NCBI GenBank assembly: GCA_010909165.1
Contig: MU008159.1
Span: 682,001-746,000, forward strand
DNA length: 64,000 bases
Direction of reading: 5' to 3'
Source of the DNA: Anthoceros angustus
Lineage: Eukaryota > Plantae > Anthocerotophyta
Shown here: piece by piece, positions 1 through 64,000 of the stretch
Layout: every line of letters starts with the position of its first letter
Position numbering within the stretch: the first letter of the stretch is position 1
The notes under the pieces: model-generated
Database searches by the model: none
Seen by the model: only the letters and a program-made list of their open reading frames with translations
What the model was told of the DNA's origin: nothing
Translations under genes and position numbers: made by a program

Positions 1-80
1 AAAGTTCTCGGCCTGGATCAATCCCACAAGGTGAGCCCCGGTTTAAACAAACACAAGCCCCGTCCTGTCCCTTCTCCTAC

Positions 81-230
81 TCAGCCTTCTCCATCGCCTT
101 TTCCCCTACGGAGCCGTTTCCTTTTCTGACATGGTCGTGTGAATTTTCTGCAGCGGAGCCCTGCTTCTGGGTGGTGGCTTGTACACATTCCTTGTCCGCA
201 CATTCCCTGAAGCTTCGTTCAACCTGTAAC
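81..230 (-). CDS. Possible internal exon of a gene running off the left edge of the window
   Basis: Open frame (ORF 77..283) flanked on the minus strand by a pyrimidine-rich acceptor (ttattttacag) and a possible donor (GA|gtagga). No recognisable protein motif. Confidence 0.25.
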
Positions 231-524
231 TGTAAAATAAAAGGACAGGAGTGTGTGATATTTGAGGATATGTATGTAGTCACAGCTGGGCATGGCCCCC
301 AGTTTCTGTGACGACAGTCTGACTGTAGGTGCGAAATAGACGCCGTTATCCACCAGGATTAGAAGTCTTCAAAAACCATAAATCGAAAGGGTTTCGCGGG
401 CGGCGTTTCTAGTTCTGTCGCTTGTCCGGCCGTCCCGTTACGCTATTGTTAGCTTTGGTGTAGCCTCGTCTTCCTCCCTCGCGGGCCCCTGCCGTCAAGG
501 AGAAGCAAAGCGGAGCGAGTGGCC

Positions 525-3283
525 ATGGCGGCCGTGGAGATGGAGGCTGAGGCGTCGTCCCCGGGCCACCGGCAGGAGCCAGGCGAGCGGCAGCCGGGCT
601 TCCGGAAGCCTGTGCACGACACCTCTCAGCGCAACTACCGGCGGCGATCGCCATCCGCGTCCACCTCGCCCTCGCCTCCTCCTGCCGGTAGGGATGCCTG
701 TGCGGTTGCTCCTTCTCCCCGTGCTAGGACTCTGCTGCTTGCTGTGGCTGCTGCTGCTGCTGCGGCAGCTTGAGTCCGGGTGTCTCCTGCTTGTGGAATT
801 CCGGCAGCTTGTGGCAGCCGTGTGCTGGCAAGAGGAGTGATTGCGGCTGTTGCATCTCAGGCAACTGAATTTCCCCTTCCCGAGAGCTTCCTTTTGCAGG
901 CAATGTTGTGTGAAAGTATCTTGGTCAGCATTGCGTGAAGCTGGGGAACAGGTAGTGTTCGTGTGCAAATGCCTACGGGATGTGGAGGTTTGTTGCGGAT
1001 CCGCTGTGATTGCTAGGTCAGTTCTAAGCAAGAACATCGTCCGACGTCGTGTGTGGAGAAGCTTGCGTTTTTCCCGTGCGGGAAGCTTGGCTGACTTGCG
1101 TGTTGCTTTTTTTTGTTAGGTGGATGGAAGCGGGACAGGAGCGTGTCGCCGGGTGTTGCTGGTGGAGGCGGCAGCGGCAGCGGAGCTTACGATCATGCTA
1201 AGAAGGAGCGCAGGCTGAACGTTGATCAGAGGGATGCTGACGCCAGCCGGTCCAGGAAGGGGGACAATGGAACGAGCAACAGCTTTGCGAGACCTAGTGA
1301 CCGGGATCACGGTCGGCGACAGCCATCTGGACATCACGACCGCGCTTATAGCAGCCACTCAGGACGGGATGTACATGGCGAAGGAAGGAACGATCACGCA
1401 CCTCAAGATGCTGATCACCGGATGCATGACAGGAGCTTCAGAGACAGATATGGCGATCGTGGAAGGGGCAGGGATTGGGATCGGAGCAGGGATAGAGAGA
1501 GAGATAGAGGAAGGGGAGCATGGGATAGGTCTAGGGACAGGGACAGGGACAGGGAGAGAGACCGCGGAAGAGATAGGGGAAGAAACGAAGCTCGCACCGG
1601 TGGAAGGGATGGGAATCTGGTAACAGATGCTGACAGGGAGAGGGAGAGGGACAGAGAAAGGGAGAGGGCCAGGGGTAGAGATGCTGATAGAGTCAGCAAC
1701 AAGGATGAACCTCGGGACCGAGAGAGACGGCGTGAGAGGGTGCATAAGGATGTGGATGATGCCAGAGACCATCTGAGTAAGGATACCTCAAGGGAGAGAG
1801 ATAGGTTGAAAGAAAGACATGATCACAGGGAGCGAAGTGGTCGGGGGGATTTTAAAGAACGAGACCATCGCTCAGATGGTTTTGGTTCGAGAGAACCTAA
1901 ACAATTAAGAGACAGGGATGATCATGGGGATGCTAGTAATAGTAAGAGGGCTTCATGCTCAGAAAGAAATAGTGGTGGCGGTGTGTTGCCCCAACAAGAG
2001 AAGGAAAACCGTGCGGCGGCTGCTGGCCAGACAGGGCGTGCAAGTCTGGCAAGTGAAGCCCTTGAAGACAAACAGGGGGCGGATGGGTCGAACAGACCTG
2101 TTGCTGGACAGAGTGAAAGCAAGCCAGGAGATGAGGGTATGAAAGGACAAGACGAAAGTTCCAAAGTGGTTACGGAAAAGGCATCACCGTCAAAGGTGGA
2201 AGATGGAGAGATCCAAAACGATGCGACTGGTTCAGTGGATGGTGATGATGGCTCTGCTTTGCTTGAGAGGTCATCTGCACCAGCACCCCAATCGGGCCTG
2301 GCACCACCTGAGAGCAAGCGGGTGGCTAATTGCAGTGAGGTTAAGGTGTCGAAAAGTTCCAAGTGGGGCCCTGAGGCTAATACTCAGTCTGAACCAGGAG
2401 GAACTACTGGAGAGCTTGCTAACGACCTTTCTGTTGCAAAGCTAGCTGCATTGAAGGCAGCAGAGATGGGTGAGCTCCTCAACCTATGTGCCACATGTTC
2501 CTTCTGTTTTAGTTGCCCAGTAGCGGAGCCTTGTACAAGTGCCATTTCGTGGATGTAGAGTTTGACGGTCCTCACCACCTTGAAAATCTCGTGCAGTAAA
2601 CAAGAACCTCGGAGTTTCTGGATGTTTGTCTGCTGATCAGAAGAAGAAGCTACTCTGGGGGAAGAAGAAAGAGGTTGAGCAGGTGAGAAGTTGTATGCCA
2701 CATTTGAAAACTCCGTAGAGGTATCGAGCCTTGTGTTTTGAAGCATGGGACATGTCAGTCAGCAGTATGGTCGTGCAAGTCTTGACATCAGTGGGATGAT
2801 TGTAGAATTGTTCCCCAATCCAGGAACCAGCCGCCTTAGCAGGTACAAACCGATGGGACACTGTGCAATTTGCTGATCGTGATCGGCAAGAGAAATTCCA
2901 GAAGCTCATGGTAAGCAACTGAGACCCGACAAAACCCTTGCTTCATTGTCTAGCTTGTAGCCGAAAGCACGCTTTCTGAGGTTCGGTGTTGCTGCCGAAC
3001 AGACAGATGTGGTCCACATTTGCGGTTTCAGTTGTTGTGGTTTGTGCTTTGAAGACATGTGGAATTTGCCAACCCACGTTGCTAACACCTGTATAGAGCC
3101 TGAGTGTCCCATGCTACCCCTCGTCCCTTGTAGGGTGTCAAGGGAGAGCACAAGGATGCAGGGGAGGCAGAAAGCGGGCTCTTCACCGCGGAGAAACAGA
3201 GGGAGCTGCAGCAGGATCTGGAGAAGCAGTTCACTGCTGGTCTGCGACGGAGGGACGGGCGAACGGTAGGATTGGGACTCTGA
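525..3283 (+). CDS. Arg/Ser/Asp-rich nuclear protein with C-terminal SMAP domain (RSRC2-like), about 5 coding exons
   Basis: ATG at 525, donor near 688, large RD/RE-repeat exon from 1121 to about 2469. Later exons read NKNLGVSGCLSADQKKKLLWGKKK, TNRWDTVQFADRDRQEKFQKLM and GVKG...TAEKQRELQQDLEKQFTAGLRRRDGRTVGLGL*, with TGA at 3281-3283. These match the small-acidic-protein-like C-terminus of plant RSRC2 homologues. Confidence 0.8.
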
Positions 3284-3962
3284 GTCACGTAGCTCAATTT
3301 GAAGGATTTTTCCCATCATGTTACTCTTGGCTTGCGCGTAAAGGATTTGGGAGTCTCGCCTTCGTTTTATTAACAATTCGCGAACAACTTGAAATTATCT
3401 TAGATGGTTTACGCGCACTGGGTCTTCCTGGTTTCGGAAGTTTGTCTGCGGTGAACTTGCCTGCCCTGCCCCCCGTGCCGCTGGACTTGTCGGTATGGTC
3501 TGTTGCCCGGTCATGCTTTCTCCACCTGCTTTCTCACCTTCGCGGAACCCACGAGGGGAGCACTGGTTTGTGCCAACCACCCGCCGTTGTGTAACTTAAG
3601 CGAATACTAAATACCTGCAGTGAAAGATGATAAACAGTGAGAGAAGTCGTCTTTTGGTAGAGAGCTCTGCCACGAACCGATCCCCAAGGATGCCACGTCT
3701 CAAGGCTGGTTGGGGAAAAGCACGAAGGCCTTCACGATATGCCCGCCAACGCAACGAATCCGGATCCGATCTGCCCTATATTAATTCACCGGACACCGGG
3801 ACCTGCACCGCCCGATGGTTGTGTTTTTCAGTTTAGAAACAGCGTTAACATTCCATGCCTGCACATAGCTACACAGGCATTTCCATTTCGTGTGGTGGAG
3901 AAGTTATGGAGCTTTGGTCCTCCCTTCTTCACAGGAGTGACATCCAGACATGACAAGCACCC

Positions 3963-4170
3963 TTGGGGCGGATCAGTATTAATTAGGATGGAGTGCCTCT
4001 CCTCTCCTGGAGTTTCATGGCCTTATGGAACCACCTTGGGCTTTGGGGCGAATCAGTACTGGGATGGAGTGCCTACCCTCTCCTCTCTCCTCTCCGGGAG
4101 CTTCTGGCCTTATGGAACCACCTTGTGGCTTTGGGGCGAACCAGTACTAGGATGGAGTGCCTCGCGTCTC
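3963..4170. repeat. Degenerate tandem repeat, ~80-90 bp unit, about 2.5 copies
   Basis: ttggggcg.a.cagta...ggatggagtgcct recurs at about 3963, 4043 and 4132; tggccttatggaaccaccttg occurs twice. Confidence 0.85.
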
Positions 4171-4577
4171 TACGGGAGCGGCTATTTCAGAAAGTAAAAG
4201 TCTCCAAAACTCGCGATTTAAAAAAAAGTATGGAGCGTACTAGACTACCAATGTATGTTGCACCCACCACTTTTCTTGGCTGACGAGGCTTTGTAGAGCA
4301 AGTTGTAAGCTTGCGAGTTGCCAGTGCCCAGTGCCCAGTACCCAGTGCCCCTGCATGTGTGCTCGTGCCGTGCCTGCGTCGTTAATGGCCACGGGATTCT
4401 GGATCCTGCTCCTTCCAAGAAGCCACGGAATAAAACTTTTGTGATCTGATTGCCCATCGTCTTCCCGACAAGTGTGGTTGCATAAGTGCTATTGATGACA
4501 TCCCGGGGCCGGGGCAGCGCTTTGTGAGCCATTCGTTCCGCTAGGAGGTAGGACTTGAGGAGGAGGAGAGCGGGGCC

Positions 4578-5420
4578 ATGGATTGCTTGCGAGCTGGTTG
4601 TGGCATCTGCTGTCAAAGTAGAAGTGTGGTAGAACGGCAGCACGCTCACTGGAAGGAGAGGAGCTCCAGGAGTTGCTTACGTCAAGCCGTTTTCCGGAGG
4701 GCCTCACCTCTGCGGGCCGTATGGCCAGGGAAGGATTGTTCCTTGGGCGCAGGAGCATGGAGAGGGGGAGGTTTTTGCAAGGCAGGTGAAAGCTCAAGGA
4801 CCAGAAATGGGCAGCTGTTTGTGGCTGACCAGCATACTGCCAGTGTCATCTCTGCACAGAGCTTGGAACAGGCAGAGGATTTCACCCACCGGGGGGAGGG
4901 GGAGGACGCGTTGGTGGACGCCCCTTCTGTGACGGTTGAGAAGGTTGGCAAGAACAAGCGACGCATTGCGGCCACGATATCTATCGGAGCCCCTCTGGCG
5001 ACCGTGTGGGGGATTCTCACAGATTACGACAGGCTGTCAGATTTCATCCCCGGCTTGGCTGTCAGCGAGCTGTTGGAGAAGGGGGAAGACAGGGCGTTGA
5101 TCAGGCAGGTTGGGCAGCAGGATTTGGCCTTCGGCATCGTGTTTAAGGCAGAGGCCGTGATGGAGGTCACAGAGCACCCTCTCGAGATACGCAATGGAGC
5201 CCGGAGAGACCTGGATTTTCAGATGGTGAAGGGGGACTTTGAGCTGTTTGCCGGCACTTGGAGTATGGAGGAGGACAGATGTGCAGCACCCACGACTGTG
5301 CTGTCCTACGTAGTGGAAGTGCAGCCTAAGGTGTGGTTGCCTGTAGCTCTCTTGGAGGCAAGATTAAGCAACGATATCAAGCTCAATCTCACATGTATCA
5401 GGGACGCTGCCGTTGCCTGA
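4578..5420 (+). CDS. Polyketide cyclase/dehydrase (START/SRPBCC, Coq10-like) protein, probably plastid-targeted, intronless
   Basis: 280-aa ORF containing RRIAATISIGAPLATVWGILTDYDRLSDFIPGL...DFQMVKGDFELFAGTWSME...LSYVVEVQPKVWLPVALLE, after a Ser/Arg/Cys-rich transit-like N-terminus. Confidence 0.85.
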   Translation: MDCLRAGCGICCQSRSVVERQHAHWKERSSRSCLRQAVFRRASPLRAVWPGKDCSLGAGAWRGGGFCKAGESSRTRNGQLFVADQHTASVISAQSLEQAEDFTHRGEGEDALVDAPSVTVEKVGKNKRRIAATISIGAPLATVWGILTDYDRLSDFIPGLAVSELLEKGEDRALIRQVGQQDLAFGIVFKAEAVMEVTEHPLEIRNGARRDLDFQMVKGDFELFAGTWSMEEDRCAAPTTVLSYVVEVQPKVWLPVALLEARLSNDIKLNLTCIRDAAVA

Positions 5421-6420
5421 TCAAGTTAATTAAATCTGGGGTTGCAAGGACAGGCTAGGGAAGCTCCTTGGTAGTCGGAAGCCATGCATGTGGATCCACT
5501 ACCTGGCGGTTTTGTACATTAGCACGTTCGTGCTGTAGAATTTCACACTCCTTCCTCTCCTTCAGTGTCTAACTGAACCCTTTCGCTTATTTTGCTGCGT
5601 TATAGATCATCCCGCCACCGTTGCTGATCAAATACAGTTCGCCCCCATTTCAGTGGGACGCCCACGTGCAGGTCCTTTGCATGCTCGTTTGTGCTACCTA
5701 TGTTTCCTACATGCTTGCAGGTGATTCACAGATGATGTTCCGGTCAAGCTTGTATCACTGAATAGTATGGAGTCCAAGCTCCCCCCACTTGTCCTGATTA
5801 GCCAGCTGCTGCTCCTGATCTGCAAACGACATGCGAACGACTTCATTCGGTAAGGAGCAGCCCTGTAGGGCGGTGCGAACCACCTGTTTCAGAGTTTGCA
5901 CAACTTACTGTTCTCATCAATCTCGTCTGCGGGAGGTGCCACACCAGAAGGCAGAGGAATATCTGAAAACCACAAGGGCAACGGTCAAGCGCACGAGAGA
6001 AAGAGAGCACCTAACCCACAAAAATCTCTGCCGTGTAAAACAATCAACGGTGAACGGGAAGCAGTACCGTCGTTAGGCAGAGTGTCTCTTGCCCACTCGT
6101 CATCCACGATGTCCAGAAGCAGGGTGGGGAACATATCCGCCATGGCTACCGATAGCGATCCGAATAAACCGGGCAATGCCAACCCACCGCCCGACAAATC
6201 TCCTATCGTGAGGCGCTTGGAGAGACGTGCAGTACTTCTATTTATCAAGCCGTGGGCAATTACCTGTTAGCACTGCGACAAGGCCTCACCGCAAATTAGG
6301 TCAATCCGTGAGAGACGGGGGTCATCTGTGAATTGCTCGTCTGAAGGTGGACTTCCTGGGCTTCGGAATTTTGGAATTCTGGCCCAGCCTTGTTAAGTCG
6401 GCATCACACGGCAGACGAAG

Positions 6421-9400
6421 ATGGTGAAGATGCGAATGACCACCGCCGATGTGGCAGCTGAAGTGTGCTGCCTAAGGAAGCTTATAGGCATGCGTTGTGC
6501 CAACATTTATGACCTGACGCCAAGGGTGAGACAATTTATGGCTGCTTTGCTTGGATGTTCTCGCTGAGGCTGCACAATTCTTTGCAGTTTATAGTGCCTC
6601 ATAAGGTTTGGCTGTGCGACTTTGTGATACCTTAACCCCGTACAGCAATGTTGGGAAACCTGCAGACTTATGTGATGAAGCTCGCCAAGAGCAGTGGGTT
6701 GGCTGAATCAGGGGAGAGTGAGAGAGCATTGGTGTTATTGGAAAGTGGCATCCGTTTGCATACCACAGTGTTTTCTCGGTAAGGATATGTCTCATGTGCA
6801 CATGTTTTCTTGTCCCCGTTTCCTATTCATAACCTCAGGGGTTTTCCCTTTGTTTCGTTGCTTGTTTTGTTGATGGAGTATTAGCCTTTTTGATGCTAGC
6901 TTTCTGCAGAGACAAGAGTTCAACTCCATCTGGATTCACGCTGAAGCTGAGAAAGCATATCCGAACGCGGAGGTTGGAGGATGTGCGACAACTGGGCATT
7001 GATAGAGTACAGTGCTTACATCCCCTAGTTCTTGAAGCATCCGGTGGTTGTGCAACCTGTAATGGTTCTCTGTTTGACGAGAAACCTGCCAACAGTTCCG
7101 GGTTCTTGAATGGTTGGCAGGTTGTGGACTTTCAGTTTGGACTAGGAGATAGTGCTCATCATATCATACTTGAGCTCTATTCTCAGGGCAACGTTCTTCT
7201 TACAGATGGGAACTACAATGTTCTTACCTTACTTCGATCTCACAGGTTAGCCTTTTGGTTCTTGCTGTCTTTCATTTCATTCCCCTTCTTCCTGTGGTTG
7301 CTTAATTCATCCGAATCCTATCTGGGCTTACTCAGGGATGATGACAAAGGCGTGACTATGATGGCACGCCATCGATATCCAATTGATACTTGCCGCCTGT
7401 TTTTGCGAACTTCGTCTGAAAAGATACGGCAAGCCCTTGAGTCAGGCTCTCCTGAGCAGGAAGGTCTTGTGGAGCTTAATGAGCAAGACAATGCTGAAGG
7501 AAATCTGGACAAGCGGGGAAAGAAAGGAGAGGGAAAGGGGGGCCGTGGAACTCTGAAAGCTCTTTTGTCGGAGAGTCTGGGATACGGACCAGCTTTAACT
7601 GAGCATATCATCCTGACTGGAGGGCTGCAAGGGAACATGAACAAAAGCCTTCCTGGTGATTCGTTTGATGCCTTGGTATCTGCAGTGGAGAGGTTTGAGG
7701 ATTGGCTGGAGAATGTAGTCAAGGGATTGATTGTTCCTGAAGGCTACATTTTCATGAAGAAGAAAGATAACACTAGGAAAAAGCAGTCTATTGCAGTTGA
7801 GGAGGATGATGAATTGCAAAAGGTGACCTACTCTGCATGGTGTGATATCGTTGACTCCAAATACTCTTCCTAGCATGAACCTGATGATGTACCTCAGTAG
7901 TCAGAGCATTGTCTGCTTGAGATGGTCCAATTCTCCTGCAAAGGGTTCTTTGGGGGTGCAGTACATTAGCTATGTGTGTCTTGCACCTGTGCCTACTGAC
8001 AGACAACAATCTCTGTATGGCTGTCTATCACAGTTATACGATGAGTTTGCTCCACTTCCTTTGCAACAGCTTGCTGACCGTGAAAGGTCTATGTATGAAA
8101 CCTTTGATGCTGCAATGGATGATTTCTTCAGCAAGATTGAGGGACAACGAGCAGAGCAGCAAAGGCAGTCACAGGAAAATAGTGCTTTCTCAAAGCTGGA
8201 GAAAATCCGAGCTGACCAGGTGTGCATGTCTGTGTTCCGGCTTACCAGATCGTTTTCTTGCACTTCTTTGACCAGTATTATCTCAATGCTTTGTTCTGCA
8301 GTCAAACAGGGTGAAAGCATTGAAGAAAGAGGTGGATCAATCCGTCCGGATGGCTGAGCTTGTTGAATACAATCTAGAAGAGGTTGATGCAGCCATAGCT
8401 GCTGTGAGATCAGCGCTTGCCAGTGGCATGGATTGGAAAGATCTCGCTAGAATGATCAAGGATGAGAAGAAGGCAGGGAATCCTGTGGCAGGGTCAATTC
8501 ACAGTTTGCAGCTGGACAAGAATCAAATCACACTACTGCTGAGTAACAACCTTGATGACATGGATGAAGACGAGAAAACTACGCCTGCAGACAAGGTAGC
8601 TTGTTCTATATCAACTCTGGCAACATTATTTGAAACGCTCTTGTAGACTGAACTAATGTTGTTGTGGTCTTAGGTGGAGGTAGATCTTGCACTTTCTGCA
8701 CATGCAAATGCCCGTAAATGGTTTGAGATGAAAAAGAAGCATGCTGTCAAACAAGAGAAAACTGTGGCTGCACATGAGAAGGCTTTCAAAGCTGCAGAAA
8801 GGAAGACTCAACAGCAGCTTGCACAGGTCATAATCATCTAATGGCAATGTTGCTGTGTTACTCTTTCATTTATGGGCAATGCTAATAGGGCAATCATTTT
8901 GTGTTAGCAGGCGAAGAGTGTTGCTGCAATCTCCCATCTTCGCAAGGTGCATTGGTTCGAGAAGTTCAACTGGTTTGTGAGTAGTGAAAACTATCTGGTT
9001 ATAAGTGGACGTGATGCACAGCAGAATGAATTGGTGGTCAAACGCTACATGAAGAAGGGTGACATGTATGTCGCAGGACCAAATGAATCTATTTGGCATC
9101 TTTAAGTCATTTCTATGTATGAATCTTGCTGCTTTGTTACCATTCAACATCTTGTGCAAACAGTTATGTGCACGCAGAATTACATGGAGCATCAAGTACT
9201 GTTATCAAGAACCACGAGCCCTCTCGATCCATTCCACCGCTTACAATCAATCAAGCAGGATCTTTCACGGTATTCTGCACTTAGCTGTACCCTGTAAATG
9301 GACTCCCCTAGATCTGAGCTCGTCTAGTCTCAGATCCATTCTTATCTCTTGCAAATTCAGTTTCACATCTCTCACCCAGTGTAGCCGTATGCTGCTCCAG

Positions 9401-11437
9401 GTTTGCCGAAGTCAAGCTTGGGACTCAAAGATTGTGACCAGTGCATGGTGGGTCTACGACCATCAAGTTAGTAAGACAGCTCCAACTGGTGAGTATCTCA
9501 CAGTTGGTAGCTTCATGGTGCGAGGAGCAAAGAATTTCCTTCCTCCCCATCCACTGGTCATGGGATTTGGTTTGCTATTTCGGTTTGATGAGAGTTCCAT
9601 CGGTTCACACCTCAATGAACGGAGAATCAGAGGTGAAGCTGAAGGGGAAAACGAGGACAATGAGATTGCAGAGGATGAAGATGGAAGGACAAGTAATCAT
9701 ATGACCACAAGGAAAACTTTGCAAAATGGAGATGAAGCCCTGGTAGTGGATGCTGGGCGTTATTCAGGTGGCCAGGATGAGGGTGGTGAGCTTGATGAGG
9801 AAACTAGTGCTGATGAAGAAGGAACACTGACAGGAGGTGAGAAGTTGAATGTGGAGGTCCTTGATGAGAGACATGAGAGCGAAGAACCAGCACTGGATGA
9901 AGAAACCTCTGCCGTTGAACACGCTGGAGATCTTGGGAGTGACACATCTGAGAAAGAGCTTTCCACTTTAGATGACCTCCTTGATAAAGCCCTGGAGCTT
10001 CGGGCAGTGCCCAAGCCAGCAGGTCATGTAACTAAGTATGTTCTAGATACTCACCAGCCAGCTGAGCCTACACCAGCCGATGTGGACTCAAAGTTTGTGC
10101 AACGAGACAGGCCATATTTGTCTAAGGCAGAAAGAAGGAGATTGAAGAAAACGGGAAAGGTTACTGCAGCGGAAGAAGCTTCAGTGGATACTGAACAAGA
10201 TGACCCTGCAGACCAAGTTGAAGATGAGCAGGATCTTTCTGCCAGTGCCAAAAATGCAAGAGGGTTGGACGGGCAAGGGAAGCCTATTCGTGGCAAAAAG
10301 GGAAAGATGAAGAAAATCAAGGAGAAATACTACGACCAGGATGAGGAAGAACGTCAGCTGAAGATGTCGTTGTTAAAAGTATGCAAATTTTTGTGTGTTT
10401 ACTCTTCCCTTTACTGTTTCTTCTTATTTGCTAGAACTACCATGTTTGTAGTGCTTTCTGGATCTGTCTGAAACTCCTCCTATTGGCAGTCTGTGGGAGG
10501 GAAAGAAGAGACGTCAGTAGCTGGAGGAAAGAAAGGCGGATCAAAGCTTTTGCAGGGAAAACAGCAGCTTGCTGGTATTTTGGGTTCAGTTTAGTGATGT
10601 AACTTCAGGCACGGCAGCTACGTTTTTGCTGTTTTATGGATAGGAGTGCCATTTGTTTCATTTTATGGCAGGTACCATTGTACAAGAGAATTCAAAAATT
10701 TGCTACAAGTGTAAGAAGGCTGGTCATGTAGCTCGAGATTGTCCAACAGAGATCAGCGAAGGGACCCTTGATGTGGTGGAGAAGGAAAGTCTTAAGGCAA
10801 CTGGTAGTAGCATAAGCAGAGGTGACCAAGCAAGTGAATCAAACACCGATGTTGTTCCACAACCTGATGTAGTCACATCTGAAGGTGGAGGCAAGGTGGT
10901 TGAGGGCCTCAGACGGAAAGCACGTGCAAAGGTAGCAGAGGAAGAGATTGCAGCCATTCGAGCAGAAGAAAATATTGTTCAGCTCAGTGAAGAGCAAAGA
11001 TTGAGGTTGACCGAGCTTGACACCTTAACAGGGAACCCTTTACCTGACGACGTACTGCTATATGCTGTGCCTGTTTGTGGACCTTACAGTGCTCTCCAAC
11101 GATACAAATTCCGTGTTAAACTCACTCCTGGGGCCGCAAAGAAAGGAAAAGGTGGTGTCTGCTTCCATGCCAACATCCCTGGTACTTCCTTTGTGTGTAT
11201 GTACATCTCCAGAGCTCATATTCAAGTTTCGTTTGTGCAGGGGCTAAAACTGCCTTGGACGTGTTCAGTCGCATGCCAGAAGCCACTCCACGAGAGAAGG
11301 AATTGATGAAGGCAATGACAGAACCAGAGATGGCTGCAGCTATGATTGGAAATGTGAAAGTAACAGCTCCTGGATTGACGAAAATGAAGCAAAATCAGAA
11401 GAAGGGAAAGAAGGCTTCAAGGAAAGACACAAGTTAA
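6421..11437 (+). CDS. NEMF: Nuclear export mediator factor / ribosome quality-control subunit (NEMF/Rqc2) with CCHC knuckle, multi-exon
   Basis: Begins [35 protein letters not shown] motifs: [70 protein letters not shown]. Also [14 protein letters not shown] and the C-terminal [27 protein letters not shown]. Stop at 11435-11437. Confidence 0.93.
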
Positions 11438-11719
11438 TGTAGGCTTCCGGAATGTGGCGGCCTTTCCGCTCATGGTTGGGCATCGGGCAAAACTTAAGTG
11501 TCATACAGGATGGGGGTTACATCAGTTGCTCTGGCAGTGTTACACCAAGCATCTGCTTGCAAGTTGGAAAGTAAAACGTGCAGTATTTACAAAGGCGTTG
11601 GACCTTCTGCCACACTACAGCAGCTAGGTATACTGAAACCTACTTTGCCTAATTGGCAGGAAAGAATATCAGCTATGGGAATTGGGTTTGGCATCAAGGT
11701 ATGTACTGTCAAACCCGTT

Positions 11720-14700
11720 TCAAGAGAACAGAATTTCAAACTCATTTAGCCTGAGATTCTGTTTGTCGGTCCTGATGCAGCCAGCAACATCTCCAGCACC
11801 ATTCTTAGTACCTTTAGGCCTGTCAGAAGTGGATTGCTGATTAGTCAAGACGGCAGCCTGAAACAAGGCTGAGGCCAAGGAACAGAGAGCATGTCGAACC
11901 TGCTTGTGGAATCAGAATCCTGAGAGCTTGAGAGGCTTGCATGGGATGACCGGGTGCGAAGAAGCTTCAGGATGTTGGCCTCCACGGAGTCCTCCACAAA
12001 TAGCCTGCAACATACGACGGAGTGTAAGACTCTCCTTATTGAACACTTTCTTCACAGCCACGACGCCTGATTAGGTTCTATTACCGTTTGATGACTACTG
12101 GCCGCTCCTGCCCCATTCTCCAGCACCGACCAACGGCCTGCTCCTCGAGCTGTAGGACATGGTTTCACATTATTACAGAGTGGGTCCGATGACATAGCTT
12201 CTTTGACGATATCTTGCTTTGGCTAAAACAGAAACTTACCGCTGGGTTCAGGCATGGCTCCAGCTGATCGTTGGGGCGACGCGGAAGTCACAGACGTTCA
12301 AAGCCTCGGATCAGTATGACGAACAATCGAACACAGCAGCAGAGAAGAGGGCGTCAGGAAACAATGATACTTGGCCTGCTAGTCCTCACCATATAGACAT
12401 GGGATGCTGCCGTGAGCGTGATTCCCACTGCACCAGTGCGAATGGAGAGGAGGAAAACAGTTGTGGGTGGATCCTGTGAACAGTCGAACAAGTCTATGTT
12501 AAGCTCTTGCCCAGTAGGTGGCTGACTACACCATTAAACACTAGTCACCAGGCTCACATCGAAGAATTAAGCAACAGAATCTTAGTGCACCTTTTGAAAT
12601 GCTTCAATGGCCTGAGCCCGCTTCTTCATGGGCATGTCTCCGCTGATGAACCTATAATTAACACCTTGTTTCTTGAATTCGGTCTTCAACCAGGCAATTG
12701 TTTGCATAAACTGGCTGAAGATAAGAACCTGTGCCAAAGGAGATTGATGTCATATGAAACACACAGGTTATTTGACAAAGAAGTACTCAGTCATGTTGCC
12801 GTGTCCAGGTACCTTGGCTCCTTCATTTTCCTGCCTGATTTTAGCAAGATCTGCCAGCAGAACCTTCAGTTTGGAGTCCATCTGAACTCCCTTGATGGCA
12901 TCAGCATCTTCCGGTCTGCTACCGGAGAAAGGAGCAAGCTCTTCGAAGGAAGCAAGATCCACAAGGGGCAAAGCAGCATCTTTCAGCTTCGGCTGATGCG
13001 TGACGAGCTGGGAAGCTGTGAGTGCACTTCTACATACTGGACAGGCCTCCGAGCCAATGCCAAGGGCTGACATGACACATTCACAGCAAAACCTGCAGAG
13101 ATATCCCGGACTTCAGAAGGCAGTGAGAGTTCCCCCAAGCCAGAATCAAGAATTTGCAAGAAACGTAGTCAGGCCTGCAACAACATTAAGCACAGCCCAG
13201 GAATGTAATCACCAGTGGCCACAAGGCGTCTTTGTTGGACACTCCATTAATTCAAAACAAATTCCGCATTCTCCTTGAGGATCTCCCAAGCCCGTTTCAG
13301 TTGTCAGTGATGGAGACGAAGTGCTAGGACAGAAATCCGCCACAGCTCCGGCACTGTTTGGCTCGCTCTTGTGATGCATATTGAGCTCAAGATCGGAGAC
13401 AAATCCTCCACTGCAAAGCCTGCGGAATAAGAGAAACAATTTTCAGGTTCATACATCTTCCTGGTCTATTTGGGCGGTGTCAAAACAGCATCACCCACAT
13501 GCAGAGAAGAGTTAGATATCACATAGAAACGCAGTTGTTCATGTTATCATGCATCAGATCAGGAACGTCTGCGACATAGAGATTTTTTAGCCTGTGCTGT
13601 CTTTCACAAGCAAAGAACAGAGCACATCGCAGACCACAAGTTTCCAGTTACTAGAAATCCCAGTGTGTTTTTTTAGCTCAAGCTTGCACCGACATGTTGC
13701 ATACCTCCGTAGAGGTAGAAGAAGTGACATTATCTGTAGGATATTCTTGCTCACTACAGTTGGGCCCCAGCACCGAAACTCTTCAAACTTTGTGATCACC
13801 TTCTGATACACACTCTCATAAGCAGTGCGTTCCTCTAAAGTAAATCTCACTGGAATATCTTGCTCAGTTTTAGGTGGCAGCCTTAGAAGCTCCCTCCCGT
13901 TAAACTTTTGCTGCTTAGTGTGTCGGATCATCATCTGAAAGTCATTTCCATCATCAACAGGCTCAGGTCTCTGGGTAATGGTTCTTTACCAGACAGACAA
14001 GAGGCTGACCAAGAACATGTGTTAATTTCAATTCTGCAGCAATCAAGCTCATCAGACTTCCAACGGAGCAGAACTTTCATGGTTTTCCTTGATCCTGTTT
14101 CTCAACAGGACATGAAGATTCATACCCAAGATTAAGCTAATTGAGATTCATTTAATTTGTTTAGAGTAACTCAATTCACTCACCTTATTCAGGGTCCATA
14201 AGAGAACTGTTTGATCATCACTTTTACAATGTCGTTCGTAAGGCCGACCAATTCTTCTCCGAAAGATTCCTTTGTTATCCAGTGGCTCCAACTTCAGAAA
14301 CAGAAACTGCACCGCATGGGTCCAGCCATTTCTTTACATTTTCATTACAAGGTGCATATTTGGAGTCATAATTAGAGAGCAGCTGTTGAAATTAGAAAAG
14401 AGCCTTTAAAATCCCCACTCAGGACATGGTTAGGCATCTTTCTGATCTTCACATGCTTCTTCCAATTTTATATACAGAGTCGTAAAACTATTTCGGGTTT
14501 GGAAGAAATTAAGCTTCTTAGGATGCAGGGTAAGAGTCAAATTCTTTATAAGAAAGCTTTTGGATATGGAGCAATCAAATGGACAAGTCCCGTAGACGAA
14601 ATCAATTTTTCGGACAGGACCTCAGCATTTTCTTTGGGCAAGGAGCAAAGCTGTAGCAGAACTCACCTGTCCATAAAGATCATAGATGCTGGTATTAATG

Positions 14701-17700
14701 GGTGTTCCAGTGCAGCACCACCGCCTATCTGCTTTCAGCTTCGCACAAGCACGGGAGTGCAGTGGTGCAGGGTCCTTGACCTTGAAAAAATAGATTTATA
14801 ACAAGAATCTCAGTGATTAACCCCATCTCCCGGTATCACCGTTATTTGCTTGACAAGTCTTTCATGAAAATACAGAAATCCATTGTATAAAGAACTCACA
14901 GTGTGAGACTCATCAAGAACAACCCTCCACCAGTTGACAGTAAGTAGAGGACAGAACTGCTCAGCAAATCCAGCACCGTGCCTTGTTGCCTGTGTCGCCT
15001 TGCTGAAGTCGCTTCCTAAAGTCGCATATGTTGTGATCACCTATTAAGCAGATGGGAGTCTCATTATTGAGAAATTCCTTCCAGCTTACGCAGGAGTGAG
15101 GTACAAAGTAAAACACAAGGTACAAATACTAACAATATCAAATTTGGCAAGCTTCTTGGGGTCCCTGATCCTGCAAAAGGAGGTTATCCAAGATGAATCA
15201 GAGTGAAGTCTTGCAAGGTGAACTCAAGAGAGAATTCTGACCCAAAAGTCACTGTTGATACCTCTTGGATCCATGATACATATAAATGCTGAGATTTGCT
15301 GCTAGTTTGCTCTTCACTTCATTGGCCCATTGTCCAACTATTGAAACTGGGCATACAACTTGAGAAAACACGAAGTGTCATCTGTTCAGTCGCCATGCCC
15401 TCAAAAGACTAAAGGTTCACAATGCTGGAGGGCAAAAGACTTACTAAGAGTTCCCTTCGAAAAGGCAGGTACAGCCGAGCACCTTTCTATGGAACATGGA
15501 TTTGCAAGTATAAGGGCTAAAATCTGCAGACGACGTACGTTAGACGAAGAATGGGAGAGATGAGTTCGCCTCAAGTGCGAAGACTAAGCGACTAAGAAAA
15601 CTTGGGTCAGCAGGCAGCTTACCTCAATGGTTTTTCCTAGCCCCATCTCTTCACACAAGAATCCGCCCCTAATTGCAGGAGCATCATCCCTTCCATCCAT
15701 AAGATGCCCAAGTGAGGCAGAATAAAGCAGCGGAGGACTTGATTCTCCACAAGGAGGAAGGCGATGGTAATTCACACTCAGGAGTCCCCCTTCTCTGTGC
15801 TCTGCGTCAAGCATAAACTGAAGAGATTGTCTCTGGTAGGGCCTGAGAGGAACCGTCAGGCCCGAAGGCTGATCTGCTTCTCTGTAACCATTACTCTCGA
15901 GATCTTTCAGTAAGCCAGCAAAGGACGCCCAATCATCTGTGCTTTCGACCCATCGCCGCATTTGATCAACCTGCATTGACGAGCAGTTAGTACTTGTGTA
16001 ATACTTGGGCAGAGGCACTGAAGATTATTGTCACACCTATGTTCTCATTATGTAGTTCAAATTGTTTGTTGCGATAGACTTCTTTCATCGTGTTATTTCT
16101 CTTGTCAATTTTAGAATCTTGTTGTCACCTGCGACAGATACTCTTGGAGAGGCAGATTATCAGGAAAGATTTCGTGCAGGAGCTCCTTTAAAGTGATTAT
16201 TTCTTCCCCTCTTTCTTTCCTCAAAAAGATTCGGATATGAGCAGTGCCAGTATGTTGGTAACTTGATTCAGGGATCACAGTTATAATAACTTGTAGTTGA
16301 CCCTGTGCTTCATTCAACCTGGAAAAGCGGCAGAGTTGAAAATGTAACTAGTCTAGCGCTGGAATTCGAATTCCTCACCTTACTCTCCACAGCTTCTGGG
16401 TAAGATCCTGTTTCATTTTGATTTGCAGGCAGCTTAGAGGACACTAAAGGTGCCTTGGCTCTTTCATGTTGGACCGCTGGCCAATCAAGTATAACTTAGG
16501 CCAATATTATGCTTTGTGCGTAGAACGACTCCTCTGCTTGTTTTTTAGACTTTCAATGGCTCATAGGAAGAACGACAGGAAGCTCAGCTCAAAATAAGGA
16601 CAAGGCAGGGGTTTAGTCAGAGTTGAGAAATGTACATACATGAGCTCATCGATCAAGGCATCATAACTGTGCACCCTTCCATCATGGTGATGAATGTCGG
16701 CGGAGGATGATGAGCTGGAAGTTCCAAGCACATCCACGTACTGAAACTGCTCAGGCCTAGAGTCAGGAGGTCCTGAAGCATCAAGAAGCGCAGGCATGAG
16801 GGTCACAAAATCATTTTTTCAAATGACAGAGCGAACAACAGCAGCCTCCAGTAGTAACCAACGCAGCTGCTCCTTACCACATTCAGGAGTGGGACAATTC
16901 TTGGCAAAAATCTCCATCGAAAATCTGTCAAGTGCCTCCACCAAATCCACCAAACTCTTGTGCTGCTGGCGCGACTTGATGGGAACACTCACACTCCCAA
17001 ATTCAAACCACCTTGAGATTCCACCATGGTCGAGAGTGAGTAAGCCCTCAGGTGTGCAGTTCAAGAAATGTAACAAGCAAGCGCACTCACTGGAGATCGG
17101 TGGACGGGTCCCCTCGGGGAATAAATCCCATAGACGATGCCCCAAGGCACGACGACGAGAAGCACTCAGCATCCGGCGACTCGTCGTGCAGCAACTTATG
17201 CTCCCCCGAGCTCCCTCCATTGCACCCACACATGGCCAGGGAGCAGAAGGAGGGCCCATACAGCCCGTGCGAGAGCCCGCTCATGGAGCTGGGGCGGGGA
17301 GACACAGCCGCCATACCGCCCCCATATCCCAATTGCCCGGGCCCGGACACGTCGGAGCCTCCGAACCCATGGCTCGATTTCTGAGCTCGAGTCGCCCAGT
17401 ACCAGGACGACCCCGTGGCATTGCAGTGATCCGAAGCCTGCAGCCCGTTCCCCCAGAGCCGGCAGGGCGCAACCTCCTCACAGGCGTGGCAGTAACACTG
17501 CCCACAACCCGCCCACAGAAGCGCATTCAAAACCCAGCAAAACCCAACAACGCTGCAACAGCCCACAGGCACAAACGGGCATGCGGACCAACCTTATTGC
17601 AGCAGGCGCTGTTGGAGACAGCAGGCGAGGGCGCGAAGGGGAAGAGCACGCACACATGGCGGGGGTGCGGGAAATCCCGAAACATCACCTCGTCCGGGGA

Positions 17701-18213
17701 GTGGGCGTGGGCCATGACGCCCATGCCGCCCCCGCAGCTCATGCTGTTCCCGCTGTCGTCCAGCAGCATGAGGTCGGGGTCGGAGGCGAGCGCGGCCCCG
17801 GACGCGGCCGCGATCCTGTCGCAGCCGGAGGTGGCGTAGTCGGCGTGGGCCTGGATCCGAGGCTTCTTCGGGCCCCCGGCGCGGCCGCTGAAGTGCGAGA
17901 GCGAGTCGTAGTACGCATCGTCGGGCTCCAGCCCCTCGTAGAAGAGCGCCAGCGGCTCCCCTTCCGGATCCACCTCCGCCTCCGGCTTCCCCGACGAATC
18001 CAACGACTCCAGGCTGTGGTCTTTGCTGCACGGCTCCCCCAGCGCCTGCCCCTGCGCCTGCAGATGCAAATACTCCCCGTACCCCCCGCCGCAGGCCTGC
18101 GAGCTGGTGCAAGATGAGAAGGGCGAGCCTTGGTCCCCCTCCACCTCCCTCTCCCTCCCCTGCTGCTTGCGCTTGTTGCACGCCGCTTCCGATTCAGCTG
18201 CAGCAGACATCAT
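11720..18213 (-). CDS. SNF2-family (RAD5/RAD16/SHPRH-type) helicase with embedded RING finger and N-terminal RIN13-like Cys/His domain, multi-exon
   Basis: Motif I GGFLCEEMGLGKT (~15630-15670), motif II VLDESH (~14910), RING CGICFELMECPTKTPCGHW..CPVCR (~13040-13270), FLLSIRTGAVGITLTAASHV, and motif VI EEQAVGRCWRMGQ (~12130). Last exon ends NLRLNEFEILFS*, TGA at 11720-11722. ATG at 18213. Internal exon boundaries are only partly resolved. Confidence 0.85.
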
Positions 18214-19141
18214 CGGACTCCTGCCAGTGTGGCCAGTGCACGCAACCGATCATTCCCCTCCCGCCTCCCAGCTCGCAGCTGCGAAGCAGCCGAGGAAGGC
18301 GAGACTGGCACAGGAAGGCGATGCAGTGTGAGAGATGCAGAAATCGGAGCCTGCGAATGTGGCTCGTTGCAAGGCAAGAAGAGGGGCCGGGGGTATGATA
18401 TGAAGCCATGCCATGTCCTAACGACCCGGCCCCGTCGCATTTCAAACGCACCGGACAGCGGCTGTGCAGTGTTTGGTGTCCCGGGGCAGGGGACGCAACG
18501 GCACACCAGGCGTTACAGCCACGCGTGGCCGCAGCAAAGCAAGAAGTCAGCGAGCAGGAGCCGTTACGCCTCCCCCGTTCAGTTACACGCTACCATTGCG
18601 GTTACAGGTTACAGCAGGGCCGGCCGGCCAGGCGTCGCCTCACCCGGCTCGCCTCCCGTGCCCCGCAACCCCTTCTTCTTTACGCTGCACTCTCACCTAC
18701 CAACACATTGCATCCCATGCCACTGCATTCCTTTCCAATGCAAGCTTCCCTTGTCTGGAGCTCACGGAATCTCGCCGATCGCATGCAGCTTCGCAACTCT
18801 CCGCTCTGCGCATCTGCTCGTGGCAACGATTTTGCCTACAGCGATGTGCCCTAATGCGCGCCATGTCTTCGGACTTCCTGACCTGACACAGCGCTTCATT
18901 CTTCTGCACACGAGGCTACTTCCGGAGCATTTCAATTTCAGCTCCGTTCGTGGCTCCCGAATCGTCCGGGTTGTTGCCACAAAAAGAAGCAAGGCGCTTC
19001 GAGGAAGCAAGATCAGCAAGGAGCACCGCAGCTGTCTTTCTTGAAGAATCTGCTACACTGCTGTAGCCTTCTTTAGCATAAACGCCACCACTACCACGGG
19101 CTGGGAACAGCGAGTGCGGTGAGAAATTCTCGCACCTTGAA

Positions 19142-19680
19142 CGTAGGTTACTTCTTGCTCACATCAAACTTCACAGTCGCAAGAGGGATTGTCCGTAGGT
19201 TACTTCTTGCTCACATCAAACTTCACAGTCGGAACAGGGAAGCTAAAAACTTCAAAAGGCAAGCTAAAAACTTCAGTCGCAAAAGGAATAGATGGTTCAG
19301 AATTGTGGAACCCCATTGCACCATCATGTGTGGAGTGTCCCCTGCTTAGAGGGAGCTACCTGGGGCAAGGCAGGGTTCAAGCCGGGGAGATTGGATGAAT
19401 CCATCTACTGAAGGTCAAAGGGAGACCCCAAGGGTCACAATGAAGAAAAGGCAACAAAAAGCTCAATGTCTAAAATCACCTACACCGCCTACAATGTCAT
19501 ACTAAAGAGATTATTAGGAAGATTGAACTACAGCGCCTACAATGTCATAACTAGGAAAATTGAATGGCCTGCTGAAAATACTGAACTGGTCGAGGATGCA
19601 TATCCAGCATATCCAGCTGAACTAAACTGGTCGAGGATGCAATGCATCTCCAGCTGAACTAGTCGAGGATGCATCTTCAC
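19142..19680. repeat. Cluster of short direct repeats, probable transposon remnant
   Basis: cgtaggttacttcttgctcacatcaaacttcacagtcg x2 (19142, 19194); aagctaaaaacttca x2; gcctacaatgtcata x2; gtcgaggatgca x3. Confidence 0.75.
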
Positions 19681-19825
19681 TAATTGAGGATGCCATATCC
19701 ACCGAAATCAGTAAGATAGCCCTCCAAGTGCCCTTTGGAGGGCAATGGACACCACAAGGGGGCAAGCTAGTTTCTAAGCACTAATAAGCATGAGATGGTT
19801 TGACGCTTCAAAAAATTGAACTGCA

Positions 19826-21010
19826 TTATTCCGTGAGCGTGGCGGAACTTTCCAATAGCATCACATCAGGCTTTGATACGTTTACAGCAACATCAAACCG
19901 CGGCAGGAAAGTTCCAACGCTAAAGCTATTCAAAAACCCACGCGGCTCCGCATCCTGGGGCAGGCGTATCAAGTGGCTCGAGTCATACATCACAAGACCA
20001 GCTGGATAATGTGGCGTACTAGAAACGACACCAACATACAACCTCCTCAAATCCCCTCCGCATGCGGCATGAAAGAACAGTGATCCAGAGCGACCAGTGA
20101 TCTGGGGCTGCGTAAATATGGTGACATCGAATCGCCCACAAATGCTCTCACCCAGTGGACTTGGCCGTAGGTGACTGTCGATAATGAGGAGCCACACCAA
20201 TGTCCAAGGGAGACCTGCCCTAGGGTTTGAGATCCTCGAAAAGACCATCTCTAACCGATTGTGTTCCACAACGTAGCCCACAATTCGAACGTCTCCGGAT
20301 CCGGTGTGGAACGGGAAGTAAACCATACCTTTGGATACTGCGACGCCTGCATCGCCAATCAGACTGTCGCCTTCAGGTCCGGACCAATTACCAGCTTCCC
20401 GCCTCCACCTCGAGGCACCGGAATCGTACACGTGAACCGTAAAGCACCTGTTATATCCGAACAACGGGAACTGGAAGCAAAGGATTTTGAAGCCCCCAGG
20501 CTTGGTATTCGCATCCACCATAACATGCACGTAGTGGGCATCGCGTGCACAGAGTTCCCGGTCGGCAACCACATGCTGCCACCTCTGGAGCAAAGGATTG
20601 CCCACCCAGTAGTGCCAATACCGGTTTCCAACGGCATCAACAAGACTCTCCCGCAGCAGCACCAGCCCGGACTTTCCTGCAGAACCTCCGCACACCTCGA
20701 GCTGGTTCACTCCTGCTGTGGGAACATGGAAGCCAAACCACCTGGCAGAAACCGGGTCGTAACCACGCAACACGGCCTCAAACGGGCCGCGGCCCGACGC
20801 GTCGAAACACCTCGTACGGCAAAGGAACAACCACGGTTGCCCTTTGTCGGGCCCGACAGCTTCATGAGACGTGATAATCCGGTTCCACGTCTTGCACACC
20901 GATCGCACCTGTGCCAGGCTCACAGTCGGTAACCGACGTAAAATATCTGCCAGCAGATCGTCCGGTAGGGCGTCCAGCCCGCATCTCCTTGTCCCGCCTG
21001 CAGCCTCCAT
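19826..21010 (-). CDS. F-box protein with C-terminal beta-propeller-like (Kelch/FBA-type) region, intronless
   Basis: F-box LDALPDDLLADILRRLPTVSLAQVRSVCKTWNRII, then YDPVSARWF, WVGNPLLQRW and VHVYDSGASRWR. First ATG at 21010; the ORF track extends further on a non-ATG start. Confidence 0.85.
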   Translation of the reverse strand: MEAAGGTRRCGLDALPDDLLADILRRLPTVSLAQVRSVCKTWNRIITSHEAVGPDKGQPWLFLCRTRCFDASGRGPFEAVLRGYDPVSARWFGFHVPTAGVNQLEVCGGSAGKSGLVLLRESLVDAVGNRYWHYWVGNPLLQRWQHVVADRELCARDAHYVHVMVDANTKPGGFKILCFQFPLFGYNRCFTVHVYDSGASRWRREAGNWSGPEGDSLIGDAGVAVSKGMVYFPFHTGSGDVRIVGYVVEHNRLEMVFSRISNPRAGLPWTLVWLLIIDSHLRPSPLGESICGRFDVTIFTQPQITGRSGSLFFHAACGGDLRRLYVGVVSSTPHYPAGLVMYDSSHLIRLPQDAEPRGFLNSFSVGTFLPRFDVAVNVSKPDVMLLESSATLTE

Positions 21011-21351
21011 GCTTTCGACTTCTCTACGCGAGCTCGTCTCCTCGTCTCCTTGGCGGACCTCGGGTGAAGAAGAAAAGAGTGAGAGAGACCAAGCTGAATT
21101 CACCATTTCTACTATCCGAAGTGAGGAGTTTCCATGTTAGAGAGCATTTCTGATCCATCTTCTATGGCTTTCCCTTTTAGTTGTGAGGAGAGGCCATCCA
21201 TGACTGCTTCAACTCAAGTATAGAAGCTGTGGTTTCAAGAATTGCAGCATCCGAATGAGGCAGGCCTCGACAGTATTTAAGAAAAGGCACTAGTACGAGG
21301 ATGGAACACTGCCTCAGGTTTCTTTAATTTCTGGGGGTCTAAGTAGTTAGG

Positions 21352-23090
21352 ATGGGAGCGTGTGCCAGTCGGGATGGTGCTGAATCTGCTGGACAGAGCA
21401 GTGGCTTGGGATGTCTTTCTCGTCCTTCTGGGAGAAAGACACGTTTGCATTCGAACGCCGAAGAATCGATACCGGCAGCTCATTCGGCAAACGCAGTGGA
21501 CTTGAATGGTGAGTGGCACCAGGGGCAGGACGAAATTGCCCGGCAGCATGAGGAGGAAATATCAGCTATCAAGTGCATTTTTTGTGAAACAACTCTTCGT
21601 TCTTCCAGTGCCGAGAGTCAGAGACTTCAGAAATTGGAGTCCGTGTCCCTAAAATGGCGTAGGAATCTTGAAGGGAGGGACGTGGATATGTCCTGGTGCT
21701 TGGAGGAGAGAGACTTTGTGCAGGTGTACAATCTTGTTTCTGCTGTTTGCTTGGCGTTGGAGTGTAAGAAGTTGCTGAAGCAATCGTGTTCCCGGATTTT
21801 GGAATGCGGACATCGCTGTGGAGGAGTTCGAGCAGAACGTGCTTGCCTTCCCTGTCTAGAGGTTGATCGTGCTAACCTAAATGACGCCTGTAGACATTTC
21901 TTTCCGTTCGTGAGAATGCTATAGCTTTTCGAACGACTGATTTGACACCCTTTCCTACATTCCGCAGGATGGCTGTCGATCAGGTCCATGTGCTGGTCAG
22001 ACGGTCTTCACATCCGGGGACGAGCTGTGTGCTATATGTATGGTGGATCCTATTAAACGAGCACCTGCCATACTGCTGACCTGTGGGCATGTGGTGCACG
22101 CGCACTGTGCAAAGAGGAAGATTGAGGCGGGATTTCCAGGCCCCGAAATCAGTTTCACTTTCCTCGAGTGTCCACAATGTGCCCAGGTCATGCAACATCC
22201 AATTTTAGAGCTCTATGCGATGAAGCATGAGCTGATGAGAGACCTGGTAGGAAACTAATTCTATTCGTCCAGAGGGTGTGCGGTTTCTTGGTGGAGCAAT
22301 ACCTACCTCTTCATCTCCTTCAGAGAAGAGATCCTGAAGCTTGAGACATTTCGCTGTGCAGGTTAGGGAAAGGGTAATAGAGCGGCTCAAGGAGGATCAA
22401 ATGGAAGAAGAGCGCAGGCTCAAGCGCAAGGCTTCTTCTACTGAAAGGGCGGGCCGTCTCGCCCGGCTGTGGACTAGCGCGAGGGAATTCGCGGCAAGGC
22501 CCTATTCAGGGGGGCCTTCAAAGTCGAGGGTAGAGTCGAAAGTAGAAGTAGCCGAGGAGGTGAAAGTAACCGAGGAGGTGGTCATAGCTGCCATGAAGAA
22601 GTATCAGTATTACTTGTGCTTTAACTGTAAGGAGCCATATTTTGGTGGTATTCACGACTGCCGAGCGGGAAATGGAGGGTGCGTGATGGGCAAAAGACGT
22701 CAGTTTCTCTTCTTGATTGATTTCAGATTTCTGGACTCGTTTGCAACTTACATCAACAATGCTTGCTTGTGCAGGGAACACGCTTGTGATCCGCGCAAGC
22801 TCATGTGTGGCGGCTGTTCTGCCGCCGGGGGTTTTTTCGCAAGATGTAAGGTGGCCGGGCATGGCACTAAGTACCTCGAATACAAGTGCAAATATTGCTG
22901 CAGCAAGGCTGTTTTTGTTTGTTTTGGAGAACACACTTGTGCCTATCACCATGAAAGGTTGCTCGGGCCGAGCAATATAATCCCTGGCGAGTGTGGAGGC
23001 CCTGGGTATTGCCGTTTGGGGGTTGAGCATCCCCCAAATGGCCAAGAGTTCTGCCTTGGCTGTTCTCTTTGTCGTATGCGAGGACAATAA
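21352..23090 (+). CDS. MYCBP2-like: Stand-alone MYCBP2/Highwire/RPM-1-type RING-Cys-relay E3 ubiquitin ligase, 4 exons, ~473 aa
   Basis: Exons 21352-21861, 21968-22246, 22362-22678 and 22775-23090, all GT-AG and in frame. Contains CSRILECGHRCGGV..CLPCL, RING-H2 CAIC..CGHVVHAHC..FLECPQC, and the tandem-cysteine domain YQYYLCFNCKEPYFGGIHDC...DPRKLMCGGC...LEYKCKYCCSKAVFVCFG...HPPNGQEFCLGCSLCR. Confidence 0.88.
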
Positions 23091-23597
23091 CGAACCATTT
23101 GTTTTTGCGGAAAACAATTCAAATTAAATGTTTACAGCAAATAGCTGTAAGAGTTGATTACAAAAAGAACCAAATTAGGCTTCCATATCTGTTGAGAAGG
23201 AAGGCTCGCTGCCCCCTCGCGATCACGACCTGAGCCAGTTTAATCAATTTACCTTCTATTTTCTGTAGAGGCCGCAAGAGAACGTCACCCTGAACTCTTA
23301 TGAGGAGCTCCCGCTTGGTAGCCTCCGATAGGAGACCACTAATGTCACACATTGGTAAATGGAGACAAGTGCAAGGATTATCAACCGCCGCTGTGCCAAG
23401 GATATGGCTTTTCTGGTAGCTTGGCTGAATGTGAGGGAATCCGCCATGGGAACATCACCCTACGGAGCTGTTTGCACCAGTTTGGTCAAAACTTGAGTGA
23501 ACCTATCCAGTCCCCAATGAGAGTCATGCTGAACGGCAGCATCTCAGCGCCAGGAATAAGCGTCCACAGCAATAGTGAGTCAGACAACCAAAATGTG

Positions 23598-23682
23598 GAG
23601 CAGCCTCATCGTATGACATCCCATCAAGCTCGTCCATAAGAGCAGCCTCATCGTATGACATCCCATCAAGCTCGTCCATAAG
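23598..23682. repeat. Perfect 42-bp tandem duplication
   Basis: gagcagcctcatcgtatgacatcccatcaagctcgtccataa at 23598 and 23640. Confidence 0.95.
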
Positions 23683-24462
23683 GCTTCGCAGCATACTTGT
23701 CATGAACATAAATAATAAATTATTAATGATAAATAGAAATAGAAAAATATAGGATAAGTATGAGACAGGACTGGAGTTTGTAGGAAGTAATTAACGGCAT
23801 GCCTGACACAAATCTGGGAAGACAGTATATAAATGAGAAGCCGCCCATATGGAGGGAGCTATGTGAATTCAAAGTAGATGTTACCTTGTTTCATGGGTAT
23901 AGTATATATGTAGAGCTAGATTTGTCGAGTATATATGTAGAGGGGTAAAGTTTTCAAGGTCTTGCTGGATTTGAATCATTAGGAGAAAGATAACTGTGTC
24001 TATATCTAAAAGAGAGTACTATGAATTTGGAGATGAAAGGCACGTCACACCCCTCATCATTCGATAGAGGCTATGGTTGGTAGTGCCGACATTAGGGTCA
24101 AAGAGTCATTCACGCAAGTTCCATTAGAGGTTTTTGATATTTGCATCCTTGTTTAGTGAGGATTTGTTTGACTGGCAAAATGTGCTACAGAGAGAGAGCC
24201 ATGGGAGGGAGCGATTGCGAGAGGATGTAAGAGGATGTGCGAAGAAGTAGGAGGATGCTGGAGGGAGCGATGGCACATGCACGAGCATGAAAGTAATATT
24301 GTCGGGACCAAAATATGAGGGATCAATCCTAGGATATGGGTGCATGTGGATTGAAGTGAAAGTTTGGAAGTTCGGAAACGCTTGGGATACAATGTGGCCA
24401 TGCTCTTTCCACTTCCTACGGTCTATTTTTCCTCATCTTCATCATCATGTCTTCCATGCGAA

Positions 24463-24608
24463 TTGTTGTGGGTGGCACAATAGCAGGGTTCGGGGCGCAT
24501 TGTTTGTTGGGGGTGGCACAATAGCAGGTCCAGGGCGCATTGTTGGGGGTGGCACAATAGCAGGGTCCGGTGCGCATTGTTGGGGGTGGCACAATAGCAG
24601 GGTCCGGG
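24463..24608 (+). repeat. 37-bp minisatellite x4
   Basis: ttgttgggggtggcacaatagcagggtccgg.gcgca repeated four times. Confidence 0.95.
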
Positions 24609-24645
24609 AGGTCGTGATGGCGGGGCCGGCGGTGAGCTGGGCTCC

Positions 24646-24882
24646 AGGTTTAGGGTTTAGGGTTTAGGGTTTCGTAGGTTTAGGATTTTGCGGCAGCTGA
24701 TCCTCTAGGTTTAGGGTTTCACAAATTTAAGGTTCCGCAAGTTTAGGGTTTTGTGGCCGTTGATCTTCTAGATTTAGGGTTTCACAAATTTAGGGCTTCA
24801 CAGGTTTAGGGTATTATGGCAGCATCTTCCAGGTTCTACAGGTTTAGGGTTTTACAGCAACTGATCTTCCAGGTTCAGGGCT
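24646..24882 (+). repeat. Interstitial telomere-like array: (TTTAGGG)3 followed by a ~63-bp higher-order repeat containing TTTAGGG units
   Basis: Perfect (TTTAGGG)3 at 24649-24669. Further single copies near 24710, 24742, 24773, 24789, 24805 and 24843, embedded in a gc..ctgatc.tc.agg/atttagggtttcaca unit. Confidence 0.9.
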
Positions 24883-24897
24883 ATATTTGACAAACTA

Positions 24898-27075
24898 ATG
24901 AGAGATCTTCACCCGGCTCCAGATGTCCCCATCCCACCGAATATCTTGGAATTTATGGCTGAGGAGCCCTTTTGTCTAGACAGAATGGTTTTTGGTCGCG
25001 CTTTAACTACCGCCCCGCGGCTCTCTTCTGGGGGTCTTTCTGGCACTGTCTATGATATCCTCCGTGACTACTTCTCTCCCGAGGATTCTTCTAGTGGTTT
25101 TTTGGAGCTCTTTATCCTGACGGTGGCTATGGCACGGGGTGAGACCCTCATCGGGTTTCACGGGTGTTGGGGGCCGACACACTTTTGGCTATGGAGAAGC
25201 CTACATCGGGGGTGCGCCCTATCGCCATGGGAAAGGCATTCCTACATCTTATTAGTCGCAGCATTGCCCTCCAACTCAGGGAGAAATTCCGGGCTCGTCT
25301 TAGCCCCAAGCAATTTGGCATCGCCATCCCAGGGGCTGCGAGATAGTGAGTTTTGGAGTCGAGGCGGTTCTTGTGGGAGTGCCTCTTTCCGTCGGTGGCC
25401 AAGGACACCCACATCTTTGGATCGGTAGACAAAGTCAAAGATGCTTTTCGACCTCTTCTCCTTGGAACTCTCCCGCCTTGGCATGAAGGTCAAGATCTTG
25501 AGGTGCAAGGTTTGGTCCCCGTCAGGTATTACGCCCCTCTTCATTATCCCACGGGAGATATTGATTCCCCACAGGGCTGTAGGTCCTTGGAGTCCTGGTC
25601 GGGCCCCTGGGCTTTACACGGGAATTTGTGGATGCTGCTTTGAAAGAGGATCTTGCGCATATCGACGACCTCTCTAGGTTGGTTGGGCGACACACAGGTG
25701 GCCTTTGGCATCCTCTCTTCCTGCTTCGCGCGCCGCCCTAGGTACCTCATTTCCACTGTCCCCCCCTCTGGTTTTTCTTTCTCAACTTGGAGATTTCGAC
25801 AAGCAAGTTATGCAGTCTCTGGGAGACATTATCAGCCCAGGTTCCTTTGAATGTGTGGCCGGGGACCTCGCGCGGTGATAGGCGTCCCTCCCATTCACTT
25901 TTGGTGGCACAGGTCTTTTGGCCATGGAGGCCTTGGTGCCAACGGCTTTTCTAGGAAGCTGGGCCCTCTCGACCCCCGATTTTGGCCCTTTACTTCCTTA
26001 TCCGAGATAACAACATTTTGGAGAATTTTGTCGCAGGAGTTGAGGAGGGGTGCTTCCCCCTTGAAGTGTCCCTAAGGTCGGCTAGGGACCTCTTACGCCC
26101 TTTGGCCAGGGAAGCCATGCCTCCTTTTTCCTCGTTTCTCGCAGACGGGCTTTGGAGGTTGTAGGCTTTTCTCCAGGAGAAGCATTATGGGCAGGTGCTG
26201 CAAGGTCTTCTTTTGGATTCATCTATTGCTCATCCCGCTAGAGCTCGCCTTCGCTCTTGCTTAGAGAAGGGTGCAGGTTCCTGGCTTCTGGCCCGCCCTT
26301 GCATCCAGGCATTCTGAATCGCACCAGCTTCTTTTTCTACCACGCTGAGGTTTCGCCTGGGTCTGGTCCAACCACTAGCCTGTTCTCATCTGGCCTGCTG
26401 AGCCATGTGGGGCCTCCATCGACGACCCTGGGGCCCACTTAGCGCGTTGTCCAATGGATGGACAACATATTGCTACAGAAGACGTCGTCCAAGACGTCAT
26501 ATTCTCGATGCCAAGGAGAACGGTTTCTTCCCTTTCAAGGAGCGGCAGTATACTCTGCTCAATGGCAGCTCTATCAGAGCTGACCTTTTCTTGACGGGGG
26601 AGGACGAGGTCTCGGTTGCGGACGTGGTTGTCACTGACCCAACCAGAGATATCTGTTAGCGAGCATGTCATCATCAACCCTCTAGGTTGGGCGGTGGAAG
26701 GGAGCGCAACTAAAAAAATTTACAAGTATAGGCCCATGCAGCAAGGTCACATTTTCATCCCCCTTGCCATTAAAACCCATGGGGCCTTGGGTAAGGTTTT
26801 TTCTCGTTTCATCAAGGAGTGTATAAGGGCCTACCACAACGACAGGGGCAGGGTTAAGCGCCATCTTTAGGACGATCACGAGTGCTAGAGATGCGGCATC
26901 GGCGGCACCATTGGTAAGTAGGCCCTTCCCTATCTCGGACTGCGATATCTTGGGGGCGGTTGGGGGTTATAGGGTAGAGTAGTGCGGGGGCACGCCCCCC
27001 TGGCCTGGTGCCCCATTGTGGGTTGTCCCCTTTCGCCTCGGAGTAGATGGGATTTCCCATCTCATTCTTTTTATA
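24898..27075 (+). mobile_element. Degenerate CRE-clade non-LTR retrotransposon (RT + restriction-like endonuclease), frameshifted, apparently 5'-truncated
   Basis: RT-region motifs LHP..., SSGGLSG, LLAMEKPTSGVRPIAMG.AFLHLISR, LSPKQFGIAIPG and LSRLGMKVKILRCKVWSP. Also LGDTQVAFGILSSCFARRPRYLISTVPP, and RLE motifs RADL.....VADVVVTDP and KKIYKY....HIFIPLAIKTHGALG. The 3' end has hairpins and a T-rich tail. The catalytic YxDD segment appears deleted. Confidence 0.75.
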
Positions 27076-27084
27076 AAGTCTCCA

Positions 27085-27235
27085 CATTCCTATCACGGAA
27101 ACAGGCCATATGGTTAAAATTTTTTCAGCAATTTCATTTCACTATGAGGTATCGGGTAGGCAATCAGAATCAAGTTGCGGATTACTTGTGCCATCATGCT
27201 CCAGGTAGGCAATAAGAATCGAGTTGCAGAGGTCT
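27085..27235 (+). mobile_element. Ty3/gypsy RNase H C-terminal fragment
   Basis: LSRKQAIWLKFFQQFHFTMRYRVGNQNQVADYL resembles the gypsy R.QARW.EFLQQF.F.I.Y.PG..N.VADALS motif. It is followed by a partial 48-bp duplication. Confidence 0.6.
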
Positions 27236-27309
27236 TAAGCCGTCATCTGAAAAATCATATTTTTGAGAACATCCTTTTGCCACTAATGCGGCCTTATATC
27301 TCTCCACCA

Positions 27310-28545
27310 CATCATCTATATGGAAATACCTGAGGGTATACAAATTAAAGACAAGGCAAAATATAATGCTTGTAAATTACTAAAGTCATTATATGGGTTT
27401 AAGCGAAGTGCCATGAAATGGTATTTCAAGCTAGATGTTAGTCTTAAGTCTTTAGGTTTTACTAGACTATATTCAGATGATAATATTTATATTAAGAGAT
27501 TAAGTGGCCATTTTATTGTCCTAGGAGTTTACGTTGACGACATAGATCTTATGTCTAATTTCAAGGTTATCTTAGAGGATACTAGATTAATGCTTGCAAA
27601 GAGCTTCTCCATGACAACATGCTGAGAACTTTCATTTTGTCTAGGCATTCAAATTCTAAGAAATAGGGCAAACAGAAGTATTTTCATTCACCAGTCTAAG
27701 TATAATCAGGAAGTTCTTACCAAGTACAACCTATCTTCACACCTATGGAGGCTAATTTGAAGCTCAAAAAAGAGGAGGATCAACAACATGAAATGACCTC
27801 TTCCAACATCAACCAGCTACCATATTCCTCTGCTATCGGAAGTCTTATGTACCTCATGGTCTGCACTAGACTAGACCTTGCTGTTTCAGTGGGAGCATTA
27901 TCTTAGTTCTTAGCATCTCCGTCTCAGGCTCATTGGAAAGCAGCTAAGTGGGTGTTTAGATACTTGAGAGCAACTTCCAACACCGGACTTTTATACCAAT
28001 CATCGACCAAGCAAGGACAACCTCTACAACTTGAAGGTTATAGCGATGCAGACTGGGCAGGGAATGCTGACAACAGGAAAAGTACAAGTAGCTACGTTTA
28101 TATGCTCGGCGGAACAACAACGAGTTGGAGTAGCAAGCGATAACAGGTGGTGGCACTCAGCTCAACCGAAGCTGAATATTATTCACTCACTCATGCTTGC
28201 AAGGATGGCCTATGGTAGCTTTTACAGTTATCGGAACTCGCGGAAGCCCAACAGATACCATGGCCACTGCGATAATCAGAATGCCATAGCACTCACTTAC
28301 AATCCGAAGTTCCACGCGAGGACTAAGCATATAGAAGTTCAATTCCATTTCATGAGACAAGTGGTAGAAGATGGTAAATTTAAAGTCTTATATTTACTAA
28401 TAGAGCAGATAACGGCTGACGTGCTAACCAAAGCACTTTTCTCCGTCAAGCACAAGCAACACGCAACTGAGATGGAACTTAGGAGCCTATCACAAGCAAC
28501 TAACGAAATGCAACACTAAGAATCCTAAACGTTAAGTGGGAGTGT
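27310..28545 (+). mobile_element. Degenerate Ty1/copia RT-RNase H with PPT and start of 3' LTR
   Basis: IYMEIPEG, LLKSLYGFKRS, LGVYVDDI, YSSAIGSLMYLM, LEGYSDADWAG and NPKFHARTKHIEVQFHF, with stops and frameshifts. PPT aagtgggag at 28534-28542 is followed by TGTT at 28543. Confidence 0.92.
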
Positions 28546-30049
28546 TAAATTGATAACCCCTAGCCCTTAGGGCACGGTTTGTAAGGTCATGGATATCAAT
28601 CGTTACTCGATGAAACGGTTAGGTTACAGACGCAGCGTTTCGGTCTCACACACTTCTGTATATAACACTGAACATTGACATTCAATCTAAGCAAACTTAC
28701 AATCTCCCAAAATCCTTGCTTGAATTACGTGATAATTACTTTGCAGGGTTTTTCGTAACTCATACGTTTCCTCTAAAATAAGCTGACGATGTCCTCTTCC
28801 ATCCTGTGTAACTCACTTTCAGCCCTCCTGGATGAAGCAGATCATCCACGGAAATCCGGAGGCACGTGAATTATCTCTAGTTAAGGACCTCTTGATTTCT
28901 ATGTACGAGGAGCGCTATGCAGATGCAGGTCTGTCACATGAGCATTGTTTTTTTTATTCGGATCTTAACACCCTCGGCATGTTTGATGATGGGTACTGTC
29001 GGACTTTGCAGCTCGCCTGCGAGACGAGTTGAAAGCGTTTCGTTGTACTACTGAAGCTTCTGAGCCAGGCTGAATAGGTACTGGGTTTATCATGAACCAT
29101 TCATGTCGTATCTTGTCTTTGGCATGTAGGCTCTGTGACACAATGCTACTAGCAATGTGTGAGGTTTTGCAGGCTTGACAATTGGAGCTGAAGGCAAGGC
29201 CTTTTTCCCATGTTTTGTTTCGTATTGTCCATATTGTGCATAACAACAGCCATCAACTGGGAACACCAGGGCGGCATATTGACGTCTTGATCGCCGCCAA
29301 GGCTAGTGGCTGTGAACCTGCCCATGATTCGGAGCATGGATCCATGCTCCATGTAGATAGATACTCATTTAAGGTTGTGAACGTTCACAGTCCATTTCAG
29401 AGTACCTATCTCAGAACACAAATAGCACATAGTCTGAACTTCATTATGAAAGGAGAGTTTTACACATCGGCCCAAAACAGGAAGGACGGCAGGGACAGAA
29501 ACGAGCCGAGGGCAAGGCGACGAAGCCCGAGCAAAGGACAACAGGCAGGCATAGCCCAGGAGGATATTATCTGTAGACCACCCACTGCTGTCCACAAGCC
29601 TATCCCAGGCCCAGGCATAGCATAATGCTGGAGGATATTACGTGGGGACCATTTGCAATCTTATCCCAGCCAGAGCATAGATGCTGGAGGATATTATGTG
29701 GGGGATATCCCCAAACCCACAAGCGTATCCCAGTCATAACATCACTACGCATGTATGTGTCTGCCGCCCTCGATAAGACCAAACCGTTTCCCAAATTTAC
29801 ACAAGTCTTCACAGGCCTGTGTGGCTCGCTACGATAGCAACGAGCTCGCTGGTTGTGTCAAACACGCTTCTCCGAAGCCGAGCTGGTGGGACATAGCAGT
29901 GTTTTCACGCTCAGTGTCCAATGATGTGGATGAGGCAGGAGAGCTCATGATCAAGACCTGCTGCCACTGCCACAACTGCCATCGATGACAACAATGACCT
30001 GATAGATAGTTCCCACAGATGGTAAGTTGCAGGTTGGAAATCGACCACT

Positions 30050-30174
30050 TGAGACCCAGTCGGGGAATTCATGCGGTAATCAACCAAGCAAACCGATATC
30101 TAGCATAGAGAAAACCCGCCGACTTCTATCCCCTGTTCTGAACTTGTTGGCAGGCCGGCCCCCAAGATCCACAC
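30050..30174 (-). pseudogene. Inverted partial duplicate of NPF exon 2 and the start of the following intron
   Basis: The reverse complement reads tgtggatcttgggggccggcctgccaacaagttcagaacagggg...gaagtcggc..gttttctct, matching 30698-30775. Weaker similarity (ttggttgat, tgggtctc) continues into the intron. Confidence 0.9.
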
Positions 30175-30456
30175 ATGTACACCGGTCGGAATCTGCACAA
30201 AAAAATGGTGGATTCCCGACCTGGATCCTGGTCCGCCATGGCCACCTCCAGAAGCGTCACCCGCCGCCACGCCGGCCGAGCTCTCGGTCCCGCCGTGCCG
30301 GCCACCGGCGCGTTTTTAACGTGCTCGATTTCCTTTCCTGGCTACAGCAGCAGGCGAGCTCAATAAGTCTCCCGGCACGCTCTTGTCCTGAGAAGATTGA
30401 ATGGCAATGCAGCTTGCTGCGCGACCGACGTGAACGCGCGCAATCGGCAAACAAAC

Positions 30457-32928
30457 ATGGTATGTATGTGCGCGGATTGAAAGAAGTGGAAAGAAAGTGA
30501 GAAAAATGAAGCGGAGGAGTGGAGGGGAAGCTCCCTAGGTGATGGTGGGTTGTAACAATGCGTGATGTGCGCCTACCTGTAGGTGTTGTCAAGCTCGCCG
30601 GGGAGTTCCGGGGCGGATCTGGTGAGCCCGAATGGTGATGGCTATGGCGTCCTTGACAAGAGCGGGGACGGGGTTGCGAGCTCCGTCACCGACGGGTCTG
30701 TGGATCTTGGGGGCCGGCCTTCCAACAAGTTCAGAACGGGGTCATGGAAGTCGGCCAGTTTTCTCTTCGGTAGACATTCATTTGATTGATTGATTGGTTG
30801 ATCACTGCAAAAAATCGTGATTGGGTCTCGATCCAGAGTACCTACGCGTGGATGCTTGATGATCAATTGGGTGACAGTCGATGAATCTGGATCCCTGTGC
30901 ACAAGCAAGCGGAGTATGGTGAAATGTGATTGCAACGTGTGGAATTGGTGGTGGCAGGAGTTACGTTCGCCGACATGGCGATTGTCTTCGGCGTGTCGGC
31001 CAACATCTTCTCCTACCTGCTCTTCACCATGCACTTGTCTCCGGCCAGGGCAGCCAACATAGTGACCAACTTCATGGGCACCACCTACATGCTGCCCTTC
31101 TTCTGGGCCTTCGTGTCCGACGCCCATCTGGGCCGATACCTGACCATTTGCTTGTCCCTTGTCATCGCGCTTGCTGTAAGAACTAGCAGCCGCACCTCAC
31201 TGTGATCCTTGCTTCAAGTCTTGGTTTCTGGAGAGTGCATGTCGGCAAGTGAGCTGATGCACACCGTTTGTACAATTGTGCTGCTCATGATCAGGGCCTG
31301 ACTATCATGACGATGCAATCTGCCGTTACGTCCCTGCTTCCTCCTCTTTGTGTTTCGTACCCCGAGTGCCCCGCAACCGAAGCCAAGATCCTCAACTTGT
31401 TTCTAGCAGGCTTGTTCTTGCTCAGTGTTGGGTCTTCGGGACTCAAGCCCTGCGTCTCATCGCTGGGGCAGGACCAGTTCGACCTAGGCGATCCTGTGGA
31501 GAGGGAGCAGGCCAAGCACTTCTTCACTGGGTTTTACTCTTTTCTCAACCTCGGTGTTATTGCTAGCGTCACCTTGGTCACCTGGGCATCCACGATAGCC
31601 TATAAGTGGGCATTCCTTACTATGACCCTCATGGCTGTTCTGGCCACCATTCTTTTCTTCCTGGGAACGCCCTTCTACCGGTGAGTGCATGATGTCTGAA
31701 TCCAGGATCGTTGAATTAGCCTGTTGAAGTTTAGAGCAGTCTGGCAGCAGGAAATCATTGCACTGATGTTGCACCACCATCTTCCCTCATGTGGCCCAGG
31801 CACCAGAAGCCATCAGGAAGCGCTTTCACTCAACTGGCTCAAGTGGGTGTGGCTGCTTTCTCCAATACTCACCTTGCATTGCCTGCAGACAGCTCGGAGC
31901 TATACGAGCTGGATGATAGGGATCTGGCAATGAGAGGCGTCCGGAAGATCTCTCACACAGACAGGCTACGGTAAGCTCGCGACGCAAAACATCCCTTAAC
32001 AGTCTCACCGTACCCCAGGAATTGGAATGGTGGATGTGCTGATACATTTTCCCTGACTTGTGTGGCTGGCAGGTTCTTGGACAAGGCAGCCATCAGAAAA
32101 GAAGGAGAGACCAGCAACTGGAAGCAGTGCACGGTGACGCAAGTGGAGAACCTGAAAGCCATCATCCAGCTCCTCCCCATCTGGTTCACCAACCTCATCG
32201 TCTACACCCTCTTCGCCCAAGTGCTGTCCTTCACGCAGCAGCAAGCCATCAGCATGAACCGGCACATCGGCAGCGGCCACTTCCGCATCCCTGTTCCCTC
32301 CATCATCATCTTCCTCATAGTATCCGCATTCGTGTCCGTGGCTTTCTGGGAGACGGTGGTGGTGCCAGTGGCCAGGCGCTACACAGGCCATCCCCTGGGC
32401 TTCACCAACCTCCAGCGCATCGGGGTGGGCCTGGTGGCCGCCATCTTCTCCATGGTGGCCGCCGCCCTGGTGGAGGACAAGAGGATCAGCCTCATCAAAC
32501 AACATCACATCACGCCCCCTGAAACCCAGGCAGGACTGGTCCCCATGTCCGTCTTTTGGCTGCTGCCGCAGTACATGATCCTGGGGTTCGTGGAGTTCAT
32601 CCTGGGAGTCCCCCAGCTCAAATTCTTCTTCGAGGAGGCCCCCGACGGGATGAAGAGCGTGGGCACCGCCTTCTACTTCACCGCCGTCTCCATGGGCTAC
32701 TTCTTCTCCACCATTCTGGTGAACATCGTGAACGCCTCCACCAAGAACTGGCACGGCGGCTGGCTCAGCGTTGGGGGTCTCATGGCCGGAGGGCTGGAAT
32801 GGTTCTACTGGCTCCTGGCCGGCATCGTTGCTGTCAACACCGCCCTCTTCATCCTCTTCGCCTACCTGTACGTCCCTAAGAAGGTGGCTGCTCCAGAGCC
32901 TCTCCAAGAAACTGCCCATGATCTCTAA
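30457..32928 (+). CDS. NPF: NRT1/PTR family (NPF) MFS transporter, multi-exon
   Basis: ATG-only first coding exon (30457-30459|gtatgt), acceptor at 30582. Motifs DLGGRPSNKFRTGSWKS, ANIVTNFMGTTYMLPFFWAFVSDAHLGRY, GLKPCVSSLGQDQFD, QRIGVGL, FFFEEAPDGMKS and FYWLLA. Stop at 32926-32928. Confidence 0.92.
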
Positions 32929-33488
32929 CCATCTCCTTTTTATTATCTTCCATCCTTCCATCCCCTGCCCTCCCATCTACCTGCAATTTTGTTCAGCCTT
33001 CATCATCGTCTTTGGAAGGCAAGCAGGGCCAAGCATGAACTTGGTCGTAGCTTTACCACAGGCGGCCGGGCCTTCTACAACAAGCGGCCCCGTACGGCTT
33101 TACCATAGGAGATGGATGGCACCCGATCCTAGCAGTGATCGGACCGACGGGTGTTTAACTGTGCAGTTCTCGGGCTTCTCCTTTTTGATGCGCCCCTTAA
33201 TCTTATCTCCTATGTCACCTATCCTTGTTTAGCAGTCTATCCTTCTCACACTTCCTCGTTCATGGGTTTGGGTAATCTATTTTTTATTTTATCTATTTAT
33301 CTTCAAGTCTTATACCAGAGCATATTATAAATGACTGGCACTTAGCAGGCTACCTCTATTTAACTACCTCTATTTAAAATCACTCCATTCTTTCGATCTT
33401 ATGTGTGCACTTTTTTATAGAGAAATATTATGTGTGCATTCCCCTTCAATGGCAATGATGAGAGCAATCCTCATAACACGATGAGAAC

Positions 33489-33602
33489 AAGAGATACAAC
33501 CTCCACAACCACAAGAGACTCAACAACGACAGATATGTAGGCAAGAGACTCAAGATACAACCTCCACAACCACAAGAGACTCAACAACGACAGATATGTA
33601 GG
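33489..33602. repeat. 61-bp tandem duplication
   Basis: gatacaacctccacaaccacaagagactcaacaacgacagatatgtagg at 33493 and 33554. Confidence 0.9.
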
Positions 33603-33875
33603 TCTTTCCATCTCCCCGAATAATATATATGAGACACTAATATAAATACTTTACTTATTTTACTATCTCAAGGCATTTGAGTGGTAAACAATTCAAGTTA
33701 ACAAGGTTATGTGAAATCATTTGTGAAGTTGATAGTAAAACTCTTAGTGTTTCCTTTATAAACATGTGATATCATAAGTGAAGGTTTTTACCACAAAAGT
33801 TCGAGGGTCATGGTCCTACTATCATGTAGTCATGCGTCATACACACACTACAATCGTCACATACGCAAACACTGC

Positions 33876-34075
33876 TTAAGTGCTATGACCGCAAACATGT
33901 AACACGGCTTAAGTGCTACGACCGCAAACCAGCCACTCTTTAAGTGCTATGACCGCAAACCAGCCACTCCTTAAGTGCTATGACCGCAAACCAGCAACAG
34001 CTGGTATTGCATACTTACACTACTCCTTAAGTGCTATGACCGCAAACCAGCAACTGCTGGTATTGCATACTTACA
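33876..34075. repeat. Minisatellite with conserved 21-bp core TTAAGTGCTATGACCGCAAAC x5
   Basis: Core at about 33876, 33909, 33940, 33971 and 34027; the intervening segments are related to one another. Confidence 0.92.
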
Positions 34076-36059
34076 CTAAATGTCTAGCCGGTGGCTTGGT
34101 GTGCTTGGATCCGCCGGTCTTGCACTCTTGCACGTGCTCCTCTTATCTTGTTGTGGCGCGCTTCGTTCTCGTGCAGTGGTAACAAAGATGACAATTTATG
34201 ACAAGAGGCCATAAATTCTGACAACGACTTGTGGAGTACGCGCGCACTTCGTTTTGAAAAAGGAATTCATGTGGCTTTCACCTGTGAGGAAATTTCTTCG
34301 TCAAGCCAACAACTTGTTTGCAAGCCATCAAAGGCGCATTACGGCCATGGTTAGGCTTAGATGGGCAACTTGACTCTAGTTCACATGCAGGCCAAAAAGA
34401 GACATTGCAGCGGTTATTAGTACCAGGCATACAATATTAGGACATAGTGACACCCCTTGGATAACTGGGAACATAACTCATCAAATAAACAAATATGTCA
34501 ACCAATACTTAACCTTAGAATGACGAACATATTCATTTTGAGTTGTTCGTCTTGCTGGGGCGGCCATTGAATTTTTTGAATGCCGGTTTTTGTAATTTGA
34601 TGCTTGAGTCCGCAATGCCACAGTCCTTCTGCACCCTCTCATTTTCAGACAGAAAAAGCAGCAATCGCCATAGCCTTGTACGCCTAAAAAGCAGCCATCG
34701 CCATAGCCTTCTATGCCTAATGGATGTGAAAGATCCCTACAGATGCCCTCAATCCACCCCGGTGTACGTTTGCTTTACACACGTTCCCTCTCACACGGTC
34801 GCGACTAAATCATATGACAATACACGATACAGTTTAGTGTCTCGGTGTGCTTTTGCTAGGACCCAGAATTAACCTTCGGTTAGTTCTAAGGGCGGACTTG
34901 ATTGAATCAAAAAACTTTTGTCATGTGTAGACTCATCACATATGGCCAATTTTGTGAGGGTGCTCAGCCCCTAGTTCTTCATGTGGGCATAATGCTTGCT
35001 CAGCATTCGGATGGAAGATGGTCCCTACCCGAGGGAAGATACTGTGCCTTGGGGCCAGGGTAAGGTGTGAAAGGCGATCATTCTAAAAATTGAGGGCTGA
35101 GCTTGGTGAGATCAAAGTTTTTTGTAGGCACATGTAGAAGTAGAGGAGAACAATGTCGTAATTGTCGTCGAAAGGGATGATAGAAATAATTTTTCTTTAT
35201 TTAGTCATTGAAAAAGAACAACATTTAATCGAAAATGGCCTAAAACCTCCTCCGTCCTTGGGGGTTAAGATCACTTGACGTGCAATACATGCAAAGCAAC
35301 CACTTGAAGAAAAATATGTGTTGTATTCAGGATATATGACATATATACACAAAGATTTGAGGTTTTTGAGATAGTACTCACAAAAAATTCTAAAGTGCCA
35401 CGAGTTTTGAGATAAAACTAATTGTATATAAAGACAAAACGCCACGAGTTAGATCATGAACTAGACAAATCATGAGAACATAAAGACAAAGTGCCACAAG
35501 TTTTGGAGATAATATTGACTAAACATGATTAGCAAAGGTCTTGTCGAATTAATGTAATATTACCAAGGAGTATGGTAGAAGTCGTTTTGGCCAATTTTTG
35601 GGCATGTTAGACTCCTTTGGATCTACAACATGTACCGAACCCACTTGGTTGACTAGTGAGTACAAGTAAAGACATGTAATTAGGGCACCTATAAATAGAT
35701 GCAACAATAGCAGAACAAATCATTGATGGAAGATCACTGACAAACAAACGCAGTAGTGCCTAGTGCATACGGTGCTCGTAACGATAAGATACTATACGAT
35801 AAGTTACATATAATATGGGTGGACTCCCACTTAGGCTGCTCCTAATGGTAAGATACAATAGCATAACAAATCGATAAGTTATGTTATACAATAAGTTACA
35901 TTATAATATGGGTGGTCTCCCGCTCTTGAACTCTAGTGTGCACATATTTGTTGCACTCTCATGAAATATCATTATTCAACCCTAGAGAAGATATCGCCGA
36001 TTCGAGGACTCCTTCATTCCAATGCCAATATCCAACATAAGCAAAATCTGAGTAATAAT

Positions 36060-36210
36060 CTGCCTTCTAGAAATTCAACTATGTATAGAGTTCTTATCCA
36101 CGCCTTCTATTGTTTAACTATAGAGTTCTTATTCACCTACCCTCTATACGTTTAACTATAAAGTTTTTATCTACCCGCCTTCTATGCGTTTAACTTAAGA
36201 GTTCTTATGC
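36060..36210. repeat. Degenerate ~39-bp tandem repeat x3-4
   Basis: Recurrent tatagagttcttat.cac..c.ttctat..gtttaac. Confidence 0.75.
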
Positions 36211-36682
36211 ACTGTTATTTACTGTACATAACAAGTATGATATGAATGTGTTTGATCTTTGATAAATATAAACTAGAAAATAATATTAAAATACACCTAA
36301 TAGTATTATATAATTTGATTTCGAGTTACTAGAGGGACACAGCTGAAGATGTAAGCAAGGAGTTAGTTATGTAGGTAATAAGATAGAATAGGTAGTCTTT
36401 AATGGTTGTTGAAAGAATATATGATCACTATAGGTATTAAATTTATATTTTATTGAGAGAAAAAATGATGGGAAAAAACCCACGATCACTATAGGTAGTA
36501 GACTTTTTTTCGTCAAATTCTAATCAAACTTTCTCCTTCCACCGGCACTCCGCATTGGGGGCCCACCTGCCCACCGGGTGACGACCACCGGCACTGCGGG
36601 CCAGGGTGACCGCACAGGCAAACGGGACTCCAGGAGGAAACGAGTAGCCCGAGCACTTGGCAGGAAGAACGAGGGGAAGGCC

Positions 36683-38547
36683 ATGGTGGTTTGCAAATGC
36701 CGCAAGGTGCGTCTGTGCGGCTCGGAACCCTAATCGCCTGAGTTCCATGGTTGGAGAGTTCTGGAGCGCATGCTGCTCTGAGGGAGGAACGTGATAAGCT
36801 GGTTTGAACTGTGGCAGGCCACAAAATTGTACTGCTTCGTACACAAAATTCCTGTTTGTGGTGAATGCATATGCTTCCCTGAGCACCAGCTATGCGTGGT
36901 AAGTGATGGGGGGATCGCATCTGCTCTCTTGCATGTTGCCAATTGGGGCTACTTCTTGGTGACTAAGTCGTGGTGTGAATGAACGAGTCGGTGGCAGGTG
37001 CGAACATACTCAGAGTGGGTAATAGATGGCGACTACGACTGGCCTACCAAGTGCAGCTTGTGTCAACATGCATTCCAGGAAGCTGATGCGGGGGCTGCAA
37101 CTCGCCTGGGGTGTCTACGTATGTGAATTGTTCTGCCGGTGACTTGTGTGTCATTGGATGTTTGTGGCTCCTGGAGCAAGGGTTATGGATCTGGTGGGCT
37201 ACATTGTTTTCTCACAGATCTATTGCACACCGCATGCTTGGAGAGGCATTTGCAGAGCTTCCCAGCTCATACTGCTCCAGCTGGCTATGTCTGTCCTTCT
37301 TGCAGCTCATCTGTAAGTCTGTGGGATTATGGACTGAAATTCTGGTGAAGTTTGAAGGGTTTAGAGGTGTGTTTGATGTACCGGGCTTCATCCAATTTTT
37401 AGGTATGGCCTCCAAAGCATTTCCGAGATGGTGGACCGGGCCTGCCATCCAGATTGAAGGAGCTGCTTTCACAGGTGTCTATCTGCTGGGTACTGTGCTG
37501 ACTACATGTGAAACAGGAAGGCTGATGATGCCTTTGGAATTGCAGGCTGTCCCAGGTCTTGTTGCAAGCAGTGAATCTGTCCCAACCTCTCAGCAATCGT
37601 CAGCACCCCCTGCATTTTCTTCTGCTCCCCTTGCGTCTGTAGCCAGCACCCCATCAGACAAGGATGTACATGCATCACGAGCCTTGTCACATGATGCTCA
37701 CGGTGTAAGTAGAGCTGAGACCGGTGGTTTCGCTGATGCAAGCAGCTTGCTCGGCAGCCGGCCCTATCTGGTGTCCGGGTCAGCAGTTCCTGAGATTGAA
37801 GCTGCAGGCTCTCATGGTGCTAATTTGTCCAATCCTGGACCTTCAACGTCACCACAGTTCCAAAAGACACCAGCTCTGCAATCAGTGAGTGCAACTGTGA
37901 TCACCAGAGAGCTTGCAGCTGTCATGCTTGATGCAGAATCGGGTTTCAAGTCAGAACTCACCTTCACAATCTTTTTCTGCTTTCCTTCAGCTGCTGCCTG
38001 GAGCATTGGCTCGGAAGACTTCGTATTCCCGTGGGGAGAGGGGTTCAAGTATGCAGCAGGACAGGTACGAGGACGATGACGGCAGCCACCGAAAGTACAC
38101 TAGGAGGGGTAAGCTTTTGCTCTTTGAATATACCGTGCACTCACCTTGTAGTTAGAAAAGAGAAGTGTCTAAGAAGGAGGGATCCTTTGCAGGTCCGATA
38201 TCAAGGCAATTAATGAAGTTGTTACTCCCATTCTGGTCGTCAACTTTGCCCATACTACCCGTCACCGGACCACGCAGGGAGGATCTTGCAGAGGAGATCC
38301 TGGAGAGCCGCCCTCGACGCCGGTCTAACCGCGCTGCCCCCGTGGATCCAAGGAAGATACTCCTATTTTTCGCCATCATGTGAGTCACCTTTAAAATCAT
38401 GCATGGCTAGACTAGTTGTGGTGCTGCCTTATCGCTGTCAGTGTCCTAACAACTTGTGTGTGCAGGTCATGCATGGCCACAATGATGCTGCTGTATTATC
38501 GGCTTGCTCAGAGTAGCAGTGGAAGTGGGCAAGTGAAAGAGCAATAA
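36683..38547 (+). CDS. ZFPL1: Zinc finger protein-like 1 homologue (B-box-like + RING/PHD-like, C-terminal TM)
   Basis: MVVCKCRK|ATKLYCFVHKIPVCGECICFPEHQLCV|VRTYSEWVIDGDYDWPTKC and LGCLHLLHTACL...HTAPAGYVCPSC. C-terminal TM ILLFFAIM|SCMATMMLLYYRL; TAA at 38545-38547. Confidence 0.88.
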
Positions 38548-38637
38548 CTTGACCTAGAAGGGTTTTACTAGCTCAAGTTTCTGACACCACTTTGGAACCT
38601 TCATCAACACCTACCTGTAGCTCCATCTCCGGGATTT

Positions 38638-39445
38638 GTTTCAGGTGGAGTGCTTTGGGGACCAGCTCTCAGTTTGAAGGGAGAGAGCTGTGCTCAAGCC
38701 ATAGAAACCTGCTGTGCTGTGCTTCCAGTTCCACAATCCAAGGATTTAGGCTGCTCTGACAGATTCGGTTTGCTTCATGAAATGAGAAGGAGTAGTACAT
38801 ACATAAAGAGGAAGGAGGTACAGTAATAGACAAGTTGTTAACTAATAAATGAAGCGAACGGAGATTGTTTCAGGTGGAGTGTTATGGGACCAGCTCTCAG
38901 TTTGGCCCTTGCTGACTTTGGGTACATAGTCTACGTAGTTGGGGAATGACAGAGGAGGGCTGTGCCCAAGCCGTAGAAACATGCAGTGGTGTGCTTCCAG
39001 GTCCACAATCCAAGGATTTAGGTTGCTCTGACAGATCCGCTTTGCTTCATCAAATGAGGAGGAGGAGGAGTCCGTACATAACGAGGAAGGAGGTAGACAA
39101 ATAGTCAAGTTGTTAACTAATTACGGAAAAGGAAGGAGATTGTTTCAGGTTGGCCCTCTGGGAGCTGACAATGGGTACTTAGTCTGCATAGTTGGCGATC
39201 TCGGGGGCTAGTCCCCCGCCAGAGGGTTGTTCCCCCTTCGTCTAGGGGTAAATGGGATTTCCCATCTTTTTTCTTACATTAAAGGCTTCCATTTCCCTTC
39301 CCACACTTAGGGAATGAAGGGAGAGGCCTGTGCCCGAGCCATAAAAACCTTCCGCTTTGCTTCATAGGAGTAGGACATACATCATAACGAGGACGGAGGT
39401 AGTAGGCAAGTTGTTTACTAATAAAGAAAGAGAAGGCGATTGTTG
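38638..39445. repeat. Triplicated ~230-280-bp unit between the convergent ZFPL1 and kinase stop codons
   Basis: tttcaggt, gtgc.caagcc.tagaaac, ccacaatccaaggatttagg and caagttgtt.actaat recur, with units starting near 38638, 38869 and 39144. Confidence 0.88.
39196..39310 (+). mobile_element. Short non-autonomous or 5'-truncated copy of the CRE-element 3' end, inserted in repeat copy 3
   Basis: cgggggctagtcccccg...gggttgttcccccttcg...atgggatttcccatcttttttc aligns to 26985-27070. The uninterrupted site tagttggggaatga is present in the paralogous unit near 38935. Confidence 0.75.
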
Positions 39446-42400
39446 TTACGGGTGCTGGTGGTGGATGTTGGCAGCAGCAACGGAAGGCGAGTCTCCTCCG
39501 GCCGCGGAGTCGCTCTCGTCGGAGAAGGAGTCCTCGTTGTAAGTGGAGGTGTCGGTGTAGAGGTCCCGGCTGGGAATCTCCTCGATCTGCCTCACCACGT
39601 CGCTCATCTTGGGCCTGGCCTCGGGGGAGTTCTCGACGCAGTTCATGCCGATCTGCAGCAGGCTCACCATCTCCTCCTCGATGTCGTTGTACGCCATGAG
39701 GTCCATGTCGAACACCTCGGCCGTCCACTCCTCCCGCACCACGGAGCGCGTCCACCGCGGGAGGTCGATCCCGGGTCCGCCACCCCGGCCGGAGCCAGAG
39801 ATCCCCGCCAGCGCCAGCGCCGGCACGGGCGCCGGCGCCGGCGCCAGCCACCACGGACTGCGCCGGGAGGCGGCCCGTGAGCAGCTCCAGGATGAGCACG
39901 CCGAAGCTGAAGACGTCCGCCTTGGGCGTGATCCGCTTGGTTTGGCTGTACTCGGGGGCGCGGTATCCCGCCAGGCGCGCCGCCGCCATCGCCCCGGTCA
40001 TGAGCGGCGCCAGCCCGTAGTCGCTGATCCGCGGCTCGTTGTTGGCGTCCAGCAGAATGTTGGAGGACTTGATGTTGCCGTGCGGGATCCGCTGCGACTC
40101 GCACTCCCGGTGCAAGTACTCCAACCCCCTGGCCACTCCCAGCGCGATGCGCAGCCGCGTCGTCCACCCGAGCGGCTTCCGCTTCAGCCCCGTCCTCGCC
40201 GCCCCTGCATGCATGCAAGTCCCACTCCCCGTGCTCAATTCTTACACGATGCAAGCTTGAGCGCGCACAACCGTTACAATTCAAGTCCGGCAACAAACAC
40301 AGGACGTCTCCAACTCCAACAAGAAACACAAAGAGGTGTCCAATTCCAAGGGAAGCAACAAGGAGACAGATTCCAAGGGAAGCAAGCGGCTCGACACAAG
40401 GAGACGGACAAATATGAGGAGGGGTGTTGTTACCGTGGAGAAGGTTAAAGACGCTCCCGTTGGGCTGGTACTCTGCGACGAGGAACTTCTCCTCGCGCGC
40501 GTAGTAGTAGGCCTTGAGGGGGACGAGATTGGGGTGGCGGAGCTTGCCGAGGAGCTCCATCTGCTGCTCGAACTCCTTGCGGCCGGAGTCGCGGAGGTCG
40601 CGGAGGCGCTTCACGGCGACCTCGGCGCCGCCGTCCAGGACGGCCTTGTACGCGGTGCCGAAGCTGCCCTTGCCGAGCATCTCGGCGGAGGCGCGCAGGA
40701 GGTCCTCCAGGTCGAAGGAGTGCTCGTGGCCGGGGAAGAAGGCGAGGCGGCCGCGCCGCCGCCCTCGCCCCGGTCATGAGCGGCGCCAGTAGTCGCTGAT
40801 CCGCGGCTCGTTGTTGGCGTCCAGCAGAATGTTGGAGGACTTGATGTTGCCGTGCGGGATCCGCTGCGACTCGCACTCCCGGTGCAAGTACTCCAACCCC
40901 TGGCCACTCCCAGCGCGATGCGCAGCCGCGTCGTCCACCCGAGCGGCTTCCGCTTCAGCCCCGTCCTCGCCGCCCCTGCATGCAAGTCCACTCCCGTGCT
41001 CAATTCTTACACGATGCAAGCTTGAGCGCGCACAACCGTTACAATTCAAGTCCGGCAACAAACACAGGACGTCTCCAACTCCAACAAGAAACACAAAGAG
41101 GTGTCCAATTCCAAGGAAGCAACAAGGAGACAGATTCCAAGGAAGCAAGCGGCTCGACACAAGGAGACGGACAAATATGAGGAGGTGTTGTTACCGTGGA
41201 GAAGGTTAAAGACGCTCCCGTTGGGCTGGTACTCTGCGACGAACTTCTCCTCGCGCGCGTAGTAGTAGGCCTTGAGGGGGACGAGATTGGGGTGGCGGAG
41301 CTTGCCGAGGAGCTCCATCTGCTGCTCGAACTCCTTGCGGCCGGAGTCGCGGAGGTCGCGGAGGCGCTTCACGGCGACCTCGGCGCCGCCGTCCAGGACG
41401 GCCTTGTACGCGGTGCCGAAGCTGCCCTTGCCGAGCATCTCGGCGGAGGCGCGCAGGAGGTCCTCCAGGTCGAAGGAGTGCTCGTGGCCGGGGAAGAAGG
41501 CGAGGCGGCCGCGCCCGCCGCCCTCCTCAGCCTGCGCCTGCACCTGCGCCTGCGCCTGCGCCTGCGCCGACAGGGGCCCGGACTCGAGGTAGCTCTGGCT
41601 CATGTGGGGGGACGCCTTGTTGGCGTAGCTCTTGCTCACCACGATCGACACTCCCCCTTTCTTCCCCGCGCCGGGCTTGCCTTCCTGCTCCCTGGCCGCC
41701 TTCTTGTACTTCTTGTTGTAGTAGAGGTAGAACCAGAAGGTGAGGAGGAAGAGGAAGAAGATGTCGCCGATGACGATGGCCGCCACCGCCAGCGGCTTCA
41801 GGCCCTTGTTCTTCTTCGGGCTCGGGGCCGGGGCGGCCACCGGGCACGCGGGGAGGACCGGGGCGCCGCACAGCTGGGAGTCTCCCAGGAAGGCGGATTT
41901 GCCGAACTTGGAGAGCAGCCCCGGGGGGACCGTCCCTCCCAGGTCCCGGTTGTAGGAGACGTTGAAGTCGAGCAGGGAGGCGGCGTTGAGGCCCGGGAGC
42001 TGGCCCTGGAACTGGTTCTGCTCCAGCCGGAGGACGGTGAGCGGGAGGACGGCCAGCGCGCCGGAGATGGAGCCGGAGAGCTGGTTTCCCGGGAGAGTTA
42101 GGTTCTGGAGCTGCGAGAGCTTGGAAAGGTCCGGGAGGGAGCCGGTGAAGTTGTTTCCCGCGAGAGACAGGTTCTGGAGGCGGATGAGATGGCCCAGGTC
42201 GGGTGGGAGGGGGCCCCGGAGCTGCGTCCCCTCCATGCTCAGCGCCTGCAGGTTCGTCATGTTCCCCAGCGTCCCCGCCGGGAAGGTGCCCCCCAGAGTG
42301 ATGTCGCGCAGGTGGATGGCGTACACCAGGTTGTCCCCGTCGCAGCTCACTCCGATCGGGCCGTGGACGGTGGAGATGCAGGGGTCGCTCCCGTCCCAGT

Positions 42401-42581
42401 CCGAGAGCTGGTTGGACGGGTCCGCGGCTTTCTTGAACGCCAACATCGCCTTCCCTGCTGCCGGGTCCCGAGCGCGCGCGCTGGGCCAGTTGGAGCTGCC
42501 CAGGAGCGCGAGCATCAGGAAGGCGGCATATCCGAGTTCCTGGACTGATCCTCTGGTGCTGTGGGATCTGGTTCTGGCCAT
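39446..42581 (-). CDS. LRR-III atypical leucine-rich-repeat receptor-like kinase (RLK902/PRK-like), with an internal ~770-bp duplication and frameshifts as assembled
   Basis: Signal peptide, LRRNT (W.GSDPC), about 5 LRRs, [92 protein letters not shown] and [23 protein letters not shown] at 39446-39448. Confidence 0.9.
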
Positions 42582-43659
42582 GGCTCCTCCTGGTGTTGGA
42601 TCTTAATCGGCTGCTGCTGCCCCTGGGTCTCCAGGCCCGGATCGATGTCCCCCCTTCTGCTCTGCATCAGCCCCCGGGGGTTGCTGCGATCTGCCGCTCT
42701 GGGATTTGGGAGGCATCAAATGCGCATGCAGTCCTCGAGCATGCTGGTGAGGGGAAATGGCAAACCTGGGCGGCCACCACCTCGCTTGCATCGCGACAAC
42801 CCAGCCTGGCTCCCCTTCCATTGCCGCCATGGACGCGTGCTAAGTCTCCAAGTCACCGTATGAAAAGGGTCTGCCGGCGCCGGCCAGTCAGCATCCATCG
42901 ATGTTCTCCACGTATCTGCGTGCCGGGAAAAGGGAGGGCTCAGCCGGCGTTGCATTGGCAGGCTTACTACTCCAGGGGCCCGGCTGCCAGAGCAACACAG
43001 CAGGGCAGCAAAGGGCCAGCGGACATTCCAAATTACCACAGCATTGAGCAAGAATCTTCCATGGGCATAAAACGGAGGTATCCCTCAAAGGTGTGTGCTA
43101 TAGATAGGTGTGTTGTGGACTGAAAGCATACCAGCTCAGAGACAAAGAATCTGGAGGCCAGACCTCCTCTTAGATGTGATTCTCAAGCCAAGCCAGGGAC
43201 GATACTCTCTGAAAGTGGAGACACTGAAGAAGGAGCAGCCAGCCTGATGAGGACGATGCCCTTCGGTGAAAAGTTGCTGCACACTGGTCTGAAGAGGGAA
43301 ATCGCAGTGTGGGTCTTCTTCTGCTAACAGAGTGAAGCATCTACAAAGGCAGCATTGGATGTAAGCTTCCACATTTGCCTGCGCATGCCAAATAATAGCT
43401 CAAAAAACAAAGTAGCTCACCTACAACCATCACACACACACATGTACAGCTCCAGACCGCGTCATTGCTGGTTGTTGAAGACTGGACTGGACTACTCAAG
43501 ACCTAGATTAATAAATCCTACTTGCAACATGCGAGCTCCAGCTGCAGGGAGCAGAAGTACAGTGACAGCTCCTGAAAGTCGTGGAAGGACATGTACCACA
43601 CTCTTCCCGGATGTCGGGTGCTGGGAAACAGTTGGCAACAGATTGCTAAAGGGCTTTCT

Positions 43660-45228
43660 TCATGGTCCACCATCTCGTCCTCTGATGGCCCGTTTCCTCA
43701 AGAATTCTGGTACGCCGGTTGATGCTTGCCTCCTCAGATTCTGCTCCCAGTTGGAGATGTCATCCTCAATGGTTTTGACTTGCCCGAGCTCGGCAGATCG
43801 CGCCTGAGAGGAGGGGGGCCCAGGGTCGTTGAAGTCCCGAAAGCCAGTGGCAATCACCGTCATCCTGAGCTTCCCTTTGAAGCTCTCGTCGATGACAGCA
43901 CCAAAAATGACGTTGGCATTGGGGTCTGCCATACCATAAATGATCTCGGCTGCTATGTTCACCTCATGCAGAGTGAGATCTGCTCCACCAGTCACATTGT
44001 ACACAATCCCAGAAGGCCGTACAATGGACTGCAGAAGTGGAGACATGATGGCTGACTTTGCAACTTCCTCTGCTCTGTTCTTCCCTGATGCAACACCTAT
44101 TCCCAGCATAGCACTGCCGGCATTGGACATGACAGCTTTCACATCTGCGAAGTCTACATTCACCAGCCCAGGCACTGTGATGATGTCCGAAATACCTTGT
44201 ACCCCCTGGCGCAGCACATCATCTGCCAGGTGGAACGCCTCCAGGAAGGAAGTCTCCGCAGACAGAGTCTCCAAAAGACGGTCGTTTGGCACCACCACGA
44301 GGGTGTCACATGAGTGCCGCATCGCCTCCACACCTTTGCGAGCCAACTGCGTGCGCTTGGCCCCCTCGAACGAGAAGGGCTCTGTCACTATGCCAACAGT
44401 CAGTGCTCCCATGGCCTTGGCCAACCTTGCGACTACAGGACCTGGAAAAGCCAGGAACATGACAAGCATGCCATGTCAGAATCCACCACTTCTACCTGCA
44501 TCATCACATGAATAGAGCAAGGGCACAAGGGCGACAAACAAGGATGGAATACCTGCACCAGAGCCCGTCCCGCCACCCATGCCAGCAGCTACAAACACCA
44601 TATCAGCACCTTCCAGAGCCATAGACAACTCAGCCAGAGATTCCGTGGCTGCGTCCTCACCAACTTCACAGCTGCCACCCGCACCTCTTCCCAGAGTCGA
44701 CTCTCTGCCAATTTGCAGCCTGTTAGGAGCCAGGGACTTCCTCAAGGCTTGGCTGTCGGTATTGACCGACCAGAATTCCACATTCGGGAGCTTGGCGCTC
44801 ACCATTTCATTCACCGCATTGCAGCCTCCTCCCCCAACTCCAACCACCTTGATAACAGCCTGCCCGGATGAAATGCCGTATCCAGTTACCGGTTTCTGCT
44901 CCGGCCTCGCCAAGTCTCCGTTCCTGCTCTTGCTGTGCTCCAGCGCAAAGCTGTCAAGCGAGGCAGAGGCCTTCCCTGGCCTTACCTCCCTACGGCTATC
45001 CTCCGGCACGAGGTCATGCAGCCGAGCTCCAGCACCTGCACCTGCTCCCGCTATACCTGACCTGCTCCACCGCAACCCGGCGCCCTGCCGCTGTTCTTCT
45101 CCCCGGCTGCTTCCGAGGCACAAGGAAGCTGCAGCTCTGCTGCCATCTCCGGCCGCCGGCCTTCTTGAACAAGAAGCAGGGCTGCATGCGGGCAATGGCT
45201 GGCTGGACAACGGCAGAATCGACGCCAT
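43660..45228 (-). CDS. FtsZ3: Plastid division protein FtsZ, FtsZ3 subfamily; 2 exons (45228-44553, 44441-43660)
   Basis: Transit peptide, then [38 protein letters not shown]7 loop [11 protein letters not shown] and C-terminal VPEFLRKR. The segments [24 protein letters not shown] and [20 protein letters not shown] match moss FtsZ3 as I recall it, not FtsZ1 or FtsZ2. Confidence 0.9.
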
Positions 45229-46178
45229 GGCAAGGCCCCTCCAGGGACTCGGCGCAGCTCAACGGCACCAACACCAGCAGCGGCTTGAGCTCTTGTCATA
45301 ACAAACAAGGCAGCGTGCACTCCCTCCCCCCATCTCCAAGAACCTTAGATGTTGGAGCAGTTTCTTGGAAGGAACGTCCCATTACAAGCAGGGCCATCCG
45401 TCGCAGGCTCAGCCACGAGGTGGTTCGTGAACAGATGTGAGTTGAATTGCAGGAGCTCGCGTTGCGCAAGCAGCAAGGGCTCGCGTTCCCGGTGGTGGGA
45501 TTCGAGAATGAGACGACAACTCCCGCCAAACACCATGGCCAATACAGGCCAAGACCTAGAAATCGGCTGTCACGATGCCCAATGAACGTTTGGCGTGACA
45601 TTTCAGGCTGTGGTGAGGAAGGTTATGTGAATTCCGGTAACAGAGTGGCCGGCATCACAATCGCTACTAGCGGAGCTCCGTAAAGTCTTATTGTCCATCA
45701 GCTGAACGTTGGAAAGGTATCGCAGTGGCGAAAATCACAGCTGCTGCAAGCAAGCTCATGAAGAGGAAAATGGGGTCGACATGGAAAGCGGCATGACGAA
45801 CTTTCCAGAGAAGAACTACGACCGCGTGAAAAAAATCTCTCATTCCACAAAAACGTGACTTCTTCCCCCCGAGGGAATTCTCAGCCTCTGAGGGATCTTT
45901 TCAGTCTACAATTTCTGGCATATCCACCGCCCCCTCCCCAACGCTCTCCCCGCCCTTTCCCTTCCTCCCCTCCCCTATGTCCTCCTGCACCAAACCATGC
46001 TTCCAGCTGGGAATCCGAAAAGCCTAGTAAGGGTGCCTGTACCGTGCCACTGTTCCTCCAGTGGGTCAAGTCCGAGACACTACCTCGTGGAAAATTTGAG
46101 CCAGTTGGCTCTTAACACAAAAAAATTCACATAGGGGGGGTGGTTATACCCAAGGACCGATCTACCAATGAACTAAGC

Positions 46179-46786
46179 TCACTTCTTCTTCTCGGCACCA
46201 CCTGTGGCCCTGCACGTGAGCAGATTACGGATGGCGTGAGCAAACTCGTATCGTCAACAAACCCCTAGCTGCAGCACTCTAGCAGATGTTCACCACACAA
46301 CATGCTCAAGGCCAAAGAGAAGCAGGTCCAAGAAAGTCACCTCTGCTTGCGGAGAACTGTTGCCATCTCCTCACGCTTTCTCTTCGCTCGCAAATGAGTT
46401 CCGAGCTTCTTCTTGGCCACTTTCAGAGCACGCTTGTCCTTCCCTACCTTCAACAGCTCAGTTATCCTCTTCTCATAAGGAGCGAAGCCCGCAACCTCGC
46501 GAATCAACAAACGAACGAAACCCGTTCTCTTTCCCTTCCTCTGCAACACAAGCATCCCAGAAATCATCCGGTGCGCTGCCAAGAACATCGTACCCCCAAT
46601 ACAATCGTCATCATCTATCCACTGCCCTCAAACCCTAACCGACAAGGGACCAGCTCCAAGAGCTGGATTTCACCAGACACGTACCCCCTTGGTAGCAGAA
46701 GGGCGGACGGCAGGCGTCCGCTTGGTGACCGCATGCCCCTTGTTGAGACCGATGGCGATGCCGCTGCTGGCCACTGACGGCGCCAT
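46179..46786 (-). CDS. RPL36: 60S ribosomal protein L36 (eL36), 3 exons
   Basis: [23 protein letters not shown]...KG | [59 protein letters not shown] | ATGGAEKKK*, with GT-AG introns. Confidence 0.96.
46630..46638 (+). promoter_or_regulatory. Telo-box (AAACCCTAA) in RPL36 first intron
   Basis: Exact aaaccctaa. Telo-boxes are established cis-elements of plant ribosomal-protein genes. Confidence 0.55.
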
Positions 46787-46956
46787 CGCTCCGAAGCTGT
46801 GTTGCAAAAGAGACCTCCACGTTGTGCCACGAACAATAAATACCTATTCCGCGTTTTGAAGAGATCTAATAAAGAATAAATGTACATTTGTATACTTTTT
46901 TTAATCTCTGCTATGTCACGGTGTTCTCTCCATTCACAGAAGAACGAAGTTCCACA

Positions 46957-48474
46957 ATGGCTGGCATTGCAGTCTGTGGCTTTGCAGCTCCATGCTGTTC
47001 TTGCTCGTCACCTGCTCGGGATTCGTGCTTTGCAGGTGATTGTGTGTCTCCATCCTTCGTGTTGGTGATTGGGAGTGCTGCTGCTCAGAGGATGGATGTA
47101 TGCGCTTTTGGGAGCAACGGATGTCCTCTGGCACGCACCCGAGAAGTGGGCTTCCAGGTCAGGATTCCTAGGTTTCAGAGCAGCGTTCGGGGATCAAGTC
47201 TCATCACGGCAATGCCAGCATTGCTTACCGAGGTTTTGATCTCTGCAGCATGGTATGTGCTGTGTTCGAGCTTCAGGGAAGAAGCAGACGAGGAAAAAGG
47301 TGAAACTGCAGCCGCCTGATGTGGTGGAGATGGCGTCCATTTCACTGGACGCAGGTAAGGAGAGTGCGCGGCTAATGAACTCTTCGTCAGCCAGACCGGA
47401 AGTCAGGGGTAACGGGGATGCAGGACACGGGGCGGGAGATGTGGAGAAACCCCTGGCAACATCTCTGCCTGCAGTGAGCAGAGAGGATGTTGTCAGGGCT
47501 TGTGTTTCCACATCGGGAGGCATTGCTGCTGCTGGCTTGCTCTTGCGGCAGGTTCAGACACGAACCTCATTCCTCGTTTTTGCTTGTTGCATCTAGTTGT
47601 GTGCACGATGAGGCATGTCATTCCACTCTTGCTGTTGCTGTGCAGGGCTCTCATTGGGCTGCCGAGGCAGGGTTCAATGTCCCTGATTGTACTGCGATAC
47701 TGCCGTGTAAGATGCCAAGCTCCGGATGACCGACCTCCTGAAATGGAATGTATCTACACTGAAGCTGACTCATATCACCTTCACAACTTTCTCTGCAGAT
47801 ACCATCGACCAATCTCAGCTTGGCGCAGTCACTGTGATGGTTCTACTCGTTTCCTCTGTGAGACTGCTGCTTCTGCGACTGTGGCCAGATTTTCGTCAAG
47901 CAAGCAGGCTGTCAAACCAGCAGGTCTGGTTGTACTAGGTCCTCGCCCAAGCTGTGCATCGACCAAACCTGACCTTGGCTATTCTATTCTACAGGTGCTA
48001 GGCCCTCTTGAGCCCCTGGACTACGTTCTCGTATCCGCCCTGCCTGGCATAAGTGAGGTATCCATCTACTTCCCAAGGACTTGATATCCTACCAACACCA
48101 CAAAACAACACAACTCAGTTGGGATTAAAAAGTGAAACATGTCAGGAAGTGCTGTTCCGCGGAGCATTATTGCCTCTGGTGGGTGTGGATTGGTATGGAG
48201 CAGTTGCAGCAGGCCTGTTATTCGGAGCACTGCACCGCTCTGGCGGCAGAAACACTGCATTTGCCGTATGGTAATGCCCACAGCCCCCTGCTCCTGCATA
48301 CCCTCCATATCCTGCCCTCACATTTTTCGTGCTTGGATGCGCAGGGCCTCAGCTGTGGGAATGTTCTACGGCGCAGGATCTATTGCCACACAAAGTCTGG
48401 CCGTCCCCATGGCAGCACACTCCCTGGCCAACCTAATTTCCATCGGACTCTGGAGAATGGATAAAGATGCCTGA
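46957..48474 (+). CDS. CPBP/Abi (CAAX type II) intramembrane metalloprotease, probably plastid-targeted, multi-exon
   Basis: LPGISE|EVLFRGALLP (EExxFR), LLFGALH (FxxxH) and AAHSLAN (HxxxN), after a Ser/Cys-rich N-terminus. TGA at 48472-48474. Confidence 0.85.
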
Positions 48475-48824
48475 ACTTCACAGAGACAGCATAGCACTGC
48501 AGTCCATTCCGGTCATATGGCCCCCTCTCTCAGTTTCATTAGCTTGACATCACCTGTTACTCCCTAAATCCTAACAGAATCGTGCTTGTACAGAAGAGCC
48601 AAGGTGCAACATCCAGCTTGGCGTCTTCTGATGAGTCCATCCAACACGCATCTGACCGAAGTCGGCGTCCATTATTTGTTCTCGTACCTCCATATCTCAT
48701 CGTATCCACCTACATCTGTATGTACGTTTATGGAACCGAGAGTGGTTCTCATTATTCCTGTCACAGCCAAACGCTCAGTTAAATTTCCTCTTTCGTACGG
48801 CATTTCGTCATGGACCTGGTACCA

Positions 48825-49625
48825 TGAACTACTTGCACCGAGGGCATCTTCTTTACATACAGACTAATCTTCTGAACGTGGTGTGCCTAAACTACTTGCA
48901 CCAAGGGCATCTTATTCACATGTAAACTAATCTTTTTCACAGAAAAACTACTTGTACCAAGAATATCTTGTTTATAATTAAACTAATATTCTTTATAGAT
49001 AAACTAATTGTACCAACATCTTCTTCACATATTTAAGTTACAGCACCAAGGGCATCCTTTACCCATTTAAAAACGTGATGTTTTTATAAATATATATCCA
49101 TTTTAAAAATTTATTTGACCCAAGCTATATGGACTGGAACAAGACAGGATAAGGATAAGCACCGAAGACAGACAGCAAGCATCACCAAGGGTATGCTTTA
49201 CGGCTTTAAGGATAAGCACCGAAGACAGACAGCAAGCATCACCAAGGGTATGCTTTACGGCTTTAAGGATGCCCGACAACAAGACAAGAAGGGCATCCTT
49301 TATCCGTTTAAGCACGTGATGTTTTTATAAATGTATGTCTATTTTAAAAGTTCATTAAACCCAAGCTCTATGGACTGGACCAGGACTAGGATAAGCACCA
49401 GGGTGCTAAGCCATTTGGACCAGGATAAGCACCACCCAGATAAGCACCATAAACTTATCCGAGACATAAAGCACCAGGTACTAAGTCACCATTTGGACTA
49501 GGATAAGCATTACCCAAATAAGCACCAGGGTACTAAGTCACCATTTGGACATCACCCAGATAAGCACTACGGTAAGCACGAGAGATAAAGCACCAGGAGA
49601 TAAGCACCAGAGATAAGCACCAGGA
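48825..49625. repeat. Composite repeat: ~55-bp degenerate units, a 57-bp perfect duplication, a ~110-bp duplication and a GATAAGCAC-rich tract
   Basis: aactacttg.acca.gg..atctt x4; ggataagcaccgaagacagacagc...ggctttaa at 49153 and 49210; aagggcatccttta...tatggactgga at ~49048 and ~49289; at least 8 exact gataagcac. Confidence 0.9.
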
Positions 49626-50014
49626 TTTTTGCGATTAGGTACGACCCTTTGTGGATACACGATAACGATAAGATGAGCAGAAGTAGAAGCTGCTAAGAAA
49701 GTGTCCCGTAGATGAGCGGAAGTAGAAAATGCTAAGAAAGCGTGTGGTAAGGAGTTGGCATTCTGTTCGTCTTGGAGACAGCAACCTAAATAAACGGGTC
49801 ACACGTTTTGCAAACAAAATAGACTTTTAGTGTGTCCGAGGCTTTACATAGCGATCCGCGCCGCAGAATGGAGGCGCAAGGCAGGCACACAGCAAGGCAA
49901 GGCCAGTGCTAGCAGAAGTCTTTGCAGTGGCAAGGCAGATTGTTTTCCTGACAGCGTGCTCGAGAGGGGAAGGAGGGGAAGCCACGATCTGCGGTCTCTG
50001 ACGCTCGTAGCTAA

Positions 50015-51935
50015 ATGGCGGGAAGCTTGGAAGCGGAGGTGTTGGCTGAGACTTTAGGCGCCACGGAACTGCTGGCTGAAAGTGAGGCACTGCGGCGTCT
50101 CGCAAGCAGGAATTTGTGTTTTGTGCTTTGCTTTCTTCCCTTGGCCAAATTGCTCCCTTTTCTTTCGCGCTCTGGGACCAGTTTGGATTGACTCTTGTAT
50201 TGAGAACACGGTAGGAATTTTCGGGGTTGGATTGTGTGCTGCGACGGAATTTTCGTGACGATTTCCATGTTTTGAATTGTTCTTCTTTAGATCGAGTGCA
50301 GCCAAGTGGGATTTTGCTGTTGCAAGCTGGAAATGGTTTGTGGATTTCTCTGTCCCAGTCTTCTTTGGAGCTCATAGTAGATCGGCGGTATGTAGCAGGG
50401 GATGGCAAGGCGTCCGCACCAGCACAACAGAACGGAGACGCCAACTCGGGTGATCTAATTATTTGCTTTGGTGAGATGCTAATTGATTTTGTCCCGACAG
50501 TGGGAGGAGTTTCTCTGGCCACTGCGCCGGCGTTTAAGAAGGCGCCAGGGGGAGCGCCTGCTAATGTTGCAGTTGGCGTTGCACGGCTTGGGGGAAACGC
50601 AGCCTTCATTGGCAAGGTATGGTGATTGCGTGGGACCCCAGTCGCGACCTCGCCGTGGTTGCAAACTTGTAAATGTTCCCGTGCTTCGTATGGTTCCAAG
50701 CAAGTATCCCTCTCTGCTTCTTACTTCGGTTCTGTTATGTTGACAAAATCATACTGGTTTTTTATTGGATCTTTTACAGGTGGGGAATGATGAATTTGGG
50801 CATATGCTTGTTGACATCCTCAAGGAGAACCATGTGAATAGCGAGGGAACTCTTTTCGATGATAATGCGCGAACAGCCTTAGCGTTTGTCACACTGAGAC
50901 ACGATGGTGAACGAGAATTTATGTTTTATCGCAATCCCAGCGCGGACATGCTACTCCACCCCTCGGAGCTCAATGTTGACCTCATAAACAAGGTTTGTCA
51001 CATCACTCCATATTTCATCCTTGTTCAACGCTACTCTCAGTGGCACTGTACGCTTACAGTTTGGAAGCTCTTGTGTTTCAGGCATCTGTCTTCCACTATG
51101 GCTCCATCAGCCTGATAACCGAACCTTGTAAATCAGCACACCTAGCTGCAATGGAGACGGCTAAAAAAGCTGGGGCAATACTGTCATATGACCCGAACTT
51201 GAGACTTCCCTTGTGGCCCTCGGCTGAAGCTGCTCGAGAGGGTATCATGAGTATTTGGCATGAAGCTGACATTATCAAGGTAGACATGAATATGCATACC
51301 GTGACTAATACCCCATCTTTCAAAGTCTAAGCACAGCTACTCATATCTCGTATGGGGTGCCTAAACCACAGGTGAATGAAGACGAAATTGCCTTCGTGAC
51401 ACAGGGTTTAGATCCCAATAGTGATGAAGCTGCATGGTCACTCTGGCATGACAAACTGAAGCTTTTGCTGGTAACCGAAGGAGAGCATGGATGTCGGTAC
51501 TACACCAAGGTCGAACTACTCGCTGACCTCTCCCTCTGACAATTCTGATGAACTTGATACTCACTGGCTGACAACCTTCATTCTGTTGTATCCGCAGAAG
51601 TTCAGTGGAAGAGTTCCTGGATTTGTAGTGAAGACTGTAGATACAACTGGCGCGGGCGACGCATTTGTCGGGTCGTTTCTCACTCAGCTCGTCGCTGAGA
51701 AGGATCTGTACAAGGTATGGTCTCTTACCGGGATCCTGCGTGCACTGTGTGTAATTCCGTGACTCGGAATATAGGTCATGAAAGCTCTCCTGGTGTCTAT
51801 GAGCAGGACGAGGAACGTCTGAAGAGAGTTTTGCGACTGGCGAACGCCTCGGGGGCTATTGCAACCACGGAGCGAGGAGCCATTCCTGCCTTACCCGACA
51901 TGGCCGCGGTTCTGAAGCTTGCGGGCACTGAGTAG
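50015..51935 (+). CDS. FRK: Fructokinase (pfkB family), multi-exon; start codon uncertain
   Basis: [87 protein letters not shown] and [19 protein letters not shown]. The proposed first exon 50015-50081, spliced to 50396, is inferred. Confidence 0.92.
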
Positions 51936-52469
51936 GAAATTACCACGGCGTCGCGAGGCGTCGCCCCTGGCTGTCTCTGATGGCGCGTTTGGTGATCAGT
52001 AGTTCAGGCAGTAGGAACACGGTGTTTGAGGTAGGCCCTAAGTCAGGAAGCGTCGGGTCAGTGAGTGCGGTCGGCAGTGGAGTTGCAGCCCACGTGATTG
52101 TAGTGTGGTTCCTGTGCAGCGACATGATCTCTCAACTGGCCCCACCAGCAGTTCTGGTTTGAAATGCTCCCATGCCTTGCAGGCATCTGAACATTTCATT
52201 TCGTCTGCAGGGCTAACTGTGTCCGAAAATGCAGAACTGAACAGCACTTTGGAGCACGGGAGACTTGATAACCAGTAGTTTTGAAACCGTAACGTTGGAT
52301 GACATTTTGATTGGGCCAGTTTTTGTCATACCAGGTACATATGTACATAGATATACATAAAGAAATACTGTTTTCCCTTTCTTCCCTCTGGAGTTACCTA
52401 GTTACCTTTTGTCGTTGCTTGTCAAACCCCAAAGCCACCTCGCAGCCCAAAAGAGTGAAGACCGATGCG

Positions 52470-52540
52470 GAGGGGCATTATCTAAGTGGAAAATGGAAAG
52501 GCTAGGCGGGGGCATTATCTAAGTGGAAAATGGAAAGGCA
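52470..52540. repeat. 37-bp tandem duplication
   Basis: gggcattatctaagtggaaaatggaaaggc x2. Confidence 0.85.
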
Positions 52541-53529
52541 AGGCAGTTCACTGTAGGTCCTGGAAGGTGATCTGGTGCCCATGCTGCTCAAAGTGGCGCC
52601 ATCTGGCCCCTTGCACAGCCCTTTGTCATTGAGGGTCTCACAGGCTGAGCGCACAGTTACGGAGTCGATTTATCAATACCTCTGCTTCTATGGCTACGAA
52701 GGCAGTCGGTGTTGGGCTAGGTCCAACCAGTCACCACCTACGTCCTGTCAGGAGACCTGGTTGTGGCCTATGGAGCGCTGGAGATGGTCCCAAGGCCACG
52801 GTCCTGACTCGACGCAGAGCAAGTAGCAAGATTCTAAAGGAAGTGCGGTCTGAACACTACATGGAGATTTTTACGAAGGTGTGTCTTTGTGTACTTTACG
52901 CAGAGAGCTAGCGCGTTTGCCTCAACTATGTTTTCTCAATAATAATCAAACAATAGTACAAAATGTCACTTTAAGTATTTGTTGCCATGCACCTCTTCGA
53001 CTAAGCAACCCTTCACATATTTAGCCCTAATCTAAATAACCAGCAAGTAAGCGAGTAACCCTAACGATAAACCCTGTCCGTAAGGGCCTTAACTCGTCAC
53101 AGTCTCACAGCAGAGAAGCATGGTGCCTTGTAAAATACCTTTCGACAGGCTCTTACCAGACGACCCCCCCTTTCACACTAGCACATTGATAGCCTGGTGA
53201 CCTTGTCTATGTCGGAATTCCTTCCGGAGCAGAGGGTCAGTGATGTTCCCTTGTTTTTGAGGGTGTGATTTGGAGCATGGTCTCAGTGCAATGTTGGTCC
53301 ACAAGCTCGGAGGTTTAACCATAAGGTGCACACGCAGGTAGCAGGTGTTGAGATCGTGTGGTTTTGCACATAATTTGCTAGTCGAGTGCGGGGGTCAGCC
53401 TTGCGAGCGGTGGATTGCCTACCACACAGTCACGCACTGAGCAGAGAGTGATCATGGAGCAAATCGTTTTTGTGTAGGAAAAAAGTGAATTTCCTTCTCA
53501 CAGCTTCTTTCCTCGTACTAGTCACGAGT

Positions 53530-55265
53530 CCCGGCTCCCGACATCACGGAGAATTTCCGTGGGCGCCCCAAGAGTGTCCCGTATCGGTGTCCCAAGTCCA
53601 AAACTCAAGTCTCTCGTACTGCATCCTGAGGGGACCATTGACGTTCCGAGTGCCAGCCGGGCTATATCCCGGCTTGCCGACGTCCCACCTTGTCATTGTC
53701 CCGAGTACTTGAGTACCCGGATGCGAGACGTGGCTGGATACACTCAAGAGAGGCGAACGGTACATTCCCAGCGTCCCGGAGACCTTCCGGTGTCCGCGCC
53801 CCAAGTATCCCGGCCTCTACCTGTCCCGAGTGTCCCATGGATCCCAGCGACTCAAGTGTCTTGGCGTACTGGTGTCCCAGGGGACTACTGATGTCCCAGT
53901 GTTCCGGCATCCTAGGGGACTCCCGACATCCTAGTGTCCCGGCGTCCTAAGTGCAAAGGAGACCGGCATACTCCCAATGTCCCGGCGTCCCGGGTACAAC
54001 AAACATCCCAGTGTCCCGGCGTCCAGAGTGCATCACGAAACCAACTTACTCCCAACGTCCCGGCGTCCAGAGTGCATCACGAAACCGACTTACTCCCAAC
54101 ATCCCAGCATCCTGAGTGCCCGTGCCCTCCCTGCATCAAAAGTGCACGGCCTATGGCGCAACTCACGGCGGCCACCAGCCCGCGATCCGTCGTTGTCACA
54201 CAAGGGTCCGCTCCCAAAGAATGATAGGTTCCGTTTGGCACGCGTGAACCGATTCTCACCTCACCGTAAGTGGTAGTTTTGGACTCAGTCGCAAGGCTCA
54301 GCGATTTACTACTAACTACTCCCAACATCCACCGAACAGGCCCGGCGTGGCCAAACATTTAAGGACTCATTCGCGTCCCGCCCCTCGTTCGTCTAGTCCG
54401 TTCTCATTACCACTCACTCGCGTTCGTTTGGAAGAGTGGGTGGGTTGCGGTCCGGGACCGCTGAGTCGTTCCGGCCTCTCAGTCCGGCTCTAAACGCCTC
54501 CCGAGTTCCACCGGCGCGTTCGGTCAGGTCAATGGCCCCGGCTCTGAAGAAAGCGGGTCTCGGTCGTTGCCCTGCAGAGACCACCACACATTAGGGGTCA
54601 CTGGGACCTTGATCAATCTCTCCGGGGTTGTCGTGCCTGCTCAGTGACTCATAACTCGCGTTAGCAAAAGGCGACAAGGGTCTACAAGAAGCAGCGATAT
54701 CCACCCCGGAGGAAGATGCTACTTGGCAGCCCTGCCCTCTTATACTACGCCATAGCGTCTTTATTACACTCCTATTCGGTGGCAGCTCGACGTGCTAACC
54801 GCCTACTATTCCCCTCTATTCCCCACTTCGGGTCGCCAGCGGAATTTGGGAAGTGCCGTGGTTAGTCTGCGATCTTGGTGGCTCAATAGCCACACAGCCG
54901 GTTCGCGGGCCGCAATCGGATGATCAGCGAGGCGGCCTTCCCTTCGAGAGACTCTTTCGTTGAGCTACGGTGGCGGTCTAACAACCGTGGTAACCACCAC
55001 ATCCCTCTCCAGTCCTCTCCACGACCTCCAAGTGGGTCCTCTGTAGCCAGAGGCCCTCACTTTGGCGGTCGGTGGTGATTCCCCTCTCCTCAGTCCGGAC
55101 CTCGGTCAGTCTCGACTCTAGAGTCCGGACCTCGGTCCGTCTCGACTCTAGAGTCCTGACCTCGTGGTCTTACTCTGAGTCCGTCCGGGGTCCGCCTTAC
55201 TGGAGTCCCAGGACCTCGGTCCGGTCTCATTCAGGTCCGGACCTCGTGGTCCGGACTCCATGGCC
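53530..55265. mobile_element. Repeat-rich non-coding segment of probable retrotransposon origin
   Basis: Many gtcccggcgtcc / gtccc motifs with a ~44-bp unit at 53930-54110, and a ~30-bp gtccggacctcggtc..ctcgactctaga unit at 55090-55260. No recognisable protein domain, so the family is unassigned. Confidence 0.5.
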
Positions 55266-56315
55266 TGAACTTCTCCACTTAGGGGTCCGTCCTCGCCCAC
55301 TGCACCCACCTTGGCAGGCCTTCCGGGACTTCTCCACTCCTCTCGGGGCCCTCGTGCCTCCTTCCTTGGAGGGGTGTGGCGAGGCTTACCTCATGCCTCG
55401 TAGTGTCCGCGTGTCCTGCTCCTCCCACAGGGGCTCCTCCCACCGCTGCCTTCATCCCCGAGCAGGCGCTAAGGTCCGTGGTGTCACCCCATCCGGGGCT
55501 TTCATCTCCTCCCTCCCTCGATCCATGAGGTGAGTCGATTTGAGCGGGGTTGGCTCAGGACCTCCAAGGCCTTGAGGAGTCAAGTGCAGCTGGTAGGCAA
55601 AGTGCAGATCGACTTGTTGAATTACCTCCTCCACATGCGCCCGAGCACCTCCCCACTTTCTCCCGGAGGTGCTCAGGGTTAAGGCGTCTTGGCCATTCTT
55701 TGGCCGTCTCTATCGCAAGGCCCGCCAACTAGAGTCAGATCTCTTGAGGCCGCCAAGGATGCCACGTCACTTCTGTGCCTCACTCTTTTGCTCACGCGTG
55801 CTCCGTCTCCCGCGCGCTTGCAATCCGCCAACTTACCGCCATGGCGCGCGTTCCTTCCTTCCGGCGGATGGACTAGCAACCGCCTGCCTTTGGAGCTCTC
55901 TCCCACCATTCATCCTGCTTAGAGCTCGCCATCTCCCTTCCCAAGCGGTCCCGGCCGCTCACTTAGCTCCTTCCTTCATCCAAATCTTTCTCCATCTGGC
56001 GTCCACCACTCCTTATTTCGCTTGAACCTCCTCCGCCCTCCAGCAATTTGGACCGCTCTATCTCTGTCGTGGTCCTCAATTCTTCCTTGGAGGTCCCAGT
56101 TACGCTCCAGTCCTTGGGTACTGACTCCAAAGTCTCCTTGCGGTCTTCCATCTCCCGGCGCGCTCCTCCCGTCCTTTGGTGTGCTCAGAGATCCCTCCAT
56201 CTCGTTGCTGGCCTCCTCTCCTACTGCCCGGCTTGCAGGTATGCACTCACCGCCATCTTTGTTCGGCCTTGAGGTTAGCCGCCTCCCTCCCTGCCGTCTC
56301 CCTCCACCCGGTTAG

Positions 56316-58053
56316 ATTAAGGGTATTAAAGCCCAATGTGTAGACTAATACACATAGTCTAAGTTGGGTGTCGATTAAGTATCATTAGTTTGGGCGGAAG
56401 CTAATCACTAGGAAGCTTCTTGTGCTCCTTCTTAGGGGCTTCTTGTGGAACTTCCTAGGGCTATTGTTGGAGGAGTATAAATACCCATGAGCCTCATCTC
56501 AATGTGAGAGAGTTACACTTGCCTCCTCTCCTCTCTCCTCTTTCCACCATCATGGGGAACGCCACCATCCTTCAACCGGCATCAGGCTTTTGGTCCGGTT
56601 GTGTTGTGATTAAATTTTCTAGGCTGCAGGCGGCGCTACGTGGAGTGCAGTGATCCATATCGCGGTGAGGGCGCGGGCGAAGGACGAGCCGCGATCACGC
56701 TGGCAGCGGCAGCGGGCACGGATGCGTCGCCCGCTTGGCCGGGCGGGTGGATGGCACTAGCCACTGCCAGAAGTCACAGAGTTGGCACCGGGTCACAAGC
56801 CGCCCAGCTGGGCGAGCGCCACGTTTCAAAAGAAACCCAAGACCAATAATAATGCAGTGCCCGAGCGGCGAGAAAGTCGCAAAATATTCGTGGCGTACTC
56901 ATGACGATCCAGCGAATACACGAACCGCCGGTGATTTTTCTTTTGACTTTTCGACAAGGCGAGTGATTGTTTTATCTTATCAATTTTGAATCATGATGTC
57001 TTCTACTTGAAACGTCATGTTCAATATCGCAGGTTAGATGGTACTAACTTCTGGAAAGAACAAGGTTCTAGTGCGTAAAAAAGGATCAAGCCCATAAAGT
57101 TGGGCGTCAAACCGATAGTTATGACCGGGATGAGTGGGGGACACCGGATGAGCTTGCTAGATCTACTTCATCATGTAACATTGTCAAAAACAGGTACTTC
57201 AATGTGAAAGATAAGACCACAAGATTACGGATGTGGCGAAGTACATGACTTGTAGTAAGCAAAGTCGCGCTTCTCATGTGTATTAGTTAAACAATTTGGT
57301 GGACTAGATAAAGGAAGGGACGAGCGTCATCACGAATGATTTCAAGACCATTTTACCATTTCTCATCTGTATATTACATTCCTCAGTTGAGAGCCATGTT
57401 TACATTGGGTCGTTACAGGAGAGTTGTGGACACCTTTCGTGTAGCTCGAGTAATTCCGCACTTAGGTGGCCTTACCATTGTAAATGTAGAAGGTAGCTGT
57501 TAATCGAGGAGTGAGCAGGAAAATAATGGAACCTTCCAAGGTTCTAGTGCCTCATAAGGTGAGAGGGAGGTCCCAAGGGAGAAGCAACTGCAGTTTTCTC
57601 AGAGTAAATCTCGTAGTCGTAACAAGAATGTGGAGTGTCACTATCACACAAAGGGGTCGCTAAAGAGAGTGCGAGAAGTTCAAAAGGACAAGGAAAAGAG
57701 AGGTGTTGGACGAGGCAACAACTGTCAAGGTTCCCCGGCCGAACTAGATATTCTTACCAGGGACTCTTATAAATTTGCACAAGCTCTGGACAACCGGAGT
57801 AGTAACATGAGTAGTCTATTCTTCTGACGGTAAATTGGCCTTTAAGTGGGAGGTTGTAAGGGTATTTAAGCCCAATGTACTTAGACTAATACACTTAGTC
57901 TAAGTTGAGTGTCGATTCGGTCATTAGTTTAGTCAAGCTAATCACTAGGAAGCTTCTTGTGCTCCTTCCTAGGGCTTCTTGTAGAGCTCCTAGGGGCCTG
58001 AGGAGGTATAAATACCCGGAGCCTCATCTCAATGTGAGAGAGTTACACTTGCC
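56316..58053 (+). mobile_element. Non-autonomous copia-derived LTR element (LTR - PBS-like - gag remnant - PPT - LTR), no pol
   Basis: Direct repeats 56316-56523 and 57855-58053. PBS-like ggcatcaggc at ~56578. Gag traces (RLDGTNF.W; ECHY.HTKG knuckle) at about 56990-57680. PPT aagtgggagg at 57844-57853, then TGTAAGGG. Confidence 0.8.
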
Positions 58054-58619
58054 CCGTATTCGATTTGTTGCTTGCTGTTGGTCAGTGCTTATATGAATTC
58101 AAGTGCTTACCTCAAATCGGTAGTCATCTTAGTGTGATACTAATCTCTGCACTTAGGTTTAGTGTTTGATTAGCATTAATTAATCTAATTACTTATCTTT
58201 AAGTAGGTAATTAATATTAATTAATCTAAGGTGCTTAGATTAATTAACATGGTTAGCAATAGCTAAGTGGATAAGCTCAAGTAATATGCTTTGGCATATT
58301 CCTTGCATATTATAGTGTATTCTTAGGGTATTTCTGGCATATGATGATGCCAATAGGATATCTTAGGAATATGCCGATGCTAGAGTTTAGTATATATAGA
58401 CCCTTCCATCGAGGACAAGCTCATATCATAGCTTGTCCTCTAGATATGCAATGCAAGGGTGTTGTGAGGAGGCCAAAGCTATGACTCCGAGAGTGATGTG
58501 TGAGGAATTTGCGTGTTGTTCGTGGGGAGTGTGTTTGTGCCACGATGTGCAGTGCATCCTCCTCTGTTGTTACAAGCTATGATCACGTGTGCGTATGCTA
58601 GATGAAACTTAGTGTGATG

Positions 58620-58845
58620 CTGGCGTGCTAAGCGACCTAGCGTGCTGCGAGGCGATGCTAAGCGACCCTCGGCGATGCTGGCGTGCTAAGCGACCTAGGC
58701 GTGCTAGGCTTAGTGTGATGCTAGGCGATGCTAAGCGACCCTAGGCGATGCTAGGCGATGCTAAGCGACCCTCGGCGATGCTAGGCGATGCTAAGCGACC
58801 CTAGGCGATGCTAGGCGATGCTAGGCCGTGCTAGGCGAGGCTACG
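58620..58845. repeat. Short-period (~10-11 bp) satellite gcgatgctag / gcgaccctag
   Basis: Directly visible alternation of gcgatgcta(a/g) and gcgacc(c)t(a/c)g. Confidence 0.9.
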
Positions 58846-58848
58846 CTA

Positions 58849-59420
58849 GCTCTTTAAGCAAGTAGGCAAGGGACTCTCTAAATTGTGCCCAAGGCTTGAG
58901 GATTAGAAAGGGGACCAAGTCCAAGGCCAAGGAGAGGAGGCGAAGAAGCCAAGTCCAAGGCCAAGGAGAGGAGGCGAAGAAGCCCAAGTCCAAGGCCAAG
59001 GAGAGAAGGCGAAGGAGCCCAAGCCAAGGCCAAGGAGAGGAGACGAAGAAGCCCAAGCCCAAGGCCAAGGAAAGGAGGCGGAGAAGCCCAAGCCCAAGGC
59101 CAAGGAAAGGAGGCGAAGAAGCCCAAGCCCAAGGCCAATGAGAGGAGGCGAAGAAGCCCAGCTCTTTAAGCAAGTAGGCAAGGGACTCTCTAAATTGTGC
59201 CCAAGGCTTGAGGCCTAGAGAGGGGACCAAATCCAAGGCCAAGGAGAGGAGGCGAAGAAGCCAAGTCAAGGCCAAGGAGGAGGCGAAGAAGCCCAAGTCC
59301 AAGGACCAAGGAGGGTGAGCCCAAGTCCAAGGCCAAGGAGAGGTAAGCCCAAGGCCAAGGAGGAGGCCGAAAGCCCAGCCAAGGCCGAGGAGGCGAAGCC
59401 CATACCAAGGAGAGGAATGA
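58849..59420. repeat. Purine-rich ~35-bp tandem repeat within a ~312-bp higher-order duplication
   Basis: ccaaggccaaggagaggaggcgaagaagc units; header gctctttaagcaagtaggcaagggactctctaaattgtgcccaaggcttgagg at 58849 and 59161. Confidence 0.92.
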
Positions 59421-60975
59421 GGCCTCCACAGTGGCCTTGGGCCAACCAAGCTGTGGGAGGGATCCCAAGGAGCTTCCAAGATTCACCTCTAGTGGCCACA
59501 CTTATCCCATGTCGTTTCATCAAGTTGGGTTTTGTCCCATGAGACTTGTGGGCAGTCGGATCTTGAGAAATCTGTAAGCTGCAACATTCACACTACCTGT
59601 TCTAAACAAGCGAGAACTCTCACTCCCTCTGGCAGCTATACGCTTGCCTCCTTGATAATTTACCTCTCTACTGCGACACCCCTCATTTGTAGGTCCACCC
59701 TATGGCGTGGGGAGGCTACACGTGAGGACCCCCTCGTTGCAGCAGCACCCCACCCGTGATCTTCCCCAATTCGCTTTCCCATCGCCCCCACAATGGCACA
59801 TCGTCAACCACCAACTCACGGCGGCCGCTCACTTTGCTTTCCGTCGAATCGCCGCCTCGGGACCTACAACCAACAACAAACAATTGTAGGGCCTACCCCT
59901 ACCACTTTGGAGAGTTGTAGGAGATCCCGGTGCACCAGTGGGCAGCACCCTCATTCCTACGTGGGGAGAGACACCCTATCCCAAGCATGCAGCGGGCGCA
60001 TCCTACCGGTAGGGTGGCACTGGCCGTGACTTGTCATTACCTGCGCCCTAGTTCAAGGCCTCTCCAACTTCCGGGCCACAGCGCTCAACTCTGGTGCATG
60101 CAACTCCACCAGCGTGACGCACACCTCACTGCTCCGGTTAGATCTCCGCTCCTGGACCTACAAGCTCTCGTTGGTAGGTCCTTACTGGATAGGTCCACCG
60201 ATCTCATGCGTAGGGACCCCCTACGGTATGGCAACCTCACCGTGATTTTGAGACCTTAGTTTGGTGCGATTTGGGACCCCTCCCTTAGGCTCGACTTGGG
60301 CCTTCTTCTTACTCCTAATCTCTACCTACTCCTCTACTCCCAGCATTCAGCTCCACATTCTCCTCAACACTCACCTCAACTCAACTCCTCATCCTCCTAA
60401 TCTAACCTTACTTCAAAGCTCATTGGCCCTAGCTGGCCCCCACGGCTGGCGCACAAGTGCGCCTCTCTACAAGCCGACAAGTTCTTCCTTGCGGTTGCTA
60501 TGAGTTTTGGGGCGAGAACCTCGAGTCTTTCCACTGGTCTACCCTCAAGAGAGTTCCTTGGGCATGCCACACACCCAAAGCAAAGCAATTTCCACAACCA
60601 TTCACAAGGGAGCAACTGCGAGGCGCCCGCAAGGAGTGTGGAATGGGTTTGCATCGAAGGCATGAGGCCACATTTACCTCTATGCCGTTTATAGTCCTGA
60701 GATTCGATCCCAAAGGAATGGTTTTGTGTCAAGATGTTCTAAAACTATGGATTCTAGTCCTCTGTGATTCCTACCCGCCACAATCAACTACAGGTGTCAG
60801 AACCCGACGGCGTGGTAAGTTCGGCCAGCCGTGGTGGATTCGGCCACCGGTGGTGGTTGACCACCGCCTGGGTCCCACTGGCGCCACCTCCCTCGTCGCG
60901 AGTCGACTATTTGGCCGGGTTCCCCTGCTCGGCTTGTGGTGCCAAACCGTCCGCACTCCACAGCGGCGGTTTTAG

Positions 60976-63900
60976 GCTTGTTTTGTTTTGGGTCGTTATT
61001 GAGGATAGGAAGGAGTTAGCCAATAAGGCATTTTGGCAGTTACTTAGAGTGCAATCCTAACCTGAGTCCATTGGGTCAGTTAAGGCGAATGGTGGGTGGG
61101 GTCGAGCCAGCCAGTCCGTGGGGTGGAGGCCAGGTGGTCGGTCGGTCAGAGCGAGTGGTCTCGGCAGATGTGGAATTAGGTCCAATGGTGGTCGGTCAGG
61201 TCGGAGCGGGTGGTCGGTCGGTCAGCGATGGTCGTGGGGTCAGAAGGGAGGTCGGTCCGTCCGTCCGGCCAGGTGGTGCAGCTTCCTGAGTTGGCATAGT
61301 TTGGAGCGGATCTCTGCTTGGAAAGTGGTGGTGGAAGAAGTCGTTGCAATGATGAGCTACGATACGGCGGTTACTCGACCAGTTAGGGTACATACATAGT
61401 GGGTTAGATTAGGATATGTGGGGTATAGGAAGGCTGGCGTCCAAGGCGGAGACTATCCGGGTACCATCTTCGCTCCGTGTGCTCTTGCCTTCGTGCTCGA
61501 GGCGGAGTGAGTTCTGCGTCACCGTGCGGGATTAATTGGTGGTAGAGGGATGTGTTTTGGGGCTCGGTGGAGCTCCAACGCTTGATGGAGTGCGGACGGG
61601 GCGGACTTGAGCTCGGGAGGTGCTCGCGGGTGAATTCTCGGGTCCGAGACTAACCTTGGAGGCTTGGAGCAAGGTGTGGAGTTCTGCGAAGTCACTTCTG
61701 CGAGCGTGAAGCGGTCGGGATTAGGGGCGCTTGGGGTGTCTGCCGGCGGAAGCCATCCTTGGAGGCTCTTTGGAGCGGAGGCGTGGAGTTGCGGTGATGA
61801 AGCCACTTCTCTGAGCAGTGAGCGGTCGGAGGGATTAGGGCGCTTGGGGGACTGTGGTGAAGCCATCCTTGGAGGCTGGAATGGAGGCTGGTTGCGGTGC
61901 AAAGCTACTTCTCCATGAGCGGAGGAAGGGCAAAAGCGGCTGGTGTGAATACATCAGCGTGTTGGTGTTGTGACTACTGGTGATGGATAAGGGAGGGTCA
62001 GCGTTGCGTGTGTGTGTTAGGTGGGTTGTGGCGGGACGAGTTGAGGGCCGGGCTGAGTCTGTGGGAGCGGAGGAAGCGTCGCTAAACTTTATTCCGGTGT
62101 CTTGGAGAAACAGGCGGGGTTGTGGGAAGGTCCGGTGGGCTGCTTGTGGTGAGTTGTGGAGGGGCACACACTTAGGGTTGTGGAGCCTTGGGACCCAACA
62201 TGATGAAGTCGTTCGGGCGGTGGGTTGTAGGCTCGAGGCGAGAATAAGCACGGAGACCATTCCACTTGGGAGCGGACTCCTTACTACAGCGACAGGATTG
62301 CGGGTGGCCGTCGGTAGAAATCGCGCGCCATTTGGCCGTTGCTTGAGGAATGGTATTGTTGTGCTGCTGAGTTAGTAGATATGAGTAGGGGCCAGTGCGG
62401 TGCGGTGTGGATGGGTGTAATGGTCGGGCGGTTTGTGGAGTATATAAAGGGAGGATGCGGGGCCGGGGCCAGGGTGCGAATCTAGCGGGAGGCCTAGCAT
62501 GCTCAAAGGGAGAAAGAAGATGATGCAGGCGGCGGGAGGGGCACATCAACCTCGGAGGAGGAGGCGACTCATCCTCAGCGGAGGATGAATCTTGGTAAAA
62601 AAGAATCCCAATGTTGGGACTTGCTTGACTGAGGAGGTAGTAAGGGAAGGGAGAGTCAAGCGGGAGGAGGCGGAGTATTGCCGGGGTGTTGGCGGGGCCG
62701 CCAGGATGAGAAGGAGTATGTGGGTGCCAAAAGATGCTCCAGCACTCTGGCTTGGTTTAGGCTTGTTTTGTTTTCGTTCTTGTTAAGGGGATAGGGAGGT
62801 TAGCCAATAAGGCCGGTTTGGCAGTTACTTAGAGTGCAATCCTAACCACAGTCGGTTGGGCGCGAGCAGTGAATTAGTGGGTGGTCCGTGTGGGTGGTCC
62901 GGCGGGTGGTCGTCGGTCCCGTGAGGTGGTCGGTCGAGGAGGTCAGGCCAGTGGTCAGGTCGGTCAGGCGGTTCAGTGGTCCGGTCAGGAATTGGTGGTC
63001 GGTCCGAAGGTAGTCGGTCGGTGCGTCAGGCAATTAGTGCGGCTTTGGCGGCGTAGTCTGGTTGGCATAGTTTGGAGCGGATCTCTGCTTGGAAAGGGCG
63101 TGGCTGGTGGAAGAGTCGGGTGCAATGATGAGCTCACTCGTCCGGCGGTTACCGGTTAGGGTACATACATAGGCGGGGTTAGATTAGGATATGTGGGGGT
63201 ATATAGGAAGGCTGGCGTCCAAGGCGGAGACTATCCGGGTACCATCTTGGCGTGTGCTCTTGCCTTTAGTGCTCGAGGCGGAGTGAGTTCTGCGTCCGTG
63301 CGGGATTAATTGTGGTAGAGGATGTGTTTAGGGCTCTGGTGTGAGCTCGCCAACATGCTTGATGGAGTGCGGGCCAGGGCGGACTTGAGCTGGGAGGTGC
63401 TTTCGGGTGAATTCTCGGGTCGAGACTAACCTTGGAGGCTGGAGCGAGATTTGTGGGGTTGCTGTGAAGTCACTTCTAGGAGCATGGCGGTGAGGAGGAG
63501 GCGCTTGGGGTGACACGCGGGCGGAAGCCATCCTTGGAGGCTGCTTGGAGCAGGATGTGGAGTTCTGTTGTGCGGCCACTTCTCTCTGAGCGTGGGCGGT
63601 CGGAGGAGGATTAGGGGCGCTTGGTGACTGTGGCGGAAGCCATCCTTGGAGGCTGGAATGGAGGTACATGGGGTTGCAGTGCAAAGCTACTTCTCACATG
63701 AGCGTGAAAGCCCGGTGAAGGAAGGCAAAAGCGGCTGGTGTGAATACATCGGCGTGTTGGTGTTGTGACTACAGGTGGTGATGGACAGAGAGGGTCAGCG
63801 TTGCGGCGTGTGTGTTAGAGGTGGGTGTGGCGGACCAAGTTGAGGCCAGAGCGCAAGAATAAATGAGTGCCAGAAGCCGAGGAGGCCAGCGATGTTAAAC

Positions 63901-64000
63901 TTTAGGTTCTTTGAATGCAGGCCCGGCAAAAGCGAGGGTTTGTGGGAGAGAGGTCACGGTGGGCTGCAGCGTCACAGTCGAGCCGTGAGTTGTGGAGGCC
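60976..64000. repeat. ~1.78-kb tandem unit, at least 1.7 copies, running off the window
   Basis: ggcttgttttgtttt...gttagccaataaggc...ggcagttacttagagtgcaatcctaacc at 60976 and 62760. Colinear similarity continues (e.g. 61930 vs 63726) to the end of the window. Confidence 0.92.

What the first reader, a model, noticed from the sequence alone, without database searches (positions are those of the whole stretch)
21352..23090. Miniature MYCBP2/Highwire-type RING-Cys-relay E3 ligase in a land plant
Seen: a ~473-aa spliced ORF consisting almost entirely of the pre-RING zinc module, RING-H2 and tandem-cysteine domain. Established: in animals this module ends the ~4,600-aa MYCBP2/PHR proteins and transfers ubiquitin through two catalytic cysteines (human C4520, C4572) to threonine hydroxyls. 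Both are present: FGGIHDC (TGC 22659-22661) and AVFVCFG (TGT 22920-22922). Removing the 96-nt in-frame intron makes the C...DPR.L.CG.C spacing identical to the human sequence as I recall it, which independently supports the gene model. Inference: an uncharacterised non-lysine (ester-linked) ubiquitination enzyme in a seed-free plant, stripped of the RCC1/PHR/DOC domains. I know of no such enzyme characterised in angiosperms.
Basis: partly seen in the sequence, partly recalled or inferred. Interest (0 to 1): 0.85.

Follow-up and report, generated by a model that had tools for sequence, protein, structure and literature searches.

The report
Shortened plant Highwire-like ubiquitin ligase gene
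This land plant has an intact-looking gene for a small relative of the animal nerve-cell enzyme MYCBP2/Highwire, which passes ubiquitin along two cysteines; the family is old, widespread and already labelled in databases though untested outside animals, and this copy is shortened and has a uniquely altered final reaction site.

Summary
A four-exon, 473-aa ORF (21352-23090, +) encodes a pre-RING zinc region, a RING-H2 and a tandem-cysteine (TC) domain. The TC domain matches human MYCBP2 structures 5O6C/6T7F (E 2e-19). Both relay cysteines (codons 22659-61 and 22920-22) and catalytic His4583 align exactly, with the human loop spacing.

This is not a stripped-down MYCBP2. It belongs to an old family of small RCR proteins found in green algae, Chara, mosses, lycophytes, ferns, amoebae and ciliates. 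Databases already label some members "highwire-like", "MYCBP2" or "RCR-type E3 ubiquitin transferase". I found no biochemical study of them and no seed-plant member.

The scan noted a paralogue on another piece of this genome (s1-257976). The window copy is a fast-evolving paralogue that lacks the family's N-terminal ~265 aa. Its three introns sit at the same places and phases as in Selaginella.

Its downstream active site is uniquely altered among 174 family members: the triad Glu is Lys, the pocket Phe is Thr, one zinc Cys is His, and one residue is deleted. Threonine esterification therefore cannot be assumed. No RNA evidence was obtainable.

The parts
21352..23090 (+). Whole coding region of the 473-aa RCR-type ligase gene (start codon to stop codon)
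   Evidence: Spliced ORF without stops. An in-frame TAA lies 12 nt upstream of the ATG. tblastn with fern and lycophyte homologues covers all four exons.
21352..21861 (+). Exon 1 (aa 1-170): unique N-terminus beginning MGACAS, then the pre-RING zinc region ending CLPCLE
   Evidence: The donor GAG|GTTGAT lies at the same place and phase as Selaginella intron 1.
21352..21369 (+). MGACAS: Gly2, Cys4 and Ser6, an N-myristoylation/S-acylation-type motif (inferred only)
   Evidence: Read from the translation. Interpreted from general knowledge of the MGxxxS/T consensus; not tested.
21574..21976 (+). Pre-RING zinc region (aa 75-173, spanning intron 1), conserved from animals to plants: C-x2-C ... CGHxCGGxxxExxCLPCLxxxC
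   Evidence: Alignment with plant, amoebozoan and animal members.
21862..21967 (+). Intron 1 (106 nt, phase 0, GT-AG)
   Evidence: Homologous position in Selaginella LOC9631788. GC 0.44 against 0.51-0.53 in the exons.
21968..22246 (+). Exon 2 (aa 171-263) with the RING-H2 and the start of the linker helix
   Evidence: Pfam zf-RING_5 E 6.4e-7, above its cut-off; alignment.
22028..22180 (+). RING-H2 zinc ligands: C191, C194 ... C210-x-H212-x2-H215-x2-C218 ... C238, C241
22247..22361 (+). Intron 2 (115 nt, phase 0, GT-AG)
   Evidence: Same position and phase as Selaginella intron 2.
22362..22678 (+). Exon 3 (aa 264-369): linker helix, copy-specific insertion, first part of the TC domain with the upstream Cys
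22401..22574 (+). Copy-specific charged insertion (about 47-58 aa) between the linker helix and the TC domain
   Evidence: Absent from all 18 aligned homologues. GC 0.59, and no in-frame GT-AG pair with a pyrimidine tract, so it is probably coding. Partly low pLDDT in the model, below 50 at query 48-54.
22590..23087 (+). Tandem-cysteine (TC) domain, aa 340-473, interrupted by intron 3
   Evidence: phmmer against 5O6C/6T7F E 1.8e-19. Foldseek finds only 6T7F/5O6C, E 5e-7.
22659..22661 (+). TGC, Cys363 = upstream relay cysteine (human C4520)
   Evidence: Cys in 168 of 174 family members.
22679..22774 (+). Intron 3 (96 nt, phase 2, GT-AG, open in frame) inside the mediator loop
   Evidence: Selaginella has a phase-2 intron in the same loop.
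22775..23090 (+). Exon 4 (aa 369-473 plus stop): rest of the TC domain with the downstream site
22797..22799 (+). AAG, Lys377 at the position of the triad Glu4534 (DPRK instead of DPRE)
   Evidence: The position is E in 107 and D in 48 of 174 members, and no Lys appears among the six commonest residues listed.
22920..22922 (+). TGT, Cys418 = downstream (substrate-transfer) cysteine (human C4572)
   Evidence: Cys in 172 of 174 members.
22935..22937 (+). ACT, Thr423 at the position of human F4578; a one-residue deletion lies just before it, between E421 and H422
   Evidence: The position is F157/Y10/M7 in 174 members, never Thr. In the same alignment only the window protein lacks a residue in the column between E421 and H422.
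22947..22952 (+). CAC CAT: His427 (replaces zinc ligand C4582) and His428 (= catalytic His4583)
   Evidence: C4582 position is C172/H2. H4583 position is His in 174 of 174.

Best explanation
This is a real, structurally intact nuclear gene. It encodes a lineage-specific, 5'-truncated and fast-evolving paralogue of the green-lineage 'Highwire-like' small RING-Cys-relay (RCR) ubiquitin ligases.

Shown here:
- It descends from a four-exon ancestor like the Selaginella gene, and it lost the first ~265 codons inside exon 1.
- It keeps the pre-RING zinc region, the RING-H2, every TC-domain zinc ligand but one (a Cys replaced by His), both relay cysteines and the catalytic His.

Inferred mechanism:
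- The RING binds a ubiquitin-charged E2.
- Ubiquitin is transthiolated to Cys363 in the flexible mediator loop.
- It is then relayed to Cys418.
- It is discharged to a substrate nucleophile with help from His428.

The acid of the Cys-His-Glu triad is Lys377. The neighbouring invariant aromatic residue is Thr423, and the loop after Cys418 is one residue shorter. The last step (acceptor choice or efficiency) is therefore probably different from threonine-selective MYCBP2 and cannot be predicted.

The new N-terminus MGACAS suggests myristoyl/palmitoyl anchoring to a membrane. This is inferred and untested.
For: - Homology: PDB phmmer E 1.8e-19 with residue-level alignment of C4520, C4572 and H4583. 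Foldseek finds only 6T7F/5O6C as significant matches.
- Gene model: there are no stops and all splice sites are GT-AG. The junctions restore gap-free alignment. The three introns match Selaginella LOC9631788 in position and phase.
- Family placement: the gene lies inside the land-plant clade (support 85/98) with an end branch of 1.37, against 0.05-0.67 for other land plants.
- Truncation: tblastn of three full-length plant homologues on all 64 kb matches only their residues from about 245-310 onward.
- Constraint: 43 of the 45 alignable universally invariant columns are retained, although identity to the nearest relative is only about 51%.
- Altered site: residue census of 174 TC domains.
- Role of the residues: the Cys-His-Glu triad and a hydrophobic threonine pocket are described in PMC9527308, and an essential His4583 in PMC7615817.
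Against: - No transcript evidence. The only run offered held next to none of the sampled words, and no contig was laid on the stretch.
- No orthologue of the short form was found in 1.84 billion representatives or in metagenome contigs. The best hit is 52% identical. Conservation of this form is therefore unproven.
- The changes unique to this copy cluster at the downstream active site.
- With the same alignment, AlphaFold2 models that segment poorly. For the window protein, pLDDT is below 50 at query 181-191 and the mean is 67.8. The fern member scores 89.2. The window query also carried 32 intron-encoded residues and the insertion.
- The lipidation motif is a pattern match only.
Confidence: 0.6

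Rival explanations
1. Decaying or catalytically dead duplicate. On this reading, a partial gene copy lost its 5' part and is drifting, so it is a young pseudogene or a non-enzymatic zinc protein. The intact ORF would reflect recent silencing or retained structural use only.
For: - It is truncated relative to every named green-lineage member.
- Its end branch is 2-3 times longer than those of other land-plant members.
- Its unique replacements lie at positions that are otherwise invariant or nearly so, beside the downstream Cys: Glu to Lys, Phe to Thr, Cys to His and a one-residue deletion.
- AlphaFold2 confidence is low there, unlike the fern control.
- No RNA evidence was found.
Against: - The 473 codons span four exons with no stop or frameshift and with canonical splice sites.
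- All RING and pre-RING ligands, 15 of 16 TC ligands, both relay cysteines and the His are kept despite about 50% overall divergence.
- The zinc-ligand change is Cys to His, which can still bind zinc.
- There is a proper ATG with an upstream in-frame stop, and a new N-terminus.
Confidence: 0.25
2. One reading: a faithful miniature MYCBP2 that esterifies threonine or serine hydroxyls in the same way as the human enzyme.
For: Both cysteines, His4583, F4573 (Phe419) and the human-like mediator-loop length are present.
Against: - The triad Glu4534 is Lys. No such case appears among the residues listed for 174 relatives.
- The F4578 position is Thr (F/Y/M in all the others).
- The loop after the catalytic Cys is one residue shorter.
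- The stretch aligned to human DDFQR, which would hold F4586, is gapped and dissimilar.
- The reviews attribute hydroxyl selectivity to exactly this triad and a hydrophobic pocket.
Confidence: 0.15
3. Incomplete gene model: the true gene has further upstream exons encoding the family's N-terminal RING1/IBR-like part, so the protein is not short.
For: All named plant relatives have that part. No RNA data are available to fix the 5' end.
Against: - tblastn finds no trace of residues 1-264 of the relatives anywhere in the 64-kb window; the best stray hit has E 0.085 and lies on the other strand.
- In Selaginella that part lies in the same exon as the pre-RING region. Here the homologous exon opens with unrelated sequence, an ATG and an in-frame stop 12 nt upstream.
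- An F-box gene on the opposite strand starts 245 bp upstream.
Confidence: 0.05

Closest known systems
Human MYCBP2 (PAM/Highwire/RPM-1, PHR proteins) RCR module, PDB 5O6C and 6T7F
   Same: - The order is the same: pre-RING zinc region, RING-H2, linker helix, TC domain.
- The upstream and downstream relay cysteines, catalytic His4583, F4573 and the mediator-loop length all align.
- 15 of the 16 TC zinc ligands are identical.
   Different: - The protein has 473 aa rather than about 4,640, with no RCC1-like, PHR, DOC/APC10, Myc-binding or FBXO45-binding regions.
- Glu4534 is Lys, F4578 is Thr and C4582 is His, and one residue is deleted after the catalytic Cys.
- It has a charged insertion of about 50 aa before the TC domain.
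- It carries an N-terminal lipidation-type motif.
Green-lineage small 'Highwire-like' RCR proteins. Examples: Physcomitrium XP_024395653.1, Ceratodon KC19_2G009400, Selaginella LOC9631788, Diphasiastrum O6H91_13G085400, Ceratopteris KP509_12G090100, Chara CBR_g39123. All are uncharacterised.
   Same: - The window protein falls in the same clade.
- Its three introns match Selaginella's in position and phase.
- The C-terminal 370 aa have the same architecture, and the C-terminal ending is the same (...CLGCSxCRxxxQ).
   Different: - Those proteins have 620-690 aa, including an N-terminal RING1/IBR-like region of about 265 aa that is missing here.
- They keep an acidic residue at the Glu4534 position (Gln in Diphasiastrum), Phe at F4578 and Cys at C4582.
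- They lack the insertion.
Protist small RCR proteins. Examples: Dictyostelium DDB_G0284853, called 'mycBP2/Highwire-like' in PMC6743453; Polysphondylium and Cavenderia entries named 'RCR-type E3 ubiquitin transferase' in UniRef; also ciliates, Diplonema, Pelomyxa and Palpitomonas.
   Same: The same RING + TC core with both cysteines and the His. They are small to medium-sized proteins without PHR domains.
   Different: They belong to different clades and have different N-terminal parts (IBR, or APC10 in Palpitomonas). None shows the window copy's active-site changes.

Membership tests
RING-Cys-relay (RCR) E3 module (MYCBP2 type) | RING domain directly upstream of the TC domain | tested here: met
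   Pfam zf-RING_5 at 29.7 bits, above the 27.9 cut-off. The C3H2C3 ligands align with MYCBP2 and its relatives.
RING-Cys-relay (RCR) E3 module (MYCBP2 type) | Tandem-cysteine zinc domain homologous to MYCBP2 residues ~4500-4640 | tested here: met
   phmmer against 5O6C/6T7F E 1.8e-19. Foldseek finds only 6T7F/5O6C, E 5e-7, prob 1.0. TM is only 0.39 because of the insertions. The fern relative reaches TM 0.77.
RING-Cys-relay (RCR) E3 module (MYCBP2 type) | Upstream relay cysteine (C4520) in a mediator loop | tested here: met
   Cys363 aligns to chain position 143, which is C4520. Ten residues separate it from DPR, as in human.
RING-Cys-relay (RCR) E3 module (MYCBP2 type) | Downstream catalytic cysteine (C4572) | tested here: met
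   Cys418 in AVFVCFG aligns to chain position 195, which is C4572.
RING-Cys-relay (RCR) E3 module (MYCBP2 type) | Catalytic histidine (H4583) | tested here: met
   His428. This position is His in 174 of 174 relatives. Its role is described in PMC7615817.
RING-Cys-relay (RCR) E3 module (MYCBP2 type) | Acidic triad residue (E4534) | tested here: not met
   Lys377 (DPRK). Relatives have E107/D48/H5/Q3 and a few others. The triad is described in PMC9527308.
RING-Cys-relay (RCR) E3 module (MYCBP2 type) | Hydrophobic (Phe) pocket for the threonine methyl group. The assignment to F4573, F4578 and F4586 is from my memory of Pao et al. 2018, which was not readable here. | tested here: not met
   F4573 is kept as Phe419. 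F4578 is Thr423, whereas relatives have F/Y/M only. The F4586 stretch is gapped.
RING-Cys-relay (RCR) E3 module (MYCBP2 type) | Full set of TC-domain zinc ligands | tested here: inconclusive
   All are kept except C4582, which is His427. His could still bind zinc, and 2 of 174 relatives also have His there. No coordinates were available to check the geometry.
RING-Cys-relay (RCR) E3 module (MYCBP2 type) | E2-to-Cys-to-Cys ubiquitin relay and ester-forming activity | not testable with these tools
   This needs biochemistry.
PHR proteins (MYCBP2/Highwire/RPM-1 orthologues) | Giant protein with RCC1-like, PHR, DOC/APC10 and FBXO45-binding regions | tested here: not met
   The protein has 473 aa. 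Exon 1 has no Pfam hit. In the tree it groups with plant small RCRs, not with the animal giants.
Green-lineage small 'Highwire-like' RCR family | Groups with the land-plant members and shares their intron positions | tested here: met
   The clade has 85/98 support. The three introns have the same places and phases as in Selaginella.
Green-lineage small 'Highwire-like' RCR family | N-terminal ~265-aa RING1/IBR-like region | tested here: not met
   It is absent from the protein and from the whole 64-kb window.

The most novel reading that the evidence does not exclude
The window copy may be a neofunctionalised, membrane-anchored RCR ligase whose last step has changed chemistry. A Lys sits where the triad Glu should be, beside the Cys418 thioester, and a polar Thr replaces the pocket Phe. 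The enzyme could therefore discharge ubiquitin to a different class of acceptor. Alternatively it could transfer ubiquitin onto its own Lys377 in a single-turnover, self-marking reaction. Either would be a natural experiment on what sets acceptor choice in relay ligases.
Probability: 0.1. Interest if true: 0.7.

Novelty: new variant of a known kind. Interest (0 to 1): 0.4.

Why it matters
RCR ligases are known experimentally from a single giant animal protein. They are the textbook case of ubiquitin attached to hydroxyl groups rather than to lysine.

Small RCR proteins exist throughout the green lineage up to ferns, and I saw none in seed plants. That gives compact, tractable enzymes for two purposes: asking whether ester-linked ubiquitination occurs in plants, and dissecting the relay mechanism. 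Physcomitrium has a member and is genetically tractable.

This particular copy adds a natural variant with the relay intact but the acceptor site rewritten. It would be informative if active. It may equally be a duplicate on its way out.

The family as such is visible in databases, so the discovery value of this locus alone is moderate.

Tried and rejected
- RNA evidence: the look-up of sequencing runs listed one run holding about 1% of the sampled words, and read laying laid nothing. Expression is therefore unknown.
- Locating the genome: the neighbouring F-box protein is not on record. An LRR-kinase ORF is about 40% identical to lycophyte, liverwort, fern and seed-plant proteins alike. The species was not identified beyond 'land plant of a poorly sampled lineage'.
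- Orthologue of the short form: none was found in the exhaustive representative search (best 52% identity) or in metagenome contigs (at most 50%).
- The full 473-aa protein could not be given to the search, fold or cluster tools, because a spliced product has no reference. The TC region was therefore searched and folded with intron 3 read through (32 extra residues). This lowers the model quality.
- ESM Atlas feature search gave only weak ciliate clusters with scores of 0.88 or less.
- Exact exon mapping of the Ceratodon gene failed because the locus does not translate to the stored protein. Selaginella was used instead.
- A hidden intron inside the charged insertion was considered and rejected. 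GC is 0.59, and no in-frame acceptor has a pyrimidine tract.
- The alternative donor at 21910 (489 aa) was rejected by homology.
- Pao et al. 2018 and Mabbitt et al. 2020 were not readable. The residue roles come from reviews and, for the three Phe residues, from memory.
- Literature searches for plant or moss RCR/Highwire studies found none.
Full report
**Observation.**
Reading 20800-23700 and listing ORFs shows three open stretches on the + strand. Enumerating GT/AG pairs gives two open splice combinations. The other (donor 21910, 489 aa) breaks a junction that is otherwise identical to fern homologues (CLPCLE|DGCR).

The splice sites are GAG|GTTGAT, CTG|GTAGGA and AGG|GTGCGT, each with a ...GCAG acceptor. 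Introns are lower in GC (0.43-0.47) than exons (0.51-0.53). An in-frame TAA lies 12 nt before the ATG.

**Homology to MYCBP2.**
Exon 2 is a RING (Pfam zf-RING_5, 29.7 bits, cut-off 27.9). Pfam has no model that hits the C-terminal domain.

The translation of 22362-23087 (intron 3 read through) was run with phmmer against all PDB sequences. Only the two MYCBP2 RCR structures, 6T7F and 5O6C, scored significantly (E 1.8e-19). In 5O6C, chain position plus 4377 gives human numbering. FGGIHDC aligns to FGGEARC (chain position 143 = C4520). AVFVCFG aligns to AVFFCFG (position 195 = C4572). The His of CAYHH aligns to H4583.

The upstream Cys and the DPR motif are separated by 10 residues in both proteins, but only after the 96-nt intron is removed.

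An AlphaFold2 model of this stretch finds only 6T7F and 5O6C in the PDB by Foldseek (E 5e-7, prob 1.0). The cysteines are placed as relay cysteines, not as zinc ligands. The separate zinc ligands are all accounted for.

**What family it belongs to.**
An exhaustive HMMER scan of 1.84 billion cluster representatives found 670 clusters at E<=1e-3 and 163 at E<=1e-10. A minority are 3,000-4,700-aa animal giants. Most are 450-1,100-aa proteins with the TC domain at the very C-terminus.

Named green-lineage members are:
- Ferns: Pteridium, Psilotum, Adiantum and Ceratopteris.
- Mosses: Ceratodon, Physcomitrium and Sphagnum.
- Lycophytes: Selaginella and Diphasiastrum.
- The charophyte Chara braunii.
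- Green algae: Scenedesmus, Tetraselmis and Cymbomonas.

Outside plants the family occurs in dictyostelids, Pelomyxa, ciliates, Diplonema and Palpitomonas.

Several members already carry labels:
- 'E3 ubiquitin-protein ligase highwire-like isoform X1' for Physcomitrium XP_024395653.1.
- 'RCR-type E3 ubiquitin transferase' for Polysphondylium and Cavenderia in UniRef.
- 'E3 ubiquitin-protein ligase MYCBP2' in JGI metagenome annotation.

A Dictyostelium member was called 'mycBP2/Highwire-like' in passing in PMC6743453. I found no paper that studies any non-animal member. I saw no seed-plant member in any search. That is suggestive, not proof, because only the best 150 representatives were listed and the word-based searches are capped. 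I confirmed the family-level statements independently, but I could not see that paralogue.

**Position and history of this copy.**
A maximum-likelihood tree (26 rows, 382 columns) puts the window protein inside the land-plant clade (85/98), with Cymbomonas outside. Its end branch is 1.37, against 0.05-0.67 for the other land-plant rows.

The plant archetype has 620-690 aa, and its first ~265 aa form a RING1/IBR-like region. tblastn of three such proteins on the whole window matches only their residues from about 245-310 onward, in the three expected blocks. The window protein's first ~55-70 residues are unrelated.

I solved the Selaginella gene structure exactly. It has four exons, with introns after CLPCLE (phase 0), before the [IV]-[KR]-x-R-x-I-x-R-L-K helix (phase 0) and inside the mediator loop (phase 2). 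The window gene has introns at the same three places and phases. Its exon 1 has 170 codons instead of 429. The copy therefore arose by DNA-level duplication with loss of the 5' part of exon 1, not by retroposition.

No closer relative of the short form exists in the protein collection or in metagenome contigs.

**Conservation and what is altered.**
In an alignment with 20 relatives from plants to animals, 46 columns are invariant in all the others. The window protein keeps 43. One of the three losses lies in the deleted N-terminal part. The other two are F4578->Thr423 and C4582->His427.

A census over 174 distinct TC domains gives these counts:

| Position (human numbering) | Relatives | Window protein |
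|---|---|---|
| Upstream Cys (C4520) | Cys 168/174 | Cys363 |
| Downstream Cys (C4572) | Cys 172/174 | Cys418 |
| H4583 | His 174/174 | His428 |
| E4534 | E107, D48, H5, Q3, T2, S2 | Lys377 |
| F4578 | F157, Y10, M7 | Thr423 |
| C4582 | C172, H2 | His427 |
| Residue between E421 and H422 | present in the aligned relatives | deleted |
| Pro of CPL | P130 | Arg449 |

According to reviews, the downstream site of MYCBP2 uses a Cys-His-Glu triad and a hydrophobic pocket that holds the threonine methyl group (PMC9527308). His4583 is described as essential (PMC7615817). The relay part therefore looks intact, while the acceptor site is rewritten in a way not seen elsewhere in the family.

These changes belong to this copy, not to plant RCRs in general.

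With the same 53-row alignment, AlphaFold2 models the fern member at mean pLDDT 89.2 and pTM 0.82, with TM 0.77 to 5O6C. The window stretch reaches only 67.8 and 0.57, with pLDDT below 50 around Cys418. Part of this drop is due to the intron-encoded 32 residues and the insertion, but those do not cover the low-confidence segment around the downstream site.

**Other features.**
A charged insertion (22401-22574, with the internal repeat VEVAEEVKVTEEV) separates the linker helix from the TC domain. It has high GC and no credible splice sites, so it is probably coding.

The protein begins MGACAS. This fits the N-myristoylation pattern with a nearby Cys for S-acylation (sequence). The interpretation rests on general knowledge and was not tested.

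**Mechanism.**
Most likely (about 0.6) the gene makes a short, possibly membrane-tethered ligase:
- It binds E2~Ub through its RING.
- It takes ubiquitin on Cys363.
- It relays ubiquitin to Cys418.
- It discharges ubiquitin with His428.

Its acceptor preference or efficiency differs from that of MYCBP2. The homology, residue identities and gene structure are shown here. Every catalytic step is inferred.

The main rival (about 0.25) is a duplicate that is losing function. The truncation, the long branch, the site-specific damage and the lack of RNA evidence favour it. The intact ORF and the retention of almost all universally invariant residues, despite about 50% overall divergence, argue against long neutral drift. 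A missing-upstream-exon artefact gets about 0.05.

**Novelty and verdict.**
The kind (RCR ligase) is known. The small non-animal family is visible and labelled in databases but unstudied. This locus is a derived variant of that family. Interest is moderate (0.4). It would rise if the copy proves to be expressed and active with a changed acceptor chemistry.

Noticed in passing
window 19826-21106 (-): An intronless 426-aa F-box protein gene (Pfam F-box E 6e-11) lies head-to-head with the RCR gene, with start codons 245 bp apart. Animal MYCBP2 works with the F-box protein FBXO45. Plants have hundreds of F-box genes, so this is probably coincidence. The protein is not on record in the public collection.
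   Followed up: partly
P0001 residues 1-265; P0004 1-310; P0021, P0172, P0221, P0223, P0224, P0227: The usual non-animal small RCR proteins carry a RING1-like and IBR-like region in front of the RCR module (Pfam IBR hits in several). This amounts to an RBR-type front half joined to a relay-type back half, and it appears unstudied. Its PYHLGxTC motif seems to be conserved in the animal giants too.
   Followed up: partly
P0007/P0154 (Diphasiastrum complanatum): This lycophyte's copies have Gln at the triad Glu position and Asn at an otherwise invariant zinc-binding His next to the downstream Cys. This is a second, independent case of a modified downstream site in plants.
   Followed up: no
window about 23590-23685 (+): A direct tandem duplication of about 43 bp (…agcagcctcatcgtatgacatcccatcaagctcgtccataa… twice) lies about 500 bp downstream of the gene.
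   Followed up: no
window 9059-10471 (+) and 41046-42581 (-): Other plant-type genes lie in the window: an ORF with an NFACT RNA-binding domain (E 1e-12) and an LRR receptor-like kinase ORF. The kinase ORF is about 40% identical to lycophyte, liverwort, fern and seed-plant proteins alike, so the source lineage is poorly represented in the protein collections.
   Followed up: partly
P0002 and P0005 clusters (metagenome contigs): Moss-like RCR gene fragments turn up in environmental metagenomes as prokaryote-style ORF calls that read from an intron into the last exon. This shows plant DNA in those samples, and an intron just upstream of the DPR-equivalent motif there too.
   Followed up: no
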